DNA of 64,000 nucleotides. Origin: Candidatus Latescibacterota bacterium (lineage in GTDB: Bacteria > Latescibacterota > UBA2968 > UBA8231). Location: positions 2,304,001 to 2,368,000 of the forward strand of contig CBDETK010000013.1 of assembly GCA_965242865.1 (NCBI GenBank), written 5' to 3'. The position numbers and the translations under genes were made by a program. The notes below the pieces were generated by a model. The model saw nothing but the letters and a program-made list of their open reading frames with translations, was not told where the DNA came from and did not search any database. Every line of letters starts with the position of its first letter. Positions within the stretch are counted from its first letter, which is position 1. This document shows positions 1 to 64,000 of the stretch, piece after piece.

Positions 1-583
1 CGACTTGCCCGCCAGCGACGAGCGCAAGCAGCACATCGAGAAGGTCATTGAGGAAGTGCGCCGGCTCAACGGCGTAATTACCGAGTTTCTCGAATTTGCT
101 CGGCCCGCACCGGCCAAGCCGCAGCCCACGGCGCTGGCCCCACTCGTGGCGGACGTGGCCTTTTTGCTCGCCCCGGAAATGCAGGCGGCCGGCATCCGCT
201 ACGAGGCACACATCGCGCCCGACTTGGCGTGCTACATCGACGCCGAGCAGCTGGAGCGGGCACTGCTCAACCTGATGAAGAACGCCGTTCAAGCCATGCG
301 CGACGGCGGGCACTTGACCGTGCGGGCCACGGCCACGGGCGGGGACGTCGTCGTCGAGGTGGCCGACGATGGCCCAGGGATGTCCGAGGAGGTGCAGGCG
401 CGCCTTTTTGAGCCGTTCTTTACGACCAAGGAGAAAGGGTCCGGCCTAGGGATGGCGTTGGTGGCGCGGGCGGTCGAGGAAAACCGCGGCCGGATCGAAC
501 TAGACAGTCGGCCAGGCCAAGGCACGGTGTGCCGCCTGCGCCTGCCGCAGTCCAAGGATGGAGGGCCATGGGCCGGATTCTGA
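1..583 (+). CDS. Sensor histidine kinase, C-terminal HATPase part (5' truncated by window edge)
   Basis: N box LLNLMKNAVQA, G1 DDGPGM, F box FEPFFTTK, G2 GSGLGM; overlaps the downstream response regulator. Confidence 0.93.
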   Translation, partial: DLPASDERKQHIEKVIEEVRRLNGVITEFLEFARPAPAKPQPTALAPLVADVAFLLAPEMQAAGIRYEAHIAPDLACYIDAEQLERALLNLMKNAVQAMRDGGHLTVRATATGGDVVVEVADDGPGMSEEVQARLFEPFFTTKEKGSGLGMALVARAVEENRGRIELDSRPGQGTVCRLRLPQSKDGGPWAGF

Positions 584-2022
584 TTATCGACGACAACCAA
601 AGCCTCGGCGACGGGCTGGTGCTGAGCTTGAACAAGATGGGGCATCGCGCCGTGGCCGTGGGCAGCGGGCGCGAAGGATTGGCCCGGATGAAGGACCAGC
701 CCTTTGACTTGGTCCTCACCGATTACCGCATGGAGGAGATGGACGGCTTGGCGGTGATAGAGGCGGTGCAGCGCCAAGCCCCCGACACCGACGTGATGAT
801 GATGACGGCCTACGACACCCGGAAGTTGGCGGTAGAGGCCATGGAGCGGGGGGCAATCGACTTCATCGTCAAACCCTTCCTCCCAGACGAACTGTGGATG
901 AAGGTCAACAAGCGGCTCGACTATCGAGCCAAGCTGCGGGAAGCCCAAGCCAAGCTGCGGGAAGCCCAAACCCTCCGCCGCGAAGCCGAGGCCAAACTGC
1001 GCGACTGGGAACACTTATTCGAGCAAAACCGCTATTTGCGCGAAGAGATTGACAGCCGCTACAACTTCGGCGAAATCGTCGGCCAATCCCCGCGGATCAA
1101 GGCCGTGCGCGAGCGCGTACGCAAGGTGGCGTCGTCGTCGTCGTCGGTGCTCATCTACGGAGAAAGCGGCACCGGCAAGGAGCTCGTGGCCCGCGCTGTC
1201 CACTACCAGAGCAGCCGCAGCAAAGGTCCGTTCGTCAAGGTCAACTGCGGCGCGCTGCCGGCCGGATTGGTCGAAAGCGAGTTGTTTGGCCACGAGCGCG
1301 GGGCCTTTACCAGCGCCGTGCGTCGCAAAAAGGGCAAGTTTGAACTGGCCGAGGGGGGGACGATTTTTTTGGACGAGATCGGCGATGTCCCGCTGGAGAC
1401 CCAAGTTCGGTTGTTGCGGGTGTTGCAGGAAAAGCAGTTCGACCGCGTGGGGGGCGAGCAGCCGCTCGACGTGGATGCGCGGGTGGTGGTGGCCACCAAC
1501 CGGCCGCTCAAGCGCATGGTCGAACAGGGAACCTTCCGCGAGGACCTCTTCTATCGGCTGGAGGTCATCCCCCTCACCTTGCCGCCGCTGCGGGACCGGC
1601 GCGAGGACATCGAGCTATTGGTGCAGCACTTTACCGAAAAAAAATGCGGGGAAATGAACATTCCGCCGAAGCGTCTAACCGAAGAAGCCCTGACCAGCCT
1701 AAAAAGCTACCCGTGGCCGGGCAATGTGCGCGAACTGGAAAACATCATCGAGCGCACCATGGTGTTGGTCGACGGGGAGGAAATCGGCTACCACGATTTA
1801 CCGCTGGCTTTTGACGAGGCGGCCGAGGAGGGGGTGGCGGCGGAAGCGGCGGACGACGGGAGCTTGCTACTCAACGAGCACCTCGACGAGCTGGAGCGGG
1901 ACCTAATCGCTCGGGCCCTCGAAGAAGCGCAGCACGTCAAGACCAAGGCGGCTTCGCTCTTGGGCATCAAGACGAGTGCCCTGTACTACAAACTCGACAA
2001 ATACGGCCTAGATTCGCGATGA
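568..2022 (+). CDS. Sigma54-dependent NtrC/AtoC-family response regulator (REC-AAA+-Fis HTH)
   Basis: Start MGRILIIDD at 568; Walker A GESGTGKE, GAFTSA loop, FLDEIGD, WPGNVREL, C-terminal Fis HTH. Confidence 0.96.
   Translation: MGRILIIDDNQSLGDGLVLSLNKMGHRAVAVGSGREGLARMKDQPFDLVLTDYRMEEMDGLAVIEAVQRQAPDTDVMMMTAYDTRKLAVEAMERGAIDFIVKPFLPDELWMKVNKRLDYRAKLREAQAKLREAQTLRREAEAKLRDWEHLFEQNRYLREEIDSRYNFGEIVGQSPRIKAVRERVRKVASSSSSVLIYGESGTGKELVARAVHYQSSRSKGPFVKVNCGALPAGLVESELFGHERGAFTSAVRRKKGKFELAEGGTIFLDEIGDVPLETQVRLLRVLQEKQFDRVGGEQPLDVDARVVVATNRPLKRMVEQGTFREDLFYRLEVIPLTLPPLRDRREDIELLVQHFTEKKCGEMNIPPKRLTEEALTSLKSYPWPGNVRELENIIERTMVLVDGEEIGYHDLPLAFDEAAEEGVAAEAADDGSLLLNEHLDELERDLIARALEEAQHVKTKAASLLGIKTSALYYKLDKYGLDSR
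928..969 (+). repeat. Exact 21-bp tandem duplication (AKLREAQ x2) in the REC-AAA coiled-coil linker
   Basis: gccaagctgcgggaagcccaa at 928-948 and 949-969. Confidence 0.9.
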
Positions 2023-2906
2023 GAAGCTCATTCATTCTTTGGTTTGTTTTGGGATCGGCCCTGCCCGGCGTCGTGCGCGGGGATTCGGTCCAGTTGGGCC
2101 TGCTAAAGGCCCAGTACCGCGCCTTGGAAAGCCAACTCGACTCCCTCGCCGGCCAGCGCTTGGGGGTTGCGGCCGAAGCCGAGGTGCTGTCCGCCCGCAT
2201 CGACAGCCTGAAGCGGAGCGCCGCGGATTCGGCCGAGCTGGGCAACGCCCTGCGCTCCTCGCTCAAATTGGTGCAGCGCACGGTCGAAATCGACTGGAAG
2301 TTGGTGGCGTTGGAGGCGCGGCAGGACAGTTTAGCCGAGCGCTTGTGCCTCGCCTACGACTGGGAAATCAGCGTCCTCATCCAGAAGTTGGCCCAGCAAC
2401 CCGACCGGGGCCTGTCGGCCCAACTCATGCTCTATCAGGAGGCGCGGGAGCGGCTCGGGGTCGGGCTGTACAGCGCGAACCTGCACTACAGCGAGCAGAT
2501 GAAGATCGAGGCGGACGACGGGCCGGACGAAATTCAGCAAAAGCAAGAGCTATTGGAAGACATCGCCGACCGCCTCGAAGCCGAATGGAGCGCCAACGCG
2601 GACCTGATGGGCCGCTTGGAAGTCGAGCACCGGCTGTGCGCCGAGGCGGAACAGGCCCAGGCCAAAGCGCGGCGGCCCGAGGAGCGGGTTTTGGTGAGCG
2701 GGGCGCCGCGGGCGCCAGTGCGATTTTTCAGGCGCGACGGGTCCTTGGCCGAATTTGATCTCGGCTCGTCGGTTGCCGAAGTCGCCTTGAAAATTCACAA
2801 GTTGAAGGCCCGCCAGCAGGAACTCCTCGAGCTGCGGGCCGTGGTTGCAGGCCGCTCCGAGGAGTTCGAGTGCTACTTGCGCTGCATGTTAGAAGGCGCG
2901 GAATAG
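2019..2906 (+). CDS. Hypothetical secreted coiled-coil protein
   Basis: ATGA overlap with the regulator stop; N-terminal signal peptide; heptad-rich helical sequence. Confidence 0.75.
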   Translation: MRSSFILWFVLGSALPGVVRGDSVQLGLLKAQYRALESQLDSLAGQRLGVAAEAEVLSARIDSLKRSAADSAELGNALRSSLKLVQRTVEIDWKLVALEARQDSLAERLCLAYDWEISVLIQKLAQQPDRGLSAQLMLYQEARERLGVGLYSANLHYSEQMKIEADDGPDEIQQKQELLEDIADRLEAEWSANADLMGRLEVEHRLCAEAEQAQAKARRPEERVLVSGAPRAPVRFFRRDGSLAEFDLGSSVAEVALKIHKLKARQQELLELRAVVAGRSEEFECYLRCMLEGAE

Positions 2907-3265
2907 CGATCGCCAACCGCGTCCAACCCCCGGCTGACCTCCACTACATTGTCCCGCATTGCACCGAAGGCGTCCTTGAGCCGTTGGTAGGCGGCCCAGG
3001 GGTCGGTCTGGTGGCCGCAGGTAAAAAGGTCGAGGGCGGCATACCCGCGCTCGGGCCAGGTGTGGACGGCCAAGTGGCTCTCTTGGACGATGAGGACGCC
3101 GGTGACGCCCCCGGGACTAAAGCGATGGAACGCAGTGCCCAAGACGCGGGCGCCGGCCGCCGTGGCCGCGGCCTGTAACTCGGCCGCGATGTAATCGGGG
3201 TCGTCGAGCCGCTCGCGGTCGCAATCGTACAGATCGACGAGCAGATGGCGGCCTAGGGCCTGCAT
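2873..3265 (-). CDS. speD: S-adenosylmethionine decarboxylase proenzyme (class 1B)
   Basis: LGRHLLVDLY start, ESH autocleavage motif (IVQESHLAVHTWPE), DLFTCG. Confidence 0.93.
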   Translation of the reverse strand: MQALGRHLLVDLYDCDRERLDDPDYIAAELQAAATAAGARVLGTAFHRFSPGGVTGVLIVQESHLAVHTWPERGYAALDLFTCGHQTDPWAAYQRLKDAFGAMRDNVVEVSRGLDAVGDRYSAPSNMQRK

Positions 3266-3295
3266 TGGGGGCCAACGGCACCGAGGACGAGGCCC

Positions 3296-3484
3296 TCAGA
3301 CATACTCGACGATGTCGGTGGGCAGGCACTTGAGATCGCGGCATATATTGGACAGGGTGTACGGGTCCATGCCCTCTGTGCCTTGGTCGATGGCCTTTTT
3401 GATGTGCTGATAGGTGGTCAGGTTGATTTCGGGTTTGCGGTCTTCGAGCATCTGCTCAATCACTTCTCTCTTAAAGCGGATCAT
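3296..3484 (-). CDS. Small Cro/C1-type HTH protein (YozG-like)
   Basis: C-terminal LSNICRDLKCLPTDIVEY pattern; purine-rich RBS (GAGGAAG) upstream. Confidence 0.7.
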   Translation of the reverse strand: MIRFKREVIEQMLEDRKPEINLTTYQHIKKAIDQGTEGMDPYTLSNICRDLKCLPTDIVEYV

Positions 3485-3574
3485 GCGGCTTCCTCTTCCT
3501 CTCGTGCGGGTGAGTTGTGGGCTGTGGGCTAATAAGTAAGGAACGCGGCGGCTAGCGTCAAAAGGCTAGCCGGG

Positions 3575-4816
3575 CTATTCGTAGCGCAGGGCGTCAATGG
3601 GGTTGAGCAGGGCGGCTTGGCGGGCCGGGTAGATGCCAAAACCAATGCCGACCGCGGCCGAGACCCCAAAGGCGAGGGCAATGGTCCAAGGCTGGACAAT
3701 GGTGCGCCAGCCCGCGTACAGGGTGATCAATTCCGGGATGGCGTACCCCAGCACCACGCCAATCAGGCCGCCGATTAGACTGACCAACAGGGACTCGACC
3801 AAAAATTGCGCGAGGATGTCGCGCCGCCGGGCGCCCAAGGCGCGGCGGATGCCGATTTCGCGCGTGCGCTCCAGCACCGAGGCCAGCATGATATTCATGA
3901 TGCCGATGCCGCCGACCAATAGGGAGATGCCGGCGATGCAGCCCATGACGATGTTGAAAATCTGCTGGGTTTTCTGGCTCTGGCGCAACAGCTCTTCGGG
4001 AATGGCGATCTTGAAGTCCTCAACGCCGCGATGCCGCCGGTTGAGGATGGTGCGCACGATGGCCGCGGCCTCTGGCAATTGGTCCGAGTTGGGGATTTTG
4101 ACGGTGATTTGGGTCAGCTCGGGCTCGCCCGGCGCGCGGTGGAAGCGGTTGAGCAGCACCGTCAGCGGGACGTAGAGGTCCTCGTCCGTGTTGCGCACTT
4201 CGAGTACGCCGCCGATTTTGCCGCCGGCCGCGCCCTTGTCTTCGAGTACGCCGATGACCGTAAACCACTGGTTGCGGATTTTGACCCGGCCGCCGAGGGG
4301 ATCGTCCAAAAAGAACAGGGCGCGCTTGGCGTCCGCGCCCAACACGCATACGCGCTTGGCGTCGCGCATGTCCGCGGCCGAGAAGAACGCGCCGCTTTTC
4401 ATGCGGGCGTCGATCACGGTCTGATAGTCGGGCGTGGTGCCCACCGCCATGGTGTGAAAGGTGTTGCCTTGGGCTTGGGCCTTGACCTTGACCTCGCGCT
4501 GCGGGGTCGCGTAATCGGCCAACAGGCATATCGCGGCGATCGAGCGGGCGTCGTCCCAGGTCAGGCCGGCCGAGCGGTTGTGGTCCGCGTCCGGGGCGTT
4601 GCCGGCTTGGTCTTTTGCCCAGTGCTGGACGATGATGTTGCTAATGCCCATCTGGCGAATTTGTTCGAGGGATTCTTGCTTGGCCCCCTCGCCGATGGAC
4701 AGCATGGCGATGACCGCGGCCACGCCAAAGACGATGCCGAGCATGGTCAGCATGGTCCGCAGCTTGTGCGAGAGCAGCCCGACCCAGCTCAAGGCGGCTG
4801 TTTCGCGCAGGTCCAT
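3575..4816 (-). CDS. MacB/FtsX-family ABC transporter permease
   Basis: KLRTMLTMLGIVFGVAAVIAMLSIGEG; LLVGGIGIMNIMLASVLERTREIGIRRALGA; LNPIDALRYE. Confidence 0.95.
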   Translation of the reverse strand: MDLRETAALSWVGLLSHKLRTMLTMLGIVFGVAAVIAMLSIGEGAKQESLEQIRQMGISNIIVQHWAKDQAGNAPDADHNRSAGLTWDDARSIAAICLLADYATPQREVKVKAQAQGNTFHTMAVGTTPDYQTVIDARMKSGAFFSAADMRDAKRVCVLGADAKRALFFLDDPLGGRVKIRNQWFTVIGVLEDKGAAGGKIGGVLEVRNTDEDLYVPLTVLLNRFHRAPGEPELTQITVKIPNSDQLPEAAAIVRTILNRRHRGVEDFKIAIPEELLRQSQKTQQIFNIVMGCIAGISLLVGGIGIMNIMLASVLERTREIGIRRALGARRRDILAQFLVESLLVSLIGGLIGVVLGYAIPELITLYAGWRTIVQPWTIALAFGVSAAVGIGFGIYPARQAALLNPIDALRYE

Positions 4817-4819
4817 GGA

Positions 4820-6163
4820 TTACCGCACGGCGGGCGCGTTCGCCTCCGGGGCCGCGTCCATGCCGCCGATGGGATCCACCGCTTGGGTGGGGTCGCGCAG
4901 GGCGACGCGATCGTCCGGGGTCAGCCCGTGCTGGACGATGACGAAGTCCTCGTTTTTCTGGCCCAACGTCACGGCCCGCTCCTCGGGCTGGCCCCGGACG
5001 AGGCAATAGACGAGGGCGCGGCCGTCCTTTTCAAAAACCGCGTCTAAGGGGATGTACAGGGGGAGGGGGGCAGCCGCGGCCACCTCGCCGGCTTCGGTTT
5101 GCACGGAGTCGGGCGCGGCCACGGGCCGGGGCGGGATGGTCTCGACGATGACTTCGGCGGTCGCGGTCATCCCGGGCTTGAGCCGGGCGTCTTGTTCCTC
5201 TATGGAGAGCACCACGTCAAAGACCTTGACGTTTTTTTCGCCCTCCTTTTCGCGGCCAAGCGAGGCAATGCTCTTGATGCGGCCGTGGAAGGTGGGGCCG
5301 GGCAGGGCGTCGAGCTGGATGAGCGCCACTTGGCCGGTGTCGAGCTTATCGACCTCGACCTCATTGACATAGGTCTTGACCTGCATCTGGGAGAGGTCCG
5401 GCAGGGAGAGGACGTTGACTCCGCCCCAGATTTCGTCGCCGACGCGCACCTTTTCTGGCCGCTCGCCCTTCCACACCTTGCCGTACACCACCAAGCCGGG
5501 CTTTTCGGCCTGAATGGTCGTGCTCGCCAACTCTTGGCGGGCCTTGTCTAGCTCGCGCTCGTTGCGCTCGATTTCGAGCTGACGCTTCCTGACCTCGGCG
5601 TTGTTGACCACCTGTTGCGACGCTAGTTTCTCAACGGCTTGCTGGTAGCCCAGCTCGGCTTTGTGGGCCTCGATTTGGGCCTCTTCCTTTTGGATGGTGG
5701 CTTCAAAGGCCATGCGCTCGACCGTGAGCTCGGCCAGCCGCAAGTTGGCCTCTTGGTTTTTGATATCGGCTTCGAGCTTGGCGATTTCGACCTTTTGGGT
5801 GGCCCGCGTTTTCTCCAAGTCGGCCCGGGCGACCTCGACTTGCTGCTCGGCGTCCATGACCCGCTTCTGAAAATCGGTCTGCTCAAACTGGACGAGCAAA
5901 TCCCCCACGGCCACTTGCTCGCCTTCGGGAAAGAGCTCGACGATCTTGAGCTGACCGCGGACCCGGGGCGCGACGATGTTTTCGGCCTTTACGGCTTCGA
6001 GCTCGCCGCCTTTGAGCGCCAAGGAGATGACGAATTCGCCCTGCTGGACGGGGTAGGAGGGGACGGAGGACGCGGCGTCGGGCTTGTGCCGCAAGGCGAC
6101 AACCGCCCCGACCCCAACCGCGACCGCGCCCAGCCCGGCGATCCACCACTGGCGGCGGGTCAA
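4820..6163 (-). CDS. MacA-like membrane fusion (periplasmic adaptor) protein
   Basis: N-terminal anchor, lipoyl half-motif EGEQVAVGDLL, long alpha-hairpin, LKPGMTA. Confidence 0.9.
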   Translation of the reverse strand: MTRRQWWIAGLGAVAVGVGAVVALRHKPDAASSVPSYPVQQGEFVISLALKGGELEAVKAENIVAPRVRGQLKIVELFPEGEQVAVGDLLVQFEQTDFQKRVMDAEQQVEVARADLEKTRATQKVEIAKLEADIKNQEANLRLAELTVERMAFEATIQKEEAQIEAHKAELGYQQAVEKLASQQVVNNAEVRKRQLEIERNERELDKARQELASTTIQAEKPGLVVYGKVWKGERPEKVRVGDEIWGGVNVLSLPDLSQMQVKTYVNEVEVDKLDTGQVALIQLDALPGPTFHGRIKSIASLGREKEGEKNVKVFDVVLSIEEQDARLKPGMTATAEVIVETIPPRPVAAPDSVQTEAGEVAAAAPLPLYIPLDAVFEKDGRALVYCLVRGQPEERAVTLGQKNEDFVIVQHGLTPDDRVALRDPTQAVDPIGGMDAAPEANAPAVR

Positions 6164-6170
6164 GACAGCC

Positions 6171-7355
6171 TCATCGGGGGGCCGTGGGGTCTTTGAGGGC
6201 GACGATGTCGCCTTCGGCTAGGCCGGAAGCCACCACGGCGGCCGTGGCGTTTTGCGCGGCCAATTCGACCGCTACTTCGGCGAACTCGTCGCCTTGGAGC
6301 CGATAGGCAACCCAGCGGTCGGCGCGGACAAAGACGGCGTTTAGCGGCACGGAGAGGACGTCCGGGAGGGACTGGAGGACGATCTCGACTTCGGCGGACA
6401 TACCGGGCTTGAGCCGGGCGTCCTGTTCGTCGATGTCGATGATCAGCTCAAAGACGTGGATGTCGGGCGCGCCGGGCTGGGGGGAGGCCATGGGCGCGAT
6501 GTCGGCTACGACGCCGTTGAAGACCGGCCCGGGGAAGGCTTCGAGGCGGATGAAGGCGCGCTGGCCGACGCGCATGCGCTCAATGTCCATTTCGCCGATC
6601 AGGCACAGCACCTGCATCTTGCTCATGTCTGGGATTTCGAGCAGGGCGCGGCCTCCCCAAACTTGGTCGCCGATCGCGACTTTGCCCTCCTCGTCGGTGC
6701 CCGGTTTCCAGATTTTGCGATAGACCACGATCCCCGGTTTGGCCGCATAGACGCTGGTGCGCTCGTAATCGCGCCGGGCCTTTTCGTAGCGCTCCTGCCG
6801 GCGGGAGATACTCAGCTCGTGCTTGCGAAAATCCACGCGGTTGACCACTTCTTGGGCGACGGATTCTTGGTGCGCTTCCGCCATGGCGCGCCGGGCCTTG
6901 GCCAAATTGATGCGCCCCTGCTCTTGGTCGATGATCGAGGCAAACTGCTGGCGCTCTTGGTTGATCGCGGCGAGCTGGAGATCGGCCCGCCGCTGCTGGA
7001 TCGTGCGCTTGATGTCGGCGAGGCGTTGCCCGTGCCAAGCCTTGGCCTTGGCAAAGTCGGATTGGGCCTGTTCGAGCCGGCCCTCGCGGTCGAGCATCTC
7101 CCGTTCAAAATCGGCCGGGTCGAACTGGAGGATCAAATCGCCGACATCCACTTGCTCGCCTTCGGGCCAGAGGTGGATGATCTTGAGCCGGCCGCCGATC
7201 CGCGGCGACATCACCACTTCGCCGCTGGCCGTGGCCACCTCGCCCGCTTCAAAATGCGTCACCGCAAAATCGCCGCGCACGACCTCGGCCGTGGGCAAGT
7301 CCGGCGACGCCCCCTGACAGGCGCCCAGCACTAGGGCGCAAAAGACCGCTTTCAC
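6171..7355 (-). CDS. Second MacA-like membrane fusion protein (lipoprotein)
   Basis: Lipobox LGAC; [11 protein letters not shown]; LKPGMSA; paralogous to the neighbouring adaptor. Confidence 0.9.
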
Positions 7356-8062
7356 TCGGCCGCCTCCTCGGCTGGGCGATCGCTTTCGATGCGGCCATCG
7401 CGGAAGCGGACGATGCGGCGGCTGCGGCGGGCGAGGTGCTCTTCGTGCGTCACTAGGAGCACGGTGTTGCCGGCCGCGTGCATTTGGTCAAACAGCTCCA
7501 TGATCTCGTCGCCGGTGCGCGAGTCCAAGGCGCCGGTCGGCTCGTCGGCGAGGATGATGGAGGGGTCGTTGACGAGGGCGCGGGCAATGGCCACGCGCTG
7601 CCGCTGGCCGCCGGACAGCTCGTTGGGCCGGTGGTCGATGCGCTCGGCCAAGCCCACGGACGCGAGGGCGCGGGCGGCCCGCTCGCGGCGTTGGCGCGCT
7701 GGCAGGCCGCTGTAAATCAGGGGCAGTTCGACATTGCCCAAGGCGTTGGCGCGGGGCAGGAGGTTAAAGGTTTGAAAGACGAAGCCGATTTGTCGATTGC
7801 GGATGCGCGCCAAGTCGTCGTCGTCCATTTCGCTGACGAGGACTTGGCCGAGCGCGTAGCGGCCCGAGGTGGGCACATCGAGGCAGCCGAGGATGTTGAG
7901 CAAGGTGCTCTTGCCCGACCCCGAAGGCCCCATGATGGCCACGTATTCGCCAGCCGCCACGCAGAGATCGACCTCGCTGAGGGCGTGGACCGCCGTCGCC
8001 CCCATGTCGTAGGTCTTGGTCAGGTTGCGTATTTCAATGATTGGGTCCACGGGCTGTTCCAA
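7352..8062 (-). CDS. ABC transporter ATP-binding protein (MacB/LolD type)
   Basis: [33 protein letters not shown]. Confidence 0.96.
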
Positions 8063-8699
8063 TCGCTCGCACTTGCCCGCGCTCTAGCCACCCGGCCGCC
8101 TTGGCGGGCGGCTGCCGGACGCGCACGTAGCCAGCCTGCTCTTCTTCGACGAGCAGGACCGCACCCGCCTCGACGCGGGCTAGCATGGGAGCACTCGGAG
8201 CGGGGGCGGTGCGCAGGACGCCGCCGGTGGGCGCGTACACCATGCGCTCGATAAAGCCATCGACGGTGGCTCTAAACACGGCCAAGGCGTCGCCAGCCAA
8301 GGCGCTGTGGGGCGCGACCTGCGGAGCCGCTAGCTTGCTGTACCGCCAAGTGATCTCGGCCGCGGTTGGGCGGTGGGGGCGGAGGTGGGCTAGTTCGGGC
8401 GCGGGCGCGGGCGCCTTGGGGCCGGCGGCGGTAAAGATGGCGGTGACTAAGGTCTCGGTTTCGGGGTTGTAGGGGCTGGGCCGGGCCTGCCAGCGGACCA
8501 GTTGGCCGCTGTCGTATGCTTGCAGGATGTAAGCGCGGGTCAGTTCGTCGAAGCGCGCCACAATGCCTTGGTATTCGCACTCGGCGCGTTGCAAGCCGTC
8601 GATGTCGCGGGCCATATCGCGCACGACGCTTGGGTTGGGGGTGGGGAGCAAGACGAGGACGGGTGCGAGCACCGTCTTGAGGATGCGGGTAGCTACCAT
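8034..8699 (-). CDS. Hypothetical exported protein with C-terminal bacterial SH3-like domain
   Basis: Start MVATRILK at 8699 just downstream of a sigma70 promoter; LRTAP...GYVRV...GWL SH3b pattern. Confidence 0.65.
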
Positions 8700-8718
8700 G
8701 GCGTTGGGGTCTGTAAGG

Positions 8719-8747
8719 ATGCTAGCGCATCGGGGTATCCTTGTCAA
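8719..8747 (-). promoter_or_regulatory. Sigma70-type promoter for the SH3/ABC exporter operon
   Basis: Minus strand TTGACA-17 nt-TAGCAT, about 20 nt upstream of ATG 8699. Confidence 0.6.
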
Positions 8748-8781
8748 GAAACGCAGGGGGCAAAGACGCGGGCTAGGCTTT

Positions 8782-8808
8782 GTCTTTCCCGCGAAAGCGG
8801 GAATCCAG
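8782..8808. repeat. dRS3/RPE-like palindromic repeat
   Basis: gtctttcccgcgaaagcgggaatccag (TTCCCGC-GAAA-GCGGGAA); same core recurs at about 29336-29362 and 61684-61737. Confidence 0.8.
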
Positions 8809-8880
8809 AGCGGCTGCGTCCTCGCATGCGGAAATACGGGTTGCGCTCCTAAAGGATTTTTTAGTCCATATCCTGCTTTT

Positions 8881-8896
8881 TGGCACGCAATTTGCA
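8881..8896 (+). promoter_or_regulatory. Sigma54 (-24/-12) promoter
   Basis: TGGCAC-GCAAT-TTGCA, exact match to TGGCAC-N5-TTGC(A/T), intergenic. Confidence 0.75.
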
Positions 8897-9020
8897 TACA
8901 TAATCGTAGAAGCAAGGCCGATACGAAAGAAAGGAGGGGATGCGAACTCGTATCGGCTGTCTTTCAACCCTCACTTCCAGCACCATAGCAGTATCGGGCC
9001 GCTGGCGTACTGGGCAACAT

Positions 9021-9300
9021 AGAGCGTATACGAAAATTGCTTTTCTGTTGATAAAAAGGTCTTGGCAACCTACACTTTCCGTAGCATTTGACCCCAATTT
9101 AGAGGAGGAAAGTCATGGTCACCAAGCCTCATTCCCAAGCCCCGCTTTGGCATACCCCAGACGCCTTGTGGAATCAGATCGCGCCGATACTGGGAGCGGA
9201 CAAACAACCCGGCACGGTCGGACGCCCAGCCACCCCCAACCGCGTTATTTTCGACGCCCTGATCGTTGTGTTGCACAGCGGCTGCCCGTGGCAAGCTCGC
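9021..9300 (+). mobile_element. IS5-family remnant: left end plus N-terminal transposase fragment (DUF4096-like)
   Basis: ORF from 9115, PDALWNQIAPIL...GRP...RVIFDALIVVLHSGCPW, typical of an IS5 transposase N-terminus; no DDE domain follows; putative terminal repeat AGAGCGTATACGAAAA at 9021. Confidence 0.75.
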
Positions 9301-9574
9301 GAGGATGCACAACCTATCTATCGGAAAAGCATCCTCCCGCAATGCTGCGATTGTGCCTCTTTTGACAGCAATGTCCGAACTCCCAACCCCAGAGATTGTT
9401 AAATTGCTCGAGTCGATGGACAGAACAGGTCCCAGTGATCGCAGTTTGGAGAGTTGGCGCAATCTGATTGTCAAGCCGCGGTTTTTGGCGGAACCAGCGC
9501 ACGAAGAGTCAAAGTAATTGTACATAGATCGGCATACTTTATGGGTTTATGGGCGCGGCATTGATGTTTTGTTT

Positions 9575-12500
9575 ATGTCCATGCGGCTATTCCTCCTCTT
9601 CTCGCTTTTGTCCGCGCCCTCTTTGGGGTTGGCCGCCGAGTTTGCCTGCGCGGCGTTGAAGGCGGCGGCGCAGCCGGTTGCCCAGACGCCGGAGCAGCTG
9701 AGCGCGTTGGTCATCTTCGCGCAGTTTGCCGACGAGAAGGCCAGCGACTCAGCCCCCGCATGGGCAAACGACCTGTTCGACGACGACCTACCCGGCAGCT
9801 TTGCCCATTTCTACCGCGAGATGTCGGCCGGCCAGCTCCACGTGGGAGGCCAAGTGTTGCCGCGACGCTATCGCTCTCGGGCGGCCGCCGAGGCCTATTT
9901 GGCCGAGGCCGCCGGGGCCTTGGGCCAGTTTGGCCGCTTCAATCTGGAAATTCTCGCGGCCGCCGACGCGGACATTGACTTGGGGCTCTTTGACAACGAT
10001 GGCCCCGACGGAGTGCCCAACTCCGGCGACGACGACGGGTACGTCGATATCGTCTTTATCAACCTGCACACCGCGCCCCGCGACTTTTTTCTCGGCGTGG
10101 CCACGGGCATCGCCAGTCTGGGGCTAGACGCCGATTACATCAGCGGCGACGCAGCGGCCGGCGGCGGCTTTGTGCGGGTGCGGAGTCGCTTCGCAGGTTT
10201 TGGCGGGACCACGCAGCGGGGCCACACCTTCAGCATCACGGCCTCGTCGATGTGCCACGAGTTCGCGCACGTGTTGGGCTTGCCCGATCTCTTCGATCAG
10301 ACCGCATTGACTGTGGCCGAGTTGGACCCGGAGGACGATTCGGCCGGCATTGGCAAGTGGGGGATCATGGGCCGGGGGACGCTCGGTTGGAATGCGGGCG
10401 ATGGCCCCAACGCATTTTCAGCTTGGTCGCTGGCGACCCTCGGTTGGGTGGAGGTGGTGGAAGTGCAAGGGAGCGTCGAGGGGCTGGCAATCGGGGAGAT
10501 CTTCAGCGACCGGAAGGCGTACAAAATTCCCCTGACCCAAGACGAGTATTTCCTGCTGGAGCACCGGCGGGCCGACGGCTCGTACTACAACCGCAATATC
10601 CCGCAAGACGGCCTGCTCATTTGGCACATAGACGAGCGGGCCGACAACGACGAGGAACGCCACAAACGGGTCGATTTAGTCTGCGCCGATGGGCTTTTTG
10701 CCGACCGGGGGTTTCCCAACGGCACCCCCGATGTAGTGGAAGGCCGCGACAATCTCGACTTTTGGGCGCGAGACTCCGCGTACTCTGCGGCGCACAACGG
10801 CAATGAAGGCGACGCGACCGACCCTTTTGACGGCGTGCGCTTCCGCCGCTTTGCTTGGGACACAAATCCAGCCCTCAGCGGGTACACGGGGTTTGCGCGG
10901 AATGTGCCGTTGGGCGTGGCCCTAGACAGCATCTGCCCGCACGGCACCGCGATGGTCGTCGACGTGGTCCGGTCGCCCCGCCCCGGCCACCTCGTCGGCG
11001 CTGCAACGTGGACGGGCCGAGTGGATTTAGACGGAGACGTGGTCGTGACGCCGGGCGCGACCCTGACCATTGACGCCGGGGCGGAGATCCGCTTTGCCCG
11101 CGGCGATGCACACGGCACGGGGTTTGATCCAGACCGCAGCGAGCTGATCGTCTATGGCGATCTCACCATCGGGCAGGGGGCTTCTTTTGCGTCGAGTGCA
11201 TCGCGCACCGGCCCGTTGGATTGGTCGGGCATTTACCTGCTCAACGGCCAAGCGGTCGATCCCTCGGCGCTGGCGGTCGAGCACGCCCATCGCGGGGTGG
11301 TTGATTTCCGCCTCCCGCCGGGGCGGACTCAGTGGTGGGGCGAGCGGGCCGTGCATGCGGATTTGCTGGTGCCGGCCGGGTCCGAACTGCACATTGGCCC
11401 GAGCACCGTGTCTTTTGCCCGCTTTGATCTCAGCCGGCGCGGCGCGTCCCCGGACTTCGCCGAGCTGATCGTGGAAGGCGCGTTGACGATTGAAGGGGGG
11501 GCCGGACAGCGGGCGCAGCTAACGACCGATCCCGGGCCAGACAACGACGGCTTGTGGTACGGCATTCGCGTACGGCCGGGGGCCCGAGTCAAAGTGCAGC
11601 ACGCCGAGCTAACGCGCACGGCTTTTGCCTTTGCCGGCGAGATTGACGAGGCGACGACCCTGCGCATCGCGGACTCCGCAGTGCGCGAAAGCGGCGGCAA
11701 TGGCCTGCGGCTGACGCTCAATGGCCGTGCCCAAGTAGATCGGAGCGAGTTTACCACCATTGCCGGCCCGGCCGTGCTCGTGGCCGGCCGCGGCCACCTC
11801 GCGTTGCGCAACACCACCATTGAGGGCAACGGCCAAGAGGGCATTCTGCTCAACAGCGCGTCCTTAGAGGCCATCCGCGTCGCCGTCATCGACAACGGGC
11901 GCCTCAACCCGGACGACCCCCGGGCTGGGGTGCGGGCCTTGGGCGGGCGCGGCCAACGCCTTGAGCTGTGGAAGTCGCAAATTGAGCAAAACACCGGGCA
12001 CGGCCTGGATTTGACGGCGTGGCTGGGGGAGGTGGAATTGCACGACAGCCGCCTCGTCGGCAACCAAGGCGATGGGTTGCGGGCCGAGGGCGCGGCGCGT
12101 TTGGCCTTGGCGCAGGTGCTCGTTGAGCGCAACTTGCGCGCCGGGGCCGAAATCGCCGGGTCGCTGGTGGAGATATGGAACTCGACGTTCCGGGCGCATA
12201 TTGACGCGGGCCTGCGCTTGGGGCCGGGGACGCACGGATTGATTGAGCAGGGCGCGTTTGTCGGGGGCCGAGGTTTGGAGCTAACCGGCGTGGAGTCGCT
12301 GGAGATTCGCGCCAGCGAGTTTGTCCGCGGGACGCCCGCGCTTCAATCCGTAGATGCTGCGCCGCATATCGTCGGCAACCGCTTTGCGGACAACCCCGTC
12401 GCCATCCGGGTCGAAGGCCCCCGGGTGCCAACGGCGATCCGCGACAACACCTTTGCCAACAACGCCACGGCCATTGAGAACCGGAGTGCCGACGCGCTAA

Positions 12501-12889
12501 ACGCCCAAGGCAACCACTGGAGCGCGGCCGACAGCGCGGCCATTGCCGCCCAGATTGAGGGCGCGGTCGCGTGGACGGGCGAGGGGGGGGCCAAGGCGGC
12601 GGTCCTGCCCGCCGACTTTGCGCTGCATCCGGCCTATCCCAACCCCTTCAACGCCGAGGTCGCGCTGTCGTTTGACCTGCCCCAAGCCGCGTCGGTCGCG
12701 CTGGTGCTCTACGATGCGTTGGGCCGGCCCGTGCGCCAGCTCGTGGATGGGCCGCTGGCGGCGGGCCGCTACCGATTCGGCTGGGACGGCCGCGACCAAC
12801 GCGGGACAGCCGTGGCTTCGGGGATTTACCTTTATCGCTTGGTGGCGGATTCGTTTGTCGCGGTGGGCCGCTTGGCCTTGGTGCGCTGA
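9575..12889 (+). CDS. M6-family (immune inhibitor A-like) metalloprotease with beta-helix repeats and FlgD/T9SS-like C-terminal domain
   Basis: Signal peptide; [12 protein letters not shown] zinc motif; [16 protein letters not shown]; EGNGQEG-type beta-helix repeats; YPNPFN...WDGRD...ASGIY. Start 9575 or 9581 (ORF open from 9518). Confidence 0.88.
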
Positions 12890-13173
12890 TACGTTTGCCA
12901 AGCGGGCACGTGAGCCGTCAGCAAGGCTTTGAAGAGCTTGCCGTGGTTGGGTACGCGCAGGTGCAGCAACTCGTGGACAATGACGAAGTCTTGGAAGCCT
13001 AAGTCCTGATCGGCGAGGTCCGCGGCGAGGGTGACGACGCCAGCGGTCGAACACGAGCCCCACTTGCGCGTCATGCACTGCACACGCACCTGCCGGGGCT
13101 GGACGTTCAGCCGCCGCGCCCAAGATGCGACGCGCTCGCGCATTACTTGGCGTCGTTGGTCAGGCGTCCGCAT
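12832..13173 (-). CDS. YgjP/DUF45-like (M48-like) metallopeptidase-domain protein associated with type I RM
   Basis: KWGSCS and [13 protein letters not shown] motifs; overlaps the hsdR stop. Confidence 0.88.
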
Positions 13174-16096
13174 CGGTGCTTACTCCCAAAATGCCGAGGA
13201 TGCGCTCTACGACGCGGGTCCGCTCGTCCTTTTGCAGGCGCAGTAGCGGAATATAGAGGGCCGTGCGCAGCCGCCGTTGCTCATCGGCGTTGACGGGCGC
13301 GTTGGGGAAGCGGTCGAGCAGCGTTTCCGCTCGTCGTGCCAACTCCAAGGTGTCGATGCCAGCGATGTCCAGCTTGGCGTCGTCCTTGAGTGCCCAATGG
13401 ACGGCGAATGCTCGCGGCGCTAGCCCGCTAGCTCGCTCGGCCCGGATGGCTGCATCCTTTTCCGCGGCGAGGTTCGCTAACCAGTCCATGGCTTCCTGCG
13501 CGGTTGTCGTGCGATTTTCCAGTTCCTTCAGGATGCTTTCGGCGCGTTGCTTTAAGGGCCGCAGCACGGCCTCTTTGTCTGGGTTGCTCTCGATTTCCTG
13601 CCGGAAGCCGCGCACGAGATTGAACACTTTGGCCGCGGCCAAGCCCGGCTCGCTTTGCAGCGTTTTAAGGGTGGATACGTCAAACGGCACGGTCTTGGTC
13701 AGCCGGCCGAGCCCTTCTTGAGTCGCATTCTCTTGTACCAGAAGCCGCGTTTTATTAGCCAAGTCTGCCGTGTAGTTGGTGCCGCGGGTATAGGCGTTGC
13801 GGACGGCCGCGTAGAGTCGCGCCAGCCGCCTGAAGGTGTCGATGCGGTCGCGCAATGCTGGCGAAGGCGACAAGATCTCCCACAGGGCCTCGATCTCCTT
13901 GTAGGCTGCAAAGAACGCCTTGCGCGACTCGAGTGCTAGAAAACGCCCATAGACGAGCTGCTCCAGTTGTTCATCCGCGCCACCGCTTTCCCCATCGGCG
14001 AGGTAAGTAGCTGCCGCTCGCCCGAGCTTGTCAAGCAAATCGCTCAGCAGGAGATCGAGGTCCTCCAAGGCACCGCTGACATCGGATGCGTCGAACTGCA
14101 ACGCCTTTTTTAATTCGCGCAGGACGCCGACAAAATCGACGACGAGGCCGATCCGTTTTTGGCGGCCGCAAGGGCGGTTCACGCGCGCGATGGCTTGGAG
14201 GAGCACGTGGTCGCGCATGGGCTTGTCGAGATACAAGCAGTAGAGGAGCGGCGCGTCGTAGCCTGTGAGCAGTTTGTCGGTGACGATGAGGATCTGGGGA
14301 TTTGCATCCGCTTTCTTGAACATCAGGCGGGTATCGGCCTCGCGGTCTGGCGAAAGCTGGTACTGCGCAACGAGCGGGCGGTTGACGCTGTCGGCGGCGT
14401 TCTCGGTGTAGACCGGCGTAGTCCATTCGGGAGGCAGCAACTCGTCGAGTGCCTGCTTGTACTGGGCACAGGCTTCGCGGTTCACGCCGACGAGGAACGC
14501 CTTGTAATGGAGCGGTGCCACGTTGTCGCGGAAATGCTGGGCGACGAACGCGGCAACTTTTTTGATGCGGTCGGCGGCGGTGAGGAAGGTGCGCAGGCCG
14601 ATGGCTCGATCGAGGACCTTGTTGAGCTCATCCACATCGGCGACTCCCTCTGTCTCGGCGAGGGCGAAGAACTCTTGGTCGAGCCGCTCTGCCGGCACCA
14701 TCATCTCGCTGGGGGCCATAGTGTGGCAGATCGGCAGCGTTGTTTCGTCCGCAATCGACTCGGCGATGGAGTACTTGTCGAGGTAGCCCAACTCGTCACC
14801 GGCCCCGAATATCTTGAAGGTGCCTTCTCCGTACGCAGTTTGGTCAATGGGGGTGCCGGTGAAGCCGATGATCGTTGCATTGGGCACGGCCGCCATTAGA
14901 TAGGTGCCCAATTCCTTGGCGACCGAGCGGTGCGCCTCGTCGATGAACACGTACACATTGTTGCGCGTATTGGCCTGCTGCTCTAGCCCCTCAAACTTGT
15001 GGATCATGGACAAGATCAGGCCGCGCTTGTCGGTTTTGAGCATATCCCGCAACTCGGCCTTGGAGTTGGCACGCCATACCGCGATGTCCTGCTGCTGCAT
15101 CTCCCCGAGCAGCCGCTCGACCCAGCCCTTGAGTTGCCCTTCGAGTTCCGTCCGGTCCACGACCACTAGGACCGTCGGCGTCTGGAATTCATCCTTGCGT
15201 TCCAAAATCAGCCGTGCGGCCGTGAGCAGAGTGAAGGTCTTGCCGGAGCCTTGGGTGTGCCATATAAGTCCGCGCTGTTTTGCCGGCTCGGCACAGCGCT
15301 CGACGATGCGGTCCACAGCCCGGCGTTGGTGCTGGCGCAGCACGGACTTTTGCGTCTCGCCGTCCTCGACGTAAAACAGAATCCAGTCGCGCAGGGTGCG
15401 CAGGAAATCGGTCGGCTCAAAGAACGATTGGACGGCGAAGCGGTAGCTTTCCTGTGGCTGTTCCTTCCACCGCGCCATGGACCGGCGCACTACGTTCCAA
15501 GTGACGCCATACCAATAGTCGAGGAGGTGTGTAACGTTGAAGAGCTGCGCCGTTCCCATCAGTTCCGGCGTCTCCTGCTCGTAGCGTCGCAACTGGGTGA
15601 CGCCCCGCTCAATGGCGTCGGCGTCCTTTGGGTTCTTATGCTCGACAATGGCGACCGGCACGCCGTTGACCACAAACATCACGTCCGCCCGATTGCCCTT
15701 GCGCGCCGGTGGCTTGAGCTTCCATTCCCAAGTGACGTGGAAGGTGTTGTTGCTCGGTGCATCAAAATCGACGAGTTGGACTGGTCTGGATCGATTTTCG
15801 GCTTCGTCGTACCACGGCCGTTCCCCGCGCAGCCAAGCGAGCATTTCGCGGTTGCCCTCAATCGTCGGCGCGATCGCTTCGAGTCGTTCGACGACGGCGC
15901 GGATGGAATCGTCTGTCATCCAAGGGTTGAACCGCCCGAGTGCGCCTTCAAGCTCATCGCGGAATAGCAGCCCGGCCTCGCCGCCGCGTTTGTGGAGGGC
16001 GTCTTGTGGTGCCAGTGGCTTCCAGCCGATCTCGGCCGCGTGGCGGACCATGGGGAACTGGACGGTGGTGGCTTCGGTGATGTTGAAGGGGGTCAC
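13160..16096 (-). CDS. hsdR: Type I restriction endonuclease subunit R
   Basis: Nuclease motif RADV...VEHK; Walker A TQGSGKT; DEAH; FTGTP; LLTGYDAP; [11 protein letters not shown] start at 16096 has a GGAG RBS (ORF open to 16117). Confidence 0.95.
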
Positions 16097-16168
16097 AAAC
16101 GGCTCTCCAGTTGCCAAGCTCCTCGATTAGCTACATTTTTCGCTAACTTCATTCTCAAGGAATTGGCG

Positions 16169-16402
16169 ATGGTAACAGTGAATGTCCATGAGGCGAAGAC
16201 CAACCTGTCGCGCTTGCTTGCCAAAGTTGAGGCCGGGGAGGAGGTCGTCATTGTCCGCAGCGGTACGCCGGTGGCCCAGCTCGTGCGCGTCCAAAAGCAG
16301 GGCAAGCGGCAATTCGGCTCCATGAAGGGCCAGATAAAACTCGACGACCGCTTCTTTGACCCGCTGCCAGAAGAGGAATTGGCCGCTTGGGAGGGCAATT
16401 GA
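16169..16402 (+). CDS. Phd/YefM-family antitoxin
   Basis: MVTVNVHEAKTNLSRLLAKVEAGEEVVI...PVAQL; AAGGA RBS. Confidence 0.92.
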   Translation: MVTVNVHEAKTNLSRLLAKVEAGEEVVIVRSGTPVAQLVRVQKQGKRQFGSMKGQIKLDDRFFDPLPEEELAAWEGN

Positions 16403-16562
16403 GCGTTGCGCCTTAGAGCACGCGGTGCGCGCTGGATCCTTGCCGGGTCCGCACCGAGACCCTTTCGACCGAATGCTCATCGCCCAAGCATTGTCCGGCA
16501 ATTTGGTCCTCGTTTCCATTGAATCGCTCTTCGATAGGTATGGTGTTCGCCGCCTTTGGTGA
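16399..16562 (+). pseudogene. vapC: VapC (PIN) toxin remnant, N-terminal part deleted
   Basis: Only the C-terminal HRDPFDRMLIAQA...YGVRRLW remains; the TTG start overlapping the antitoxin stop is out of frame and the LLLDTH N-terminus is absent. Confidence 0.85.
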
Positions 16563-16678
16563 TCTTGGCCAGATCGGATCACTGTACACTTTTGGATAGG
16601 CTAGCCTGACGAGAATGAGACATAATAGCATCCCTATAAGACCCCCTTAAAACTCTCTTTAAAGTCCTGACTTGGCTG

Positions 16679-17899
16679 TCATAGCTTTTCAAATATGACG
16701 ATACTCTCTCGGGCTGCTGTGCGCCCGTACTTTCCCATCTGCTGTGCACTATTTCCACGCCAACGCACTGCTCGTATTTCCTTGCAGGTGAGACCAGCCT
16801 GTTCCCCGATTTCTGCCGTAAATTCGTCAACAAGAATAGCCGTGCCATCGTATTGTGTATTCCCTACGACGAACCCAGCCTTCGCACCTTTGCGACAAAC
16901 ACGGGCAACTTCGCAAAGACACAGATACATATCTAGAAAATATCCGTCCAACATGCGCTGCATACGCTTGTCACTTAGACTGCGGATACTACTATCCAAA
17001 GCCTCCGGGGGCTTATATTCTTTAGCCAACGGTCGACTCGGACGAGCTTCCGGGTGGGAATGGAACGTCTGATATCTAAGTGCTCGATTTGCTTCCCAGT
17101 TATGGAAGGCGAACATCAATTCAACGCCAAAGATGCGTGTATAGTCGTGACGATTCGGATACGGTGGAGAAGTAATCACGGCTGAGTACACTGCATCAGG
17201 TGTCGGCATGGCACGCGCATCCGCTATACGAGCTTCCCAATATCTATCGCTATCGCCTTCGGACTCTGTGACACAAACGTCCGACAACATCATTTCAATC
17301 TGCTTCTGAAAAAAAATCGTAACACTATCGGCACTAGCACCTTGGTTCAACCACCTCAACCAACCTCCATTTGCGACTGCATAGCTAAAACGCGGTATGA
17401 TAGAAAGCAGTGCTAATCGAAAGAAGTCCCGTTCCGAAGACGAACAATCAATGTTCTCAATGCCCACCGCGACTGCATTTAGTGCCTCAAGCCGTCCCTC
17501 CGGGAGTGCCTTGTGAACCAGTTCTGGATATACACGGTCCATGGGCGGCGTGCTATCGTGAATCAATGTACGTTCGAGTATTTGCCATGCTGCTTCCAAC
17601 CGTTGTCTGGAGAAAGTAGCGGTCTTGGTATTGGATGCGAGAACAGCAAGAGGGGAGAGATCAAAGCCGTTACCCGGAACACCCATTTCTTTAGCGGCCA
17701 ATAGCGTTGTACCTGCACCTACGAAGGGGTCAAGGATCTTGTCTTGGTCGTTAAGGTCCCATTCATCTATCAATGCGTGGACGAGATCGTCAGCAAAGCT
17801 GTGAGGAAATAGATACCAACGGTGGACTGCCTTTTCTCTAACACCCCTCGGTGTTACCCAGTGTTTCCATGCACTCCATTCAGTAACTTGCCACTTCAT
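16679..17899 (-). CDS. DNA amino-methyltransferase (alpha-type motif order, SPPY; probably m4C)
   Basis: Motif I ILDPFVGAGTT near the N-terminus; motif IV ITSPPY; FVVGN; RESIVIF end. Confidence 0.9.
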   Translation of the reverse strand: MKWQVTEWSAWKHWVTPRGVREKAVHRWYLFPHSFADDLVHALIDEWDLNDQDKILDPFVGAGTTLLAAKEMGVPGNGFDLSPLAVLASNTKTATFSRQRLEAAWQILERTLIHDSTPPMDRVYPELVHKALPEGRLEALNAVAVGIENIDCSSSERDFFRLALLSIIPRFSYAVANGGWLRWLNQGASADSVTIFFQKQIEMMLSDVCVTESEGDSDRYWEARIADARAMPTPDAVYSAVITSPPYPNRHDYTRIFGVELMFAFHNWEANRALRYQTFHSHPEARPSRPLAKEYKPPEALDSSIRSLSDKRMQRMLDGYFLDMYLCLCEVARVCRKGAKAGFVVGNTQYDGTAILVDEFTAEIGEQAGLTCKEIRAVRWRGNSAQQMGKYGRTAARESIVIFEKL

Positions 17900-17914
17900 G
17901 ATGAACTATCAGCT

Positions 17915-18679
17915 CTAGGACACATGCAATTGCGGCTTAATCGAACCTCTGTCAGTGACCGTGTGAGCACTCGGCAACTCAACATCATCGGCATTTCCAA
18001 GTATAATCCGTCCGACGATCTCTCGGAGTTGCTGCTTAATTCCTTCATAGTGAGGTTCACCACGGATATGGTTTATGGTATTCTTAAAGTATTCGTCCGA
18101 AGTCAAAATGTAATCCGCCTGAACTACTAATGCATTCGCACAAATAATACTATCCATGGCATCCATATAAACCAGCCCGTTGATATCCTTTGCCAACTCT
18201 AGTACATCGCTCGCTTGGTCGCTTCGGCTCGTCTTGACAGCGATACCAAGCTTTCCTAACACGGAGGTTAGCCCGTCAATTCTATCCTTGATAGCCGCCA
18301 AGTCGGTGGGGCCGACTCGATCACGAATCTCTTTTTCCCTAAAGCGCGACCAAGTTCTATCTGACACTCCTTCTTTAGCCGCACTCAGAATTGCTTTTCC
18401 TTTTGCTCTTCCAGTGAGTAATTCAAGCTCTGAAATGGGTGCATATTGGACTTGTACATCCTGCTTCAAAAGGAAATCGATAGTTTCTAGACCCTTTTTA
18501 AGACTTTTTTGTAGATTGGCTTCAGAAAGGTTGTTTACCTTCGCTATCGCTGCCTCCTTTGTTTTGAGGTCTTGAGGATATAGATCATCCTTCTTGGCGT
18601 ATTCTAGGTAAATTTCGATGTAATGTAGTGTATTTGTGTCTAGAAACGCTACTTTCCGAAAGAATTGCGTCTTTTTCAT
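17915..18679 (-). CDS. PIN-domain-like protein
   Basis: AFLDTNTL, SELE, MDSII and ILTSD supply the four acidic PIN positions; ATGA overlap with the ATPase. Confidence 0.7.
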   Translation of the reverse strand: MKKTQFFRKVAFLDTNTLHYIEIYLEYAKKDDLYPQDLKTKEAAIAKVNNLSEANLQKSLKKGLETIDFLLKQDVQVQYAPISELELLTGRAKGKAILSAAKEGVSDRTWSRFREKEIRDRVGPTDLAAIKDRIDGLTSVLGKLGIAVKTSRSDQASDVLELAKDINGLVYMDAMDSIICANALVVQADYILTSDEYFKNTINHIRGEPHYEGIKQQLREIVGRIILGNADDVELPSAHTVTDRGSIKPQLHVS

Positions 18680-19860
18680 AGCTTTGTATTCTCACTGATA
18701 GTCGAGTTGGGATAAAGTTCCTCTTCGATTTTGTGAAGATAATTCTCGGTAAATGGTAGCTGCACGTCAGAATCCGCTTTTGCAATCGCTCGGAAACATG
18801 TCTTTACGAGCCGTCTAGGATTCGAGTACGTGTTGGGACGGAAGACAATATCATCAGGAAACGGGAAAAGGTCTCCCATTGATTCGTCCTGTTCTCCTGA
18901 CCTAGCAGCAGCTATCCGTGACCTCATTAAGGCTAACGCTTCCTCACTCGCTAGAGACTCGATATCTAATATTTGGTCAGAAATGCGCTCAATTAACGAG
19001 GGCTCAAGCTCCTTGGTCGTCTCATAAGCATCGGGGGTCATCGACAAGACGATCCAGAAGTCAACCTGCTCGCTTTGAGCGAGGTTAATCAAACGTTTCA
19101 GTGTCGCCAAGTAATCGTGTGCCGCCCGTTTAGTAAGCCGCTTCTGAAGACCTATTTCCTCGAATTCGTCTATAAGAAACGCAATGGCTTTAGCACTCGT
19201 CCCTTGTGAGATCGTTTTCAGTATTGCGCGAAAGTAAGGTGCTTCCTCGCCTTCCGGGACCATGCTGCCCGTCTGTCGGGGTATGAAATCCCGATATTCA
19301 AAATATGGTTTCTTTACGATCTCAGTAACGATTCTGGTGAGACAGTTTGCGATTTGTTCGTCGGTCGTGACATCCGCATTTATAATGGCCTCTTGGAGGT
19401 GGCTTGTCATATCCTGTTGTCGCCTCTGACGGAACGAACGAAACAAGTACTCCTCATAACCTTCTTGAAAAAGGTTTCCCTGATATGAATTAGACACATG
19501 TGAGCTAGCAAGCTCCCAGATGAATTTGGCAAAATCCTTACGGCCGACAGTGCGCAACAATGTATTAGCAAGATCATAAAATTGCACTCCTGGGTTATCA
19601 AAATAGAACGACTTGATTTGGCGGTTTGGAAAGATCTCGCTATGAAGCCATTGCAGGAGGCAGGTCTTTCCGGTACCGTACTCGCCGACGATGACGATGG
19701 CCTTTACTCCTTGGCCCATCTGATGGACATCGAGAAGTCCCATCGTATCTTCGCCTAGTTTATTCGGAGGAGCCAGCGTACCCAAGAGAGGTGCGCCTGT
19801 CGCAGAAGGCTCGAAAGGATTGGAATCAAGCCGGAGTTTTTGCAGGATGTTGGGTATCAT
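18676..19860 (-). CDS. P-loop (AAA-type) ATPase of unknown family
   Basis: Walker A GEYGTGKT; Walker B FLIDEFEE; N-terminal LxLxxNPF; NPRRL sensor-like motif. Confidence 0.85.
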   Translation of the reverse strand: MIPNILQKLRLDSNPFEPSATGAPLLGTLAPPNKLGEDTMGLLDVHQMGQGVKAIVIVGEYGTGKTCLLQWLHSEIFPNRQIKSFYFDNPGVQFYDLANTLLRTVGRKDFAKFIWELASSHVSNSYQGNLFQEGYEEYLFRSFRQRRQQDMTSHLQEAIINADVTTDEQIANCLTRIVTEIVKKPYFEYRDFIPRQTGSMVPEGEEAPYFRAILKTISQGTSAKAIAFLIDEFEEIGLQKRLTKRAAHDYLATLKRLINLAQSEQVDFWIVLSMTPDAYETTKELEPSLIERISDQILDIESLASEEALALMRSRIAAARSGEQDESMGDLFPFPDDIVFRPNTYSNPRRLVKTCFRAIAKADSDVQLPFTENYLHKIEEELYPNSTISENTKL

Positions 19861-20905
19861 AATCTGTGAACTCCATAGGTTTGAGAGTTATGTCTCTGTG
19901 TATGCGAATATGGGAAATATAGGGACCATTTGAAGCCTTATAATATCTTTTCAGCTCTAGATTTTCCCTTAGCGGAGATGTCGTCGTCAGCGTCGCGAGG
20001 GCACGAGAAGTGGGAATCAGGAAGATGTGATGGGGCCACTCGTGAATTAGCCAGTCGATCGCACTATAGAGCACACGGATCGGTTGTCTTTGTTCTTCGC
20101 AGCAACATGCGATGAGATCAAAAACAGAGAATGACGTCCATTCACCGGGCGTACGTAGTGAAAGAATGAAGCGTATAGTCTGAAGTACAGCGGTATCGAT
20201 TCCTTTCTCGGATAAGTTAGTCTGCAACACGGGAAACATGATCGTACTACCGCCAGATCGTTGACAGTATTCATCAATGAGCCCTAACTCATCACGCGCC
20301 CAGTAGCGTACACCATATAAAATCGCAGCCACGCTTGCGTGGGACGTAAGCCACGCTGTACGTCCCGTTATGCTATTTTGAAAAATGACCTCTCTCGTGT
20401 GAGAGGAACGGGGTCGGAACCACTTAACGGGAACACCGTTTTGCCGGAAACTGGAAACTGAATCGAAACTTGCGTCCGAGGACATAAAAAGATCAAAAAA
20501 AAGTGATCTGCATTGTTCGTTTTTCAAAACTAGTGCTGCAAAAGGGGCTTTCGCGGCATCACATAGCACCTGATCTCCGTTGGCTGGGATCGGCTGACGT
20601 AGCAGTTTGCAGACAATAGGATCATCATAGTTGACACGCAATATCCGTCCATCTCTTTGGAGTACGCCTAAGTGAATCAAGGTATTCCGATAGTGGTAAA
20701 GAGTGGTAGGTGCAGGAGGTGAACTACGCCGATTAATCGGGATGTTATTCTCCTGAACCAACTTATTGATCTCACTAGCCATTAGCCCGTTCGGAAAGTC
20801 TGCTACGGCTTTCAAGATACGATGTAGTCCAGCAAACGAGATGGTATGCATCCAGTATTCGCTCTGTCTCACGGGATATGGATGTTTATTGACCATTGTT
20901 TTCAT
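19826..20905 (-). CDS. Hypothetical protein, probable multi-winged-helix DNA-binding protein
   Basis: 359-aa ORF overlapping both hsdS and the ATPase; GLMASEI...TLYHYRNTLIHLGVLQRDG and YWARDELGLID resemble wHTH recognition helices. Confidence 0.7.
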   Translation of the reverse strand: MKTMVNKHPYPVRQSEYWMHTISFAGLHRILKAVADFPNGLMASEINKLVQENNIPINRRSSPPAPTTLYHYRNTLIHLGVLQRDGRILRVNYDDPIVCKLLRQPIPANGDQVLCDAAKAPFAALVLKNEQCRSLFFDLFMSSDASFDSVSSFRQNGVPVKWFRPRSSHTREVIFQNSITGRTAWLTSHASVAAILYGVRYWARDELGLIDEYCQRSGGSTIMFPVLQTNLSEKGIDTAVLQTIRFILSLRTPGEWTSFSVFDLIACCCEEQRQPIRVLYSAIDWLIHEWPHHIFLIPTSRALATLTTTSPLRENLELKRYYKASNGPYISHIRIHRDITLKPMEFTDYDTQHPAKTPA

Positions 20906-22175
20906 TTAGCTCTCGCTTTAGAGACGAATCGTAAACCAACGATAGGTCGAGAACATCAACCCGCATCTCCCACGTCATCAGCTTGTACAGCAGCGTCTTG
21001 AACAAATCGTCGAGCACCGCTCGTTTTCTTCGGTGTAAGTCAATTTTGCGGTCAATAGCGGCGAGAATGGCGACGATTTCGCATTGTTCATTCAAGGACG
21101 GCACCGGAACTAACTGTTCCTTGACAATCCGATCCGTCACTGCCGGGTAGCTAGCGCCGGTCTCAATCATAGCGAGTTGTTGAACAAACTGCTCCCGTTG
21201 GACGACATAGCGGATGAAGTCTTCAACGGCCCTCTTAGGCTCCCGACGCAGGACACAGAACGCTGTAGAACAGACTTGATTATTGAGTTGTTCGGGAACG
21301 ACAGCAGTACGCAACAAAGTTGGCCGGACCGTAGCGAAAATCACATCACCCTTCAAGATGCGTTTCCGGGCTCGTCCGGGTGCTTTTCTGAGTTTGAAAC
21401 GGGACGTTGACTCGATCTGTAAGGACTCTCGGGATACCGAAGAGACATCTACATACTCAATTACTCTCTCGCCTTCACGCCGAAGGTCAACTGTTTCTGT
21501 TTTTTTGCAGAGCGTTCCGAGCGGTCTCAAATTCCAACTCTCCGGCACTGAGCCAATCTCGGTTTCCCTCTGCGCTTCGCCCCTGAGTCCACGACTGAAG
21601 AGCGTCTGCATCGCGGCGCGTTTCAAATCCCGCGCAAGTTCGACGCTCTGAGCATGGGTCTTGATCGCTTTCCGAATCCGCGAAAGGGCGGCGACTATCG
21701 CTAGCTGCTCGTCGATCGTTGGCTGCGGGACCTCAAGCCCTGCCAATCGACTACGCGACAGGTTTGGAATCGTGGTCTTGTTGCCCGCGCCTTCGAATAT
21801 GCCAAGCTGTGTAAAGGCGGATTGCAGGAAGTACACGTAAAAACGCGGCTCGACCTCCTCGACAATGGGCCGCAGCCGATGTAAGTGATTCTGAAACGAC
21901 ATGGTTTCGACTGCGCCGTTCCAGATTGCGGCCCGCCCGATCTCGCCGCCCTCGCACACAAGCAGGTCGCCCCGGCACAACAGCTTGGCTCGTAGCTCGC
22001 GGTCTGGAATCGCCATCTCATCTACAGACGACAAGTCAATTTCATCCCAGAGGACATTCGATGTCCGAAGGAATGGAGTCTTGTCAGGACCGTTGCGAGC
22101 GGCGGCGGACATGGTTTTTCCCGCGCCAATTTCGAATAGCTCCCCGAGAGGACGCCATGTCCACGCTCCATTCAT
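20886..22175 (-). CDS. hsdS: Type I RM specificity subunit S
   Basis: Two TRDs separated by conserved regions (PTIDEQLAIV; LKRAAMQTLFSRGLRGE; PSLNEQCEIV...LFKTLLYKLMT). Confidence 0.95.
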   Translation of the reverse strand: MNGAWTWRPLGELFEIGAGKTMSAAARNGPDKTPFLRTSNVLWDEIDLSSVDEMAIPDRELRAKLLCRGDLLVCEGGEIGRAAIWNGAVETMSFQNHLHRLRPIVEEVEPRFYVYFLQSAFTQLGIFEGAGNKTTIPNLSRSRLAGLEVPQPTIDEQLAIVAALSRIRKAIKTHAQSVELARDLKRAAMQTLFSRGLRGEAQRETEIGSVPESWNLRPLGTLCKKTETVDLRREGERVIEYVDVSSVSRESLQIESTSRFKLRKAPGRARKRILKGDVIFATVRPTLLRTAVVPEQLNNQVCSTAFCVLRREPKRAVEDFIRYVVQREQFVQQLAMIETGASYPAVTDRIVKEQLVPVPSLNEQCEIVAILAAIDRKIDLHRRKRAVLDDLFKTLLYKLMTWEMRVDVLDLSLVYDSSLKRELNENNGQ

Positions 22176-22552
22176 TGCAGGCGCACCAACCCCTTGAGCC
22201 GCACGGCTGGCAACCTCTTCAACCGCTGATTCAGTGGGTCCACTTCTATACCGACGGATTCCAACGCCGTCACGCCCAGCAATGGCTCGGCGTCGGCCTC
22301 GCCGAATAGGATCGTCCCGCCAACGATCTCGCCCATAAACTCAATGTCAGCAGTGGTCACGTCCAGAACAAGGTCGCTCCCATCGGCCAGTTGGTATATC
22401 CTGCGGCCCTTCGGCTCCAGGCCGATGGCCTCTAGGTAAGGCCGGGGCACCAGGGAATCGGTGGCCCCTGTATCAACCAGAAACAGACCCTCCCAAAACC
22501 GGCCCGGCTGTGCGGGGTTGGTAATCCTAGCCGTTACATGCGTCGCTCCCAT
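22172..22552 (-). CDS. Clan AA (retropepsin-like, AF_0612-type) aspartic protease
   Basis: FLVDTGAT catalytic motif; LADG; PLLGVTALE; GGAGG RBS. Confidence 0.9.
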   Translation of the reverse strand: MGATHVTARITNPAQPGRFWEGLFLVDTGATDSLVPRPYLEAIGLEPKGRRIYQLADGSDLVLDVTTADIEFMGEIVGGTILFGEADAEPLLGVTALESVGIEVDPLNQRLKRLPAVRLKGLVRLQ

Positions 22553-22587
22553 GCTTTCCTACCTCCTTCGATCCTGAATATCCGCGT

Positions 22588-24408
22588 CTATTGCAATCGT
22601 GCCAACATATCTGATAGGTGTGCATCCACCTCTCGGGCCTCTTCATCGAGGCACTGCATCTCGGTAATGATCTCCGAGATCGGCCGTTGAACTACCTCGT
22701 CAGCCTGCCCTACCCACCGGCTCGGACTCAAGTTGTAGTCCGCCTGCTCCGCCTGCTCTCGCGTAATCACCGCAATCTCGCCCTCCACCGGCTCACCCTT
22801 CACAAATGCCGTTGCAATCAGCCGAATGTCCTCTTGTGGAATGAAGTTCTTGGGCCGTCCCTTGCGAACTCGCCGACTGGCGTTGAGCAGCACGATCTTG
22901 CCCTGCCGGGCCTCTGGCTTGCGCTTCGACAACACCACGACCACGCCAGCGGCACTGGTGTTGTAGAACAGGTTGTCGGGCAACAGGATCACGCCGTCGA
23001 TCAAGTCGCGGTCCACGAACCATTTGCGGATGTTGCGTTCCCGGTCCTCGTGTTTGGCGCCTGCGCCGCGCGTCACCGCGCCGGTGTCGAGCACGACCGC
23101 GGCCCGCCCGCGCTCGTTCAGGCAGGCGAGCGTGTACTGAAGCCAAGCCCAATCGCCCTTGCCGGTGGTGACGCCGCCTTGGGGGCGGAAGCGATCAAAG
23201 GGGTCGTTGGCGAAGAGCGCCGGGCTGAATGGCTGATTCCACATGGGATTGGCGACCACGATGTCGTGGGTGGAAATCTGGCCAGTCGCGGTCTTGAACT
23301 TGGGATTGATCATAGTGTCGCCGCGCTCAATTGCCATCTCCATGTCGTGGATGATCCCGTTCATGCAGGCGACGGCGTAGCTCTCGGCTTGCAGTTCTTG
23401 GCCGTAGAGCTTGAGCGGTACGCGGCTGGTGGGGTCGAGCTCGCGGGCGACGAGTTGGAGCTTGACGAGCAAACCTGCCGAGCCGCAGGCGTAGTCGTGG
23501 CAATCCTCGCCGGGCCTCGGGCGCATGAGGTGCGCCATGAGGAAGCCGACTTCAGTGGGCGTGAAGAACTCGCCGGCACTTTGGCCCGAGCCTTCGGCGA
23601 ACTTGCGCAGCAGATACTCGTAGGCGCGGCCGAGGAAGTCGGGCTGCACATCGGCGAGGCCGAGCCGGTAGCGCGGGTCGGAAAAAGTCTCGATGACTTG
23701 GGTGAGCTTGGCCGGATTGATGTCGCGCTCGCCATTGCGCTCGGAGGCAAAATCGACAAAATCGATGACCCCCGAAAGCGAGGGATTCTGCCGCACGACC
23801 CCCCGCACGGCCCGTGTCAAATGCTCGCCGACATCTCGCGGCCGCATGCTGAGCGACCACTCGTAACCTTCGCGACCGCTGATGACGCCCCAACGAGCTT
23901 CCGGCGGCAGGTAGAATCGCAGCAGGGCGTGGTCGCTCTCGGCGATTTCCAGCGCAGTCGCCCGATCCCCGAACTCCTCGGCCAAGCGTTCAATCTCGTC
24001 GTCGAACACATCGGATAATCGCTTGAGGAATAGAAGCGGCAGCAGGTAGTCCTTGAATTTTGCCGCATCCTGCTCGCCGCGAATGGAGCAGGCCGCGTCC
24101 CACAGCATCTGTTCCATGGGCTTGGTCGAAGGCACGGCCGCACGGCCTTTGCCTGTCCGTCGCCGCGTCGCCCGCACGGCGGCTTCGGTTGCAGCCAACT
24201 CCATTGTGTCGATGCCCGATTCGGTAGCGAGTGCAGCGATGGCTTCTTGCGCGGCCTTCTGTGGCTTGATTGCGCCGCCTTCCCAGCGGTTGATGCTAGC
24301 GAAAGAGACGCCAAGCCGCTCGGCAAGCTGCTCTTGGGTGAGGTCGAGGCGGACGCGGATGGCGCGTAATGCAGCCGGAATATCGGATAATTCTGCTATA
24401 TTTGACAT
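22588..24408 (-). CDS. hsdM: Type I RM methyltransferase subunit M with N-terminal XRE HTH
   Basis: [24 protein letters not shown]; [10 protein letters not shown]; GEFFTP; DYACGSAG; motif IV variant NPMW. Confidence 0.93.
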
Positions 24409-24444
24409 AGATGTCAATATAACAGAATACCGATTGCACGTCAA
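24402..24444 (-). promoter_or_regulatory. Sigma70 promoter for hsdM (likely leaderless) with overlapping palindromic operator
   Basis: Minus strand TTGACG(24444-39)-17 nt-TATATT(24421-16), ATG 7 nt later; palindrome TTGACAT-AG-ATGTCAA at 24402-24417. Confidence 0.7.
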
Positions 24445-24462
24445 TAGTGCTGCATTGTTTTT

Positions 24463-24497
24463 GTAGTATATTCGGATGTACATTCCGAATATACTAC
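24463..24497. repeat. Perfect 14-bp inverted repeat at the RM island boundary
   Basis: GTAGTATATTCGGA-tgtacat-TCCGAATATACTAC. Confidence 0.85.
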
Positions 24498-24627
24498 GAT
24501 CTAGGATGTGGATTCAGCGGCCTCACCTGTTCAGCCAGATTGGAGTACCCGCTCGCGCCGAATATAACGGCCCTGCCGCTAAAGAAAGTTGGCGGTCTCG
24601 CGCTGTCGGCGACGAGGAGTTGACTGT

Positions 24628-26058
24628 TTAGATCGCCAACTGCTTGCGCAACAATTCTTGCACGAGCTGGGGATTGGCCTTGCCCCGCGTCGCCCGCATC
24701 ACTTGACCCATCAGAAATTGCACGGTTTTGTGGTGGCCGCCCTTGATTTTGGCGACCGCGTCGGGATGCGCGGCGATCACGTCGGCTACCGCTTGGTCGA
24801 GTGCCTCGCTGTCGGAGATTTGCCCAAGGCCGCGTGCGGCGACGATCTCGGCCGGCGAGCCGCCCTGCTCCCACAATTGGCCAAAGACTTCGCGGGCCGC
24901 GTTTTGGTTGATCGCGCCCTTGTTGACTAAAGCGAGCAACTCGACGAGCGCGGCGGGCGGGACCGCAACGGCCTCAATGGACCGGCCCTCGGCGTTGAGG
25001 CGGCGAAAAATTTCCCCGGTGATCCAGTGGCCCACCTGTTTGGGGTCTGCGCCTTGTATCTGGGCGGCCTCTTCAAAATACGCGGCCACGGCTCGGTCTT
25101 CGACCAAAGCGGCGGTCTCCTGTGGAGTGAGGCCGTAGGCCACAACAAAGCGCGCGGCTTTGGCGGCAGGTAGCTCGGGCAAGCGGACGCGGACTTTGGC
25201 GATCCACTCGTCGTCGAGCTCGGCGACGAGCAGGTCGGGCTCGGGGAAGTAGCGGTAGTCGTCCGAGGTTTCTTTGCTGCGCTGCGGACGAGTGATCTGG
25301 GCGCGTTCGTCCCAACCCATCGTCTCTTGCTCGACGTGGCCGCCAGCTTCGACGATGCGCTGCTGGCGCTCGGCTTCATAGGCGATGGCGCTGCGCACGG
25401 CGCGGAAGGAATTGAGGTTTTTAACCTCGACCTTGGTGCCCAAGGCGCGGGTGCCGGCCGGCCGGATCGAGATGTTGGCCTCGCAGCGCATGGCCCCTTT
25501 CTCCATGTCGCCCGAGGACGCGCCTAGGTAGCGGACCATCTGGCGGATCTGGGTCAAGTACGCATAGCTCTCGTCGGCCGAGCGGAGCGCGGAGTCGGTG
25601 ACGATTTCCATCAGGGGGACGCCGGCGCGGTTGTAGTCTATCAAGCTGGCGCGGTCGGCGTGCTGGAGCTTGCCGGTGTCCTCCTCGAGATGGACGCGGA
25701 CGACGCCGATTGGCTTGGGGCCGTTCTCGCCGCTGATTGCGATCCAGCCGCTCTCGCACAGGGGTTGCTCGTATTGCGAGATTTGGTAGCCCTTGGGCAA
25801 GTCGGGATAGACGTAGTTTTTGCGCGCAAAGACGCTGCGGGGTTTGATCTGGCAGTTGAGTGCCATGCCGGTCATAACCGTCAGCTCGAGGGCGCGGCCG
25901 TTGATGGCGGGCAAGGCCCCGGGTTGGCCGGTACACACCGGGCAGATGTGGGCGTTGGCCGCCACCTGAAAGTGATCGGCCGGGCAGGCGCAAAACATCT
26001 TGGAAGCGGTTTGCAACTCGACGTGGACTTCCATGCCGATGACGGTTTCGTAGCGCAA
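24628..26058 (-). CDS. gatB: Asp-tRNA(Asn)/Glu-tRNA(Gln) amidotransferase subunit B
   Basis: YETVIGMEVHVEL, RKNYVYPDLPKGYQISQY, HLEEDTGK, DYRYFPEPDL, LMGQVMRATRGKANP; TTG start with AAGGAG RBS. Confidence 0.97.
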   Translation of the reverse strand: MRYETVIGMEVHVELQTASKMFCACPADHFQVAANAHICPVCTGQPGALPAINGRALELTVMTGMALNCQIKPRSVFARKNYVYPDLPKGYQISQYEQPLCESGWIAISGENGPKPIGVVRVHLEEDTGKLQHADRASLIDYNRAGVPLMEIVTDSALRSADESYAYLTQIRQMVRYLGASSGDMEKGAMRCEANISIRPAGTRALGTKVEVKNLNSFRAVRSAIAYEAERQQRIVEAGGHVEQETMGWDERAQITRPQRSKETSDDYRYFPEPDLLVAELDDEWIAKVRVRLPELPAAKAARFVVAYGLTPQETAALVEDRAVAAYFEEAAQIQGADPKQVGHWITGEIFRRLNAEGRSIEAVAVPPAALVELLALVNKGAINQNAAREVFGQLWEQGGSPAEIVAARGLGQISDSEALDQAVADVIAAHPDAVAKIKGGHHKTVQFLMGQVMRATRGKANPQLVQELLRKQLAI

Positions 26059-26080
26059 GGGATGCTCCTTGGGGCGAGCT

Positions 26081-27958
26081 TCAGGCGAAGAGGACGTGCT
26101 GGCGGAGGAAGGCTTCGCAGGCTTGGTAGAAGGCCCGCACGGTCTCGGGTTTGCGCCAGCCATGGCCCTCGCCTTCGTACAGATGATAGACGTGCGGTAT
26201 GTTGCGGCGGCGCAACGAGGCCGCGATCTCCTCGGCTTGGGCCGGCGGCACCACTTGGTCGTCGGTCCCCTGAAAGAGAGCGAGCGGGTCGCGCAGTTGG
26301 TCGGCCGCGTAAATCGGCGAGCGCTCGCGATAGACCGCCGCCGCTTCGGGCAGCGGGCCGAGCATGGAGTCGAGGTAGCGGGATTCAAATTTGTGGGTGT
26401 CTGCGGCGAGCGCGAAGAGGTTGGCCACGCCGTAGAGGCAGATGCCAGCGCGGAAAAAGCCCGGCCGCGTAGTCAGCGCCCGCAAGACCGTGTAGCCACC
26501 AGCGCTGCCGCCCATGATGACGAGGCGCTCCGGGTCGGCCAAGCCGCGGGCGACGAGGTGCTGGGCACCGCCGATGGCATCTTCGACATCGAGGACGCCC
26601 CAGCGAGTGCGTAGGGCCTTCATGTACTCCCGACCGCGCCCGGTGCTCCCTCGGTAGTCCACGTCGAGGACGGCAAAGCCGCGAGTGGCAAAAAACTGCT
26701 GGGTCGGCTCAAAGCCGGTCTCGATCTGGCCGGTGGGGCCGCCGTGAATCAGGACGATCAGCGGCGGCCGGCCCCGGCCGGCAAAGCGGCGGTGGGCCGG
26801 AGGATAGTACAGCCCATAGACTTGCGCGGCATCCTCGCTGGCCCAAGAAACCGGCTCGGGCGTGGAGAGGTCGGCGGGGGCCAGCGACTCGCTGGCCGAG
26901 CGAGCGCGGACGGCTACTCGGCTCGCCGTACCGGCGACGATGCGCGCGGGAATCGCGCTGGCCACGGCAATGCAGGCCAAGCCCTGGCCGCGCGGGGCCG
27001 CAGCGAGCTGTTCGATGTGGGTGTACGCGGCCAGCCCTTCAACCGGGGCGACCGCCCCGCTGGCAAAGTCGAGGGCGTAGGCCCGGCGCTGGGCGTTCTC
27101 GCTGCGCACGAAATACAAGGTGCGGCTATCGGCGGCCCACGAGAACGTCCGCAGGCCCTGTACCCAAGCCGGAGTGGCGACGTCGTTGGCGTCCTCGCAC
27201 AAGCAGCGCGTGGCACCGCGGGCGAGGTCGTAGCACCAGAGGTTGCTGTAACCGCGCTCGTCCGAGGCATAGACCAGATAGCGGCCGTCGGGAGAAAAGC
27301 AAGGTTGGGCAATGGCCGTGTCTGCGCCGCCGGCGAGCACCTCGGTGGTACGCAGGCTGGGCAGCCCGCGCCGGCTGCGCGCAAGCTGGCCCAGCACGAG
27401 GCGGGTGCCGTCCCAAGGCATTTGCGGATGATCCCACTCAACCCAAGCCAAGCGGTCACCTCTGGGGTGCCAAGCCGGCTGCATGTAGAAGTCGGCACCT
27501 TCGGCGAGAATTTGCGGCCAAAAGCTCCCGGCCGCATCGACGATGGCCAATACATCGCGGCCTTCGTAACTGTGGACGTACGCGAGGTGACGCCCGGTTG
27601 GCGACGGCGTAGGAGACGCAGCGTGGCCAAACTGGGGCGTGATGGGCTGGGCGGGGCCGCGGGCTAGCGGCTGGCGGTAGAGGCGACCGTCGTGCTCGGC
27701 AAAGTACGCGTGGCCGTGGGCTACGGCAAAATCGCCGCCGCCGTAGCCGACTTGAGCGCGCACTGAGAGCGCGGCGTTGAGGTCGCGCGGGGCACCGCCC
27801 GGCTCTTGGCAGACGAGCACACCCTGCGGCCCGCGCCCCTCCAGCCAGACGAGGGTGCGGCCGTCGGCATCCCAAGCCACATCGCGGAGGCGCGTGGAAT
27901 GGGCCAACTCGTCGGGCGAGAGGGGGCTGGGCCACGAGCCAAAGGGGCGGACCTCCAT
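26081..27958 (-). CDS. S9-family peptidase (acylaminoacyl/dipeptidyl aminopeptidase)
   Basis: HGGPT, YRGSTG, GGSAGG nucleophile, D..VPP, EGHG; N-terminal propeller. Confidence 0.93.
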   Translation of the reverse strand: MEVRPFGSWPSPLSPDELAHSTRLRDVAWDADGRTLVWLEGRGPQGVLVCQEPGGAPRDLNAALSVRAQVGYGGGDFAVAHGHAYFAEHDGRLYRQPLARGPAQPITPQFGHAASPTPSPTGRHLAYVHSYEGRDVLAIVDAAGSFWPQILAEGADFYMQPAWHPRGDRLAWVEWDHPQMPWDGTRLVLGQLARSRRGLPSLRTTEVLAGGADTAIAQPCFSPDGRYLVYASDERGYSNLWCYDLARGATRCLCEDANDVATPAWVQGLRTFSWAADSRTLYFVRSENAQRRAYALDFASGAVAPVEGLAAYTHIEQLAAAPRGQGLACIAVASAIPARIVAGTASRVAVRARSASESLAPADLSTPEPVSWASEDAAQVYGLYYPPAHRRFAGRGRPPLIVLIHGGPTGQIETGFEPTQQFFATRGFAVLDVDYRGSTGRGREYMKALRTRWGVLDVEDAIGGAQHLVARGLADPERLVIMGGSAGGYTVLRALTTRPGFFRAGICLYGVANLFALAADTHKFESRYLDSMLGPLPEAAAVYRERSPIYAADQLRDPLALFQGTDDQVVPPAQAEEIAASLRRRNIPHVYHLYEGEGHGWRKPETVRAFYQACEAFLRQHVLFA

Positions 27959-27959
27959 C

Positions 27960-28331
27960 CTACTGCTCCATCAGCTCGATCTTGACATTATCTGGGCCGT
28001 TGATAAAGACGATGCGGCGGCCGTCGTCGAGCGTCACAGGCCCCATCCAGATCTCGACGCCGTGCTCGTCGATGGCGGCGAGGGTTTGATCGAAGTCGTC
28101 GGAGACGAGGGCGAGGTGGTCGTAGCCTTGGTAGCGGCCCAATTCCATCGGGGCAAACTCGCGGTCCGTGACGGTGATTTGCACCGCGCCGATGTGGACT
28201 GGAACCCAAGTCGCTCCGCCGCGCTCAAAGGGCGGGTCGCTGGTGGCGCCAAAGAGCTTTTTGTACCAAGCGACGGCCGCGTGGACGTCGGCGGCCTCGT
28301 GGTGGACGTGGTCGAAGGTGTAGTTAGGCAT
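27960..28331 (-). CDS. VOC/glyoxalase-family protein
   Basis: FDHVH...YDHLAL...GPDNVKIEL. Confidence 0.85.
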   Translation of the reverse strand: MPNYTFDHVHHEAADVHAAVAWYKKLFGATSDPPFERGGATWVPVHIGAVQITVTDREFAPMELGRYQGYDHLALVSDDFDQTLAAIDEHGVEIWMGPVTLDDGRRIVFINGPDNVKIELMEQ

Positions 28332-28402
28332 GAGCAATCCTTTCTGTTGAGTGCCCGAAAGTTCGCAAAAAGGGCCTTGCTGTCAAGGGAAGTAGGCTCG
28401 CG

Positions 28403-29221
28403 TCACAGCGCGGCGGTTAGGCCCTTTAGGTAGTGCAAACTCCCTGCGGCAATGGTGCGCGGATCCGGGCTGAAATCGAATACCTCCACGGAGACGTAGC
28501 GCGAATAATCCAACTGCTTTAGCGTCCGCATGACGCTGGCGAAGTCGGTGGAGCCAAAGCCGGGGCCGCGCTTGTTGGCGTCGTTGACGTGGACGTGGTA
28601 GAGGTGCTGACCGGAGTCGCGCAAGAGCTGGGCCACGGGCATGGTCTCGGTCGAGCCGGAGCACACGTCGACCATGGTCTGGAAGTGCGGGTGGTTGATC
28701 TCGGCGACCATTTTGCGCGCTTGCGCGCAGGTGGAGATGATGTTCGTCTGGTCCTTGCTCAGCGCTTCTATGCAGAGATAGACGCCGTGCTGCTGGGCCA
28801 ACGCCAGGCTGTCTTCAAACGCCCCGCGCATGCGGCTCCAGCACGCTTGGTAATCCCACCCCTCTTGCACGTTGCGCTGCATGGGGGAGCCAATGATCAT
28901 CACTTGGCCGCCGAGGTCGCCGCAGAATTGGACGAGCTCCTTGAAATACGCGCAGGTGCGCTGGTAGATGGCCGGGTCGGGGTGGGTGATGTACAGCCCG
29001 TCGGGGCTGGCCAAAAGCCAGTGCAGGCCGGCGATTTCCACGCCGGTGCGCTCGGCGGCCGCACGGATTTGGGTGCGCCGCGCCGCGGAGATGTCTTCGA
29101 CGCTGTCGGCGAGGGTAAAGGGGGCGATTTCTACGGCGTCGTATCCGAGGTCGGCCGCATAGTCAAAGACCGCTTCGATGGGCCAGTCGGTAAAGTACTC
29201 GTTACAGGTGGCGAATTTCAT
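28403..29221 (-). CDS. Sugar phosphate isomerase/epimerase (TIM barrel, ketose 3-epimerase-like)
   Basis: GYDAVEIAP, IEAL, HVHVND..KRGPGFG, VSVEVF. Confidence 0.88.
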   Translation of the reverse strand: MKFATCNEYFTDWPIEAVFDYAADLGYDAVEIAPFTLADSVEDISAARRTQIRAAAERTGVEIAGLHWLLASPDGLYITHPDPAIYQRTCAYFKELVQFCGDLGGQVMIIGSPMQRNVQEGWDYQACWSRMRGAFEDSLALAQQHGVYLCIEALSKDQTNIISTCAQARKMVAEINHPHFQTMVDVCSGSTETMPVAQLLRDSGQHLYHVHVNDANKRGPGFGSTDFASVMRTLKQLDYSRYVSVEVFDFSPDPRTIAAGSLHYLKGLTAAL

Positions 29222-29271
29222 GGTTCATTCCTTAACTAAGGGTGGATTAGAGGTAGCTTGCGTCTTGCCGT

Positions 29272-29387
29272 TATAGCCGTCCTAAATGACTTGAAAGCAT
29301 GGAATGTTCAGCGGCCCTGTTTTTTGCATATAGGAATCATTCCCGCGCACGCGGGAATCCAGTCTTGAACGATGTAGGATTACTATA
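29272..29387 (+). mobile_element. 116-bp MITE with TATAG ends and internal dRS3-like palindrome
   Basis: Imperfect TIRs TATAGCCGTCCTAAATGA / (rc) TATAGTAATCCTACATCG; internal ATTCCCGCGCACGCGGGAAT; second copy at 61668-61804. Confidence 0.8.
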
Positions 29388-29404
29388 TCTCTGTGTCGGA
29401 TTTC

Positions 29405-29656
29405 TCAACGGCGTGCGTTGAGCGAGAGCATCTCCCACTCATCCCCGAAATCAGTATGAACGATGTCGCCGTGGATAGTCATCCGGCCACGCAGTTTGCC
29501 GAGTGCTCTGCTTGAGTGGCTTTCTTCGCGGCAGGGGTTGACCGTGGCTATGGGCCGTTTGTTCAGGGTCACGAGGAGTGGTTCCCCCGTCTGTTGCACC
29601 TTCTTCAATTCGTCGATGCACTTCGCCTTGAATTCGGAAATACTCATTTCCTTCAT
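29405..29656 (-). CDS. Phd/YefM-family antitoxin (orphan)
   Basis: MSISEFKAKC..L..V..TGEPLLVT...PIA; no toxin downstream, a MITE follows. Confidence 0.88.
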   Translation of the reverse strand: MKEMSISEFKAKCIDELKKVQQTGEPLLVTLNKRPIATVNPCREESHSSRALGKLRGRMTIHGDIVHTDFGDEWEMLSLNARR

Positions 29657-29754
29657 CGCGATCCTCCGAGGTCTAGATGGTTAAGATAGGGGTTGGGCGA
29701 GATGTAGTGCAAAGGAGACAAACAGGTGTGGTGGCGGGTGCGCGGACGATAAGT

Positions 29755-30570
29755 TTACTCGCAGACCATGCCGTCGCCATCGCCGTCGCGCATGAACGGA
29801 TACGCCGGATGGTTGCGCGATACCGGCGCGATGGCGTGGCGGCGGGCCTCCGCGCACGTGATGCGGCCGTTGCCGTTGTCGTCCCACAGGCTAAGCGCGT
29901 CGATCTCCGAAGGCATAGGCGGCGGTTCCTCGGGTTCAACAGCCGCACCCTCCGGCCCGATCATGGCCGTAGAATGGCAGGCGGCCAACACGCGCTCTAA
30001 GGCGTCGGCTTCGCGGCGGTCGATGGTGAGGTGGTACTTGCGGCGCACCGCGACGACGCGGTCGGCAAACCAACATTGGTTCAGCCGCGGTAGCCATTCG
30101 GCCGCGTCTTGGGCGCATTTGCCACCCGTTTTACAGCCGTTTACCTCCGGGCTGGCCAAGGTCAGGTTGAGCAGATCGGCCGCAAAGGCGCGTCGCGTCG
30201 AATCCGGGGCCGCGCACAGGCCGCTGTCGTGGGCTTCGGACATGGCGACGATATGCTCAATGTGCGTCTGCTTCAGGTCCGTAAAAACCTGCCCGGTATA
30301 GGGGCTGTAGATACGGCCGAGCGTTTTGACGATGCGCGGCTCAAGCGATTGCGCGTAGGGATAGTCGCGCCGGCTGTAAGGGGCGCAACGTTGCTCGGGC
30401 GCGACCGTTAGCCCGCGCCATGTTTCGGCTTGGGCGCGCTTTAGCCGGTCATTTTCCTCTTTCAGTTGGACGTACTGCTGTACAAAGAAAAGGCCGCAGA
30501 CGACGGCAATAAACGCGCCAATCATCAACCAAACCCTAGCCTTCTTGTGACGCGAGTGATTAGTCGGCAT
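29755..30570 (-). CDS. Membrane-anchored HNH/DUF1524-like nuclease with C-terminal excalibur-type Ca-binding domain
   Basis: N-terminal TM; HIEHIVA.SEAHDSG...NLTLASPEVN...AEWLP; TCAEAR...RDGDGDGMVCE. Confidence 0.8.
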   Translation of the reverse strand: MPTNHSRHKKARVWLMIGAFIAVVCGLFFVQQYVQLKEENDRLKRAQAETWRGLTVAPEQRCAPYSRRDYPYAQSLEPRIVKTLGRIYSPYTGQVFTDLKQTHIEHIVAMSEAHDSGLCAAPDSTRRAFAADLLNLTLASPEVNGCKTGGKCAQDAAEWLPRLNQCWFADRVVAVRRKYHLTIDRREADALERVLAACHSTAMIGPEGAAVEPEEPPPMPSEIDALSLWDDNGNGRITCAEARRHAIAPVSRNHPAYPFMRDGDGDGMVCE

Positions 30571-30600
30571 TGCAAGGGCTTCTGTTTTAGGTATGGCCTA

Positions 30601-30686
30601 AGAGCCTGCACGAAAACTATCTGAGGTTGAGTCAAATGGATAAGGAAGTGTAGGGCGTCAAGACCTTCTTATCAACAGGAAATCAA
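30601..30686 (-). mobile_element. Non-autonomous derivative of the IS5-like element at 9021
   Basis: Reverse complement aligns with about 9037-9103 (ctgttgataa.aaggtcttg...cctacact...catttgac); terminal AGAGCCTGCACGAAAA resembles AGAGCGTATACGAAAA. Confidence 0.7.
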
Positions 30687-32545
30687 TCCGATTCGTCGAG
30701 CGCAGCCGCACCCTCTGGCCCGATCAGGGCCGTAGAATGGCAGGCGGCCAACACGCGCTCTAAGGCGTCGGCTTCTCGGCGGTCGATGGTGAGGTGGTAC
30801 TTGCGGCGCACCGCAACGACGCGGTCGGCAAACCAGCATTGGTTCAGCCGCGGTAGCCATTCGGCCGCGTCATAGGCGCATTTGCCGCCCGGTTTACATC
30901 CGCTTACTTCGGGGCTGGCCAAGGTCAGGTTCAGCAGATCGGCCGCAAAGGCGCGGCGGGTCTCAGCGGTGGCCGCGCATAGACCGCTGTCGTGGGCTTC
31001 GGATGTGGCGACGATGCGATTGATGTGAGTCTGCTTTAGGTCCGCGAAGACTTGCCCGGTATAGGGGCTATAGATGCTACCGAGCGTTTTGACGATGCGC
31101 GGCTCAAGCGATTGCGACGAGTAGGGATAGTCGCGTCGTCGGTTGTAGGGAGCACAGCGTTGCTCGGGCGCGACCGTTAGTCCACGCCATGTTCCGGCAG
31201 GTGGAGGAGACTGCTGCGGAGTGCCGGGATCGGGTTTCGCACGAGATTGTGTCGTCTCCGGCGGCGCATTGCTTGAAGGCGACGGTTTCGCAGGGACTTG
31301 GCGTTGCTCGGTTTCAGGCGGTGTGCTACTCGGCGGTGCCGGTTGCTCAGATTGTGTCGTCTCCGGCGGCGCATTGCTTGAAGGCGGCGGTTTCACAGGG
31401 GCTTGGCGTTGCTCGGTTTCAGGCGGTGTGTTGCTTGGCGGCGCCGGTTGCTCAGACTGTGTCGTCTCCGGTGGCGCATTGCTTGAAGGTGGCGGTTTCA
31501 CAGGGATTTGGCGTTGCTCGGTTTCAGGCAGCGCATTGCTTGAAGACGATGGTTGCTCAGACTGTGTCGTCTCCGGCGGCGCACTGCTTGAAGGCGATGG
31601 TTTCACAGGGATTTGGCGTTGCTCGGTTTCAGGCGGCGCATTGCCTGAAGGCGATGGTTGCTCAGATTGTGTCGTCTCCGGCGGCGCACTGCTTGAAGGC
31701 GGCGGTTTCACAGGGACTTGGCGTTGCTCGGTTTCAGGCGGTGTGCTGCTTGGCGGCGACGGTTGCTCAGATGGCTGCTTTGACGTTTGAAGAGAGAAGA
31801 AGGCCGCAGATGACGCGGCGACAATAAGGGCGACAATAAGTACGCCTACGCCGATCACAATCCGAGGCCACTTCTTCTTATCTGTATTGACAGGTGGCTT
31901 TCTGTCAGATGGCATTTCCGGATCGGAATGAATTTCTGTCGTCTGAGGTCTCTCGCCATTCTTTATAGTAATCTCGAGCCTTTCCGGGTCTATGGGCGGT
32001 TGGGCCCACGTCCTTTCCTTCTGTGGTAAGTAGGAGGCGTGTTTTCGCCTGAACTCAATGTCGGTCATCGTGCCTTTGGCTTGATTGCAACGGCGGCAGG
32101 CTAGCTGAACATTCCGGACGTTGTCCTCGCCACCTCGAACCTTCGGAATCATGTGCTCGACTTGGAGCTCGTTGTACAAATAGTTGTTACCGCAGTAAAC
32201 GCACTTGCCTTGCTGCTTATCGAACAGCAGGCGTTTGTCCGCGGCTTTTGGGTCATTTTCCAGTAAAGCGGAGCGCTCGTCAAAGGTGTCGGCTCTGACC
32301 GGGTCATATCTACGGGTCTTCTGCTTCGCTTCCGCCGATTTCGATTCTCTACTGTGCGCTGCGTTGGCTTTCTTGTTGCACTCAATGCAGATCGAATTCT
32401 TTGCGTCTTTGTACACCACGCCGCACTGTGGGCACTTGTCAATAGTGCCTTTCCGTTTTTCCCGCCAGTGCTCAAGGCACAGGTAATGGTCTTCCCTTGG
32501 TAGTTTCTCGTTACAGAATTCCTTGTTGCAGAGATGCTGTTTCAT
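30683..32545 (-). CDS. Fusion protein: Cys/His Zn-finger + HNH endonuclease + TM helix + Pro/Ser repeat linker + degenerate DUF1524-like nuclease
   Basis: CVYC...EHMIPKVRGG...N...CRRCN..KG; IVIGVGVLIVALIVAASSAAFF; 5x35-aa repeats; C-terminal copy of the neighbour's nuclease domain. Confidence 0.85.
   Translation of the reverse strand: MKQHLCNKEFCNEKLPREDHYLCLEHWREKRKGTIDKCPQCGVVYKDAKNSICIECNKKANAAHSRESKSAEAKQKTRRYDPVRADTFDERSALLENDPKAADKRLLFDKQQGKCVYCGNNYLYNELQVEHMIPKVRGGEDNVRNVQLACRRCNQAKGTMTDIEFRRKHASYLPQKERTWAQPPIDPERLEITIKNGERPQTTEIHSDPEMPSDRKPPVNTDKKKWPRIVIGVGVLIVALIVAASSAAFFSLQTSKQPSEQPSPPSSTPPETEQRQVPVKPPPSSSAPPETTQSEQPSPSGNAPPETEQRQIPVKPSPSSSAPPETTQSEQPSSSSNALPETEQRQIPVKPPPSSNAPPETTQSEQPAPPSNTPPETEQRQAPVKPPPSSNAPPETTQSEQPAPPSSTPPETEQRQVPAKPSPSSNAPPETTQSRAKPDPGTPQQSPPPAGTWRGLTVAPEQRCAPYNRRRDYPYSSQSLEPRIVKTLGSIYSPYTGQVFADLKQTHINRIVATSEAHDSGLCAATAETRRAFAADLLNLTLASPEVSGCKPGGKCAYDAAEWLPRLNQCWFADRVVAVRRKYHLTIDRREADALERVLAACHSTALIGPEGAAALDESD
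31244..31768 (-). repeat. Five tandem 105-bp (35-aa) coding repeats
   Basis: EQPSPPSSTPPETEQRQVPVKPPPSSSAPPETTQS-like unit x5. Confidence 0.95.
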
Positions 32546-32770
32546 TTTTGCACTCCAGATTTAGGGCTTTATACTATCCTGAATCTTGTTGGCTGCCTGC
32601 TGCCACTATGGATACCGACAAGCTCAGTGTGCCCAACAAATTTTTGCGCTTTTAGGCTGGTGTATGAGATAGTTTGTAAAGATATAGGCGGGTCGCGTGT
32701 AGAGCAAAAGGGACAGAGGTGCATGGAAAAGGATACAGTGCTAGGGCACCGGGGACATAGATAGGGCGGA

Positions 32771-32786
32771 TGGCACGATCCTTGCA
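32771..32786 (+). promoter_or_regulatory. Sigma54 (-24/-12) promoter
   Basis: TGGCAC-GATCC-TTGCA, 25 nt upstream of ATG 32812, with an AGGAGG RBS in between. Confidence 0.8.
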
Positions 32787-32811
32787 TGAGGCTGTAAAAG
32801 GAGGACAGACC

Positions 32812-34365
32812 ATGTGGCGACTGTGGGTGTTGATATTGATCGGCCCGGTGTGGGCCGAGGAGGACTTGGGGGAGGAGGACGCGAGCTATTTAGAACAGCG
32901 GTTGGACGATTTGAAGGCGTTGGACGCGGCGGCCGTGCGGTGGCGGGTGCGCGGGGCCGAGATGGCTTGGGGGCAGTGGCAGTTGTACCAGCGAGTGGAG
33001 GTCGCGCCGGTCAGGGGCCAAGCGTTTTTTGGCTTGGTCGAGCGCGATCGCGGCGAAGCAAGCTGGAGCGACTTTAGGACGTTTTACTACGCAGTGCAGC
33101 GGGAGCAATCCGAATGGGTCGTCGGCGATCTGCGGCCCGGCACGGGCGCGGGCTTGGTGTTTGGGCGCAGCCGCCGCGGGAGCATCGCGCCGAGGATGCC
33201 AGCCGCAGACAGTCGGCGCTTGGGCTATCGCTCTAGCGGGGAAAATCACGCCCTGCGCGGCGCGGCGTGGCGCTACGAGGGCCGCGCATGGAGCGGAATG
33301 CTGCTCGGGGGGTGGACGCACCGGGACGGACGCTTGGACGAACAGGGCCGGGTGCGCTCCCTGCCCGAAAGCGGCTATCACGTAACCGCGACCGAGGTGG
33401 CCGGCCGCGACCTGCTCGGCATCCGGGCCGGCGGGGGCCGCCTGCACTGGCGGGGCGAGCATTGGCAGGGGGGCGCGACCGCGCTGGCCTTGGACTTTTC
33501 CCGCGACCTCGACTTGCGGCGGGGCGGGCGGACGCCTTGGGACTTTGTCGGCGACGCGCAGCGCATGGGGGCCGTGGATGTGCGCGTGGAGTGGGGCCGG
33601 GGCCGAGCGGCCTTGGAAGTGGCCAGCGATGGAGCAGGGCACTGGGGCATGGTGGGGGCGGTGCGGGTGCGGTACGGGGGCCTGCGGCTGCGGACGCTGG
33701 GCCGCTACTACGCGCCGGGGTTCCACAGCTTCTTTGGCGCGGCACCGGGAACCTCGGCCATGCAAAACGAACAGGGCGTCGTGGCCGAGGCCAGCGGGCG
33801 GGGCTGGCGTGCGTACGCGGATGTGTACCGCCGACCGGCCCGCTCCTACTTCATCCCCGTGCCGGCTACGTATGCCACTTGGGGGGCCGAGCTAAAGAGG
33901 CGGTTGGGCCGGCGCTGGGCCATGCGCGGACAGTGGCAAAGACGCCTGCGACCGCACTGGACGAGCGAGCGGTTGGTCCAAGAGCGCAGCCACAAGTGGC
34001 GGTTGGACTTGGAGCGGGGGGCTTGGCGCGGGCGCGGCGAGTGGGTGCGCTGGCAGCGGGCCGGGCGCGGCGAGTGGGGCCTGTTGGGCAGCGTGCGGTT
34101 TAAGACGCGCTGGCTGACCTTGCACCTGAGCCGCTACCGCACGGACTCGTACTGGACGCGGATCTACGAATACGAGGTCGATTTGCCCGGGGCCGTGAGC
34201 ATTCGCCCGCTCTACGGCGCGGGCTGGCGCGGGTACGCGCTCGTGGCGGTCGCCTATCGCGGCTGGCGCCTGAGCAGCCGCTACCGCATCCAGCACGACC
34301 AGCGGCTGCGGCACTACGGCGGCGTCCAGCTCGACTGGAGCCGCGGTCGTATTGACAACCGCTAG
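32812..34365 (+). CDS. Hypothetical exported protein, probable outer-membrane beta-barrel
   Basis: AGGAGG RBS; signal peptide; amphipathic Trp/Arg/Gly-rich strands; TDSYWTRIYEYE motif reminiscent of Bacteroidota HhH/ComEA-barrel proteins. Confidence 0.7.
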   Translation: MWRLWVLILIGPVWAEEDLGEEDASYLEQRLDDLKALDAAAVRWRVRGAEMAWGQWQLYQRVEVAPVRGQAFFGLVERDRGEASWSDFRTFYYAVQREQSEWVVGDLRPGTGAGLVFGRSRRGSIAPRMPAADSRRLGYRSSGENHALRGAAWRYEGRAWSGMLLGGWTHRDGRLDEQGRVRSLPESGYHVTATEVAGRDLLGIRAGGGRLHWRGEHWQGGATALALDFSRDLDLRRGGRTPWDFVGDAQRMGAVDVRVEWGRGRAALEVASDGAGHWGMVGAVRVRYGGLRLRTLGRYYAPGFHSFFGAAPGTSAMQNEQGVVAEASGRGWRAYADVYRRPARSYFIPVPATYATWGAELKRRLGRRWAMRGQWQRRLRPHWTSERLVQERSHKWRLDLERGAWRGRGEWVRWQRAGRGEWGLLGSVRFKTRWLTLHLSRYRTDSYWTRIYEYEVDLPGAVSIRPLYGAGWRGYALVAVAYRGWRLSSRYRIQHDQRLRHYGGVQLDWSRGRIDNR

Positions 34366-34432
34366 CGGCCCAAATAGTTTGAACCATGCCCCCCACGACA
34401 AAAGCACCCGCTGCTCGGACCGACCGCGATAA

Positions 34433-34982
34433 ATGGCCTGGCATTCGTCGATCAAACTGTATCCGTCCACACTCCGAGCGGTTCGGCTGTATTTTAACAT
34501 TGTGGTCCGAGCAGCCGTCTTGGCACTGATTTGGGGCGTTCTATTAGCTATCGGCACGGGGCTCAACTGGCTGATAGACTTCGCACTGGGAGCATTCGCT
34601 GCCTCTGAAAAGGTTAAAAGTATTTCGCTACAGATCTCTCTTGGGTACATTATCGCATTAGGAGTTGCAGCGACTTTGACCAGTCTGAAGGACGTGTGGG
34701 ATTTGACCCTCGCTAGCCTACGCAAGTCTTCCGCCGATGATTTGGGGCGTTCTATTAGCTATCGGCACGGGGCTCAACTGGCTGATAGACTTCGCACTGG
34801 GAGCATTCGCTGCCTCTGAAAAGGTTAAAAGTATTTCGCTACAGATCTCTCTTGGGTACATTATCGCATTAGGAGTTGCAGCGACTTTGACCAGTCTGAA
34901 GGACGTGTGGGATTTGACCCTCGCTAGCCTACGCAAGTCTTCCGCCGATGAACCGGACGATCGCGAGGAAGAGAAACCATGA
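34433..34982 (+). pseudogene. Small membrane-protein gene split by an internal 211-bp tandem duplication (ORFs 34433-34819 and 34737-34982)
   Basis: Removing one repeat copy gives a single ORF ending ...KSSADEPDDREEEKP with an ATGA overlap onto the next gene. Confidence 0.65.
34527..34951 (+). repeat. Exact 211-bp tandem duplication
   Basis: tgatttggggcgtt... starts at 34527 and 34738; TGA microhomology at the junctions. Confidence 0.95.
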
Positions 34983-35596
34983 AAAAAGCCCTTCTTCCCG
35001 TTGGCGATTTCAAGCTGGCAATCGCATATACCACGGCGTGGATGCTCGCGTTTTGGGCGGTAGAACATCCCATAGGCGATTGGGCGGTAACGGCTGTCGT
35101 TTTGTATGGTTTGCTATGGCTATCGAGAGAAGTCGTCTCCGTCTTGATACTATTTGTAGAAGAGCGCATGCAAGGGTACGCAAAGCGCGTCGTCCAAAAG
35201 GCCGGCGTTGAATTCTGCGTGGAATCACTCCCTGAATACAGCCTTCGGGACAAGTTGTTTTTTGCCGCTTACGTCTCGCTAGCGTGTTTTACCATCATCG
35301 GCCTCTCCCTGATCGTCGGGCTCCCTGCGATCCGTCTGTATGGACTTACTCCGCTTCCTGCTTTTTTTGTGTGGATAGCTTGGGGACTCTTTCTCGTCGG
35401 AGGAATCGGCGTGTCCCTGATATTGGGGATTGCAATGTGGCTGTTGTCTTCGGCCAACGCTGGAATCAACGCGACAATCGCCTCCCAACAAGCCTATGCC
35501 GCTGTCAACCGCAAACCGACCGAATTAGAATGGCGTCTATTGTTTTTGTACGTACTCCTGTTGTATCGCTTTCATCTGCAATTCGGTCGTCGCTAA
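34979..35596 (+). CDS. Hypothetical multi-pass membrane protein
   Basis: 205 aa, 4-5 hydrophobic segments; lower GC than flanks. Confidence 0.7.
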   Translation: MKKALLPVGDFKLAIAYTTAWMLAFWAVEHPIGDWAVTAVVLYGLLWLSREVVSVLILFVEERMQGYAKRVVQKAGVEFCVESLPEYSLRDKLFFAAYVSLACFTIIGLSLIVGLPAIRLYGLTPLPAFFVWIAWGLFLVGGIGVSLILGIAMWLLSSANAGINATIASQQAYAAVNRKPTELEWRLLFLYVLLLYRFHLQFGRR

Positions 35597-35651
35597 CCTA
35601 AACCTACGGTCGGCCCCGCCCTCTCATGGAAACCGCGCGGCGACTCGCTGC

Positions 35652-38303
35652 ATGAGATACCTTCTACTGCCCATCGCCGCTTGGGTCGCGGTCGTCGAGG
35701 TCGGCGCAGCTCCTCTGCAAGGCGTCGTCCCCCAAACCGGGCACGTCCACGCCCTGACCATCTTCGCGCACTTTGCCGACGAGGGCGGCGTGGGCCGCGC
35801 GGTCCCGTCGTTTGCGGCGGAGATTTTCACCGAGCAGCCGGGCAGCTTGACCCACTTCTACCGCGAGATGTCGCGCGGGCAGTTTGAACTCACCGGCGAG
35901 GTGCTGCCGCGCTGGTATGCGTCCCGCAGCAAGGCCGAGGCCTACGCGACGGGCGGTTTTGGTCGCTTTGCCCGCGAGGTCTTACAGGCCGTTGATGCGG
36001 ACGTGGATTTGGGCCGCTACGACAACGACGGCCCCGATGGCGTACCCAACTCCGGCGACGACGATGGAGCCGTGGATTTTGTCTTTATCGTCTCGGCCTC
36101 GGCCCCGTCGGGTTTTATTATCAAAGAGGCTACGGGCGTGGCCGAGCTCGGGTTGGGCAGCGATTTTGTCAGCCAAGACCGCGCCCAACGCGGCGGCTCC
36201 ATCCGGGTGCGCTCAGACGACGGGGCTGTGCAGCGCGGGCGGTTTTTTGCCGAAGCGGTGGGCACCATGGCCCACGAGTTTGGGCACTTTCTGGGCCTGC
36301 CCGACCTGTACGACCGCGAATATGAGTCCGAGCCGGCCGACGACTCGGGCGGCATTGGCTATTGGGGCTTGATGGGGCACGGCAACCGCGGCTGGGGCGA
36401 GGTAGATGGCCCCAACCCCTTTTGCGTTTGGAGCTTGGGCCAGCTCGGGTGGCTGGGGATAAACAACCAACAGCTCAACGTGCTGAGCCAAGACCGAGAC
36501 GACGTGGTTTTTGCCGATGTCAACGCCGGCGGGGCGGTGTACCTATTGCCGGTGCCGGCGCCGGCCGAGCACTTTTTCCTCGTGGCGTTCCGCAGCCGCC
36601 GGCACAGCTACTACGAGCGCAATCTGCCGGCCGAGGGCCTGCTGATCTGGCGCGTCCATCCCACCCGCTACAGCAATAATTTGGAAGCCACCAAGCTGGT
36701 GGACTTGGTATGCGCCGATGGGCAATTTCGCGATGCCGGCTTTCCCTTGGGCCGCGAGCCAGCCCCGTTTACTGGCCGCGACAACCTCGACTTTTGGGCG
36801 CACGACGCCGGCTACCGCACGGATTTTGGCGGCAACCTCGGCGACGCGACCGACGTGTTTGATGGCGAGCAATTTACCGACTTCTGGGCCGCGTCCAATC
36901 CAGCGTCCTCGCCCGGGATTAGCGTGACCCGCATCCGCCGCCAAGGCGCCGCCATGGTGGCCGATCTCAAGCTCCAAGACCGCCGCCGGGCCGGGCCAAT
37001 TGCCGATGTCGAGGTCTGGAGCGAGCGCATTGAGGTCGTCGGCGATGTGACCGTCCTGCCCCAAGGGCGGCTCGAGGTCCACGCGGACGCGGAGGTGCTC
37101 GTGGGGCCGGACGCGCTGGGCGCGGGCGCGGATCCGGCGCGCGTGGAGCTACAGGTGTACGGCGCCGTCACCGTCGGGGTCTTGGGGCGAGGGCAGGCCG
37201 TCTTCCGCTCGGCCGCGCCCGCGCCGCAGCCCGGGGATTGGCAGGGCCTCGTGCTGCACCCAACGGCCTCGATTTACCTGCGCCGCGCCCGCATCGACCA
37301 CGCCCGCTATGGCCTGTGGGCCAAAAAGCTAGACCACGCCCTGACCTTGGAAGAGGTGGAAGTCTATCACGCCGGCGCGGACGGCATTCGCTTGGAGCAG
37401 GTTGAAGAGGAGATCGTCTTGGACGGCGTGCAGGTCGAGGGCGCGGCCGGCGTGGGCATTTGGGTGGGCGGCTCGGGCTTGACGCGGGTGCAGCGCTCCG
37501 AGTTGCGGGCCAATGGGCGCGCTGGGCTTTGGCGCGAGGGCGGGTTTTTGTCGTTGCGCGACAGCCGCTTCACCGCCAATGGCTCGGCCGCGCCCGAGGA
37601 GGCCAACTTGGTCTTGGGGCGGGGCGTCAGCGGGGAGGTGGTGGGCAATGCGTTTATTGATGGGATCGGGCTGTACTGCGCGGAGACGCGGGAGGTCGAG
37701 ATCGAGGCCAACGCGCTGCACAATCACGCGGTGGGCCTGTGGACCCGAAGTGCGCGGCCGCGCATCGTGCGCAATCACTTCGTCCGCAACGCGCTGGCCC
37801 TGCGGGTGGAGGGGAGCGCGGTGCCGGCGCGCTTGGTCTTAAACGGCGTCCAAGACAGCGAGCAATTGCTCGACAATCGGGCCAACCAACCCCTGCAGGC
37901 GATCAACAACTGGTGGGGGACCGAGGACGAGGACTGGATTGCGGCTCGGATCCGCGGCGAGGTCAACTGGCGGCCCTTTCTCAACTTTGACCCGCGCCGG
38001 CCCTTGGACTTTGCCTTGGGGCAGAATTACCCCAACCCGTTCAACGCGGGTACGCAGATCGACTATCAGATCGGGATCAACGACCCCATCGTCGCCGGCC
38101 AGACCCTAGTCGAGCTCGAAGTCCGCACCGCGACCGGCGGCTTGGTGCGGCACTTGGTCAACGACTTGGCGGCACCGGGATTGTACAGCACCGCTTGGGA
38201 TGGCCGCGACGAGCGGGGCGAGCGCGTGGCCAGCGGTATGTACTATTATATACTGCGCATCGGGCCGATCTCGCGCGCCAACAAGATGGTTTTTATCAAA
38301 TGA
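35652..38303 (+). CDS. Second M6-family metalloprotease with beta-helix and FlgD/T9SS-like C-terminal domain
   Basis: HEFGHFLGLPDLY; [16 protein letters not shown]; QNYPNPFN...WDGRDERGERVASGMY; paralogue of 9575-12889. Confidence 0.88.
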   Translation: MRYLLLPIAAWVAVVEVGAAPLQGVVPQTGHVHALTIFAHFADEGGVGRAVPSFAAEIFTEQPGSLTHFYREMSRGQFELTGEVLPRWYASRSKAEAYATGGFGRFAREVLQAVDADVDLGRYDNDGPDGVPNSGDDDGAVDFVFIVSASAPSGFIIKEATGVAELGLGSDFVSQDRAQRGGSIRVRSDDGAVQRGRFFAEAVGTMAHEFGHFLGLPDLYDREYESEPADDSGGIGYWGLMGHGNRGWGEVDGPNPFCVWSLGQLGWLGINNQQLNVLSQDRDDVVFADVNAGGAVYLLPVPAPAEHFFLVAFRSRRHSYYERNLPAEGLLIWRVHPTRYSNNLEATKLVDLVCADGQFRDAGFPLGREPAPFTGRDNLDFWAHDAGYRTDFGGNLGDATDVFDGEQFTDFWAASNPASSPGISVTRIRRQGAAMVADLKLQDRRRAGPIADVEVWSERIEVVGDVTVLPQGRLEVHADAEVLVGPDALGAGADPARVELQVYGAVTVGVLGRGQAVFRSAAPAPQPGDWQGLVLHPTASIYLRRARIDHARYGLWAKKLDHALTLEEVEVYHAGADGIRLEQVEEEIVLDGVQVEGAAGVGIWVGGSGLTRVQRSELRANGRAGLWREGGFLSLRDSRFTANGSAAPEEANLVLGRGVSGEVVGNAFIDGIGLYCAETREVEIEANALHNHAVGLWTRSARPRIVRNHFVRNALALRVEGSAVPARLVLNGVQDSEQLLDNRANQPLQAINNWWGTEDEDWIAARIRGEVNWRPFLNFDPRRPLDFALGQNYPNPFNAGTQIDYQIGINDPIVAGQTLVELEVRTATGGLVRHLVNDLAAPGLYSTAWDGRDERGERVASGMYYYILRIGPISRANKMVFIK

Positions 38304-39844
38304 AAATCGCGGCGGACTATCTCGTCCTCGGCAGCGGTATTGCCGGTCTGTTCTTTGCCCTCAAGGCCGCTCAGCACGGGTCGGTCGCCGTGGTGACCAA
38401 GCGCGAGCGGCGCGAGTCCAACACCCAATACGCGCAAGGCGGCATTGCCGCGGCCATGGCGGGGGCCGATTCGGTCGCCAGCCACGCGCAGGACACGATC
38501 GCGGCCGGTGCCGGCCTGTGCGACCGCACGGTCGTCGAAGGGGTGGTGGCCGAAGGGCCGGAGGTGGTGAACGAGTTGCGGGCGATTGGGGCGCAGTTCA
38601 ACCAAGCGCGGCCCGGGGTGTTGGCGTTGGGGCGCGAAGGGGGCCACGCATCCGCGCGGGTAGTCCATGCGGACGACGCAACCGGCCGCGAGGTGATGCG
38701 CGCCTTGGTCGCGGCCGTGCAAGCCCTGCCGCAGGTGACCTGGTACGATCACCATCTGGCCGTGGACCTGATCGTGGACGATCAACGGCGGTGCCACGGG
38801 GCGTGGGTGTTGGACGCAGAAGCGGTGCCCAGTGCCGCCTTGGCGCCGGTTACGCTGCTGGCGACGGGCGGCTGCGGGCAGGTTTTTTTGCACACCACCA
38901 ACCCGCCCGTGGCCTCTGGCGACGGCGTGGCCATGGCCTGGCGGGCCGGAGCGCGGGTGGGCAACATGGAGTTTATGCAGTTCCACCCGACCATGCTGTA
39001 CAATCCGGGCCAGCCCTCGTTCCTGATTACCGAGGCGTTGCGCGGGTTTGGCGCCGTGCTGATCGACGAGCGCGGCGCGGCCTTCACCGACCCCTTGCAG
39101 ACGCGCGACGTGGTCTCGCGGGCCATTGTCGCGCAAATGCAGCACGGCGCGGCCGAGTGCGTCTATTTGGACGTCACCGGCCAAGCCGCGCACGAGACCC
39201 GCGACCGCTTTCCCAACATCTACCGGCATTGTCTGGCGATGGGGGTAGATATGACTCGGACGCCGATTCCGGTGGTGCCGGCGGCCCACTACAGCTGCGG
39301 TGGGGTGTGGACGGACCGGCACGGCCAGACGGATCTCGCGGGTCTATACGCGGCCGGCGAGGTGGCGATGAGTGGGTTTCAGGGGGCCAACCGGCTGGCG
39401 AGCAACTCCCTGCTGGAAGGCTTAGTCTTTGCGCACCGTGCGGCCGAGCATGCTCGGACAGCCGCGCCCTCAGCCGTGGGTCGGTTCGAGCGGGTGCATC
39501 CGGGCGCTGGGGTCGCGCCCGTTGCGCTAGCCGAGCAGCGGGAGTTGGAGTTGCTGCGGCGCTTGATGTGGGACGAGGTGGGTATCGTGCGCAGCGACCG
39601 CGGCTTGCAGCGGGCTTGCGAGGAAGCCGCACGGCTGGCGCGAGAAATTGCCGCGTTGCACCGGGCGCAGCCGCTCGACGCCGAGCTGGTCCAGCTGCAC
39701 AATTTGGCGACCGTGGCCCTGCTCATTGCCCGCTCGGCCCGGCAGCGTTTGGAAAGCCGCGGCGTCCACTACAACCGCGACCATCCCGCCTCCGACGATG
39801 CCCGCTGGCAGCGGCCGACGCTGCTGGCCAACCGCCGAATGTAA
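38300..39844 (+). CDS. nadB: L-aspartate oxidase
   Basis: VLGSGIAG, NTQYAQGGIAA, REGGH, MQFHPT, LITEALRG, PAAHYSCGG, GANRLASNSLLEG, ESRGVHY; ATGA overlap. Confidence 0.96.
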   Translation: MKIAADYLVLGSGIAGLFFALKAAQHGSVAVVTKRERRESNTQYAQGGIAAAMAGADSVASHAQDTIAAGAGLCDRTVVEGVVAEGPEVVNELRAIGAQFNQARPGVLALGREGGHASARVVHADDATGREVMRALVAAVQALPQVTWYDHHLAVDLIVDDQRRCHGAWVLDAEAVPSAALAPVTLLATGGCGQVFLHTTNPPVASGDGVAMAWRAGARVGNMEFMQFHPTMLYNPGQPSFLITEALRGFGAVLIDERGAAFTDPLQTRDVVSRAIVAQMQHGAAECVYLDVTGQAAHETRDRFPNIYRHCLAMGVDMTRTPIPVVPAAHYSCGGVWTDRHGQTDLAGLYAAGEVAMSGFQGANRLASNSLLEGLVFAHRAAEHARTAAPSAVGRFERVHPGAGVAPVALAEQRELELLRRLMWDEVGIVRSDRGLQRACEEAARLAREIAALHRAQPLDAELVQLHNLATVALLIARSARQRLESRGVHYNRDHPASDDARWQRPTLLANRRM

Positions 39845-39927
39845 GCGGGCTTATCCACGTAGTAGCAGTTCGTCTGGCGAATCTCGCGGAAGGTCTGAAT
39901 GCCAATGGGCAGTCTGCGTCTGGTCAT
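39830..39927 (-). pseudogene. 5' fragment of an AAA-ATPase-like/PD-(D/E)xK (DUF1703-type) gene
   Basis: Minus-strand translation MTRRRLPIGIQTFREIRQTNCYYVDKPAYIRRL matches the LPIGIQTF...YYVDK N-terminus of this family; lost before Walker A. Confidence 0.7.
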
Positions 39928-40055
39928 GGCTGCTGTCTAGTGGGCGCCTGTTCGGTTGGGTTACTAGTCTCAATGACCATCCGCATCCGAGCCTGCTCGT
40001 GCCACAACCTATTTTCGCCGCCCGGTCTAAAGACCAGGGTCTCCCCCAAAAAGGT

Positions 40056-42122
40056 TCAATCCCCAGCCGCCGAAAACTCCGCGTTCCAGAGGGTGCGGTT
40101 CTCGGCAGAAATCCACTGGCCGACCCGGATGCGGTCGATGGCGTAGCCGGGCAGATGAACGGCCGCCATACACTGATCGCCGACTCGGAAATCGTGCCGG
40201 TCGAAATAGAAGTCGAAGTTGTCAAAGCCGTACCGCTGGTGCTTGGATGGCCGGTCGGCCGGGTCGACCGGGGTGACGTGCAAAACGAACTTGGCCTGCG
40301 TGTCGGCCGGGGCACACGGCTGTTTGACGTAGATCAGCCGGCGTCCCGTGCGGTACACGTCCCAGTCGGCGCGCACCACCGGCTCGCTGGCCTGTTGGAT
40401 GAGTCCCTGCAGGTAGCGTTGTTTGCAGGTGCGATGCCTTTTTGCATCGAAGGGTTCGGCCGCCGTTATGCGGAAGACCACGCCATCAGCCAGCTCGGCC
40501 ACGGTTTCCACGCCGGGCAGGCAGCGGAGGTCCAAGTCGTCGTAGGTGCTATGAGGGTCTGATCTTTCACGTAGGATCCAAACGATAGGCCCGCCGACGC
40601 CCTTCTTGGTCTCCCACGTTATGCGCGGTATCACTCGGTAAATCCAGCCTTCGATATACAGGTGCTTTCTCGGGGCGGTGCTCCGATCCCAAAACCAAGT
40701 AAGGTAAGGGCGGTTGCTGAAAATCCTGCTATCGCTCAGGTGGAGCCTGATGTACTTCAGGGTCTCGGAATGTTGCCAATAGGCGATGTTGTAGTTGTAC
40801 CTCTCGTTTTTGACCCCGGACTCCATGCTCTGGCGGGTAATGCGGAGGTTGCTGTACGCCGAGAGGCTGACGTGGGCGAGGGCACCTAGCAAGGCGAGGG
40901 ACGCCAGCCCCCACTTGGGCACGGCCATTCGACCCGCCATCTCGATGGACAGGAATCGGTCCAGCAGCAACGCCGCAGCCACCAGCAGCGGTACATATAC
41001 CGGCAGCAGTAAGCGGCGGTCGACGCCCTGATAAACCGTGAAGGGCACCACAGCGACCATGAACCCGAGGTAAATCAAGGCAAACACCCCGAAAGGGAGT
41101 GCCAACCCCAACCTCCAGCGCGGCGACGCTGTCCGATTCTTTTCCCTCCATCCTGCCCGCCCATACCCTAAGCCGAGACCCGCCACCCCGACGACCATCC
41201 CCGCTACCACCAAGCCGACCGCAGTCCACAGAAGATAACCCAACCCGTCCAGTCCGTTTGAGGGGACGACCCACTCGCGGAACCCCTCGACGATCTGGCT
41301 CAGCCCAGCCGATAGAGACTGCCCGGACTTGCCGCGCCTCGCGGTCAGGGTCCCGGAGATCGCCCAGTTGCGCGCCAGCACCCCGGCGAGGGGCAAGGAT
41401 GAGATGGCCCCAAATACGACAGCGTCTTTCAACCGCACCGCCAGCGGCGGGGTGCGCCGCACCAGCAGCAGGAGGACGCCGGTGCCGATCAGCACCACGC
41501 CCGGATAGCGGGTCACCGCGGCCAGCGCAGTGCAAACCGCCGCCCAATACAGGGGTGCGTCCGTCCGCCGGCGGAGGAAGGACGCCAATTGGATCAAGGC
41601 GAGGAGCGTGAACAGGACGAAGAGGGGTTCGGTCAAGAAACTGGACGCGAGCTCGCTTAAGGGCAGGGAGGCCGCGAGGGTCGCGGTGGCGGCCAGTGCC
41701 AGCCATCGCGCCTGGAGATTCGAGCGCAACCAGCCGCCTGCGACGAGGATGGTCAGCCCGAAGGCGGTGGCGTTGATCAGCCGACCAGCGGCCAGTGGCT
41801 CGATACCAAGCCAACCACCGGCCGCCAGCAGCAGAGGGAACAAGGGCGGCCAAGTTGCCAGCGGTTCGCCCATGAAATCCCGCCAGCCCTCTCCCGCAAG
41901 GAAGTTTATGGCTGTGGACAGGTAATGTACGGAGTCCTTATTAACCGCCGGACCGTAGGTGGCGGTGCGGACGAGGATGTGGGCGGCACCCAGTCCGGCG
42001 AGGGCGACGATGAGCAGCGCGAAGGGGTCGCGCCGGAACTGGGCGAGCCGCTCAAAGGCGGAGGACTTTATCGTGGAGAGGGTAAATTCTCTATCCCCCA
42101 TAAATTTATTAAAAACAACCAT
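40056..42122 (-). CDS. Polytopic membrane protein, GT-C fold (ArnT/PMT-like) glycosyltransferase with C-terminal soluble domain
   Basis: DSVHY, WPPLFP, LTEPLF, TRYPG motifs; many TM helices; start may be 42101. Confidence 0.72.
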   Translation of the reverse strand: MVVFNKFMGDREFTLSTIKSSAFERLAQFRRDPFALLIVALAGLGAAHILVRTATYGPAVNKDSVHYLSTAINFLAGEGWRDFMGEPLATWPPLFPLLLAAGGWLGIEPLAAGRLINATAFGLTILVAGGWLRSNLQARWLALAATATLAASLPLSELASSFLTEPLFVLFTLLALIQLASFLRRRTDAPLYWAAVCTALAAVTRYPGVVLIGTGVLLLLVRRTPPLAVRLKDAVVFGAISSLPLAGVLARNWAISGTLTARRGKSGQSLSAGLSQIVEGFREWVVPSNGLDGLGYLLWTAVGLVVAGMVVGVAGLGLGYGRAGWREKNRTASPRWRLGLALPFGVFALIYLGFMVAVVPFTVYQGVDRRLLLPVYVPLLVAAALLLDRFLSIEMAGRMAVPKWGLASLALLGALAHVSLSAYSNLRITRQSMESGVKNERYNYNIAYWQHSETLKYIRLHLSDSRIFSNRPYLTWFWDRSTAPRKHLYIEGWIYRVIPRITWETKKGVGGPIVWILRERSDPHSTYDDLDLRCLPGVETVAELADGVVFRITAAEPFDAKRHRTCKQRYLQGLIQQASEPVVRADWDVYRTGRRLIYVKQPCAPADTQAKFVLHVTPVDPADRPSKHQRYGFDNFDFYFDRHDFRVGDQCMAAVHLPGYAIDRIRVGQWISAENRTLWNAEFSAAGD

Positions 42123-42469
42123 TTAATTCATTTTTCTTAGTGTGATGATCAGAGCGCACCCCGGCCTTTTTTGTTTGACGCGATCACCCGGCCGCGTGGA
42201 CGATAGATCGGACGCCTGTCCGTGCCAAGGCTACGGAGCTACAGCCTATTTTCGCCGCCCATCGCGCAGGGCACTCCTTTTTCTTTTTGGTCTAAAGCTA
42301 GGGGATCCCAAAGAGATGTTCAATCCCCGGCCCGAGAAAACTCCGCAGCTATCGTGCATTTAGGAGGTGCGCTATCTCGGCTCAGTGCGTCGCGGTTGAC
42401 AGAGAATCGCTGTTGTGTGGATTTTCAGAGGTCGCAGTGACACTGAACGGACTGACGGACTGAAGGAGC

Positions 42470-43591
42470 ATGCGCTACGCGCCCAAGATAGCCCTCGCAC
42501 TGGCCAGTTTGATCCTCGGCATCGCGCTGTGCGAGCTGGCGTTGAGCCTCTGGCACCCGCAGATCTTCCGCCGGCCCCCGGTCTGGCGCTACGACCCCGA
42601 GCTGGGTTGGAGCCACATCCCGGACCGCGTCGGCCGCTTGGTCACGCCAGAATTCGACGTGGAAATGCGGATCAATAGCATCGGCTTGCGCGACCGCGAG
42701 TTCGCGGCCGCAAAGGCCGCGGGCGTCCGCCGCGTGGCCCTGTTTGGCGACTCGTTTGTCGAAGGGTGGGGCGTTCCCATAGAGGCCGCTGTCAGCCGTC
42801 GGCTCGAAGCCTGTCTGCGGCAAGAGAAAGCCGCCGTGGAGGTGGCCAACTTTGGGGTGGCTGGCTACGGCACGGACCAAGCGCTGCTGTTTTTTGAGCA
42901 ACAGGGACCGCGCTTTGGGGCCGATGAGGTGGTGCTCTTTTTTTACGGCAACGACCTGTGGAACAATGCGTCGCGCCGGGGCATTGGGGCCGAGCGGGGC
43001 TTCAAGCCTTACTTCCGGGTGCGGAGCAACGGGCGGCTGGTGCTCGCCGGCGTCCCGGTAAAGAAGTCGAGCTTTTGGCAACCGCCGGCCGACTCGTGGC
43101 CTCTCGCGGCGCGGTTGGAGCGGTATTTCTCGCAGCACTGGCACGGGTACCGGCTGCTGCAAAAGGCGTGGCAGCCGGCCGTGCCGCGCGGGCAGCAGCA
43201 GGATTTTTACGCGGGCCTATACGGCGCGGACGCCCGCTTTGCCCCGGCTTGGGCGCTGACCGGCCGCATCCTCGCGGCCTTTAAGCGCAGCGTTGAGCAA
43301 CGCGGGGCGCGCCTGACCGTCGTGTACGTGCCGTCGATCGTCCAAGTAGAAGAGGACAACTGGCGCGCCAAGCGCGACCTATACGGCCTGATCGGCGAGT
43401 TTGACCTACGCAAGCCCAATGCCCAACTCGCCGGCTTTGCCGAGCAACACGGATTCGCGCTGCTCGACTTGCTCGACGAGTTCCGGAAAAAGGCCCAGTA
43501 CCAAACCCTGTATTGGCGCGATAGCCACTGGAATGCGGCCGGCCACGCCCTCGCGGCTGAGCGGCTCTGCGCGCAGCTGCGGAGACCCTAG
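42470..43591 (+). CDS. SGNH/GDSL hydrolase (AlgJ/AlgX-like acetyltransferase family)
   Basis: FGDSF, NFGVAGYG, GND, DSHWN..GH; AAGGAG RBS. Confidence 0.88.
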   Translation: MRYAPKIALALASLILGIALCELALSLWHPQIFRRPPVWRYDPELGWSHIPDRVGRLVTPEFDVEMRINSIGLRDREFAAAKAAGVRRVALFGDSFVEGWGVPIEAAVSRRLEACLRQEKAAVEVANFGVAGYGTDQALLFFEQQGPRFGADEVVLFFYGNDLWNNASRRGIGAERGFKPYFRVRSNGRLVLAGVPVKKSSFWQPPADSWPLAARLERYFSQHWHGYRLLQKAWQPAVPRGQQQDFYAGLYGADARFAPAWALTGRILAAFKRSVEQRGARLTVVYVPSIVQVEEDNWRAKRDLYGLIGEFDLRKPNAQLAGFAEQHGFALLDLLDEFRKKAQYQTLYWRDSHWNAAGHALAAERLCAQLRRP

Positions 43592-43819
43592 CCCGTGGAG
43601 TGGCGCAAGGAGCTGGGGGCAGTGGGGGGATTGCAATTGACACAGGGGATGCTTGCACGTCAGTCAAATGGTGGATATGAAATTGGCAGAAAGAGCGTAG
43701 AGTAGAGCCTGTGTCGGTGTAACTTTGGTGTTCAGCGGCGAGAATAACCTCTATTCCGCTCAGGATGTCATACACTCAAGTAAATCAAATAGAACCGCTT
43801 TCACGATCTTCAACGCTTC

Positions 43820-44263
43820 CTAGACAAGTTTCTGCTCACGTATCGTGAAAGGAGATGTCGTGTACGACTGAAACAAAACCCGTCCGTCAAACGACAAAAG
43901 CTGCTGAAGCCTTTGGCTGTAAATAGAGTGCTCTATCATTTTACCGGCCTCTGTCTTTTGGACCCATGCAACGTCGAGCGTCTCTGCTCCTATCCGAGCG
44001 TCCCCAGACAACCAAGAACCCAGGAAATCGAAGATCACGCGATGATTGCTGAGGTTGCTATACACGCCGACGAGTCGATCCGCCGAAGCCACGACATTGG
44101 CCTCTTCCCGGACTTCGCGGATGACCCCATCGAGGACGGATTCCCCTTCTTCGACTTGGCCGCCGGGAAACTCCCATCCCCTTCGCTCTGTTCTAACCAG
44201 CAGCACCTCGTCGCCCCGTTCCACGAGCATTCCAGCCGCGACGATGTGTTTTGGCGGATTCAT
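43820..44263 (-). CDS. NUDIX hydrolase
   Basis: GGQVEEGESVLDGVIREVREE Nudix box. Confidence 0.93.
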   Translation of the reverse strand: MNPPKHIVAAGMLVERGDEVLLVRTERRGWEFPGGQVEEGESVLDGVIREVREEANVVASADRLVGVYSNLSNHRVIFDFLGSWLSGDARIGAETLDVAWVQKTEAGKMIEHSIYSQRLQQLLSFDGRVLFQSYTTSPFTIREQKLV

Positions 44264-44271
44264 TCGAGTCT

Positions 44272-45918
44272 CTACTCAACCCCGACCTTTTTGTAAATCT
44301 CCGCCCGCACCGCGTACATTTCCCGCGCCTCTTGGGTCATCTCCGCTCCGCCCCGTTCCATCCATTCGGCCACAAAAGCGTCGAAATAGTCGAGGGCGCG
44401 CTCGCCGCGCACGATTTCGGCGTAGGCTGTCATCTGCAAATTCCGCAGATCGCGCAGATGCTTGATCGACGAGGGCACCACGTCCGGCTTGCCGAACAGG
44501 CCGGCCTGCGCCCACTCCGAGCGTTGATAGCGGGCGCGGTGTTGCAGCATGGCCGTCGGCAAGTACTTGTCGGCAATGGCGGGCCGGACCCCGCAGGGCG
44601 CGAAAAAGCCGCCCGGACCATCGACGTTCAACGCGGTCAGATGCTTGTTGGCGACGTTGCGGTCGTCGTAGGGCGGCAGATGGTACAGGCCGCGCTCGGC
44701 GTCAAACTCCCAATGGACGCCCCGCTGGCCCATCCGCACCTCCACAAAGAGCTTTTCCTCAACCGCGAGGGCCTCGAAAATTTTGAGCATCCGCACGACC
44801 TTCTCCGGCGCGGCCGCCACCTGCTTGCCAAAGACGAAAACGTGGGCGGCCGCGCTCCACACCCGTCCCCCGCGGATGCCTTGCGGGCCGGCCGGGAACG
44901 GCCCGGCCACCACCTCGGCCCCCGGCTGCAACTCGGCAATGACCGATACCAGCGACGCCTTATTGTACCGATCAAAGCTGCTATAGCTGCCTTGGCCGAA
45001 GAGATACCCGGTCTTGCCGCTGACGAATTTCTGATAGGGGATCGGGCTGCTCTTGATTTGGCCGATCGCAAAGTCCGGGTCAATCAGCCCGTCGGCGTAC
45101 CACCGGCGCAACAGCCCTAGAATCTCTTTGACCTCGGGCCGAGTCCCGCCCCACACCACCTCGCCGTCGCGCAGCATCCAGCCGTGCGGCACGATCCCGT
45201 AGGCCCCAAAGACTTCGCCGAAGACGTTGAACCAAGCCTGCGCGTTGGGGCACATGCCGTAGGTGTCCCGTATGCCATTGCCGTCCGGGTCTGCGTGGCG
45301 AAACTTCCACAGGGCCTCGTACATCTCGTCGAGGGTCGCCGGCACTTTGTCGATGCCGACGTTGCGCAGCCAGTCCATCCGCCAAATTCCCGGCACGGGA
45401 TAGCCGAGACTGCTGCCCCACGTGGGGATGCCGTAGTTGGCCCCCTTCCAGTAGGCGTAGAGCCAAGCCCACGGCGCGTACTGGTTGAGATAGCGCACGT
45501 AGTTGGGCGCGTGTTTTTGGATGACCTCGTAGGGAATGGGCAACGCATAGCCGTGGTGGGCGTCCTTTTGCACCACGACCGGGTCGCCGGCGTAAAACAA
45601 ATCGGGCACATTGCCGCCGGCAAAGACCAGCGGCCGCCGCCGCATATAGGCAAAATGGCTGATAAACAGCGGCTTAAATTCGACGTTGAACCGCGCTTCG
45701 AGCCGCTGTTCGATCCAAGTGCCCTCGCGCGCGGTGGGAAAGCGCGGAATGCTCATCCAAGCGATCTCGAGCCGCTCGGCGGGGTCGTCGACCACCGCGT
45801 CCCAGTCGATGCTCCGCTCGGTCTGGGTCGCCTGCGTCCGCCGCGCCTGCCGCTCGGCAAAGGCATACACCGCGCTAATGCCGGCGCAAAACGCCAGTAG
45901 GATGAGAATTTTTTTCAT
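44272..45918 (-). CDS. ABC transporter extracellular solute-binding protein (carbohydrate, LplA-like)
   Basis: Signal peptide; RMDWLRNVG..VPATLDE.YEAL..F...DPDGNG; WYADGLIDPDF. Confidence 0.88.
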   Translation of the reverse strand: MKKILILLAFCAGISAVYAFAERQARRTQATQTERSIDWDAVVDDPAERLEIAWMSIPRFPTAREGTWIEQRLEARFNVEFKPLFISHFAYMRRRPLVFAGGNVPDLFYAGDPVVVQKDAHHGYALPIPYEVIQKHAPNYVRYLNQYAPWAWLYAYWKGANYGIPTWGSSLGYPVPGIWRMDWLRNVGIDKVPATLDEMYEALWKFRHADPDGNGIRDTYGMCPNAQAWFNVFGEVFGAYGIVPHGWMLRDGEVVWGGTRPEVKEILGLLRRWYADGLIDPDFAIGQIKSSPIPYQKFVSGKTGYLFGQGSYSSFDRYNKASLVSVIAELQPGAEVVAGPFPAGPQGIRGGRVWSAAAHVFVFGKQVAAAPEKVVRMLKIFEALAVEEKLFVEVRMGQRGVHWEFDAERGLYHLPPYDDRNVANKHLTALNVDGPGGFFAPCGVRPAIADKYLPTAMLQHRARYQRSEWAQAGLFGKPDVVPSSIKHLRDLRNLQMTAYAEIVRGERALDYFDAFVAEWMERGGAEMTQEAREMYAVRAEIYKKVGVE

Positions 45919-45993
45919 GGTGTGCTTAAAAAACGAGGGAGGCAGATCGCGTTGATCTACCTCCCCCAGTCAAACCCGCAAACCACCGGGCCG

Positions 45994-46938
45994 CTACTGC
46001 ATGTACGAAGCCTTGATGTGGCCCCAGCTGTCGTTCTCAACGGAGGTGGGCAACAGGTCCGGCTGCGCTGGCAGCAAGATGAAGTCGGTGATGCACTTGC
46101 CGTCGCCATTGCCGCACCGCTGCCCCCCCATGCGCCAAGCGGCAAAGCGGCGGTCGGTCTCGTTGTCCGTGCCCACGTCGTTGTCGATGATCGAGACCCC
46201 CAAGCCGATGATATCGCTTTCGCTGAAGGCGTGTTGGATGCTGTTTTCAGGCGATGCGTGGTCGAAATCGTCCCAGCCCACAGTCCACCACTCCGCTTGG
46301 AAGGTCGCCTCGGTGGCGTGGGCACCGTTGAGGTTGAAGGAGTCGCCGCAGCACGAATAAGGCTCGACGTCGTGCCAAGTGGCGCTTGAGGCCCACAGCC
46401 AGTTCCAGCCGATCGGCTCCATTGGCGGCCAGCGGTAGTGGCTCATCTGGTTGAGGCGGCCCCGGTTGCGCAACACTTCCTCTTCAGTGTCGAAGTCGTC
46501 GGCGCCAAACCACGAGACGTCGCCGCCGTGGTTGGCGTCGAGGTTGATCTCAAAGCTGTCGTCGCCGCCCGCTCCTCCCACGCCACCGGCATCGCGATCC
46601 CAGAGATCGTCGAAGCGGTCATAGACGAAGTAGAGGCGGTCTAGCTCGTCGTTCCAGCCCGCGGTCCAGCGGAAGTTCAGATCGGCGGTATTGACCTCGG
46701 CTCCGACCTCGCCGGCTACCACCACGTGCAGGAGCTCGCCGTTGAACTCGCTAAACGGCGTGAGCCACAAATTGTCGGGCACTACGTCCCACTCGGAAAT
46801 ATCGCCATCCATCACCGGCAGATGCGACGTGGGCCACTGCCAGACGCCCAAAATTAGCCCCTCGGGCACGTGTGCCCAAGCAGGCGAGCCGAGCCCCAAA
46901 AGCGCTACGGCCGCACTCAGCGTTACTAGTCTCCTCAT
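45994..46938 (-). CDS. Secreted hypothetical protein (CBM9/DOMON-like) with C-terminal SWGxIK tag
   Basis: GGAG RBS; signal peptide ending AWA; MDGDISEW; C-terminus TSVENDSWGHIKASY. Confidence 0.7.
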   Translation of the reverse strand: MRRLVTLSAAVALLGLGSPAWAHVPEGLILGVWQWPTSHLPVMDGDISEWDVVPDNLWLTPFSEFNGELLHVVVAGEVGAEVNTADLNFRWTAGWNDELDRLYFVYDRFDDLWDRDAGGVGGAGGDDSFEINLDANHGGDVSWFGADDFDTEEEVLRNRGRLNQMSHYRWPPMEPIGWNWLWASSATWHDVEPYSCCGDSFNLNGAHATEATFQAEWWTVGWDDFDHASPENSIQHAFSESDIIGLGVSIIDNDVGTDNETDRRFAAWRMGGQRCGNGDGKCITDFILLPAQPDLLPTSVENDSWGHIKASYMQ

Positions 46939-47135
46939 GGCTGTCTCTCCTATCCTAAAATGGGGGTTGCCGCAAAATGCTCGCGCCGCTGACTCGGAGC
47001 GCACTTTGCAGCGCATTGAGTGGTTAGTCATAACAAACGCCTCTTGGGTTGTCAAGGAATTGAAAATCTCTCCCCGTTAGCGTACATTTTTTAAGCCAAT
47101 CGGACATCCGCTAAAACGGCCTTCGGAGGAACGAC

Positions 47136-47945
47136 ATGACCATCATTCACACCATAGAAGACCTATTGCACACACTAGACGACAATCCCGAATGGGTTGA
47201 AGCCCTGCGCGCTCGGCTGCTGTCGCCCGAACTACTCAACCTGCCCGAAAAATTTGCCCAGTTCGCCAACGAGATGAACAGTTTTGCCGCTGAGACCAAC
47301 AAATTCATCGCCGAAACCAACAAGTTCATCGCTGAGACCAACAAGTTCATCGCCGAAACAAAGGTATTCATCGCCGAAACCAACAAGTTCATCGCTGAGA
47401 CCAAAGAATTTATCGTCGAAACCAAAGAATTCATCGCCGAAACCAAAGAATTCATCGTGGCTACGAATAATCACTTTGCTTCCCTCGAAACCAGAATGCA
47501 GTCCATCCAAGACGATGTAGGCATGCTCAAAGGGGCCCACGCCCGCAACGCCGCCCTCAGAGAGGCCCCCTTCATCGCCGATGGCTTGGGCCTGCGGTGG
47601 GTTAAAGACCTTACCCCGGTCGACCTCTGGGAATTGACCGATCGCGCCCCAGCGGACATTCCTACCAATCAGTTGCGGAGCTTTCGTCGGGCCGACTTGG
47701 TTGCGGAGGCCACTGCGCTGGACAACGGCGAGACCTGCTACATCGCCGTGGAAATCTCCTTCACGGCCAACGGGCGCGACACGACCCGCGCCCAGCGCAA
47801 CGCCGCGTTCCTAGCCCAGTTCACCGGCCGGCGCACCTATGCGGCGGTCGCTGGCATGCGCCGCGACCGCCGCATAGAGGAACTCATCGAAGCCGGCGAG
47901 GTGTTCTGGTATCAATTGGATCCCGCGATCTTGGAAGCGGAATAA
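47136..47945 (+). CDS. Coiled-coil heptad-repeat protein with C-terminal PD-(D/E)xK-like domain
   Basis: GGAGG RBS; FIAETNK-type repeats; ADLV...YIAVEIS...D..RA motif. Confidence 0.75.
   Translation: MTIIHTIEDLLHTLDDNPEWVEALRARLLSPELLNLPEKFAQFANEMNSFAAETNKFIAETNKFIAETNKFIAETKVFIAETNKFIAETKEFIVETKEFIAETKEFIVATNNHFASLETRMQSIQDDVGMLKGAHARNAALREAPFIADGLGLRWVKDLTPVDLWELTDRAPADIPTNQLRSFRRADLVAEATALDNGETCYIAVEISFTANGRDTTRAQRNAAFLAQFTGRRTYAAVAGMRRDRRIEELIEAGEVFWYQLDPAILEAE
47283..47471 (+). repeat. Nine 21-bp coding tandem repeats (FIAET[N/K][K/E])
   Basis: ttcatcgccgaaaccaacaag-like units. Confidence 0.92.
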
Positions 47946-47954
47946 CGCCCCGAC

Positions 47955-49409
47955 CTACGCAGAGGTTTCATCCGCCGCCAGCGGCCCCACCGCGCCCAAC
48001 CGCAGCGCGGGATAGAGCGTTTCAAAAAGGGGCGTGTCGCCCGTATCGCGGGCATAACGCCAATACAGCCGCGTCATTTTCTCGACCTGCTCGGCATAGG
48101 CCGGTTCCTGCGCCAGATTCTTCATTTCGTAAGGGTCTTCGTCGAGCTGGTACAGCTCGTCGAAATCAAAACCGTTAAACACGAACTTCCACGGTCCGTC
48201 CCACACCACCCGCTGCGTCAGCCGGTGGCGGTTGCCAAAGTATTCGGCATACCCCCGGGTCCATTCGTCGGCAACAGTTGCCGGTTCGCGCAGCAGCTCG
48301 ACAAACGAGCGGGAGTCGCTCTCCGCAATAGGCTCGCAGTCGGCCAGTTCCAACAACGTCGGGCACAGGTCGTGCAAGCCAACGCGGCCCTCGCAAACGG
48401 CCTTCTTGGCAATCGCAGGGCCGCGCACGATGAGCGGCACTTGATACACTTCTTCAAACGCAGAAATATCCTTGAAAAACAGACCGTGCGCGCCCAGCAA
48501 ATCCCCGTGGTCGGCGCCCAGCACCACGATCGCGTCGTCGAGGTTGCCCGTCTCCTCGAGAAAGTTGAGCACCCGCCCGAACTGGGCGTCTATTTCGCTA
48601 ATTGAAGCGAAGTAACACGCCCGCGCCGTGCGCTTTTGCTCCTCGTCGAGCGGCCGCCAAATGCCCTGCGCCCGGCGGTAAAGCCCCGGCCGATCCACTA
48701 AATCATCCTCGGCATTGGGCGGCGACCGCAGCGGTTGTGCGGCATAGTGGTCGTACCACGTGCGGCCGGCGATAAAGGGATCGTGCGGCTCCTCCAAGCT
48801 GACAAAGGCGCACCACGGCTCAGGGCCTTGTACCGCCTCCTTTAGATAGCGCAGGGCCAGCGTCGTCGTCAGCCCCATGCCGCGCTCTTCGGCTGGCCGG
48901 TCGGTCACCCCGTAGAGCAGGTGGGGGCCATAGCCGTGCGGCCAGTCGAGATAATGCGCGGGATCGCACGCCGGACGCCGCGGCTTACCGCCCAAGACCT
49001 CGGCGACCAATTCGTTGTAGAGCGGACTGCCAACGGCCCCATTGACCTGCCAGCCGAAGCGGCCCAGCGCATTGTCGCGCTCAATGTGCCACTTGCCAAA
49101 ATACCCGGTGCGATAGCCTGCTTCTACGAGGCGCTCGGCCCAATGCGCCTTATCGGGGCGTAGCGCGTGCATATCCGGCACCTTGGGATAGAGCACCTCC
49201 AGCACCCCGTGGTTGTGCGGCATCAGCCCGGTCATCAGACTCGCCCGGGTCGGCGAGCAAATGTTATTGGGCGTATAGGCGCGGGTAAAACGCACCCCTT
49301 CCCCGGCCAGCCGATCCAAGTGCGGCGTTTGACAAACGTGATCGGGCGCGAGCACGCGGGCCTGCATCTGGTCGGCCATCAAAAAAAGAATGTTGGGTCT
49401 CTTGTTCAT
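47955..49409 (-). CDS. Sulfatase (formylglycine-dependent)
   Basis: RPNILFLMADQ; CSPTRASLMTG; GYFGKWH; DHG; DPYEMKNLA. Confidence 0.94.
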   Translation of the reverse strand: MNKRPNILFLMADQMQARVLAPDHVCQTPHLDRLAGEGVRFTRAYTPNNICSPTRASLMTGLMPHNHGVLEVLYPKVPDMHALRPDKAHWAERLVEAGYRTGYFGKWHIERDNALGRFGWQVNGAVGSPLYNELVAEVLGGKPRRPACDPAHYLDWPHGYGPHLLYGVTDRPAEERGMGLTTTLALRYLKEAVQGPEPWCAFVSLEEPHDPFIAGRTWYDHYAAQPLRSPPNAEDDLVDRPGLYRRAQGIWRPLDEEQKRTARACYFASISEIDAQFGRVLNFLEETGNLDDAIVVLGADHGDLLGAHGLFFKDISAFEEVYQVPLIVRGPAIAKKAVCEGRVGLHDLCPTLLELADCEPIAESDSRSFVELLREPATVADEWTRGYAEYFGNRHRLTQRVVWDGPWKFVFNGFDFDELYQLDEDPYEMKNLAQEPAYAEQVEKMTRLYWRYARDTGDTPLFETLYPALRLGAVGPLAADETSA

Positions 49410-49462
49410 CGTTTAGTCGTAGTCGCGCCCCTTGCTACATGACACCAGCGGCCGCCTTCCAA

Positions 49463-49489
49463 GGATCGAGGGCGGGACGCCCTCGATCC
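49463..49489. repeat. REP-like hairpin, 12-bp stem with GGA loop
   Basis: GGATCGAGGGCG-gga-CGCCCTCGATCC; a 16-bp perfect palindrome AAGGGTCGCGACCCTT also lies at 49529-49544. Confidence 0.75.
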
Positions 49490-49574
49490 CGGACGCAGCG
49501 GCAACACCAGAAAAGGCGTACTCAACGGAAGGGTCGCGACCCTTTGTCCTTTCGGTAGAGGTTCATAAAGGTTT

Positions 49575-52500
49575 TTAAGCGTCAATCCGCGTCTTCTTGC
49601 CCCCGTGGACGCTTGGCTCGGCGCACCATTGGTTGCGTAAAACGGCGAGCGGTTCGAGGGCCGATTCGGGAAGGCGAAGCAATTCCACTAAGACGGCGCG
49701 GTCGAGGGCTTGGCGAGCGTCGTCCCGATACGCCTCGTTAGCTGGCAGGAACTCTTTTTCCTTGAATTGCTCGAAGATGGCCTCGGCTTGGGCTAGCTGC
49801 TCTTGGCTGAGGGAGCGCGGGTCCAAGACCGTCAGGCGGGGCAGTTGGGTGATCGTCAGACACGCGCGGCCCTGCTGCTGGCGGGTCCCGACCCACCAGA
49901 AGGCGAGGAGGCCCAGCGTCGTGTTGGACCACAAGACGAGAGGTACGCTCCACTCGTCTTGAGCCGGGAGAAAATTCGGCCATGCCCTGCCGCCGATGGA
50001 TTTGGCCGGCGTGAGGCAAGCGGTGAGGCTTTGCGAGTTGATGCGAAAATCGAGAGTGAAGTGTAACCGCGAGGCCGTCGCCTTCCAGACGGATACAGCG
50101 TGATCGTTGCAGCCGGGGCGCACTTCCCCTTCGCTATCGGGCGGGACGATGAGACCCCGTTCGCGCTCGGCGTCGTGTCCCCACAGCACCGGATACTCCG
50201 GTACTCCTTGAATGGGGATGATTTCAAACGGGCCGCGCGGTACTCCGTTGCTGTTTTTCCCAGAAATGTCGCGGTGGAGCAATCCCTTCTCGCCAAGGTC
50301 CCCAAGACGAGTCGTCGCCAGCGGGGCGGCGTATCCCCGCGGCAGCCGGAGCGTTCCTTTTGCCAGACCGAGGGCAGCATCCGCCAGCGTCGTTTCGCGC
50401 AGAGACGCGCACCCTCCTTGATTCAGCGGTGCTCGGATGTACGTGCCAACCGTCTCGCTGTCGCCGATGCACAACCGACCCTGCCGAACTTGAGCCGGCA
50501 GCCGACGCACGGCCCGCGCCATCTCAAAGGCTTCCGCGATACTGCCCGGTCGGTAATAAAGATTGACGAACAGCGTTTCCCCGCTTTCCCCGTTTCCCGC
50601 CTCGCGCCGCTTGTTCGCCACGACGAGGACCTCGGCCATCCCGGTATCCGCCGAAAACGCCCGATCCGTATCTCCGTGTGCCGCAATGGTCAGCACCGCC
50701 ACGTCCTCGTACTCGCGATCCAACAAGTCCCGGAAATTCGCCCAAGACCCGCCGCTCACACCCGCCGCAGGCAACACCAGTGCGAGAACCCCGCGAGGCC
50801 GGAGCTTGACATGCGCCAGATCGACGAAGTTGGAAGCTAGTCCCGCGTTGCCGTGCCCGACCGGATCGGTCAACCGCTGCCGAATCTCGGCCAGCCGCTT
50901 GGACATAGCTTGTTGCTCGTCTTGGGTCGTGTTCAGTCCGGCAAACGACGGCACCGGCACCTCGGCCTTCTCGTGATTAGTGGGCCGCGTAAACGGCGGG
51001 TTCATAATCACCAGATCGGCCGTTTCGCGGGGCAGAACCATATCTTGGCTGCCCTCGGCTTCCACATCGGCCCCCGTGCCCTGCGCTCTGCGAATGCCCG
51101 TGCCAAACAGCGACGGGGCCACGTCGTCCTCAATCAAATCAAGCGCGCCCAACGCCATGGTATGTCGCTTTTCCGCGCTCTGCTGTCCGTAGGGCAACGT
51201 GTGGATGCGGGTGTGCCCAAAGGTCGTCCCCGGATGAGCACTCGACAGCATGGACGCGGTCAAGTGCGTGGCCGCTGGCATGATGTCGGCCGCGACGAGG
51301 GCGCGTTCCATCATTTGCCGATGCAGTTCCTGATCGTCGCCGCCGGTCCGCCGATAGCGCACCGCTAGCGCACGATACGCCGCCGAGAGCAACGCACCCG
51401 TGCCACAGGCTAAGTCCGCGACTTGGAGACTTGTGAAAGTATCCGGGTCGGACCAATCCGTGTCCGCGTCAAGCCGCGCCACCGCCAACTCCCCGAGCAG
51501 AGCCGCCGATGTCGGCAGGGTGTAAAACGTGGCGAGGAACTTGCGGTCGGCAATCAGCCGTTGGAACATCCGCCCGGAAAGATCGTGCAAGGTGGTCGCG
51601 CCCAAGCCTGCCAAATCGCTAGCCGCTTGCGCGAGGCGGTTGAGGACCGCATTGGCCGCGCCATCGGGAATGGGCCGCAGCAAATCGGAGGCAATGCGAA
51701 AGATCGGATAGTAGTTGATGTCGTCGAGGATGTGCTGCCAACAGTCAAGCAACCGGCTCTTGCTGACGTCGTTGCGCCCCGGAATCCGCAATGCGTCGAT
51801 AGTCGCAATCCCGTGTGCTTCGACAATAGCCGTGTGAAAAACGAGCGCGTTGGCGACGATAGCCATCGCCATGCGCGAGGTTTGCTCGCCATCCTCCTGA
51901 TGGAGGGATCGCGCCATATTCTCCAGCGCGTGCGTACCGGCCGTTTCGCGCAGCTTGCCAGCGGCCTCGCCAATGCTCTGCTCCAGAATCTGCGTCCCCT
52001 CGGCGAGCAGCCGCTCGGACAACGAGACGTTCTCAATGCAGCTAGCCAGATCGTCAACGCTGCCGACGAGCCAACCCGTGACCGGCCAACGCACAGCCGT
52101 ATCCGCTTCTTGCAGCGAATACGTGCAGTAGCCGAACTCGGCCGCCTCGATATGCCGCGTCAGGTCGTTCTGTGGCGCGTGGCTCAGTTCCTGCGGAATT
52201 CGGACCGCGATGGTCTGCTCGATCCGGTCGCCGTTGTACTGCAAGAACTGCCCTAAGCGAGCTTGGGCATCCGCTTCAACGCTGCGCGCCGGCACAAACT
52301 CCGTCTCCAAAATGACCGGAATGCCGCCCGGCGGACGAATGACAATGTCTGGCCGCAATGCTGTCTCGCGGAGGACGCCCAGTTGCTCGACGCCCGTGTG
52401 ATCGCGCCAGCGCGGATGCTTAGTCCGCAGCACATCCAACAGCCGGACGTTGAAGGCCATTTCGCTGGTTCGGGCTGTCTGAACATTCAATCGAACCCGC

Positions 52501-52922
52501 TGTGGCTTAGACGTTGCGATCTTCCTAGTCTGTTCGCTTCTCTTTTTTGCTCCTCCTCTTTTAGTGAGATCCTCCATCGATATGTTCAAGTGTCGATGAA
52601 GAGCTTTGGCTACATCTAACCTTAGCGGGTGCTTGCCTGATAGAATGTCGTCGATAGGGGCATCCACTACACCGTTTTGAGCCAGTAACGATTCCACATC
52701 CTTTGAGGTCAGCCCGGCTTGGTCCATAGCGAACTCAATGGCGACGAGCGGCTCTACATCAGACACCGGATAGCACTCACGCTCATAAGCTTCTACCAAC
52801 AGGAATAAGGCTTTTAATTCTTCCCCTTGCGGCGTACCTATAGGCGACCCCCATAGCTCATCAATACGGCCCATAGCCCGTTCGTGATCCGCTTCAGTGC
52901 GAATAGGATCTAAGCGGTGCAT
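49575..52922 (-). CDS. Type IIG/IIL-like fused restriction-modification enzyme with N-terminal HigA-like antitoxin domain
   Basis: IRTEADHERA..RIDELW...LVEAYE HigA pattern; RPDI...ILETE nuclease-like motif; ATFYT; DLACGTG; IMNPPF. Confidence 0.85.
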   Translation of the reverse strand: MHRLDPIRTEADHERAMGRIDELWGSPIGTPQGEELKALFLLVEAYERECYPVSDVEPLVAIEFAMDQAGLTSKDVESLLAQNGVVDAPIDDILSGKHPLRLDVAKALHRHLNISMEDLTKRGGAKKRSEQTRKIATSKPQRVRLNVQTARTSEMAFNVRLLDVLRTKHPRWRDHTGVEQLGVLRETALRPDIVIRPPGGIPVILETEFVPARSVEADAQARLGQFLQYNGDRIEQTIAVRIPQELSHAPQNDLTRHIEAAEFGYCTYSLQEADTAVRWPVTGWLVGSVDDLASCIENVSLSERLLAEGTQILEQSIGEAAGKLRETAGTHALENMARSLHQEDGEQTSRMAMAIVANALVFHTAIVEAHGIATIDALRIPGRNDVSKSRLLDCWQHILDDINYYPIFRIASDLLRPIPDGAANAVLNRLAQAASDLAGLGATTLHDLSGRMFQRLIADRKFLATFYTLPTSAALLGELAVARLDADTDWSDPDTFTSLQVADLACGTGALLSAAYRALAVRYRRTGGDDQELHRQMMERALVAADIMPAATHLTASMLSSAHPGTTFGHTRIHTLPYGQQSAEKRHTMALGALDLIEDDVAPSLFGTGIRRAQGTGADVEAEGSQDMVLPRETADLVIMNPPFTRPTNHEKAEVPVPSFAGLNTTQDEQQAMSKRLAEIRQRLTDPVGHGNAGLASNFVDLAHVKLRPRGVLALVLPAAGVSGGSWANFRDLLDREYEDVAVLTIAAHGDTDRAFSADTGMAEVLVVANKRREAGNGESGETLFVNLYYRPGSIAEAFEMARAVRRLPAQVRQGRLCIGDSETVGTYIRAPLNQGGCASLRETTLADAALGLAKGTLRLPRGYAAPLATTRLGDLGEKGLLHRDISGKNSNGVPRGPFEIIPIQGVPEYPVLWGHDAERERGLIVPPDSEGEVRPGCNDHAVSVWKATASRLHFTLDFRINSQSLTACLTPAKSIGGRAWPNFLPAQDEWSVPLVLWSNTTLGLLAFWWVGTRQQQGRACLTITQLPRLTVLDPRSLSQEQLAQAEAIFEQFKEKEFLPANEAYRDDARQALDRAVLVELLRLPESALEPLAVLRNQWCAEPSVHGGKKTRIDA

Positions 52923-52973
52923 GATTCATACCTTTCTCGCATCGGGGATGTTATCGTACTCTGCATGGGTTCC

Positions 52974-55613
52974 CTAATACGCCACCGTCACCGTGCGCAC
53001 CACCTCGGTCCGCTCCGCGCTCAATCCCCCGACGTCCACCGCCACCCGGAGCAACGCACAATAGACGCCCGGGGGAACGCGCCCCCCCTGATCGTCCGTG
53101 CCGTCCCAAGCGATCTCGTACTGGCCGGTGGTCGTCGTGCGCTGCTCGGCGAGTTGGCGCATCAGCCGGCCACTCAGGTCGTAGATGGCGACTTGTAGCG
53201 GGCCATCGTCGTCCAGACGCACGACCTTCAAGGCGAAAACCGCGCGGTCGTTGACCCCGTCGCCATTGGGCGTAAACGCCGGCGGGCGCACCTCCACGTC
53301 GAGCAGCAGCTCCTCGTGCGTGGGATCGCCCACCAGCGTCGTCGTATTGCCCGCCACCGCGTCGAGCGCGTTGCCCGGGTCCACCCGCTGCCAAGTGCCC
53401 TCGCCCCCGGCGCGGTGCTGCAAGGAGGCATGCAGCACCGCCCCGATGCCAAAGAGCGCGGTGCGAAAGTCGAGGCGCACGACCTCAATGCCCGCATTGG
53501 GCCGAATCGCGGCAAAAGACAGGCGCAAGCTGTCCGCGCCCGTGGGCACGACCTCGACGCCCTCGACCGCACGCTCGGCCCCGGCTCGGCCCGCGTACAG
53601 CCCGGCAAACCCGAGCGTCATATCGGCCGGCGCGACCAGCAGCAACTGATCGAAGCCCGGGTCGTGGCGGTTGAATTGCGGCCGCACATAGAGAGAAAAG
53701 GGGCGGTCCACGCCCAGCGAATCGACCCGGAACGGCGCGATCTCGCCGATGAGCCCCTCGGCCACCGGGCGGGTAAAATGCAGGCGAATCGAGCGCAGCG
53801 CGGCGCGGATGGCCGGGTCCTCAGACCGCAGCGTCGCCCGCACCTTGAGAAACTCGCGCGGGCTGGGCGAGGCAATCGCGCTGCCCGTTGGGTCCTCGTA
53901 GGGCTGGCTCCAGCCGCTCCAGTCGTCCCCTTCCACCTCCTCGGCGACGACCGGCCCCTTGAAGATGTCCAAGAGCGTCGGATTGTTGTATTCCCGCTCG
54001 GAAATCTCCGTGCCGTCCTTCTTGAAATAGTGCAGCACCTCGCTCAACTCATTGCCCGTACGCGTCTGGACCAGCACTCGGGTGCCCGGCGGAGCATCCG
54101 CGTCCCATGCTATCGACAGCAGGTTCCGCCGCCCGCCCAGCCGCACCAAGCCCGATTCGAGCCAGACCTCGGGCTGAAACCCCGCGCCGTAAAGCTGCAC
54201 TGAAGCGGGAAATCCCCGGTGCCCGCCGACGGGCACGATGATTTGCTCCCACACAATGCGAAAAAAGCGCGTCTTAATCAGCGCGAAATCGTGCCCCTCG
54301 TATTCCTTGCGCGTACTCGACTGCTGGCGGCTGGCCACGGTCGTCCACTTGAGGCTGCCGTCGGCATTGAGCGCGCCGTCCGAGGCGTCGAGCCGATAGG
54401 AGGGAAAGCTAAAGCGGTCGCGGATCGCCTGCCCGCCGTAGGCCATGCGAAAGGTGTCGATCCAGTACGTCGAACCGAGGTCAAAGCTCAGATGGCCTTC
54501 GGGGCCGGGAATGGTCTGGCGGTCAAAGGAGAAGATCAGATCGACGTACGTCTGCACGTTGCCGTCGATGGTCCGGCCCACCGGCAGCCCTTGCGAGGCA
54601 AAGACATCGCCGCCCCGAGCCAAGGCCGCGATCAGCGCGTCGTCGCCCTCGTGCCACACTTCGAGTTCGGCCAGCCGAGGCCGCTCCCAGCGATAGTACG
54701 CGATCCCGCCCTGCTGGCTGGCGGGCAACCGGGCGTAGTCGGCCGCGGCGATCTCGGTGCGGCGTCCGTCGCGCTGCTGCTTGTAATAGACGACCGCGCC
54801 CTGCTCGGCCACCGGCAACGCCTCGTACTCTGGTTGGCTGACCTCAAACCCGCGGTCGAAATCCGAGCCGCGCACCACCACCTGCACCAAGCGCACTCCA
54901 GTGCCAACAAATTCGTTCTGCGCCGCTGAAACAGCCGATGTCGGCGGGGCGTTGAGCGGCTGGTCCGACAGCTCCTGCTCTGCGGCGTCGGCGCGCTCGC
55001 CGAGGACAATTTCCAGCCGCCGCTCGGTCTTATTCGGCTTCAACGTGCGCCACACCACGTCGAACTCCGGCTCCTCCGACGCGATGAACTTCTCCGGCAC
55101 CTCGCCGTCGGAGATCAGCACATCGTACTGGAGGAAGGGATCGCCCAGCCCTTCTTCCACGAACTTGAGCACGATGCGCTTGGCGATTACCAGCCGCCCC
55201 AGATCGATGGTAAACCACCAGTGCAAGCCCAGCTCGGAAGCATCTGCGACCGGCTCGGGTTCCCAGTAGGTCGCCAAGTCCCCGTCGAGCACATTGAGCA
55301 CGTCGGGCGCGTTGGAACCCGCTTCAATGGCATCGGCGAGTTCAATGTCCTCGACAGCCTTGTCCCGCGCCAGATCTTCGGGCGGATGCAGGCGCAAGAA
55401 GTGGACGATGTCTTTGGTGGCGTCGATGTTGCGGCGCAGAGCAAACGGCGTCACCGCACCGCTGGGGTCGATCGTCAGCGTCCCCACCGGAAACTCCCAA
55501 GCCCGCCAGTGCGCGGCGCGGTCAATAACGAGCTGATCGGCAGTGAGCCGATACCCCCCTCCTTGGGCATAGCCCGCAGCAACCCACAGCAAAACAACAG
55601 CCATGTAGCGCAT
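52974..55613 (-). CDS. Secreted hypothetical protein with discoidin-like modules and FlgD/CHU_C-like C-terminal domain
   Basis: Signal peptide; LDGDLATYW, WFTIDLG; FTPNGDGVND...IYDLSGR...WDGTD...PPGVY. Confidence 0.75.
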   Translation of the reverse strand: MRYMAVVLLWVAAGYAQGGGYRLTADQLVIDRAAHWRAWEFPVGTLTIDPSGAVTPFALRRNIDATKDIVHFLRLHPPEDLARDKAVEDIELADAIEAGSNAPDVLNVLDGDLATYWEPEPVADASELGLHWWFTIDLGRLVIAKRIVLKFVEEGLGDPFLQYDVLISDGEVPEKFIASEEPEFDVVWRTLKPNKTERRLEIVLGERADAAEQELSDQPLNAPPTSAVSAAQNEFVGTGVRLVQVVVRGSDFDRGFEVSQPEYEALPVAEQGAVVYYKQQRDGRRTEIAAADYARLPASQQGGIAYYRWERPRLAELEVWHEGDDALIAALARGGDVFASQGLPVGRTIDGNVQTYVDLIFSFDRQTIPGPEGHLSFDLGSTYWIDTFRMAYGGQAIRDRFSFPSYRLDASDGALNADGSLKWTTVASRQQSSTRKEYEGHDFALIKTRFFRIVWEQIIVPVGGHRGFPASVQLYGAGFQPEVWLESGLVRLGGRRNLLSIAWDADAPPGTRVLVQTRTGNELSEVLHYFKKDGTEISEREYNNPTLLDIFKGPVVAEEVEGDDWSGWSQPYEDPTGSAIASPSPREFLKVRATLRSEDPAIRAALRSIRLHFTRPVAEGLIGEIAPFRVDSLGVDRPFSLYVRPQFNRHDPGFDQLLLVAPADMTLGFAGLYAGRAGAERAVEGVEVVPTGADSLRLSFAAIRPNAGIEVVRLDFRTALFGIGAVLHASLQHRAGGEGTWQRVDPGNALDAVAGNTTTLVGDPTHEELLLDVEVRPPAFTPNGDGVNDRAVFALKVVRLDDDGPLQVAIYDLSGRLMRQLAEQRTTTTGQYEIAWDGTDDQGGRVPPGVYCALLRVAVDVGGLSAERTEVVRTVTVAY

Positions 55614-55651
55614 ACCCTCTCCTCTCAGCAGCAGCTATACCTATACCTGTT

Positions 55652-55675
55652 GGGGACGGCCCCCGTGCCGTCCCC
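55652..55675. repeat. REP-like hairpin between the two FlgD-domain genes
   Basis: GGGGACGGC-ccccgt-GCCGTCCCC. Confidence 0.55.
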
Positions 55676-55694
55676 TGTCCCCCCCATCCGTCTC

Positions 55695-57626
55695 CTAGTA
55701 CACCAACCCAACAACCCGCGACCGCGTCTTAATCCCACCATCCGTCTCCACCTCAAGGCGCAGAACATACACCCCAGGCGCGACCAACCCCCCGGTCTCA
55801 TCCCGCCCATCCCACCCGGCGACAAACTGCCCGCTCTGGGCCGGGCCGCGGAAAACCTCGCCGCGCCGCCCCCCCTGCAAATCGTAGAGCACCACCGCGA
55901 CTTCGGCGTCACCGCTCACATTCAACAAGTCGTATTCAATCCGCACGGCGTCGTTGATCTGGTCGCCGTTGGGCGTGAACGCGGCCGGCACCAGCCGGAG
56001 CGCGCCGATCACCTGCCCGGCGATCTGGGTCAACCCCACGCTCAAGGTATTGCCCTCGACCCGCTCGACCACCTCGCCCGGGGTCACCGCTTGACGCACT
56101 TCCCGCGGCCTAGTGCTGTCGTGGACGCGACCGGCAAACAAGGTCCCGAACTTGAAAACCTCGCAGCGAAAGACCACTTCTATTAGCTCGCCATCGCGGG
56201 TCGGATCGATTCGCGGCACGCCAATCTCAAAGCCGCGCTCATCGAGCCGCCGCACTTCAAAGGCCACCTTTTCGCCGCTGTAGCGCACCGCGTCAATGCC
56301 CTCGGCCCGGGCCGGCGTGTCAATCTCAATGGCGTCGAAACCCAAGTCGTCGGCTGTTAGGCGCGGCAGCAGCATGTACGTGAACTCGGTTGCCGCGCCC
56401 GTCGGCGCCAAGATGGGCGCGATCTCGGCCAATACCACGGCGGCCATCGGCGGCCTAGACGCGGCGAACTGCACGAAGTTCAGGCGCCCGCCGGCCTCTA
56501 CCGTGGACTCGAAGTGGGCCCTGAGTTGCACGAATTGCCGCGGTCGCGTCCCCTGCATGGGGGCACTGCCCTGCGCCAAGTCGTAGGCCGCGCTCCAGCC
56601 TTCCCAGTGTTCCGTGTCGGGCGTGATGCCGGCCTGCTGAGCCCGCTCCAGCCGGTTGTACGACCGCAGCGTCAAAGGCCGCCCCCGGGCATCGAGTCGC
56701 GTCCGCTCGTCGCCGCGGAATGTGCTGCGCCAATAGGTGTTGGGATCGCCATCGTTGCCGGCGCGCATACTGAGCTCGATTTGCGCACCCGGATCGACTT
56801 GGCTACCCCAGCTTAGTTCGCCCAGCGCGGCCGGCCCGCCCAAATCGAGGACATTGGACACGTAGCGCGCCGTCGGCGTGAAGCCCTTGCCGTAAATCTC
56901 AAACTCGGCGATTTCCCAGATCCCTTGGGTGTTTTCCGGGGCTTCAAAGAGCATGCGGCGGATCGGCACTGGTGGCAGGTCCAGTTCGACCACCGAGGTG
57001 GTGTTCTCCGTGGCCCGATGCGCGATGTCAAAGTCGAAGAAGGAGCCGCGCGTCCCGGCCGAGTACTCGCGCGTACCTTCCTTGAGCGGGTCGCCGTCGC
57101 TGATGCCGATGATAAAGCGCTGGAGAAAACGCTCTTCCTCAAAGCGCGCCCGTGGATAGAACTTGACGCGCTCCACCGTGAAGTTGCCCCCGAACTCGAA
57201 AATTAGGCTCTTGTTGCGGACGCCAATGCCCGAGGTGGTCCAGTGCCCGTCGCCCAAGAAAACGGTCTCGACATCTTCGTCCCAGAGCACGGCTTCGGTG
57301 TCGCCGCTTCGTTCCCAGCCCCGCCAGACCAGCGTCTGCACCCGGCCTCCGCGCTCTTTGAGGCGCGGCGTCAGGTTGATCGATGGGTCCAGTTGCTCCG
57401 GTTCGATAAAGTCCGCCTCAATCGTCAGGGATTCGACCGCGCCGTGCTGGGCGGCTTCCACCGCCCCCCAATCGAGCTGCACAAATTCCACGCCCTCGGC
57501 CAGTTCCGGCCGCGGCAGCGACGCCCCGCCGATCCGATAAATCGTCAGCGCATCCGCGCCGCTAGTCAGCCAAGCGAGGGCGAGGATACAGATCGTTATC
57601 CGTTGATTTTCAAATGATCGCTTCAT
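55695..57626 (-). CDS. Secreted hypothetical protein, paralogous family, FlgD/CHU_C-like C-terminal domain
   Basis: Signal peptide (ADA/LTIYRIGG); FTPNGDQIND...YDLQG...WDGRD...APGVY; start uncertain (57626 or 57662). Confidence 0.75.
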   Translation of the reverse strand: MKRSFENQRITICILALAWLTSGADALTIYRIGGASLPRPELAEGVEFVQLDWGAVEAAQHGAVESLTIEADFIEPEQLDPSINLTPRLKERGGRVQTLVWRGWERSGDTEAVLWDEDVETVFLGDGHWTTSGIGVRNKSLIFEFGGNFTVERVKFYPRARFEEERFLQRFIIGISDGDPLKEGTREYSAGTRGSFFDFDIAHRATENTTSVVELDLPPVPIRRMLFEAPENTQGIWEIAEFEIYGKGFTPTARYVSNVLDLGGPAALGELSWGSQVDPGAQIELSMRAGNDGDPNTYWRSTFRGDERTRLDARGRPLTLRSYNRLERAQQAGITPDTEHWEGWSAAYDLAQGSAPMQGTRPRQFVQLRAHFESTVEAGGRLNFVQFAASRPPMAAVVLAEIAPILAPTGAATEFTYMLLPRLTADDLGFDAIEIDTPARAEGIDAVRYSGEKVAFEVRRLDERGFEIGVPRIDPTRDGELIEVVFRCEVFKFGTLFAGRVHDSTRPREVRQAVTPGEVVERVEGNTLSVGLTQIAGQVIGALRLVPAAFTPNGDQINDAVRIEYDLLNVSGDAEVAVVLYDLQGGRRGEVFRGPAQSGQFVAGWDGRDETGGLVAPGVYVLRLEVETDGGIKTRSRVVGLVY

Positions 57627-57666
57627 GCAGCGTATCGGTTGAGCCGACATACCATTCGCCATGTGC

Positions 57667-57912
57667 TCAATCGGCGGCGGGCGGCAAGTGCCGACTGGCG
57701 TTGAGGATCGTCAGACCGATCACTTGGCCTTGCTCGTAGCGGATGACCACGTCATCGTCGGTCAGTTCGCTGTCGTCGGCGTGGCTGGGCTTTTTGAAGT
57801 TCACGTACAACACGTCGGCTTCGGCGTCGTAGGAAGACCATAGACTCTGCTTGGGAGACTGCTTCACGACGGGAATCAGAGAAGCATATTGCTCAATCAT
57901 TATAGAGGCCAT
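57667..57912 (-). CDS. DUF2283-family protein
   Basis: YDAEADVLYVNF...DDVVIRY...VIGLTILNAS. Confidence 0.85.
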   Translation of the reverse strand: MASIMIEQYASLIPVVKQSPKQSLWSSYDAEADVLYVNFKKPSHADDSELTDDDVVIRYEQGQVIGLTILNASRHLPPAAD

Positions 57913-57914
57913 AT

Positions 57915-58169
57915 TTACATCTCGTCCCCAAGGCGCGGAGGCTCATCCCCTGCCGTTGCCAGCAGACGGTCAAAAGCCTCCAAATCGGCACCGGCAGCCC
58001 GATCTTGAAAGTAGCGGGCGGTCCGCAAGGCCGCTAGCTTCTCCGCTACGGCCACGTTGATAAACTGGTTTAGCGTCGTGCCCTCGGCTGCCGCCACTTT
58101 TTCGGCTTCGGATTTGAGCGAGGCGAGCAGATGGAGGGAATACGGGTCCGTGGTAGCCATGATCTTCAT
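57915..58169 (-). CDS. Ribbon-helix-helix/HicB-like antitoxin-type protein
   Basis: SLKSEAEKVAAAEGTTLNQFINVAVAEKLAAL. Confidence 0.8.
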   Translation of the reverse strand: MKIMATTDPYSLHLLASLKSEAEKVAAAEGTTLNQFINVAVAEKLAALRTARYFQDRAAGADLEAFDRLLATAGDEPPRLGDEM

Positions 58170-58248
58170 CCTTTCTTCAGCCGCCGCATGGCTTGTGCAG
58201 GCGTTAGAATCGGCATGTTAAATAGGGTGGAACCCGGCAAGACCTGCC

Positions 58249-61101
58249 TCACAGACTCGCAAATATCGACAAAAACGCCAATCCCGCCGCCCGCGTCTCG
58301 CGCTCCCGCCCGACCACCTCCAACGACCGCCGGTCAAAGCGCAACCCGATCTGAGTCGTCAATTCGTAGCCCAAGTACTCCCGCTGATTGCTCAACTGCG
58401 CCGCCCACACCGTGCCGCGAAAATCCCCGGTCAGCACATTGTCCGCGAGGGCCTGTTCGTCCCGCAGCAACTCGAAGAACAGCCGCTGCTCAAACCCCAA
58501 CTCAAGCTCTGAACCCCGCATCGCGGGAAAGCGGACCAACAGCGACCCAATCCCGTCCCAAGAGCGGCGACGACGCTCGGCCAACGAAAAGGGCGATTGG
58601 CTGAGAAACTCGCTTTTGACGCGGGGCACAAGCGCCACCGAACCCCACGCAAAGACGCCGTCGATCTTGTCGATCAATCCCACAAAACCAGACGTCTCGC
58701 GACCCGCGTCGCCCGGGCCGGCTCGCTGGTGCCACCAGTCCCACTTGAAGCGGTGCTTCGTCGTCCAATGCTGCGGATGGGCGTACTCCCACTCGGCGTA
58801 GAACGCATTGATCCACGTGTCCTCGGCGGCCAGCAAATCGGGCACGGCGATGTGCTGGCCGCTCGTCTGCCCGGCTGCGCCAAATTCGAGCGTCGGCACG
58901 ACCCATTGGGACAGGGGATCGGGAATGGTGTCGGCGGCCTTCTTCAGCATGTCAAAGACCCGCACCCGGCCGCGCCCGGGCCAATCCCGTTCAAAGGTAA
59001 CAAGGCCGTACGCGGTGTGGTTTTTGCGGTCGGCTTGGCGCATGGCCTCGCGCAGGTAGCCGACCGCAAGGCGGACCTCCGGGTTGACCTCCACGCTGAC
59101 GTACGCGTTGTAGCCCCAGTGATCCTTTTTGTAGGGATAGTCGGGCAAATCGTCGTTTTCAAACCGCTCGGCCCAGCCGTTGTTGTTGAGGTCCAGGCCA
59201 AAGAGGAACGCCGGCCGGTCCGAGTGGTGGCGCAGGAACGGCTCTTCGTAGTCGGGGAAGAAATTCCCGTTCTGATTAAAATCTGAGATGAAGTCGCCGT
59301 TTTCGTCGTACCCGGGAAAGACTGCGGGGTCGGGCACGCCGTCCGAGCGCACCTGAAAGCCGCCCAGCGCGGTCGATTGCGGCGGCACCAACCCGCCTTG
59401 GAAAAATCGCTTCTGGTCCGGGTGGCGGTCCTGATCGTCGTTGTCGTCGACAAAGTCGTAGAGCCGGTCCGTGGCTTCGGGCGCGTAGTCAACCAAGCCG
59501 CGACTGTCAACGGGCTTGAAGCTGGTGGCGTAGGCGTCGTCCATGCCAAAGCCTTCGAGGGAAAACCGCCAAGGGGCGGCGTGCCGCACGAGATTGAACA
59601 GCCAACCCACGGCGTGGGCGTCGCCTTGAAGGCCGGAAAACGAGCGGTGCGAGGTGCGCGTCGTCGAAGGGAACTGGCGGTACTGGGTGCTGACGTTGAA
59701 CTCGCCGTATAAGTCAAAGCCCCACCAGTCGCGCACCTCGGCCGTCATACCGGCGACCTGCAAGGCGGTCGGCAGGCCGTAGTCATACACGACTTCGCGC
59801 GGATTGAGCTGGTTCTTGACGTTGCCAGCCGCCCGCGCCACCACCAGAAACTCCGGGATGCCAAGGCGGCTGTTCTGCCGGTCCGAGGCCACCTCGATCC
59901 GGTAGTCGTTGGCCAGCACGAGGCGGAAGCGCACGTTTTTGACGCGGGTGATGGCGTCGTCGGCCTCGTCCAGCCCCAACCCCAACCGGCGCTGCAAGGC
60001 CAAGCGCAAGGTGCCTTCTTCGCTTTCGCCCTCTTCGGCGGCCAACGAGTATTGCAGCACGATGCGCTCCGGCCCGTCGGCCCGCAAGAACCCACCGCGT
60101 TCTTCCCCACCCTCTATCACCGGAGCAAAGCCCACGCTGCGGCCGGTGAACGTGGTGTCCTTAAAGACCATCCGCACCCCGCCTTCGACCGGCACTGCCC
60201 GCTGGAGGGCCGTGGTGATCTCCACCTCGGCACTGAACAACACCGGCCCGCCCTCGCCATCGGCGGGCGAATCGTCGGACAGCCGCACGATCAGCTTGTT
60301 GAGCCGCCGGCCGAGTTGCCCGGTCGTCAGCGCGCCCTTGAGGGGATTGCCGGCAAAGCTCTCGCGGTTGCCGGCGCCATTGTGGGCGTTGACCAGCGTC
60401 AGGCCCAAGGTCGCGTTGGCCCCCCAATCGGCCTCAACGCGCCCGGCGATCAAGCTGGTGAAATTGTCCTGCGCGGCGGTCGGAATGTCCGGGTCGATCT
60501 CCACGATGGGCAGGCTCGGGCGCGCAAACAAGCCGGTGACGCGAAAGTGCGGCGCGGCCAAGCTGGTCACCACGCCATTGAAGCCGACTTTGCGAAAGGT
60601 CATGGGCGTCAGGGTGGCGAAAATCTCGTCGCCGATCATCAGGGAGTAGTTGTAGTCGCCGCTGGCGTCCGACGAGATGATCAGCCGGTTGAACCACGTG
60701 GCGTACCGCCGCTGTTTAGTCAACTCGCTGCTGGCGACCGTGCGCGCCTGCGTCTGGCGCCAGTCGTACACCAGCCAGCCGTGCGCGACCAGCTTGCCGT
60801 AGGTGTCGTAGAAATGCGACCCCTCTTGATTGCGATCTATGTAGCGCCGGTACGGCTCGGTCGCGTAGTTGGTGTAACGCCACTGGCGGCGGCCGTACTC
60901 CTCGAACAACTCCTGTGGCATGTACCAGCGCATGACCGTGGGGTCCAAAGCACCCATCCGCACGCTCGGCCCTTGGGCATTCCGTTCCCATCGCCCGGTC
61001 TGCGCTCCGGCCGGCACGGCCAGTGCCAAGACCAACGCTATGTTAGCTGCCCAATGCACGGTACAGGAGTCCAACCCCTCCTTCGCGGCTCCGAATCGCA
61101 T
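58249..61101 (-). CDS. Large exported hypothetical protein, probable outer-membrane protein with Asp/Asn-rich Ca-binding loops
   Basis: Signal-peptide-like segment (true start maybe GTG 61059); DDNDDQD, DENGD, DLNNNG; C-terminal amphipathic beta-strands. Confidence 0.72.
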   Translation of the reverse strand: MRFGAAKEGLDSCTVHWAANIALVLALAVPAGAQTGRWERNAQGPSVRMGALDPTVMRWYMPQELFEEYGRRQWRYTNYATEPYRRYIDRNQEGSHFYDTYGKLVAHGWLVYDWRQTQARTVASSELTKQRRYATWFNRLIISSDASGDYNYSLMIGDEIFATLTPMTFRKVGFNGVVTSLAAPHFRVTGLFARPSLPIVEIDPDIPTAAQDNFTSLIAGRVEADWGANATLGLTLVNAHNGAGNRESFAGNPLKGALTTGQLGRRLNKLIVRLSDDSPADGEGGPVLFSAEVEITTALQRAVPVEGGVRMVFKDTTFTGRSVGFAPVIEGGEERGGFLRADGPERIVLQYSLAAEEGESEEGTLRLALQRRLGLGLDEADDAITRVKNVRFRLVLANDYRIEVASDRQNSRLGIPEFLVVARAAGNVKNQLNPREVVYDYGLPTALQVAGMTAEVRDWWGFDLYGEFNVSTQYRQFPSTTRTSHRSFSGLQGDAHAVGWLFNLVRHAAPWRFSLEGFGMDDAYATSFKPVDSRGLVDYAPEATDRLYDFVDDNDDQDRHPDQKRFFQGGLVPPQSTALGGFQVRSDGVPDPAVFPGYDENGDFISDFNQNGNFFPDYEEPFLRHHSDRPAFLFGLDLNNNGWAERFENDDLPDYPYKKDHWGYNAYVSVEVNPEVRLAVGYLREAMRQADRKNHTAYGLVTFERDWPGRGRVRVFDMLKKAADTIPDPLSQWVVPTLEFGAAGQTSGQHIAVPDLLAAEDTWINAFYAEWEYAHPQHWTTKHRFKWDWWHQRAGPGDAGRETSGFVGLIDKIDGVFAWGSVALVPRVKSEFLSQSPFSLAERRRRSWDGIGSLLVRFPAMRGSELELGFEQRLFFELLRDEQALADNVLTGDFRGTVWAAQLSNQREYLGYELTTQIGLRFDRRSLEVVGRERETRAAGLAFLSIFASL

Positions 61102-61113
61102 AGGTGTGGAGAG

Positions 61114-61437
61114 CTAAACAGCAACAACTCGCTGTTGTCCTTCTCTATTTTTTGCGGGAATAATGTGGATCTCAATATCGAGATTCAGTCGGTTGAGAAA
61201 CATCATCAATCGCTCAACGCTGTAGTGGTTAAACTCGCCCTTCGTTAGTCGGGATATTTCAGGTTGCTTTACCCCTAAAATCTCCGCGGCCTCTGCTTGA
61301 GTTAGCTTCCGGTTTTCTACAATCTGAAACACCTTAAACCCAAGCGTTGCCCTGAGAAACAATTCCTCCGCATCTGGCAAGCCGAGGTCCTCAAACACAT
61401 TGCCCGAACCTTTTTCAAACGCAATGTTCTCGCTCAT
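61114..61437 (-). CDS. HigA-like XRE antitoxin
   Basis: GSGNVFEDLGLPDAEE; LTQAEAAEILGVKQPEISRL; SVERLM.FL. Confidence 0.92.
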   Translation of the reverse strand: MSENIAFEKGSGNVFEDLGLPDAEELFLRATLGFKVFQIVENRKLTQAEAAEILGVKQPEISRLTKGEFNHYSVERLMMFLNRLNLDIEIHIIPAKNREGQQRVVAV

Positions 61438-61667
61438 AATGCACGCACCTCCAGTTGTCGCGCCATTTTCAGACGTCTCTTGATAAGGTCTATCTCTTTC
61501 TTTGGAGTTTTTATTCCGCGCCTTGATTTTTTTTGAAAACAATGCAGCACATAAACCCTCTCTCCAATTTTCACCGCGTACACAGCACGGTAAGTGTCTG
61601 TTCTGTGATCTGCCCGTATTTCAAAAACTCCTGAGCCAATGTCCCTGAATGGTTTGGTCGCCGGCGA
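61434..61667 (-). pseudogene. RelE/HigB (Gp49-like) toxin, 5' truncated by a MITE
   Basis: Manual translation SPATKPFRDIGSGVFEIRADHRTDTYRAVYAVKIGERVYVLHCFQKKSRRGIKTPKKEIDLIKRRLK...; in-frame stop upstream within the MITE and no start codon. Confidence 0.88.
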
Positions 61668-61804
61668 CCTACATCATTCAAGACTGGATTCCCGCCCCGT
61701 GTCGGAGCACGGGGTGACGTTCTGTTGCGGGAATGACTTTTCATAGGCAGAAAAGACGGTGCCGATCAACATTCCATGCTTTCGAGTCATTTAGGACGGC
61801 TATA
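61668..61804 (-). mobile_element. Second copy of the TATAG MITE, with expanded internal hairpin; one end truncated
   Basis: Reverse complement tatagccgtcctaaatgactcgaaagcatggaatgtt...gtcattcccgc...gcgggaatccagtcttgaatgatgtagg matches 29272-29378. Confidence 0.85.
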
Positions 61805-63395
61805 GCTTTTCCAAGCTGCCAATTTCCACCGGATACTTGGTTCGCAAACCGCGCACGAACCGCACGTACGCCCTTTTCGACTTGTCGATCCGCACGTAGG
61901 CCCGAGCGCGGCGCTGGGACTCGGCGTTATACGGGATCGGCTCGCGGGTGCGCTCCAGCACCTTAAAGACCGAATGGCCCCGCTCGGTCTTTAACGGCCC
62001 GCCGACCGCGACCTCCGCGACCTCCCGCACGGCCGCCGCCAGCACGGGAAACAGCCCTTGGTTGTAGGCGTTGAGCTGCATCTGACCGTCGTGGTGCAAG
62101 CTGCCGGCGCGCTGGGTGTGACGCTGGGCCAACGCGGCCGCATCGGCCCCAGCGCGCAACTCGTCCCCCAACCGCTGGGCCAGCGAATCCGACGCGACCA
62201 AAATCTCGACGATGGTGGTGGTTTCGGGGCGGGTAAACTTTTCGGGGTGCGCGTCGTAGAACGCGCGCGCCTCTTTGTCGCTGACGCGCACGTGCTGATC
62301 GACCTCCCGCCGGCGCAACGCGCTGAGCAGCAGCTCCTCGCGCTTAACCGCCACGGTCTCTTTGAACCGCGCCTCCTCGGCCCAGCCGGCCGCCTCAATC
62401 TCGGCCATCACGAACAAGTCGGGCAGCACCCGCTCGCGCAAAAACTCGGCCACGTGTGCGCTGTCGGCCGGCGGTGCGCTCCGGCCGGCGAGCCGCTCGT
62501 AGGCCGCCAAAAAGCCGCTGATGGTGAGTTCGCCGCCGCGGTACGCACACAGGACTTGGGCTTGGTCCGCCATGACCCCGCGCTCGGCGAGCTGCTGGAT
62601 CGCGGCCGGCCGCGGCGCGGGCGCGTAGGCTCGCCCAAGCGAATCGCGCAACGACTGCAACCGCTGTTGGTGCTTTTGCACGGTCAGCTCTTCGACGACG
62701 ATTGGCTCGGACGCGGTCAGGGGCGCGGGAATCTCGTCGAGGACCTTGTAAATCACGTAATAATCCTCGTGGCCGAACACTTCGCGCACCGGCGCGGAAA
62801 CGCCCCCGATCTCCAACCCCAGCACCTGCTCCACCGTCTCGGCCGACAGCTGGTCGCGCGTCTGGTAGATGCCGGTGTCGCCGCCCCGTGCGGCCGTCTC
62901 CGAGTGAACCGAGTGCGCCTCGGCCAGTTCGTGGAAATCGGCGCCGGCCGCGAGCCGGTCGGTGATCGCTTGGGCCTCCGCCCGGCTCTCGACCATGATG
63001 CCGCCCAAGCGCAGGGCGCGGTGCCGGCCGCTCTCTCGGTAGTGCCGCTCTATTTCTGCGGGGCTAATCGCGATCTGGGCGACGACCGCCCGCTCCATGT
63101 ACAGCGCCATCAGCCGAGCGCGCTTGAAGCGGGCCAATTCGCCTTGGAACCAACGGTCTTCGGCCATGTTGGCCGCGTCCGCTGCGCGCAAGAGCAGCTT
63201 TTTGTCGATCAGGCTTTCGAGCACTTGGCGCGGCCCCTCCTGTTTCATTCCAGCGGGAATCCGCGCGTCGAAATCCTCGAACTCGGCCGCGGTAATCGGC
63301 TCGCCATCCACCCGGGCCAGCACCCGCTCCTCCGGCGGTTGGGCGCACCCGAGGGCCAACAGCGCCAGCGCAACGGCCTCACTCCAAGCCGGCAA
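61800..63395 (-). CDS. PpiC/PrsA-type peptidyl-prolyl isomerase lipoprotein (two parvulin domains)
   Basis: Lipobox LALGC; VLARVDGEPIT; ADFHELAEAHS...GGDTG; second domain FYDAHPEKF...GPLKT..G.SVFKV; start uncertain (TTG 63395; ORF open to 63473). Confidence 0.85.
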   Translation of the reverse strand: MPAWSEAVALALLALGCAQPPEERVLARVDGEPITAAEFEDFDARIPAGMKQEGPRQVLESLIDKKLLLRAADAANMAEDRWFQGELARFKRARLMALYMERAVVAQIAISPAEIERHYRESGRHRALRLGGIMVESRAEAQAITDRLAAGADFHELAEAHSVHSETAARGGDTGIYQTRDQLSAETVEQVLGLEIGGVSAPVREVFGHEDYYVIYKVLDEIPAPLTASEPIVVEELTVQKHQQRLQSLRDSLGRAYAPAPRPAAIQQLAERGVMADQAQVLCAYRGGELTISGFLAAYERLAGRSAPPADSAHVAEFLRERVLPDLFVMAEIEAAGWAEEARFKETVAVKREELLLSALRRREVDQHVRVSDKEARAFYDAHPEKFTRPETTTIVEILVASDSLAQRLGDELRAGADAAALAQRHTQRAGSLHHDGQMQLNAYNQGLFPVLAAAVREVAEVAVGGPLKTERGHSVFKVLERTREPIPYNAESQRRARAYVRIDKSKRAYVRFVRGLRTKYPVEIGSLEKL

Positions 63396-64000
63396 ACACC
63401 GTGATAAACGTCGTCGTCTCATTTTGGCTCTTGTCGTCGGTTGTGAAGACGCCCGGCCGGGCGCTGTCCTCAATCACCCGCTCGCTCAGGATGCGGCCCA
63501 AGCGCAGGCCCGCTTGCGTGGTCAGCCGGTAGCCTTGGTAATCGGACGTGGTGGAAAGCTGGACCGCGATGTGGGTCTCGCGCGAGTCCCCGGTCTCCTG
63601 CAAAAGCCCGGCCGCCCGCAGCGCGTCCTCGTCCTGCACCCGGTCGCTGAACCACAACTGCTCCACGCCGGCTTCCAAGACGGTCCGCCGCATGACCGGC
63701 AAGCGGGCGAGCAACTGGGCGGTCACCGCCCATTCCTCGCGCCGCGCCTCGTCGGCAACCAAGGGGGTTTGCCGCAAAAACTCGCTCTTGCAGCGCGGCT
63801 GCAAGTCAAAGCGGCCCAAGCTGTACACGTAATCCACCTTGTTGATCAGCCCCAGAAAACTCGCGCGGCTGGCCAGCGGGCGACCGATGCTGTCGCGCGG
63901 CTGGGGGGCGTTTTGGCGGAAGTGTTCCCACTTGAGCTTGTTGACCACGTTCAGCCCTTCAATACCCTGATAATCGAACTGGGCGTACGCGGTGTTGACC
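63379..64000 (-). CDS. C-terminal part of a paralogue of the 58249-61101 protein (runs off the window)
   Basis: FLGLINKVDY, PRCKSEFL, AVQLS..SDYQGYRLTTQAGL align with the C-terminus of 58249-61101. Confidence 0.78.
   Translation of the reverse strand, partial: VNTAYAQFDYQGIEGLNVVNKLKWEHFRQNAPQPRDSIGRPLASRASFLGLINKVDYVYSLGRFDLQPRCKSEFLRQTPLVADEARREEWAVTAQLLARLPVMRRTVLEAGVEQLWFSDRVQDEDALRAAGLLQETGDSRETHIAVQLSTTSDYQGYRLTTQAGLRLGRILSERVIEDSARPGVFTTDDKSQNETTTFITVFAGLE

Follow-up and report, generated by a model that had tools for sequence, protein, structure and literature searches.

A four-gene cassette in a type I restriction operon of a Latescibacterota bacterium as a candidate methylation-linked defence system

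Are four genes between hsdS and hsdR a part of the type I restriction machine around them, or a system of their own? They lie at 16679-20905 on the minus strand of the window, by which we mean the whole 64,000-nucleotide stretch analysed here (Candidatus Latescibacterota bacterium, contig CBDETK010000013.1). The genes around them, on the same strand and outside the cassette, are an HTH-fused hsdM (22588-24483), a clan AA aspartic protease gene (22172-22552) and hsdS (20886-22175), identified by Pfam, PADLOC and NCBIfam, and hsdR (13160-16117; Pfam and PADLOC) with a small conserved ORF (16127-16582) that adjoins hsdR in cassette-free relatives too. A sequence-only reading had reported four co-oriented, AT-richer genes here, and that observation is confirmed: all coordinates and motifs were verified, and the GC content is 0.471 in the cassette versus 0.631 and 0.618 in the 10-kb flanks. 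It had also described the first three genes as overlapping each other and hsdS. Gene 1 (19826-20905) does overlap gene 2 (18676-19860) by 35 nt, gene 2 overlaps gene 3 (17915-18679) by 4 nt, and gene 4 (16679-17899) follows after a gap of 15 nt, as reported, but the 20-nt overlap of gene 1 with hsdS exists only if the longest ORF gives the start. The cassette is probably transcribed together with the surrounding type I operon.

Co-occurrence of the genes elsewhere had been set beforehand as a test of this idea. Of 47 species-representative loci found through the gene 1 protein, 33 have the complete set with order and orientation unchanged, 4 are cut by a contig end and 10 are partial or decayed; hence, the arrangement is far beyond chance. 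When all ORFs of these loci and the window were clustered, the four cassette families occurred in 40, 36, 34 and 33 loci, and no further family was present in more than 8. Among 168 genomes of the phylum, the full gene 1 protein, the gene 3 protein and a close relative of the gene 4 product (at least 78% identity) occur in the same six genomes, adjacent to one another. These results establish the four genes as one conserved module.

Gene 1 encodes a 359-aa protein that matched no Pfam, NCBIfam or PADLOC family, and none of its 398 homologues has a name. Its AlphaFold model (pLDDT 81) forms a winged helix at residues 20-117 (structural matches with Z 8-9), and among multi-domain matches the best is to the recognition domain of FokI (2fok_A; Z 9.3, rmsd 3.3, 168 residues within 15-228). 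A known multi-winged-helix domain is matched by the first two modules only, the third being read from the secondary-structure pattern. From this model, the protein appears to be a multi-winged-helix DNA reader. Its true start may be Met19 at 20851, since this residue is invariant in 28 homologues, many relatives have their start codon there, and residues 1-16 have pLDDT below 50 in the model; this start would put a 34-nt spacer behind the hsdS stop. A sequence relation to SspB was looked for and not found: SspB (6juf) is the first Foldseek row but a weak one (E 0.028), the DUF4007 profile was unmatched and hhalign gave a probability of 0.3%, so membership of the Ssp system is not supported.

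The 394-aa product of gene 2 is, by profile and motif, a Walker ATPase with weak BrxC/D likeness (ORC/STAND-related). Its Walker motifs are intact (GEYGTGKT, FLIDEFEE), and we found matches to Pfam AAA_22 (2.5e-10) and to the NCBIfam Sll1717-family P-loop ATPase (1.2e-10, under that model's cut-off). In its family, AAA_22 is matched by 27 of 27 members and BrxC_BrxD by 22 of 27 (E<=1e-3); the window's own protein is sub-threshold for BrxC_BrxD, at 19.3 bits against a cut-off of 22.2, and the PADLOC model for SspC is a weak P-loop match. Across 27 sequences, no change occurs in Walker A (G59-K65), Walker B (D231-E235) or an N-terminal NPFE motif. Three independent relatives (L012, L043 and P0357) carry natural fusions of reader and ATPase, which suggest that the two act as one complex.

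Gene 3 encodes a 254-aa putative nuclease with a PIN fold and large helical insertions, the sole predicted nuclease in the cassette. Pfam PIN is matched by 8 of 28 family members at E<=1, and the window's own protein did not match it even at that level. The AlphaFold model (pLDDT 92) was matched in structure comparison by 8wmm_G (Z 11.6) and by many VapC toxins (Z 10-11, entire target chains covered), and in 28 sequences the acidic residues D14, E84, E86 and D195 never vary and D176 hardly does. Since the nearest solved structures are VapC RNase toxins, a DNA-cutting role would follow from the protein's place in the cassette.

The 406-aa product of gene 4 is predicted to be an active-looking DNA amino-methyltransferase of a type II family. 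Motif I (DPFVGAGTT) is followed after ~180 residues by motif IV (SPPY, here TSPPY), residues 20-405 match the PADLOC model MTase_II (PDLC03224; 1.8e-60), and neither D57-L66 nor S244-R255 varies across 26 sequences; catalytic motifs are thus invariant in all three predicted enzymes. Among its best PDB sequence matches are tRNA m2G methyltransferases, with similarly weak scores, and the assignment of DNA as substrate rests on the PADLOC model and on distant full-length relatives, plasmid-borne and annotated as DNA methyltransferases. One of these, on an Enterococcus plasmid, has the motif VVTSPPYANRYDYTR and adjoins an annotated type II endonuclease, which by analogy suggests a restriction-modification logic. 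The part assignments of the sequence-only reading (winged-helix binder, Walker ATPase, PIN fold, amino-methyltransferase) were upheld by profiles, models and motifs. So was its expectation for PADLOC, since neither the reader nor the PIN protein has a model in PADLOC-DB 2.0.0 and the ATPase is matched only weakly there; we found no description of the four-gene set in the literature.

On balance, we favour reading the cassette as a self-contained defence that is linked to methylation and moves horizontally: an ATP-dependent system in the manner of restriction-modification, but split into separate proteins and independent of the surrounding type I enzyme. In this scheme, the methyltransferase would mark a short motif on the host's own DNA, and the reader, in complex with the BrxC/D-like ATPase, would recognise sites of that kind where the DNA is unmarked. 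The ATPase would serve as a nucleotide-driven switch or loader, and the reader-ATPase complex would license the PIN-fold nuclease. Its target may be invading DNA, towards which we lean slightly as the nuclease stands where a restriction endonuclease is usually found next to methylases of this family; alternatively, it may be RNA, whose cleavage would abort infection.

That alternative is the strongest competitor, a lesser but not negligible possibility: the reader-ATPase, on unmethylated DNA, would unleash a VapC-like RNase against tRNA, rRNA or mRNA and stop growth, so that only the effector step differs. The whole-chain VapC matches fit this account, PIN domains next to BREX-type systems are treated as backup endoRNase effectors in the text cited (PMC12839542), and PIN ribonuclease defence systems are described as losing defence in catalytic mutants (PMC13092281, in the passages cited). 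However, with no second nuclease in the cassette the PIN protein would be the primary effector rather than a backup, and the partner of the methylase family in the Enterococcus relative is a DNA endonuclease. PIN-like folds also cover DNA nucleases of the FEN1/EXO1 type, which are present, if low, among the Foldseek matches of the model (probability 0.2-0.44).

We regard it as improbable that the cassette is two separate things, a solitary or ordinary type II methylase beside an unrelated abortive-infection or toxin-antitoxin-like module of reader, ATPase and PIN protein. A large insert of its own separates motifs I and IV of the methylase, which resembles stand-alone type II methylases, and locus L043 has a reader-ATPase fusion and a PIN gene with no methylase adjacent; if intact, it argues that three genes can live without a linked methylase. 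In three relics, the ATPase ORF alone is intact. Yet the close methylase is never alone in the 168 phylum genomes: it is ~3 kb from the reader gene in all six that have it, and the next relatives are at most 31% identical. In 33 of 43 informative loci it is also present as the last gene, a position that is fixed; the median gap to the PIN gene is 3 nt (longest-ORF calls), and the methylase diverges in step with the other three proteins (Spearman 0.79-0.92 for identities to the window in 31 loci, a crude measure as kin are not independent).

The cassette is mobile and behaves much as defence genes do. Its GC content is below both flanks in 32 of 35 loci, its distribution is patchy (2 of 31 genomes of the genus), and copies 50-88% identical occur across Nitrospirota, Acidobacteriota, Latescibacterota, Gammaproteobacteria, Planctomycetota and others (taxa per record titles). 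Copies are often decayed: IS256-type and ISL3 insertions occur, and there are relics next to a DDE transposase. Such spread, low GC and decay would also fit a selfish element, and the AAA_22 ATPases include transposition proteins, with TniB among the weak Pfam rows of other ATPases. A role outside immunity, be it as a selfish addiction module or as one for epigenetics or DNA maintenance in a mobile element (a methylase plus a nuclease punishing its loss, or a complex for site-specific DNA processing), nonetheless seems unlikely to us: the ORF clustering shows no transposase, integrase or replication gene kept together with the cassette, the reader was not found in 72,556 plasmid or 50,697 phage records, and the neighbours are defence genes (DUF499 / OLD-type ATPase / DUF7680 / DUF1156-methylase systems, type I systems and STAND NTPases). 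Moreover, addiction and defence are compatible for restriction-modification-like systems.

The type I operon is thus a landing site rather than a part of the machine, as only 5 of the 33 complete copies sit within this type I family and other cargo occupies the same gap in relatives. A congener, G129 (L071), has the same type I locus with 1.7 kb of other cargo in place of the cassette; by blastn, homology to the window ends at 16648 and restarts at 20959, within the final 24 codons of hsdS, which leaves 16649-20958 as cassette-specific DNA. Congeners carry a 2038-aa STAND NTPase with HepT, or MNT with HicA, in this gap. Insertion was probably by recombination through the conserved flanks of a variable hsdS-hsdR gap. 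A PrrC-like guard of the type I enzyme, sensing HsdMSR inhibition and responding with the PIN nuclease, was part of the sequence-only reading and is now very unlikely: although the cassette is probably co-transcribed with the type I genes, the composite recurs (L001, L002, L008, L009, L012, G102) and PrrC itself is encoded within a type IC locus (PMC12707154, in the passage cited), 28 of 33 complete cassettes lie outside this type I family, mostly with no type I genes within 10 kb, only 3 of ~35 phylum genomes with an hsdR orthologue (at least 70% identity) have an intact cassette beside it, and the cassette carries its own methylase. The interpretation in that earlier reading is thus partly supported as a whole.

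Several known systems resemble the cassette in part. FokI-type type IIS enzymes fuse a three-winged-helix recognition domain, the reader's best multi-domain match, to a PD-(D/E)xK nuclease domain, and they, like the cassette, have a type II-family methylase, putatively cognate in the latter; in the cassette, recognition module and nuclease are separate proteins with an ATPase between them, and the nuclease is PIN-fold. MANTIS / Gao_RL (BREX-related type 2), as outlined in the source cited, comprises the ORC/Cdc6-clade AAA+ ATPase MtsA, MtsB, the methylase MtsC and the helicase-nuclease MtsD (10.64898/2026.09.23.753747). It is likewise a four-gene, methylation-based self/non-self system of ORC/BrxC-related ATPase, accessory protein, methylase and nuclease effector (functions predicted for the cassette) and sets an example of an ATPase loading or licensing the other parts. 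Measured against that outline, the cassette lacks DUF499, DUF3780/DUF3870, DUF1156 and an HKD-helicase domain; its ATPase is small (394 aa), its accessory protein is the multi-winged-helix reader, its effector is motorless and PIN-fold, and its methylase, of a type II family, contains a large insert of its own.

The SspBC core of the SspABCD-SspE phosphorothioate system and type 4 BREX, according to the passages cited, pairs a triple winged-helix SspB/DUF4007 protein with the Orc/Cdc6-clade SspC (PMC10853773, PMC12839542), and so also joins a multi-winged-helix DNA reader, an ORC/BrxC-like ATPase and a DNA-modifying enzyme. In contrast, the cassette's reader has no sequence relation to DUF4007, PAPS reductase and cysteine desulfurase are absent, the predicted modification is methylation rather than phosphorothioation, and a PIN effector is present. 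One passage describes operons of an Orc/Cdc6 ATPase, a restriction-endonuclease-ASCH protein together with a triple-wHTH protein resembling DndG (PMC10853773), which share the ORC-type ATPase, triple winged-helix protein, nuclease and mobile neighbourhoods; on that passage, they differ in having REase-ASCH in place of PIN, and it mentions no methylase. PrrC and RloC, anticodon nucleases whose genes lie within type I loci according to the source cited (PMC12707154), are likewise accessory nucleases of a type I operon but have no homology to the cassette, which is mostly outside such loci and has its own methylase. If the favoured reading is true, the cassette would be an undescribed restriction-type immune system that travels as a unit among many uncultured bacteria.

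The cassette is a real, conserved and unnamed four-gene set, and we regard it as a candidate defence system with restriction-like logic. It spans 4.2 kb of the minus strand and encodes four small proteins: a reader (19826-20905, 359 aa), an ATPase (18676-19860, 394 aa), a PIN protein (17915-18679, 254 aa) and a DNA methyltransferase (the methylase; 16679-17899, 406 aa). The genes lie between hsdS (20886-22175) and hsdR (13160-16117) of a type I restriction-modification operon whose hsdM is at 22588-24483, all on the same strand as the cassette. We found every motif quoted in the sequence-only reading, and the spacing it described was also correct, with overlaps of 35 nt and 4 nt within the cassette and a 15-nt gap ahead of the methylase gene. 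The overlap of the reader gene with hsdS is less certain; Met19 is invariant in 28 homologues and is the first residue of many relatives, and the model is disordered over residues 1-16, so the reader gene may start at 20851. GC content is 0.471 across the four cassette genes versus 0.63 and 0.62 in the flanks. There are no terminal repeats of note around the cassette and no Rfam families in 12000-26000, and the promoter and terminator scans were uninformative (15 terminator-like sites versus 13 expected).

Homologue searches at E<=0.001 returned 398 proteins for the reader and 105 for the PIN protein, and none of these has a functional name or a Pfam domain; the few that are labelled are called 'hypothetical protein'. 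For the locus set, one genome per species was scanned with the reader alignment, which gave 47 loci (labelled L), and these were then searched by tblastn with the window's proteins. The complete set of four genes, with order and orientation unchanged, is present in 33 of the 47 loci, three of which are interrupted by an IS256-type transposase (L015), an ISL3 transposase (L029) or a 3.6-kb insert (L032). Another four loci (L004, L026, L044 and L047) are truncated by a contig edge, and ten are partial; nine of these hold the reader alone or fragments (L010, L017, L023, L027, L028, L034, L040, L041 and L042), and the tenth (L043) holds a reader-ATPase fusion and the PIN gene without an adjacent methylase. 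When every ORF of the 47 loci and the window was clustered, the four families were present in 40, 36, 34 and 33 loci, and the next commonest family was present in 8. In-frame fusions of the reader to the ATPase occur in L012 (84% identical to the window), in L043 and in a 712-aa homologue (P0357), and they are good evidence that the two proteins act together. The genomic signature is clean: the four genes are strictly linked across many phyla, and reader and ATPase are naturally fused in some relatives.

The same linkage was found in the 168-genome host-phylum set (genomes labelled G). The full reader is encoded by six genomes, the window's own (G000) and G102, G125, G074, G080 and G089. The PIN protein is found in the identical six, as is a methylase of at least 78% identity, about 3 kb from the reader gene; the remaining methylase relatives in the phylum genomes have at most 31% identity. 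We also sought a wider ATPase family with other partners in the phylum, which was unsupported, as the ATPase profile at E<=1e-8 found only the six cassettes and three relics (G072, G075 and G090). The relics lie downstream of hsdR, and what remains of the reader gene there is a frameshifted C-terminal stub, followed by an ATPase ORF that is still intact and by a DDE transposase; none of the three has a PIN or methylase gene. In G090 and G072, the relics are at L083 10210-12529 and L084 9850-11300, with ATPase ORFs of 392-397 aa and 78-81% identity. Mean identity to the window is 45% for the PIN protein, 58% for the reader, 66% for the ATPase and 68% for the methylase, so divergence is greatest for the PIN protein and the reader and least for the ATPase and the methylase. 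The reader protein had no match in PLSDB plasmids or INPHARED phages.

The cassette had been framed as a type I accessory in the sequence-only reading, and this framing did not hold. Among the 33 complete cassettes, only the 5 in L001, L002, L008, L009 and L012 occupy the hsdS-hsdR interval of the window's type I family. An hsdR orthologue (at least 70% identity) is present in approximately 35 phylum genomes, and an intact cassette lies beside hsdR in three of these. For an empty-site comparison, the window was aligned with three congeners, G129, G130 and G143. In G129, homology to the window ends at 16648 and restarts at 20959, and the gap (L071 6185-7920) contains 1.7 kb with an MNT-type nucleotidyltransferase, a HicA toxin and an unknown 219-aa ORF. 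In G143, the same gap (L070 5700-13600) contains a 2038-aa STAND-like NTPase and a HepT RNase, and G130 has lost hsdM and hsdS. In L008, an HNH endonuclease gene lies between hsdS and the cassette. The earlier remark that the hsdS-hsdR interval is a hotspot therefore agrees with the other cargo that the congeners carry there. The cassette is a passenger in the hsdS-hsdR gap, which in this uncultured lineage acts as a recombination slot that takes up defence and toxin-antitoxin cargo. The composite of type I operon and cassette recurs, with proteins 75-88% identical, in records whose titles name Nitrospira, Nitrospirales, Terriglobia and Latescibacterota. Hence, the whole block also moves between phyla.

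The type I operon has features of its own. The 561-bp spacer beside hsdR is single-copy in the genome and contains a small minus-strand ORF (16127-16582, 151 aa, no family), which also adjoins hsdR in the cassette-free congeners G129 and G130 and has relatives near type I genes in L001, L002, L006, L008 and L009. This ORF is part of the type I flank and not of the cassette. Between hsdM and hsdS lies a minus-strand gene (22172-22552) for a clan AA (retropepsin-like) aspartic protease (126 aa; TIGR03698, 1.5e-21), and the gene is kept at this position in L001, L002, L008, L012, G129, G143, G090 and G072; it is an unusual accessory of the window's type I family. HsdM has an XRE-type helix-turn-helix (HTH_3, 1.6e-08) at its N-terminus (residues 35-97; 24190-24380, minus strand), which suggests a built-in regulator.

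The reader has no family in Pfam, NCBIfam or PADLOC, and its alignment profile had 0 matches at E<=10 against PDB sequences. In its AlphaFold model (pLDDT 81), residues 20-117 fold as a canonical winged helix that matches many winged-helix proteins at Z 8-9. Across more than one domain, the model matches only the recognition domain of FokI (2fok_A; Z 9.3, rmsd 3.3), with 168 residues aligned over 15-228. A third domain is indicated by the DSSP pattern alone (H238-E336), so three consecutive winged helices are only partly matched. The top Foldseek row is SspB (6juf), a weak match (E 0.028, probability 0.72), and in a second look SspB was absent from the 50 best VIA rows. According to a passage of PMC10853773, a triple winged-helix module is common to FokI, DndG and SspB, and SspB acts with SspC, an ATPase of the Orc/Cdc6 clade. 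Given that statement, the FokI and SspB leads both point to one known architecture. Membership of the reader in the SspB/DUF4007 family (PF13182) was rejected, as there was no Pfam match in 28 of 28 family members and hhalign of the reader alignment against 15 DUF4007 proteins from the same phylum gave a probability of 0.3%. DUF4007 itself has 0 matches in the window's own genome and is matched in 46 of the 168 phylum genomes; phosphorothioation systems of the Ssp or type 4 BREX-like kind may be widespread in the phylum.

For the ATPase, the Walker A, Walker B and N-terminal NPFE motifs are invariant. AAA_22 was matched in 27 of 27 family members and BrxC_BrxD in 22 of 27 (E<=1e-3); the BrxC_BrxD match of the window's own ATPase is below the cut-off (19.3 versus 22.2 bits). 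The PADLOC BrxD model matched at 1e-3 over the P-loop only, and searching the PDB by sequence gave only P-loop noise. As a lead only, a language-model atlas places the ATPase beside clusters in which 10-74% of members carry BrxC_BrxD. An uncontrolled complex prediction of reader residues 17-343 and the ATPase with the PIN protein as partner scored 0.25 against a mark of 0.32, which favours neither outcome.

The AlphaFold model of the PIN protein (pLDDT 92) has the PIN fold, with its three-layer alpha/beta/alpha core. By VIA, it aligns with 134 of 134 residues of 8wmm_G (Z 11.6, rmsd 2.6), and more than 12 VapC chains align over their whole length at Z 10-11. Residues D14, E84, E86 and D195 are invariant and D176 is conserved at at least 90% in 28 sequences; in 34 locus ORFs, D14, E86 and D176 are conserved at at least 95%. 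The four conserved acidic residues expected of PIN nucleases at strand ends are present. The Pfam PIN profile (PF01850 clan) does not match the window's protein and matches 8 of 28 members at E<=1 (best 1.2e-4). The two long helical insertions had no structural match. Matches to HhH-GPD (DNA glycosylase) in 10 of 28 family members, e.g. P0139, P0143, P0147 and P0158, cover residues ~85-230, on these insertions. A helix-hairpin-helix was rejected, since the scores are sub-gathering, the alignments are gapped and the model has a continuous helix; the matches are probably spurious.

The methylase matches the PADLOC model MTase_II (PDLC03224) over its full length at 1.8e-60, and motif I precedes motif IV by ~180 residues, both invariant. 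The SPPY motif hints at N4-cytosine methylation, and m6A is possible. A relative with 25% identity, from an Enterococcus faecalis plasmid, has nearly the same motif IV block and adjoins an annotated type II endonuclease, and a further relative, on plasmid pBspH1 of an NEB strain, has as neighbours an unnamed gene in convergent orientation and a gene for a small HTH regulator. Elsewhere in the window's genome, further methylase paralogues of 485-487 aa (contig positions C8:61224-62486 and C13:633120-634367) have 27-30% identity to the cassette methylase, and at E<=1e-10 paralogues of this kind were found in 61 of 168 phylum genomes.

As had been anticipated, PADLOC-DB 2.0.0 (2023) gave no full system match, with 0 families for the reader and the PIN protein. 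Among described systems, the nearest are MANTIS/Gao_RL, the SspBC core with type 4 BREX and the FokI-type enzymes, and the cassette lacks the defining features of each. With type II restriction-modification, the cassette shares a type II-family DNA methyltransferase with motifs I and IV, but its three partner proteins contain no restriction endonuclease family (Pfam, PADLOC), and the folds found are winged helix and PIN. Its composition is that of a restriction-modification system with three proteins in the endonuclease's place. For MANTIS and the BREX-related DUF499 systems, the DUF499 ATPase, the DUF1156 methylase and the helicase-nuclease families are all missing from the cassette (Pfam); these families appear as separate neighbours in some loci, e.g. 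L045 and L028. In several Vicinamibacterales loci (e.g. L045 15021-20073 and L028 6933-9836), the genes adjoining the cassette encode a DUF499 ATPase, an OLD-type ABC ATPase, DUF7680 and a DUF1156 methylase; together they are a system related to BREX or resembling MANTIS, with an OLD-type addition. Operons of Orc/Cdc6, REase-ASCH and triple-wHTH genes, which are mentioned briefly in PMC10853773, are also among the nearest sets, and as far as that brief mention goes their defining features are missing from the cassette. SspABCD would require the PAPS-reductase-like SspD and the cysteine desulfurase SspA, both absent from the nine genes from hsdM to hsdR (Pfam scan). BREX, with its PglX methylase, differs in the PglZ phosphatase, which is absent from the same nine genes, and in its large BrxC/PglY ATPase compared to the small cassette ATPase (394 aa). 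For MADS, the eight-gene set (mad1-mad8) is incomplete, since mad8 matches the ATPase weakly (2e-5), the mad2 and mad5 matches are to hsdM and hsdS, for which the type I models give much better scores, and no other mad models matched. The cassette does not fit a PrrC-like type I guard: such guards are an ABC-ATPase/anticodon-nuclease protein and reside constantly in type I systems, whereas of the 33 complete cassettes only 5 lie in the type I family, and no PrrC-type model matched in the cassette. We found no description of the gene set in the literature; the supplementary neighbourhood tables of PMC10853773 and PMC12839542 lie outside this survey and may contain such neighbourhoods.

We read the cassette as a candidate for defence because of its neighbours (DUF499/OLD-ATPase/DUF7680/DUF1156 systems, type I systems and STAND NTPases), its low GC (in 32 of 35 loci), its patchy distribution, its cross-phylum identity and its frequent decay. 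We observed the linkage, the fusions and the conservation of catalytic residues; for the remaining mechanism, we infer that the methylase would mark the host's own DNA, the reader-ATPase complex would recognise unmarked sites, and ATP binding or hydrolysis would license the PIN nuclease. We lean slightly toward the PIN protein cutting DNA rather than RNA. More tentatively, and with doubt outweighing confidence, the cassette could be the first restriction-type system with a PIN-fold nuclease as its sole effector. It would be a 'FokI in pieces', in which a fast-evolving three-winged-helix reader acts in trans and sets where or when the PIN nuclease fires; a small BrxC/D-like ATPase would clamp or switch the reader, and a type II-family methylase would provide the self mark.

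Methylation-based immunity beyond classical restriction-modification (BREX, DISARM, MADS and MANTIS) is an active field, and, to our knowledge, every solved system of this kind has revealed a new ATPase coupling to self-marking and restriction. We know of no restriction-like system with the PIN fold as its primary nuclease. Since the cassette is compact, it is easy to clone and dissect, and the proposal is testable. If true, a winged-helix reader that diversifies rapidly and guides a nuclease in trans would be of interest both for mechanism and for tool building. The locus also documents, with empty-site comparisons, the hsdS-hsdR gap as a slot for defence and toxin-antitoxin genes.

Follow-up and report, generated by a model that had tools for sequence, protein, structure and literature searches.

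We propose that a 620-residue open reading frame in the window, the whole 64,000-nucleotide stretch of DNA analysed here, is a real mosaic gene, specific to one lineage; the host is a sponge-associated bacterium, probably one of the Latescibacterota. The product would be a cytoplasmic nuclease tethered to the membrane, whose outer domain does not cut and probably binds DNA, acting by placement, like the anti-phage nuclease SNIPE, and not by signalling; taken as a whole, we consider this reading evenly balanced between right and wrong. The mosaic gene may reflect a mechanism that guards the entry of DNA, and it could also be an evolutionary by-product. The open reading frame listing of the window contains this gene and a 271-residue neighbour, both of them real, and the locus comprises the following features.

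29755..30570, minus strand: resident gene of 271 residues, with a short cytoplasmic tail, a transmembrane (TM) helix (residues 13-31), a motif-intact DUF1524 domain (50-207) and an Excalibur domain (238-271)
30598..32606, no strand: inserted segment unique to this genome, lacking in relatives at the same locus
30683..32545, minus strand: fusion gene of 620 residues, with GGAG 7 nt ahead of the ATG
30701..31192, minus strand: DUF1524 (His-Me) domain without Excalibur, residues 452-615, predicted to be catalytically dead from homology, motif loss and a model
30902..30904, minus strand: codon S548 in place of the family's metal-binding Asn (family alignment and model)
31016..31021, minus strand: codons N509-R510 in place of the family's E/D-H, with the general-base His (family alignment)
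31193..31795, minus strand: Pro/Ser/Gln/Thr/Glu-rich stalk, residues 251-451
31805..31861, minus strand: single TM helix, N-in, residues 229-247, the only hydrophobic segment in the fusion
31862..31960, minus strand: cytoplasmic linker, residues 196-228, with the head-swap junction (homology comparison)
32027..32245, minus strand: HNH core, residues 101-173
32366..32545, minus strand: two Zn-ribbon-like Cys/His clusters, residues 1-60 (C6, C11, C23, H26; C38, C41, C53, C56), in columns invariant in 13 family members
32770..34365, plus strand: divergent conserved gene of 531 residues without a Pfam family, beside the nuclease gene in every relative examined

The fusion gene is a 2.0-kb insertion present in 1 of 31 genomes of the genus, and it lies 112 bp from the 271-residue gene in the same orientation. 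Its product runs from two Zn-ribbons through an HNH domain, one TM helix and five 35-residue Pro/Ser repeats to a DUF1524 His-Me domain; Pfam, TRF and hydrophobicity agree on this anatomy, which a sequence-only reading had described earlier. The GC content is that of a mosaic, at 0.52 in the head, 0.50 in the linker plus TM helix and 0.63 in the outer domain. No convincing Shine-Dalgarno sequence was found before the internal M211, a start that would give a separate TM-stalk-domain protein.

The cytoplasmic head is a well-preserved member of the HNH family. Pfam places HNH_5 at residues 115-168 (E 2.5e-13), together with HNH, and in the PF14279 / PF01844 test the scores were 50.2 bits against a cutoff of 27.5 for HNH_5 and 47.7 bits against 21.4 for HNH; the Zn-ribbon region gives a weak treble-clef match under its cutoff. 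The Zn ligands C115, C118, C150 and C153 of the CxxC...CxxC site and residues E130-H131, N145 and N154, which cover the catalytic His, structural Asn and metal-binding Asn/His expected of an HNH enzyme, are all retained and are invariant across 13 family members, the fusion included. The head matches the Zn-HNH family at each of its 66 invariant columns and departs from it at 5 of 15 nearly invariant ones. Free-standing Zn-ribbon HNH proteins of about 200 residues, from the same genus and from Dehalococcoidia MAGs (L003, L007, L032-L035), share these Cys/His and HNH motifs and match fusion residues 4-195 at 54-74% identity. They stop soon after 'PIDPE' with a basic tail and without a TM helix, whereas the fusion has one. 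Homology to these HNH relatives ends near 'PIDPE' (~195), and homology to the metagenome protein P0001, discussed below, begins at 'SDRKPPVNTDKKK' (~212). In PADLOC the fusion drew generic HNH matches alone (Cas9 HNH, PtuB), and no defence-family model beyond these matched it.

Six Lys/Arg residues flank the TM helix on its N side and one on its C side. By the positive-inside rule, on which this topology is based, the fusion would be a single-pass inner-membrane protein with the HNH domain in the cytoplasm and the outer domain outside, and the same rule favours the earlier suggestion that the two domains lie on opposite sides of the membrane. The stalk, of about 200 residues and probably disordered, holds a tandem array that TRF resolves into 5.0 copies of a 105-nt unit with 90% matches (31244-31772), equivalent to the five 35-residue repeats; any whole number of such units leaves the reading frame intact.

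Such an array raises the question of whether two genes with stalk repeats have been collapsed into one open reading frame, and no single public contig crosses the stretch 31273-31718, so the repeat number of five rests on this assembly. The junctions themselves are each covered by contigs of public runs from three studies. In X5, an independent study, one contig of 12.8 kb differs by 22 substitutions and no indel over the HNH domain, the TM helix and the start of the stalk, and the open reading frame is open in two strains. X1, X2 and X5 show only one TM-to-stalk and one stalk-to-domain junction, and the borders of the stalk are free of loose ends. No RNA dataset is among the public runs listed for the locus. 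The window sits within a multi-megabase contig, and the assembly contains no PD-(D/E)xK head, the alternative head type described below. With the frame indifferent to the number of repeats, we regard an assembly artefact as extremely improbable.

The outer domain is a close paralogue of the neighbouring protein, with 148 of 166 residues identical (89%, E 2e-104). The DNA repeat reported earlier pairs 30703-31002 and 31137-31198 with 29940-30239 and 30368-30429 at 92% mean column identity. Within it, HIEHIVA of the neighbour reads HINRIVA in the fusion, as had been noted, and EVNG reads EVSG, a further change; the fusion ends in 'ALDESD*' where the neighbour reads on into Excalibur, so that no Excalibur domain (PF05901) follows. 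Of 120 other family domains, 119 have His at position 510 (R in the fusion), 114 have E and 5 have D at position 509 (N in the fusion) and 118 have Asn at position 548 (S in the fusion). The catalytic His and metal-binding Asn expected of PF07510 are thus missing, and the outer domain is predicted from its sequence to be catalytically dead, as the sequence-only reading had supposed. Pfam gives no GmrSD_C match to this domain at E<=0.01, so its DUF1524 membership rests on homology to the neighbour. In a model (pLDDT 88.6), a strand carries residues 507-510, and residue 548 lies on the helix that follows the second strand, as in a beta-beta-alpha-Me finger. The model's best structural match, 1ouo (E 0.41, TM 0.36), is weak, below significance and a lead only. 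The likeness is to the periplasmic endonucleases Vvn / Endonuclease I, extracytoplasmic His-Me nucleases with a long omega-loop; these are soluble and active, unlike the fusion domain, and the sequence and fold scores are without significance.

The neighbour retains what the fusion has lost. It scores 28.0 bits against a cutoff of 23 for GmrSD_C (DUF1524, PF07510) and 34.2 bits for Excalibur (PF05901, residues 238-271), and its E105-H106, N135 and N144, which make up the E/D-H ... N ... N motif, agree with 120 homologues, bearing out the earlier view that a motif-intact copy lies next door; a PDB sequence search with the protein returned nothing. It is a typical member of the membrane-anchored DUF1524 and Excalibur 'putative extracellular nucleases' that the His-Me classification assigns to group 3 (PMC5714182). 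Like these, the fusion has its anchor at the N-terminal side of a His-Me domain that lies outside the cytoplasm; it differs in lacking the catalytic His, the Asn and the Excalibur tail, in its stalk of 200 residues and in having a second, complete nuclease domain in the cytoplasm. The DUF1524 domains of GmrSD and type IV restriction systems also have PF07510 in common with the neighbour, but are described there as cytoplasmic and coupled to DUF262 (PMC5714182), which is absent here. Our literature search found nothing on the fusion architecture except that classification paper.

Catalytically dead paralogues commonly regulate their active counterparts, and the fusion domain might pair with, inhibit or position its active neighbour, the head being irrelevant. 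The adjacency, shared orientation and 112-bp spacing of the genes fit this idea, as does the 89% identity of the domains. A complex prediction for the outer domain and the neighbour ectodomain scored 0.00, which counts neither for nor against pairing, and the P0001 contig, at only 2.6 kb, is too short to reveal a genomic neighbour. We hold this explanation to be quite unlikely.

P0001 sets the order of events. This metagenome protein has the same stalk, dead motif and shortened end, and is the only other sequence in the family comparison with N, R and S at positions 509, 510 and 548; its domain is 96% identical to that of the fusion and also ends in 'ALDESD'. The change from EH to NR, whose conservation the sequence-only reading had proposed to examine, is thus shared by this one relative among the 120 other family domains. 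Genome contigs and metagenome contigs, scanned with a degenerate DNA pattern of the dead motif, gave 0 loci each. The cytoplasmic head of P0001 differs and is PD-(D/E)xK-like. The dead lineage is thus older than the HNH fusion, and the low-GC HNH head replaced another nuclease-like head. Between the fusion and neighbour copies, dS is 0.33, dN 0.051 and omega 0.15; this dS equals that of orthologues of two species, so the duplication is not recent. The 'recent chance duplication' offered earlier as an alternative fails as worded on this account and on that of P0001.

Both head types occur in other combinations. P0002 and P0004 join a PD-(D/E)xK-like head and a TM helix to a DUF1524-Excalibur domain predicted to be active, and P0011 and P0121 carry Zn-HNH, linker, TM helix and a Ser/Pro tail, so that nuclease heads are tethered to the membrane in at least three architectures. 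In the PD-(D/E)xK-like head of P0001, P0002 and P0004, which lies outside the window, P50-D51-F52 is invariant and V68, E69 and K71 are conserved at 90% or more in 79 sequences. Nearly all its fold matches are PD-(D/E)xK nucleases, though weak (Foldseek best E 0.04; VIA Z <=5.3), below significance and leads only, and a PDB sequence search with it gave nothing. The phage-type PD-(D/E)xK-like proteins form a family of 3051 cluster representatives without a Pfam family.

Does selection act on the fusion? Its branch has 11 unique changes that are synonymous and 9 that are non-synonymous, of which 4 hit catalytic codons (P=0.0035 against neutrality, for the branch as a whole). Together with the omega of 0.15, this indicates purifying selection on the predicted dead domain. 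Of the 7 substitutions that separate the fusion domain from P0001, 1 falls on a column at least 95% conserved, where 2.3 are expected, which is uninformative at this number. When this genome is compared with the X5 strain, the outer domain shows 0 non-synonymous and 5 synonymous changes among the differences listed, and the head shows 9 and 5, respectively, which is indistinguishable from neutral (P=0.26) and differs from the outer domain (Fisher P=0.03).

This excess of non-synonymous differences in the head speaks for our main rival explanation, in which a mobile HNH gene took the place of the 5' portion of a P0001-like gene, the reading frame stayed open by chance and only the outer pseudo-nuclease is selected, the head being a decaying passenger. 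So does distribution: the HNH-plus-DUF1524 combination was found in none of the 30 other genomes of the genus, and among database proteins of 341-1085 residues carrying the head there were only 2 matches, neither with DUF1524. The combination is found in this lineage only, which goes part of the way towards what the sequence-only reading said would refute it, an architecture unique to one assembly; an analogous architecture with another head nevertheless recurs. Both head types are usually free-standing genes of about 190-200 residues that are low in GC and have ties to phages or mobile elements, and related head-bearing genes look unstable from their sequences, one being broken by a TGA (G005), one truncated with PDF changed to PAF (G043/P0003) and one without DUF1524 (P0272). 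Against a decaying passenger, the head keeps every invariant residue of the HNH family in an open reading frame that is open in two strains, tethering arose repeatedly, as set out above, and there is no obvious reason why attaching a free, active HNH to a membrane anchor should be neutral. We consider a non-adaptive origin unlikely, yet the most serious of the rivals.

A membrane-tethered nuclease has a precedent in SNIPE, a membrane-bound anti-phage nuclease for which experiments show that the tether keeps the nuclease off the chromosome and allows it to cut entering phage DNA (PMC13190303). The resemblance lies in a single-pass anchor that keeps a cytoplasmic nuclease at the inner membrane, and in a variable 'adapter' region on the extracytoplasmic side. 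SNIPE has its N terminus outside, contains DUF4041 and ends in a GIY-YIG domain (PMC13190303), whereas the fusion is N-in, with an HNH domain and a dead nuclease domain as its outer part; it has no Pfam or PADLOC match to SNIPE and, by charge bias, the opposite orientation. The fusion is not a SNIPE homologue. For the outer part, Smad MH1 and the ENPP nuclease-like domain, as the source describes them, lost the catalytic His and kept the fold and a binding role (PMC5714182); they are eukaryotic and unrelated in sequence, and binding by the fusion domain is putative.

Could the outer domain, on binding DNA, turn on the HNH domain inside? The topology and a dead domain of a binding type fit a transmembrane receptor, and single-pass receptors can signal through ligand-induced clustering. 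A single helix and a Pro/Ser-rich, probably disordered stalk of about 200 residues between domain and helix make conformational signalling unlikely, and no dimerisation or signalling module was recognisable in the fusion by Pfam. The head, moreover, was exchanged for an unrelated fold with the rest unchanged, which argues against a co-adapted allosteric link. We judge a receptor to be quite unlikely; co-localisation is the more economical mechanism.

We therefore favour placement, and suggest the following course. The ancestral gene, kept as P0001, would have encoded a PD-(D/E)xK-like head followed by a juxtamembrane segment and one TM helix, with a Pro/Ser repeat stalk leading to a DUF1524 domain that had already lost its general-base His, metal-binding Asn and Excalibur tail. 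A Zn-ribbon/HNH gene of low GC and mobile type would, in this lineage, have been swapped in frame for the head. The cassette has the resident motif-intact DUF1524-Excalibur gene on one side and the divergent neighbour of that gene on the other. Selection may have retained the outer domain for binding without cutting, its most likely ligand being DNA, with the intact HNH kept at the inner membrane face, away from the chromosome, where it would meet only DNA at the membrane, that is, entering DNA. The neighbouring enzyme, taken as active, would degrade DNA outside, and coupling would come from placement, by analogy with SNIPE, without a transmitted signal.

More broadly, and as a speculation that we think more probably wrong than right by a wide measure, sponge-symbiont Latescibacterota may have modular inner-membrane 'gate' nucleases with swappable heads (PD-(D/E)xK-like or Zn-ribbon HNH), one helix, a proline-rich stalk and a periplasmic His-Me domain that is either active or a DNA-binding decoy. 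The outer domain would find DNA in the envelope, the head would cut entering DNA and an active paralogue would clear the outside, giving defence or uptake control parallel to SNIPE from unrelated parts. If the tethered-head reading is true, it would represent a second, independently built case of discriminating self from non-self by membrane location, the principle shown for SNIPE, and a bacterial example of a nuclease domain that selection has made into a binder without catalysis. Read cautiously, the locus still shows how nuclease modules have been shuffled onto one membrane anchor in uncultured symbionts.

The two reverse-strand open reading frames of the locus were recovered as the sequence-only reading had described them, a long one encoding the fusion and a short one encoding its neighbour.

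30683..32545(-): long ORF, the fusion, 620 aa
29755..30570(-): short ORF, the neighbour, 271 aa
fusion residues 1-60: two Cys/His clusters
fusion residues 101-173: complete HNH
31244-31772: tandem repeat, 105-nt unit, 5.0 copies (Tandem Repeats Finder)

The head of the fusion matches HNH_5/HNH in Pfam at residues 115-168. An alignment of its Zn-ribbon/HNH family, with 13 members, shows it to retain 66/66 invariant columns, among them the Zn ligands, E130-H131, N145 and N154, and to deviate at five of 15 nearly invariant ones. One hydrophobic segment follows at residues 229-247, consistent with the single transmembrane helix proposed earlier. Since six Lys/Arg residues lie in the 15 residues preceding it and one after it, a cytoplasmic N-terminus is predicted, and with it a head and outer domain separated by the membrane, as had been suggested; this topology is predicted from the positive-inside rule alone. 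The outside would be the periplasm or envelope if the host is a diderm, as we infer. Such a layout could also belong to a true signalling receptor, which we consider improbable. The stalk is as claimed: its 105-nt units translate to five 35-aa repeats rich in P, S, Q, T and E.

The neighbour matches GmrSD_C (DUF1524) and Excalibur in Pfam, and comprises a predicted 12-residue cytoplasmic tail and one helix, with no stalk. The C-terminal 166 residues of the fusion share 89% protein identity with it, and the DNA-level similarity already noticed amounts to 92% identity. Closer comparison upheld the change from HIEHIVA to HINRIVA, the intact motif of the adjoining neighbour and the missing Excalibur tail, the fusion stopping at 'ALDESD' where the neighbour runs on into Excalibur; it also revealed a second motif change, EVNG to EVSG. 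Across 120 other family domains, from the neighbour and 119 database proteins, His occupies position 510 in 119 cases and Asn position 548 in 118; position 509 carries Glu in 114 and Asp in five. The remaining highly conserved family residues are all kept in the fusion, and the outer domain, judged by its sequence, is specifically disabled through absence of the catalytic residues. The suggested check on whether EH to NR is conserved turned up one further case: the metagenome protein P0001 also has Asn, Arg and Ser at 509, 510 and 548, and is the sole such sequence among the 120. When the outer domain is modelled with AlphaFold (pLDDT 88.6), residues 507-510 fall on a strand and 548 on a short helix after the next strand, the modelled layout being that of a ββα-Me finger with a long omega-loop. 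The structures that resemble it most, Vvn, Endonuclease I and Cas9 HNH domains, match it weakly (E 0.4 or worse). The neighbour is probably an active nuclease; that the fusion serves as its pseudoenzyme partner is a reading to which we give little credence, although the intact copy does adjoin the dead one. A third, short DUF1524 paralogue elsewhere on the contig (L004 1396-1830; 144 aa, about 50% identical) has an intact 'EIEHIVA' motif, lacks Excalibur and adjoins an ankyrin-repeat ORF.

Public contigs were compared over 30400-32900. Runs X1 and X2, from one study that is possibly the source of the assembly, show 0 differences, and X6, from a third study, yields identical pieces. X5, from another study, contains a 12.8-kb contig over 31743-32900 that covers the stalk start, transmembrane helix, HNH and upstream gene with 22 substitutions and no indel. 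Further X5 contigs bridge the junctions from stalk end to domain (31087-31293) and from stop codon to neighbour (30400-30774). A 316-nt X5 contig over 30785-31100 has five differences and cannot encode E-H, because four would be needed in addition to three already listed elsewhere. An assembly collapse would agree with the repeat array being spanned by no public contig compared, so that the unit number of 5.0 is as assembled; however, no alternative junction occurs among these contigs, and we regard a collapse as very improbable.

The fusion and neighbour differ by a dS of 0.33 and a dN of 0.051 (omega 0.15), matching comparisons between active copies (0.10-0.20 for most pairs). The copies are therefore not recent, contrary to the recent chance duplication offered earlier as an alternative. 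Unique changes assigned by parsimony give synonymous/non-synonymous counts of 11/9 for the fusion branch, 13/4 for the neighbour and 8/3 for the relative G046, with four of the nine fusion changes in codons 509, 510 and 548. The 11:9 split departs from the neutral expectation (P=0.0035), and no significant difference sets it apart from the active branches (Fisher P=0.22), the counts being small. Among the differences listed between this genome and the X5 strain, the head has nine non-synonymous and five synonymous changes and the dead domain zero and five (Fisher P=0.03; contigs may mix strains). The outer domain is under selection.

P0001, a 539-aa protein from a metagenome contig of 2.6 kb, is the decisive relative for the origin of the fusion. 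The outer domains are 96% identical, with the same N, R, S and 'ALDESD' end; stalk units and the juxtamembrane 'SD.KP.VN.DKKK' are common to both, and the cytoplasmic head of P0001 is unrelated to the HNH head. The P0001 head falls in phrog_21138. This family numbers 3051 cluster representatives (E<=0.001), mostly free-standing and about 190 aa, with P-D-F invariant and V, E and K at least 90% conserved (motif PDF...EVK). Its fold matches are weak and almost all PD-(D/E)xK nucleases. Heads of this type (P0001, P0002 and P0004; L019 1462-2052; P0122-P0270) match no Pfam family, only phrog_21138, whose function is not annotated; elsewhere they are fused to RuvB, Rep3, DnaG-DnaB-binding, Pox_D5-like, HTH or ankyrin domains. 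The family may be a phage-type PD-(D/E)xK nuclease or resolvase that has yet to be described. In P0002 and P0004 this head sits on a putatively active DUF1524-Excalibur protein. In the relative G005 the fused frame is interrupted by TGA, and in G043 (P0003) the head is truncated. P0272, without the nuclease domain, joins head and part of the transmembrane helix directly to Excalibur; with P0005, where a degenerate half-domain precedes an intact DUF1524 domain, it is another decayed form of the family.

GC content is 0.52 in the HNH head, 0.50 in the linker and transmembrane helix, and 0.63 in the dead domain and neighbour. The head is 73% identical to a relative's second, non-syntenic HNH copy (L007/L032), next to which ORFs resembling DUF4411 and ImmA were recognised by eye, and 64% identical to a free-standing copy in its own genome (L003). 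Head exchange is modular, and a motif-intact paralogue adjoins the fusion. In the simplest, three-step history, the resident gene would have been duplicated or a sister allele acquired; the outer domain would then have lost catalysis and Excalibur while the stalk expanded; lastly, the head would have been swapped for a mobile HNH. That this swap was non-adaptive is possible, if somewhat doubtful.

In 13 genus genomes (L019-L031), the gene order is the same throughout: glyoxalase, TIM-barrel gene, sometimes a Phd-like gene, one DUF1524-Excalibur gene and a divergent 531-aa gene. A second gene occurs only in the present genome, whose extra DNA relative to L020 and L021 spans 30598-32606. DUF1524 matches were found in 20/31 genus genomes, within open frames of 195-493 aa elsewhere and 625 aa here. 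The same architecture, sought in related genomes, did not recur: no frame in 40 relatives holds both HNH and DUF1524 domains, nor does any of 166 candidates from a 5.8-billion-protein collection. Only two of these (P0011, P0121) carry the head on proteins of 341-1085 aa, as Zn-HNH, linker, transmembrane helix and Ser/Pro tail without DUF1524. By record titles, the nearest head relatives are Candidatus Latescibacterota and Dehalococcoidia MAGs, and the matching public runs are labelled sponge metagenomes.

Several other features lie nearby. An 83-aa Phd/YefM-like ORF (29405-29656, minus strand; Pfam 23 bits, below cutoff) is followed by no toxin gene; that place is occupied by a repeat of about 120 nt (29272-29389) that is dispersed through this genome, with 41 matches at 78-100% identity. 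It looks like a MITE/REP-type element, and in G046 and G019 a copy occupies another intergenic position of the locus. In G019, a 138-aa ORF, PIN-like by eye, follows the Phd-like gene (L008 294-710). Within 18676-24483, a type I restriction-modification set (HsdS, 20886-22175; HsdM with N-terminal HTH, 22588-24483) and an AAA/NACHT-like ATPase (18676-19860) lie about 6 kb from the fusion locus, with the housekeeping genes gatB and peptidase S9 in between. At 34433-35000, two overlapping-frame small membrane-protein ORFs (34433-34819 and 34737-34982) have about 70 aa in common; their similarity and low-GC patch (0.51-0.53) suggest local duplication or another insertion.

PMC5714182 already counts membrane-anchored DUF1524-Excalibur proteins among the putative extracellular nucleases, and notes eukaryotic His-Me domains that are inactive yet retained for binding. 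In the literature we found no description of a cytoplasmic nuclease head on a DUF1524-Excalibur-type membrane anchor, or of a dead bacterial DUF1524 ectodomain. The significance of the fusion is limited by its narrow distribution. Its head keeps every invariant family residue and its outer domain lacks catalytic residues; for the mechanism as a whole, we see about an even chance that the protein works as follows. The outer domain would bind DNA without cutting it, and the tether would keep the head off the chromosome, to act on DNA at the membrane. Such spatial restriction at the membrane is shown in PMC13190303 to suffice for self/non-self discrimination by SNIPE, which has no domain in common with the fusion; the analogy is functional only. 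The neighbour, for its part, would degrade external DNA.
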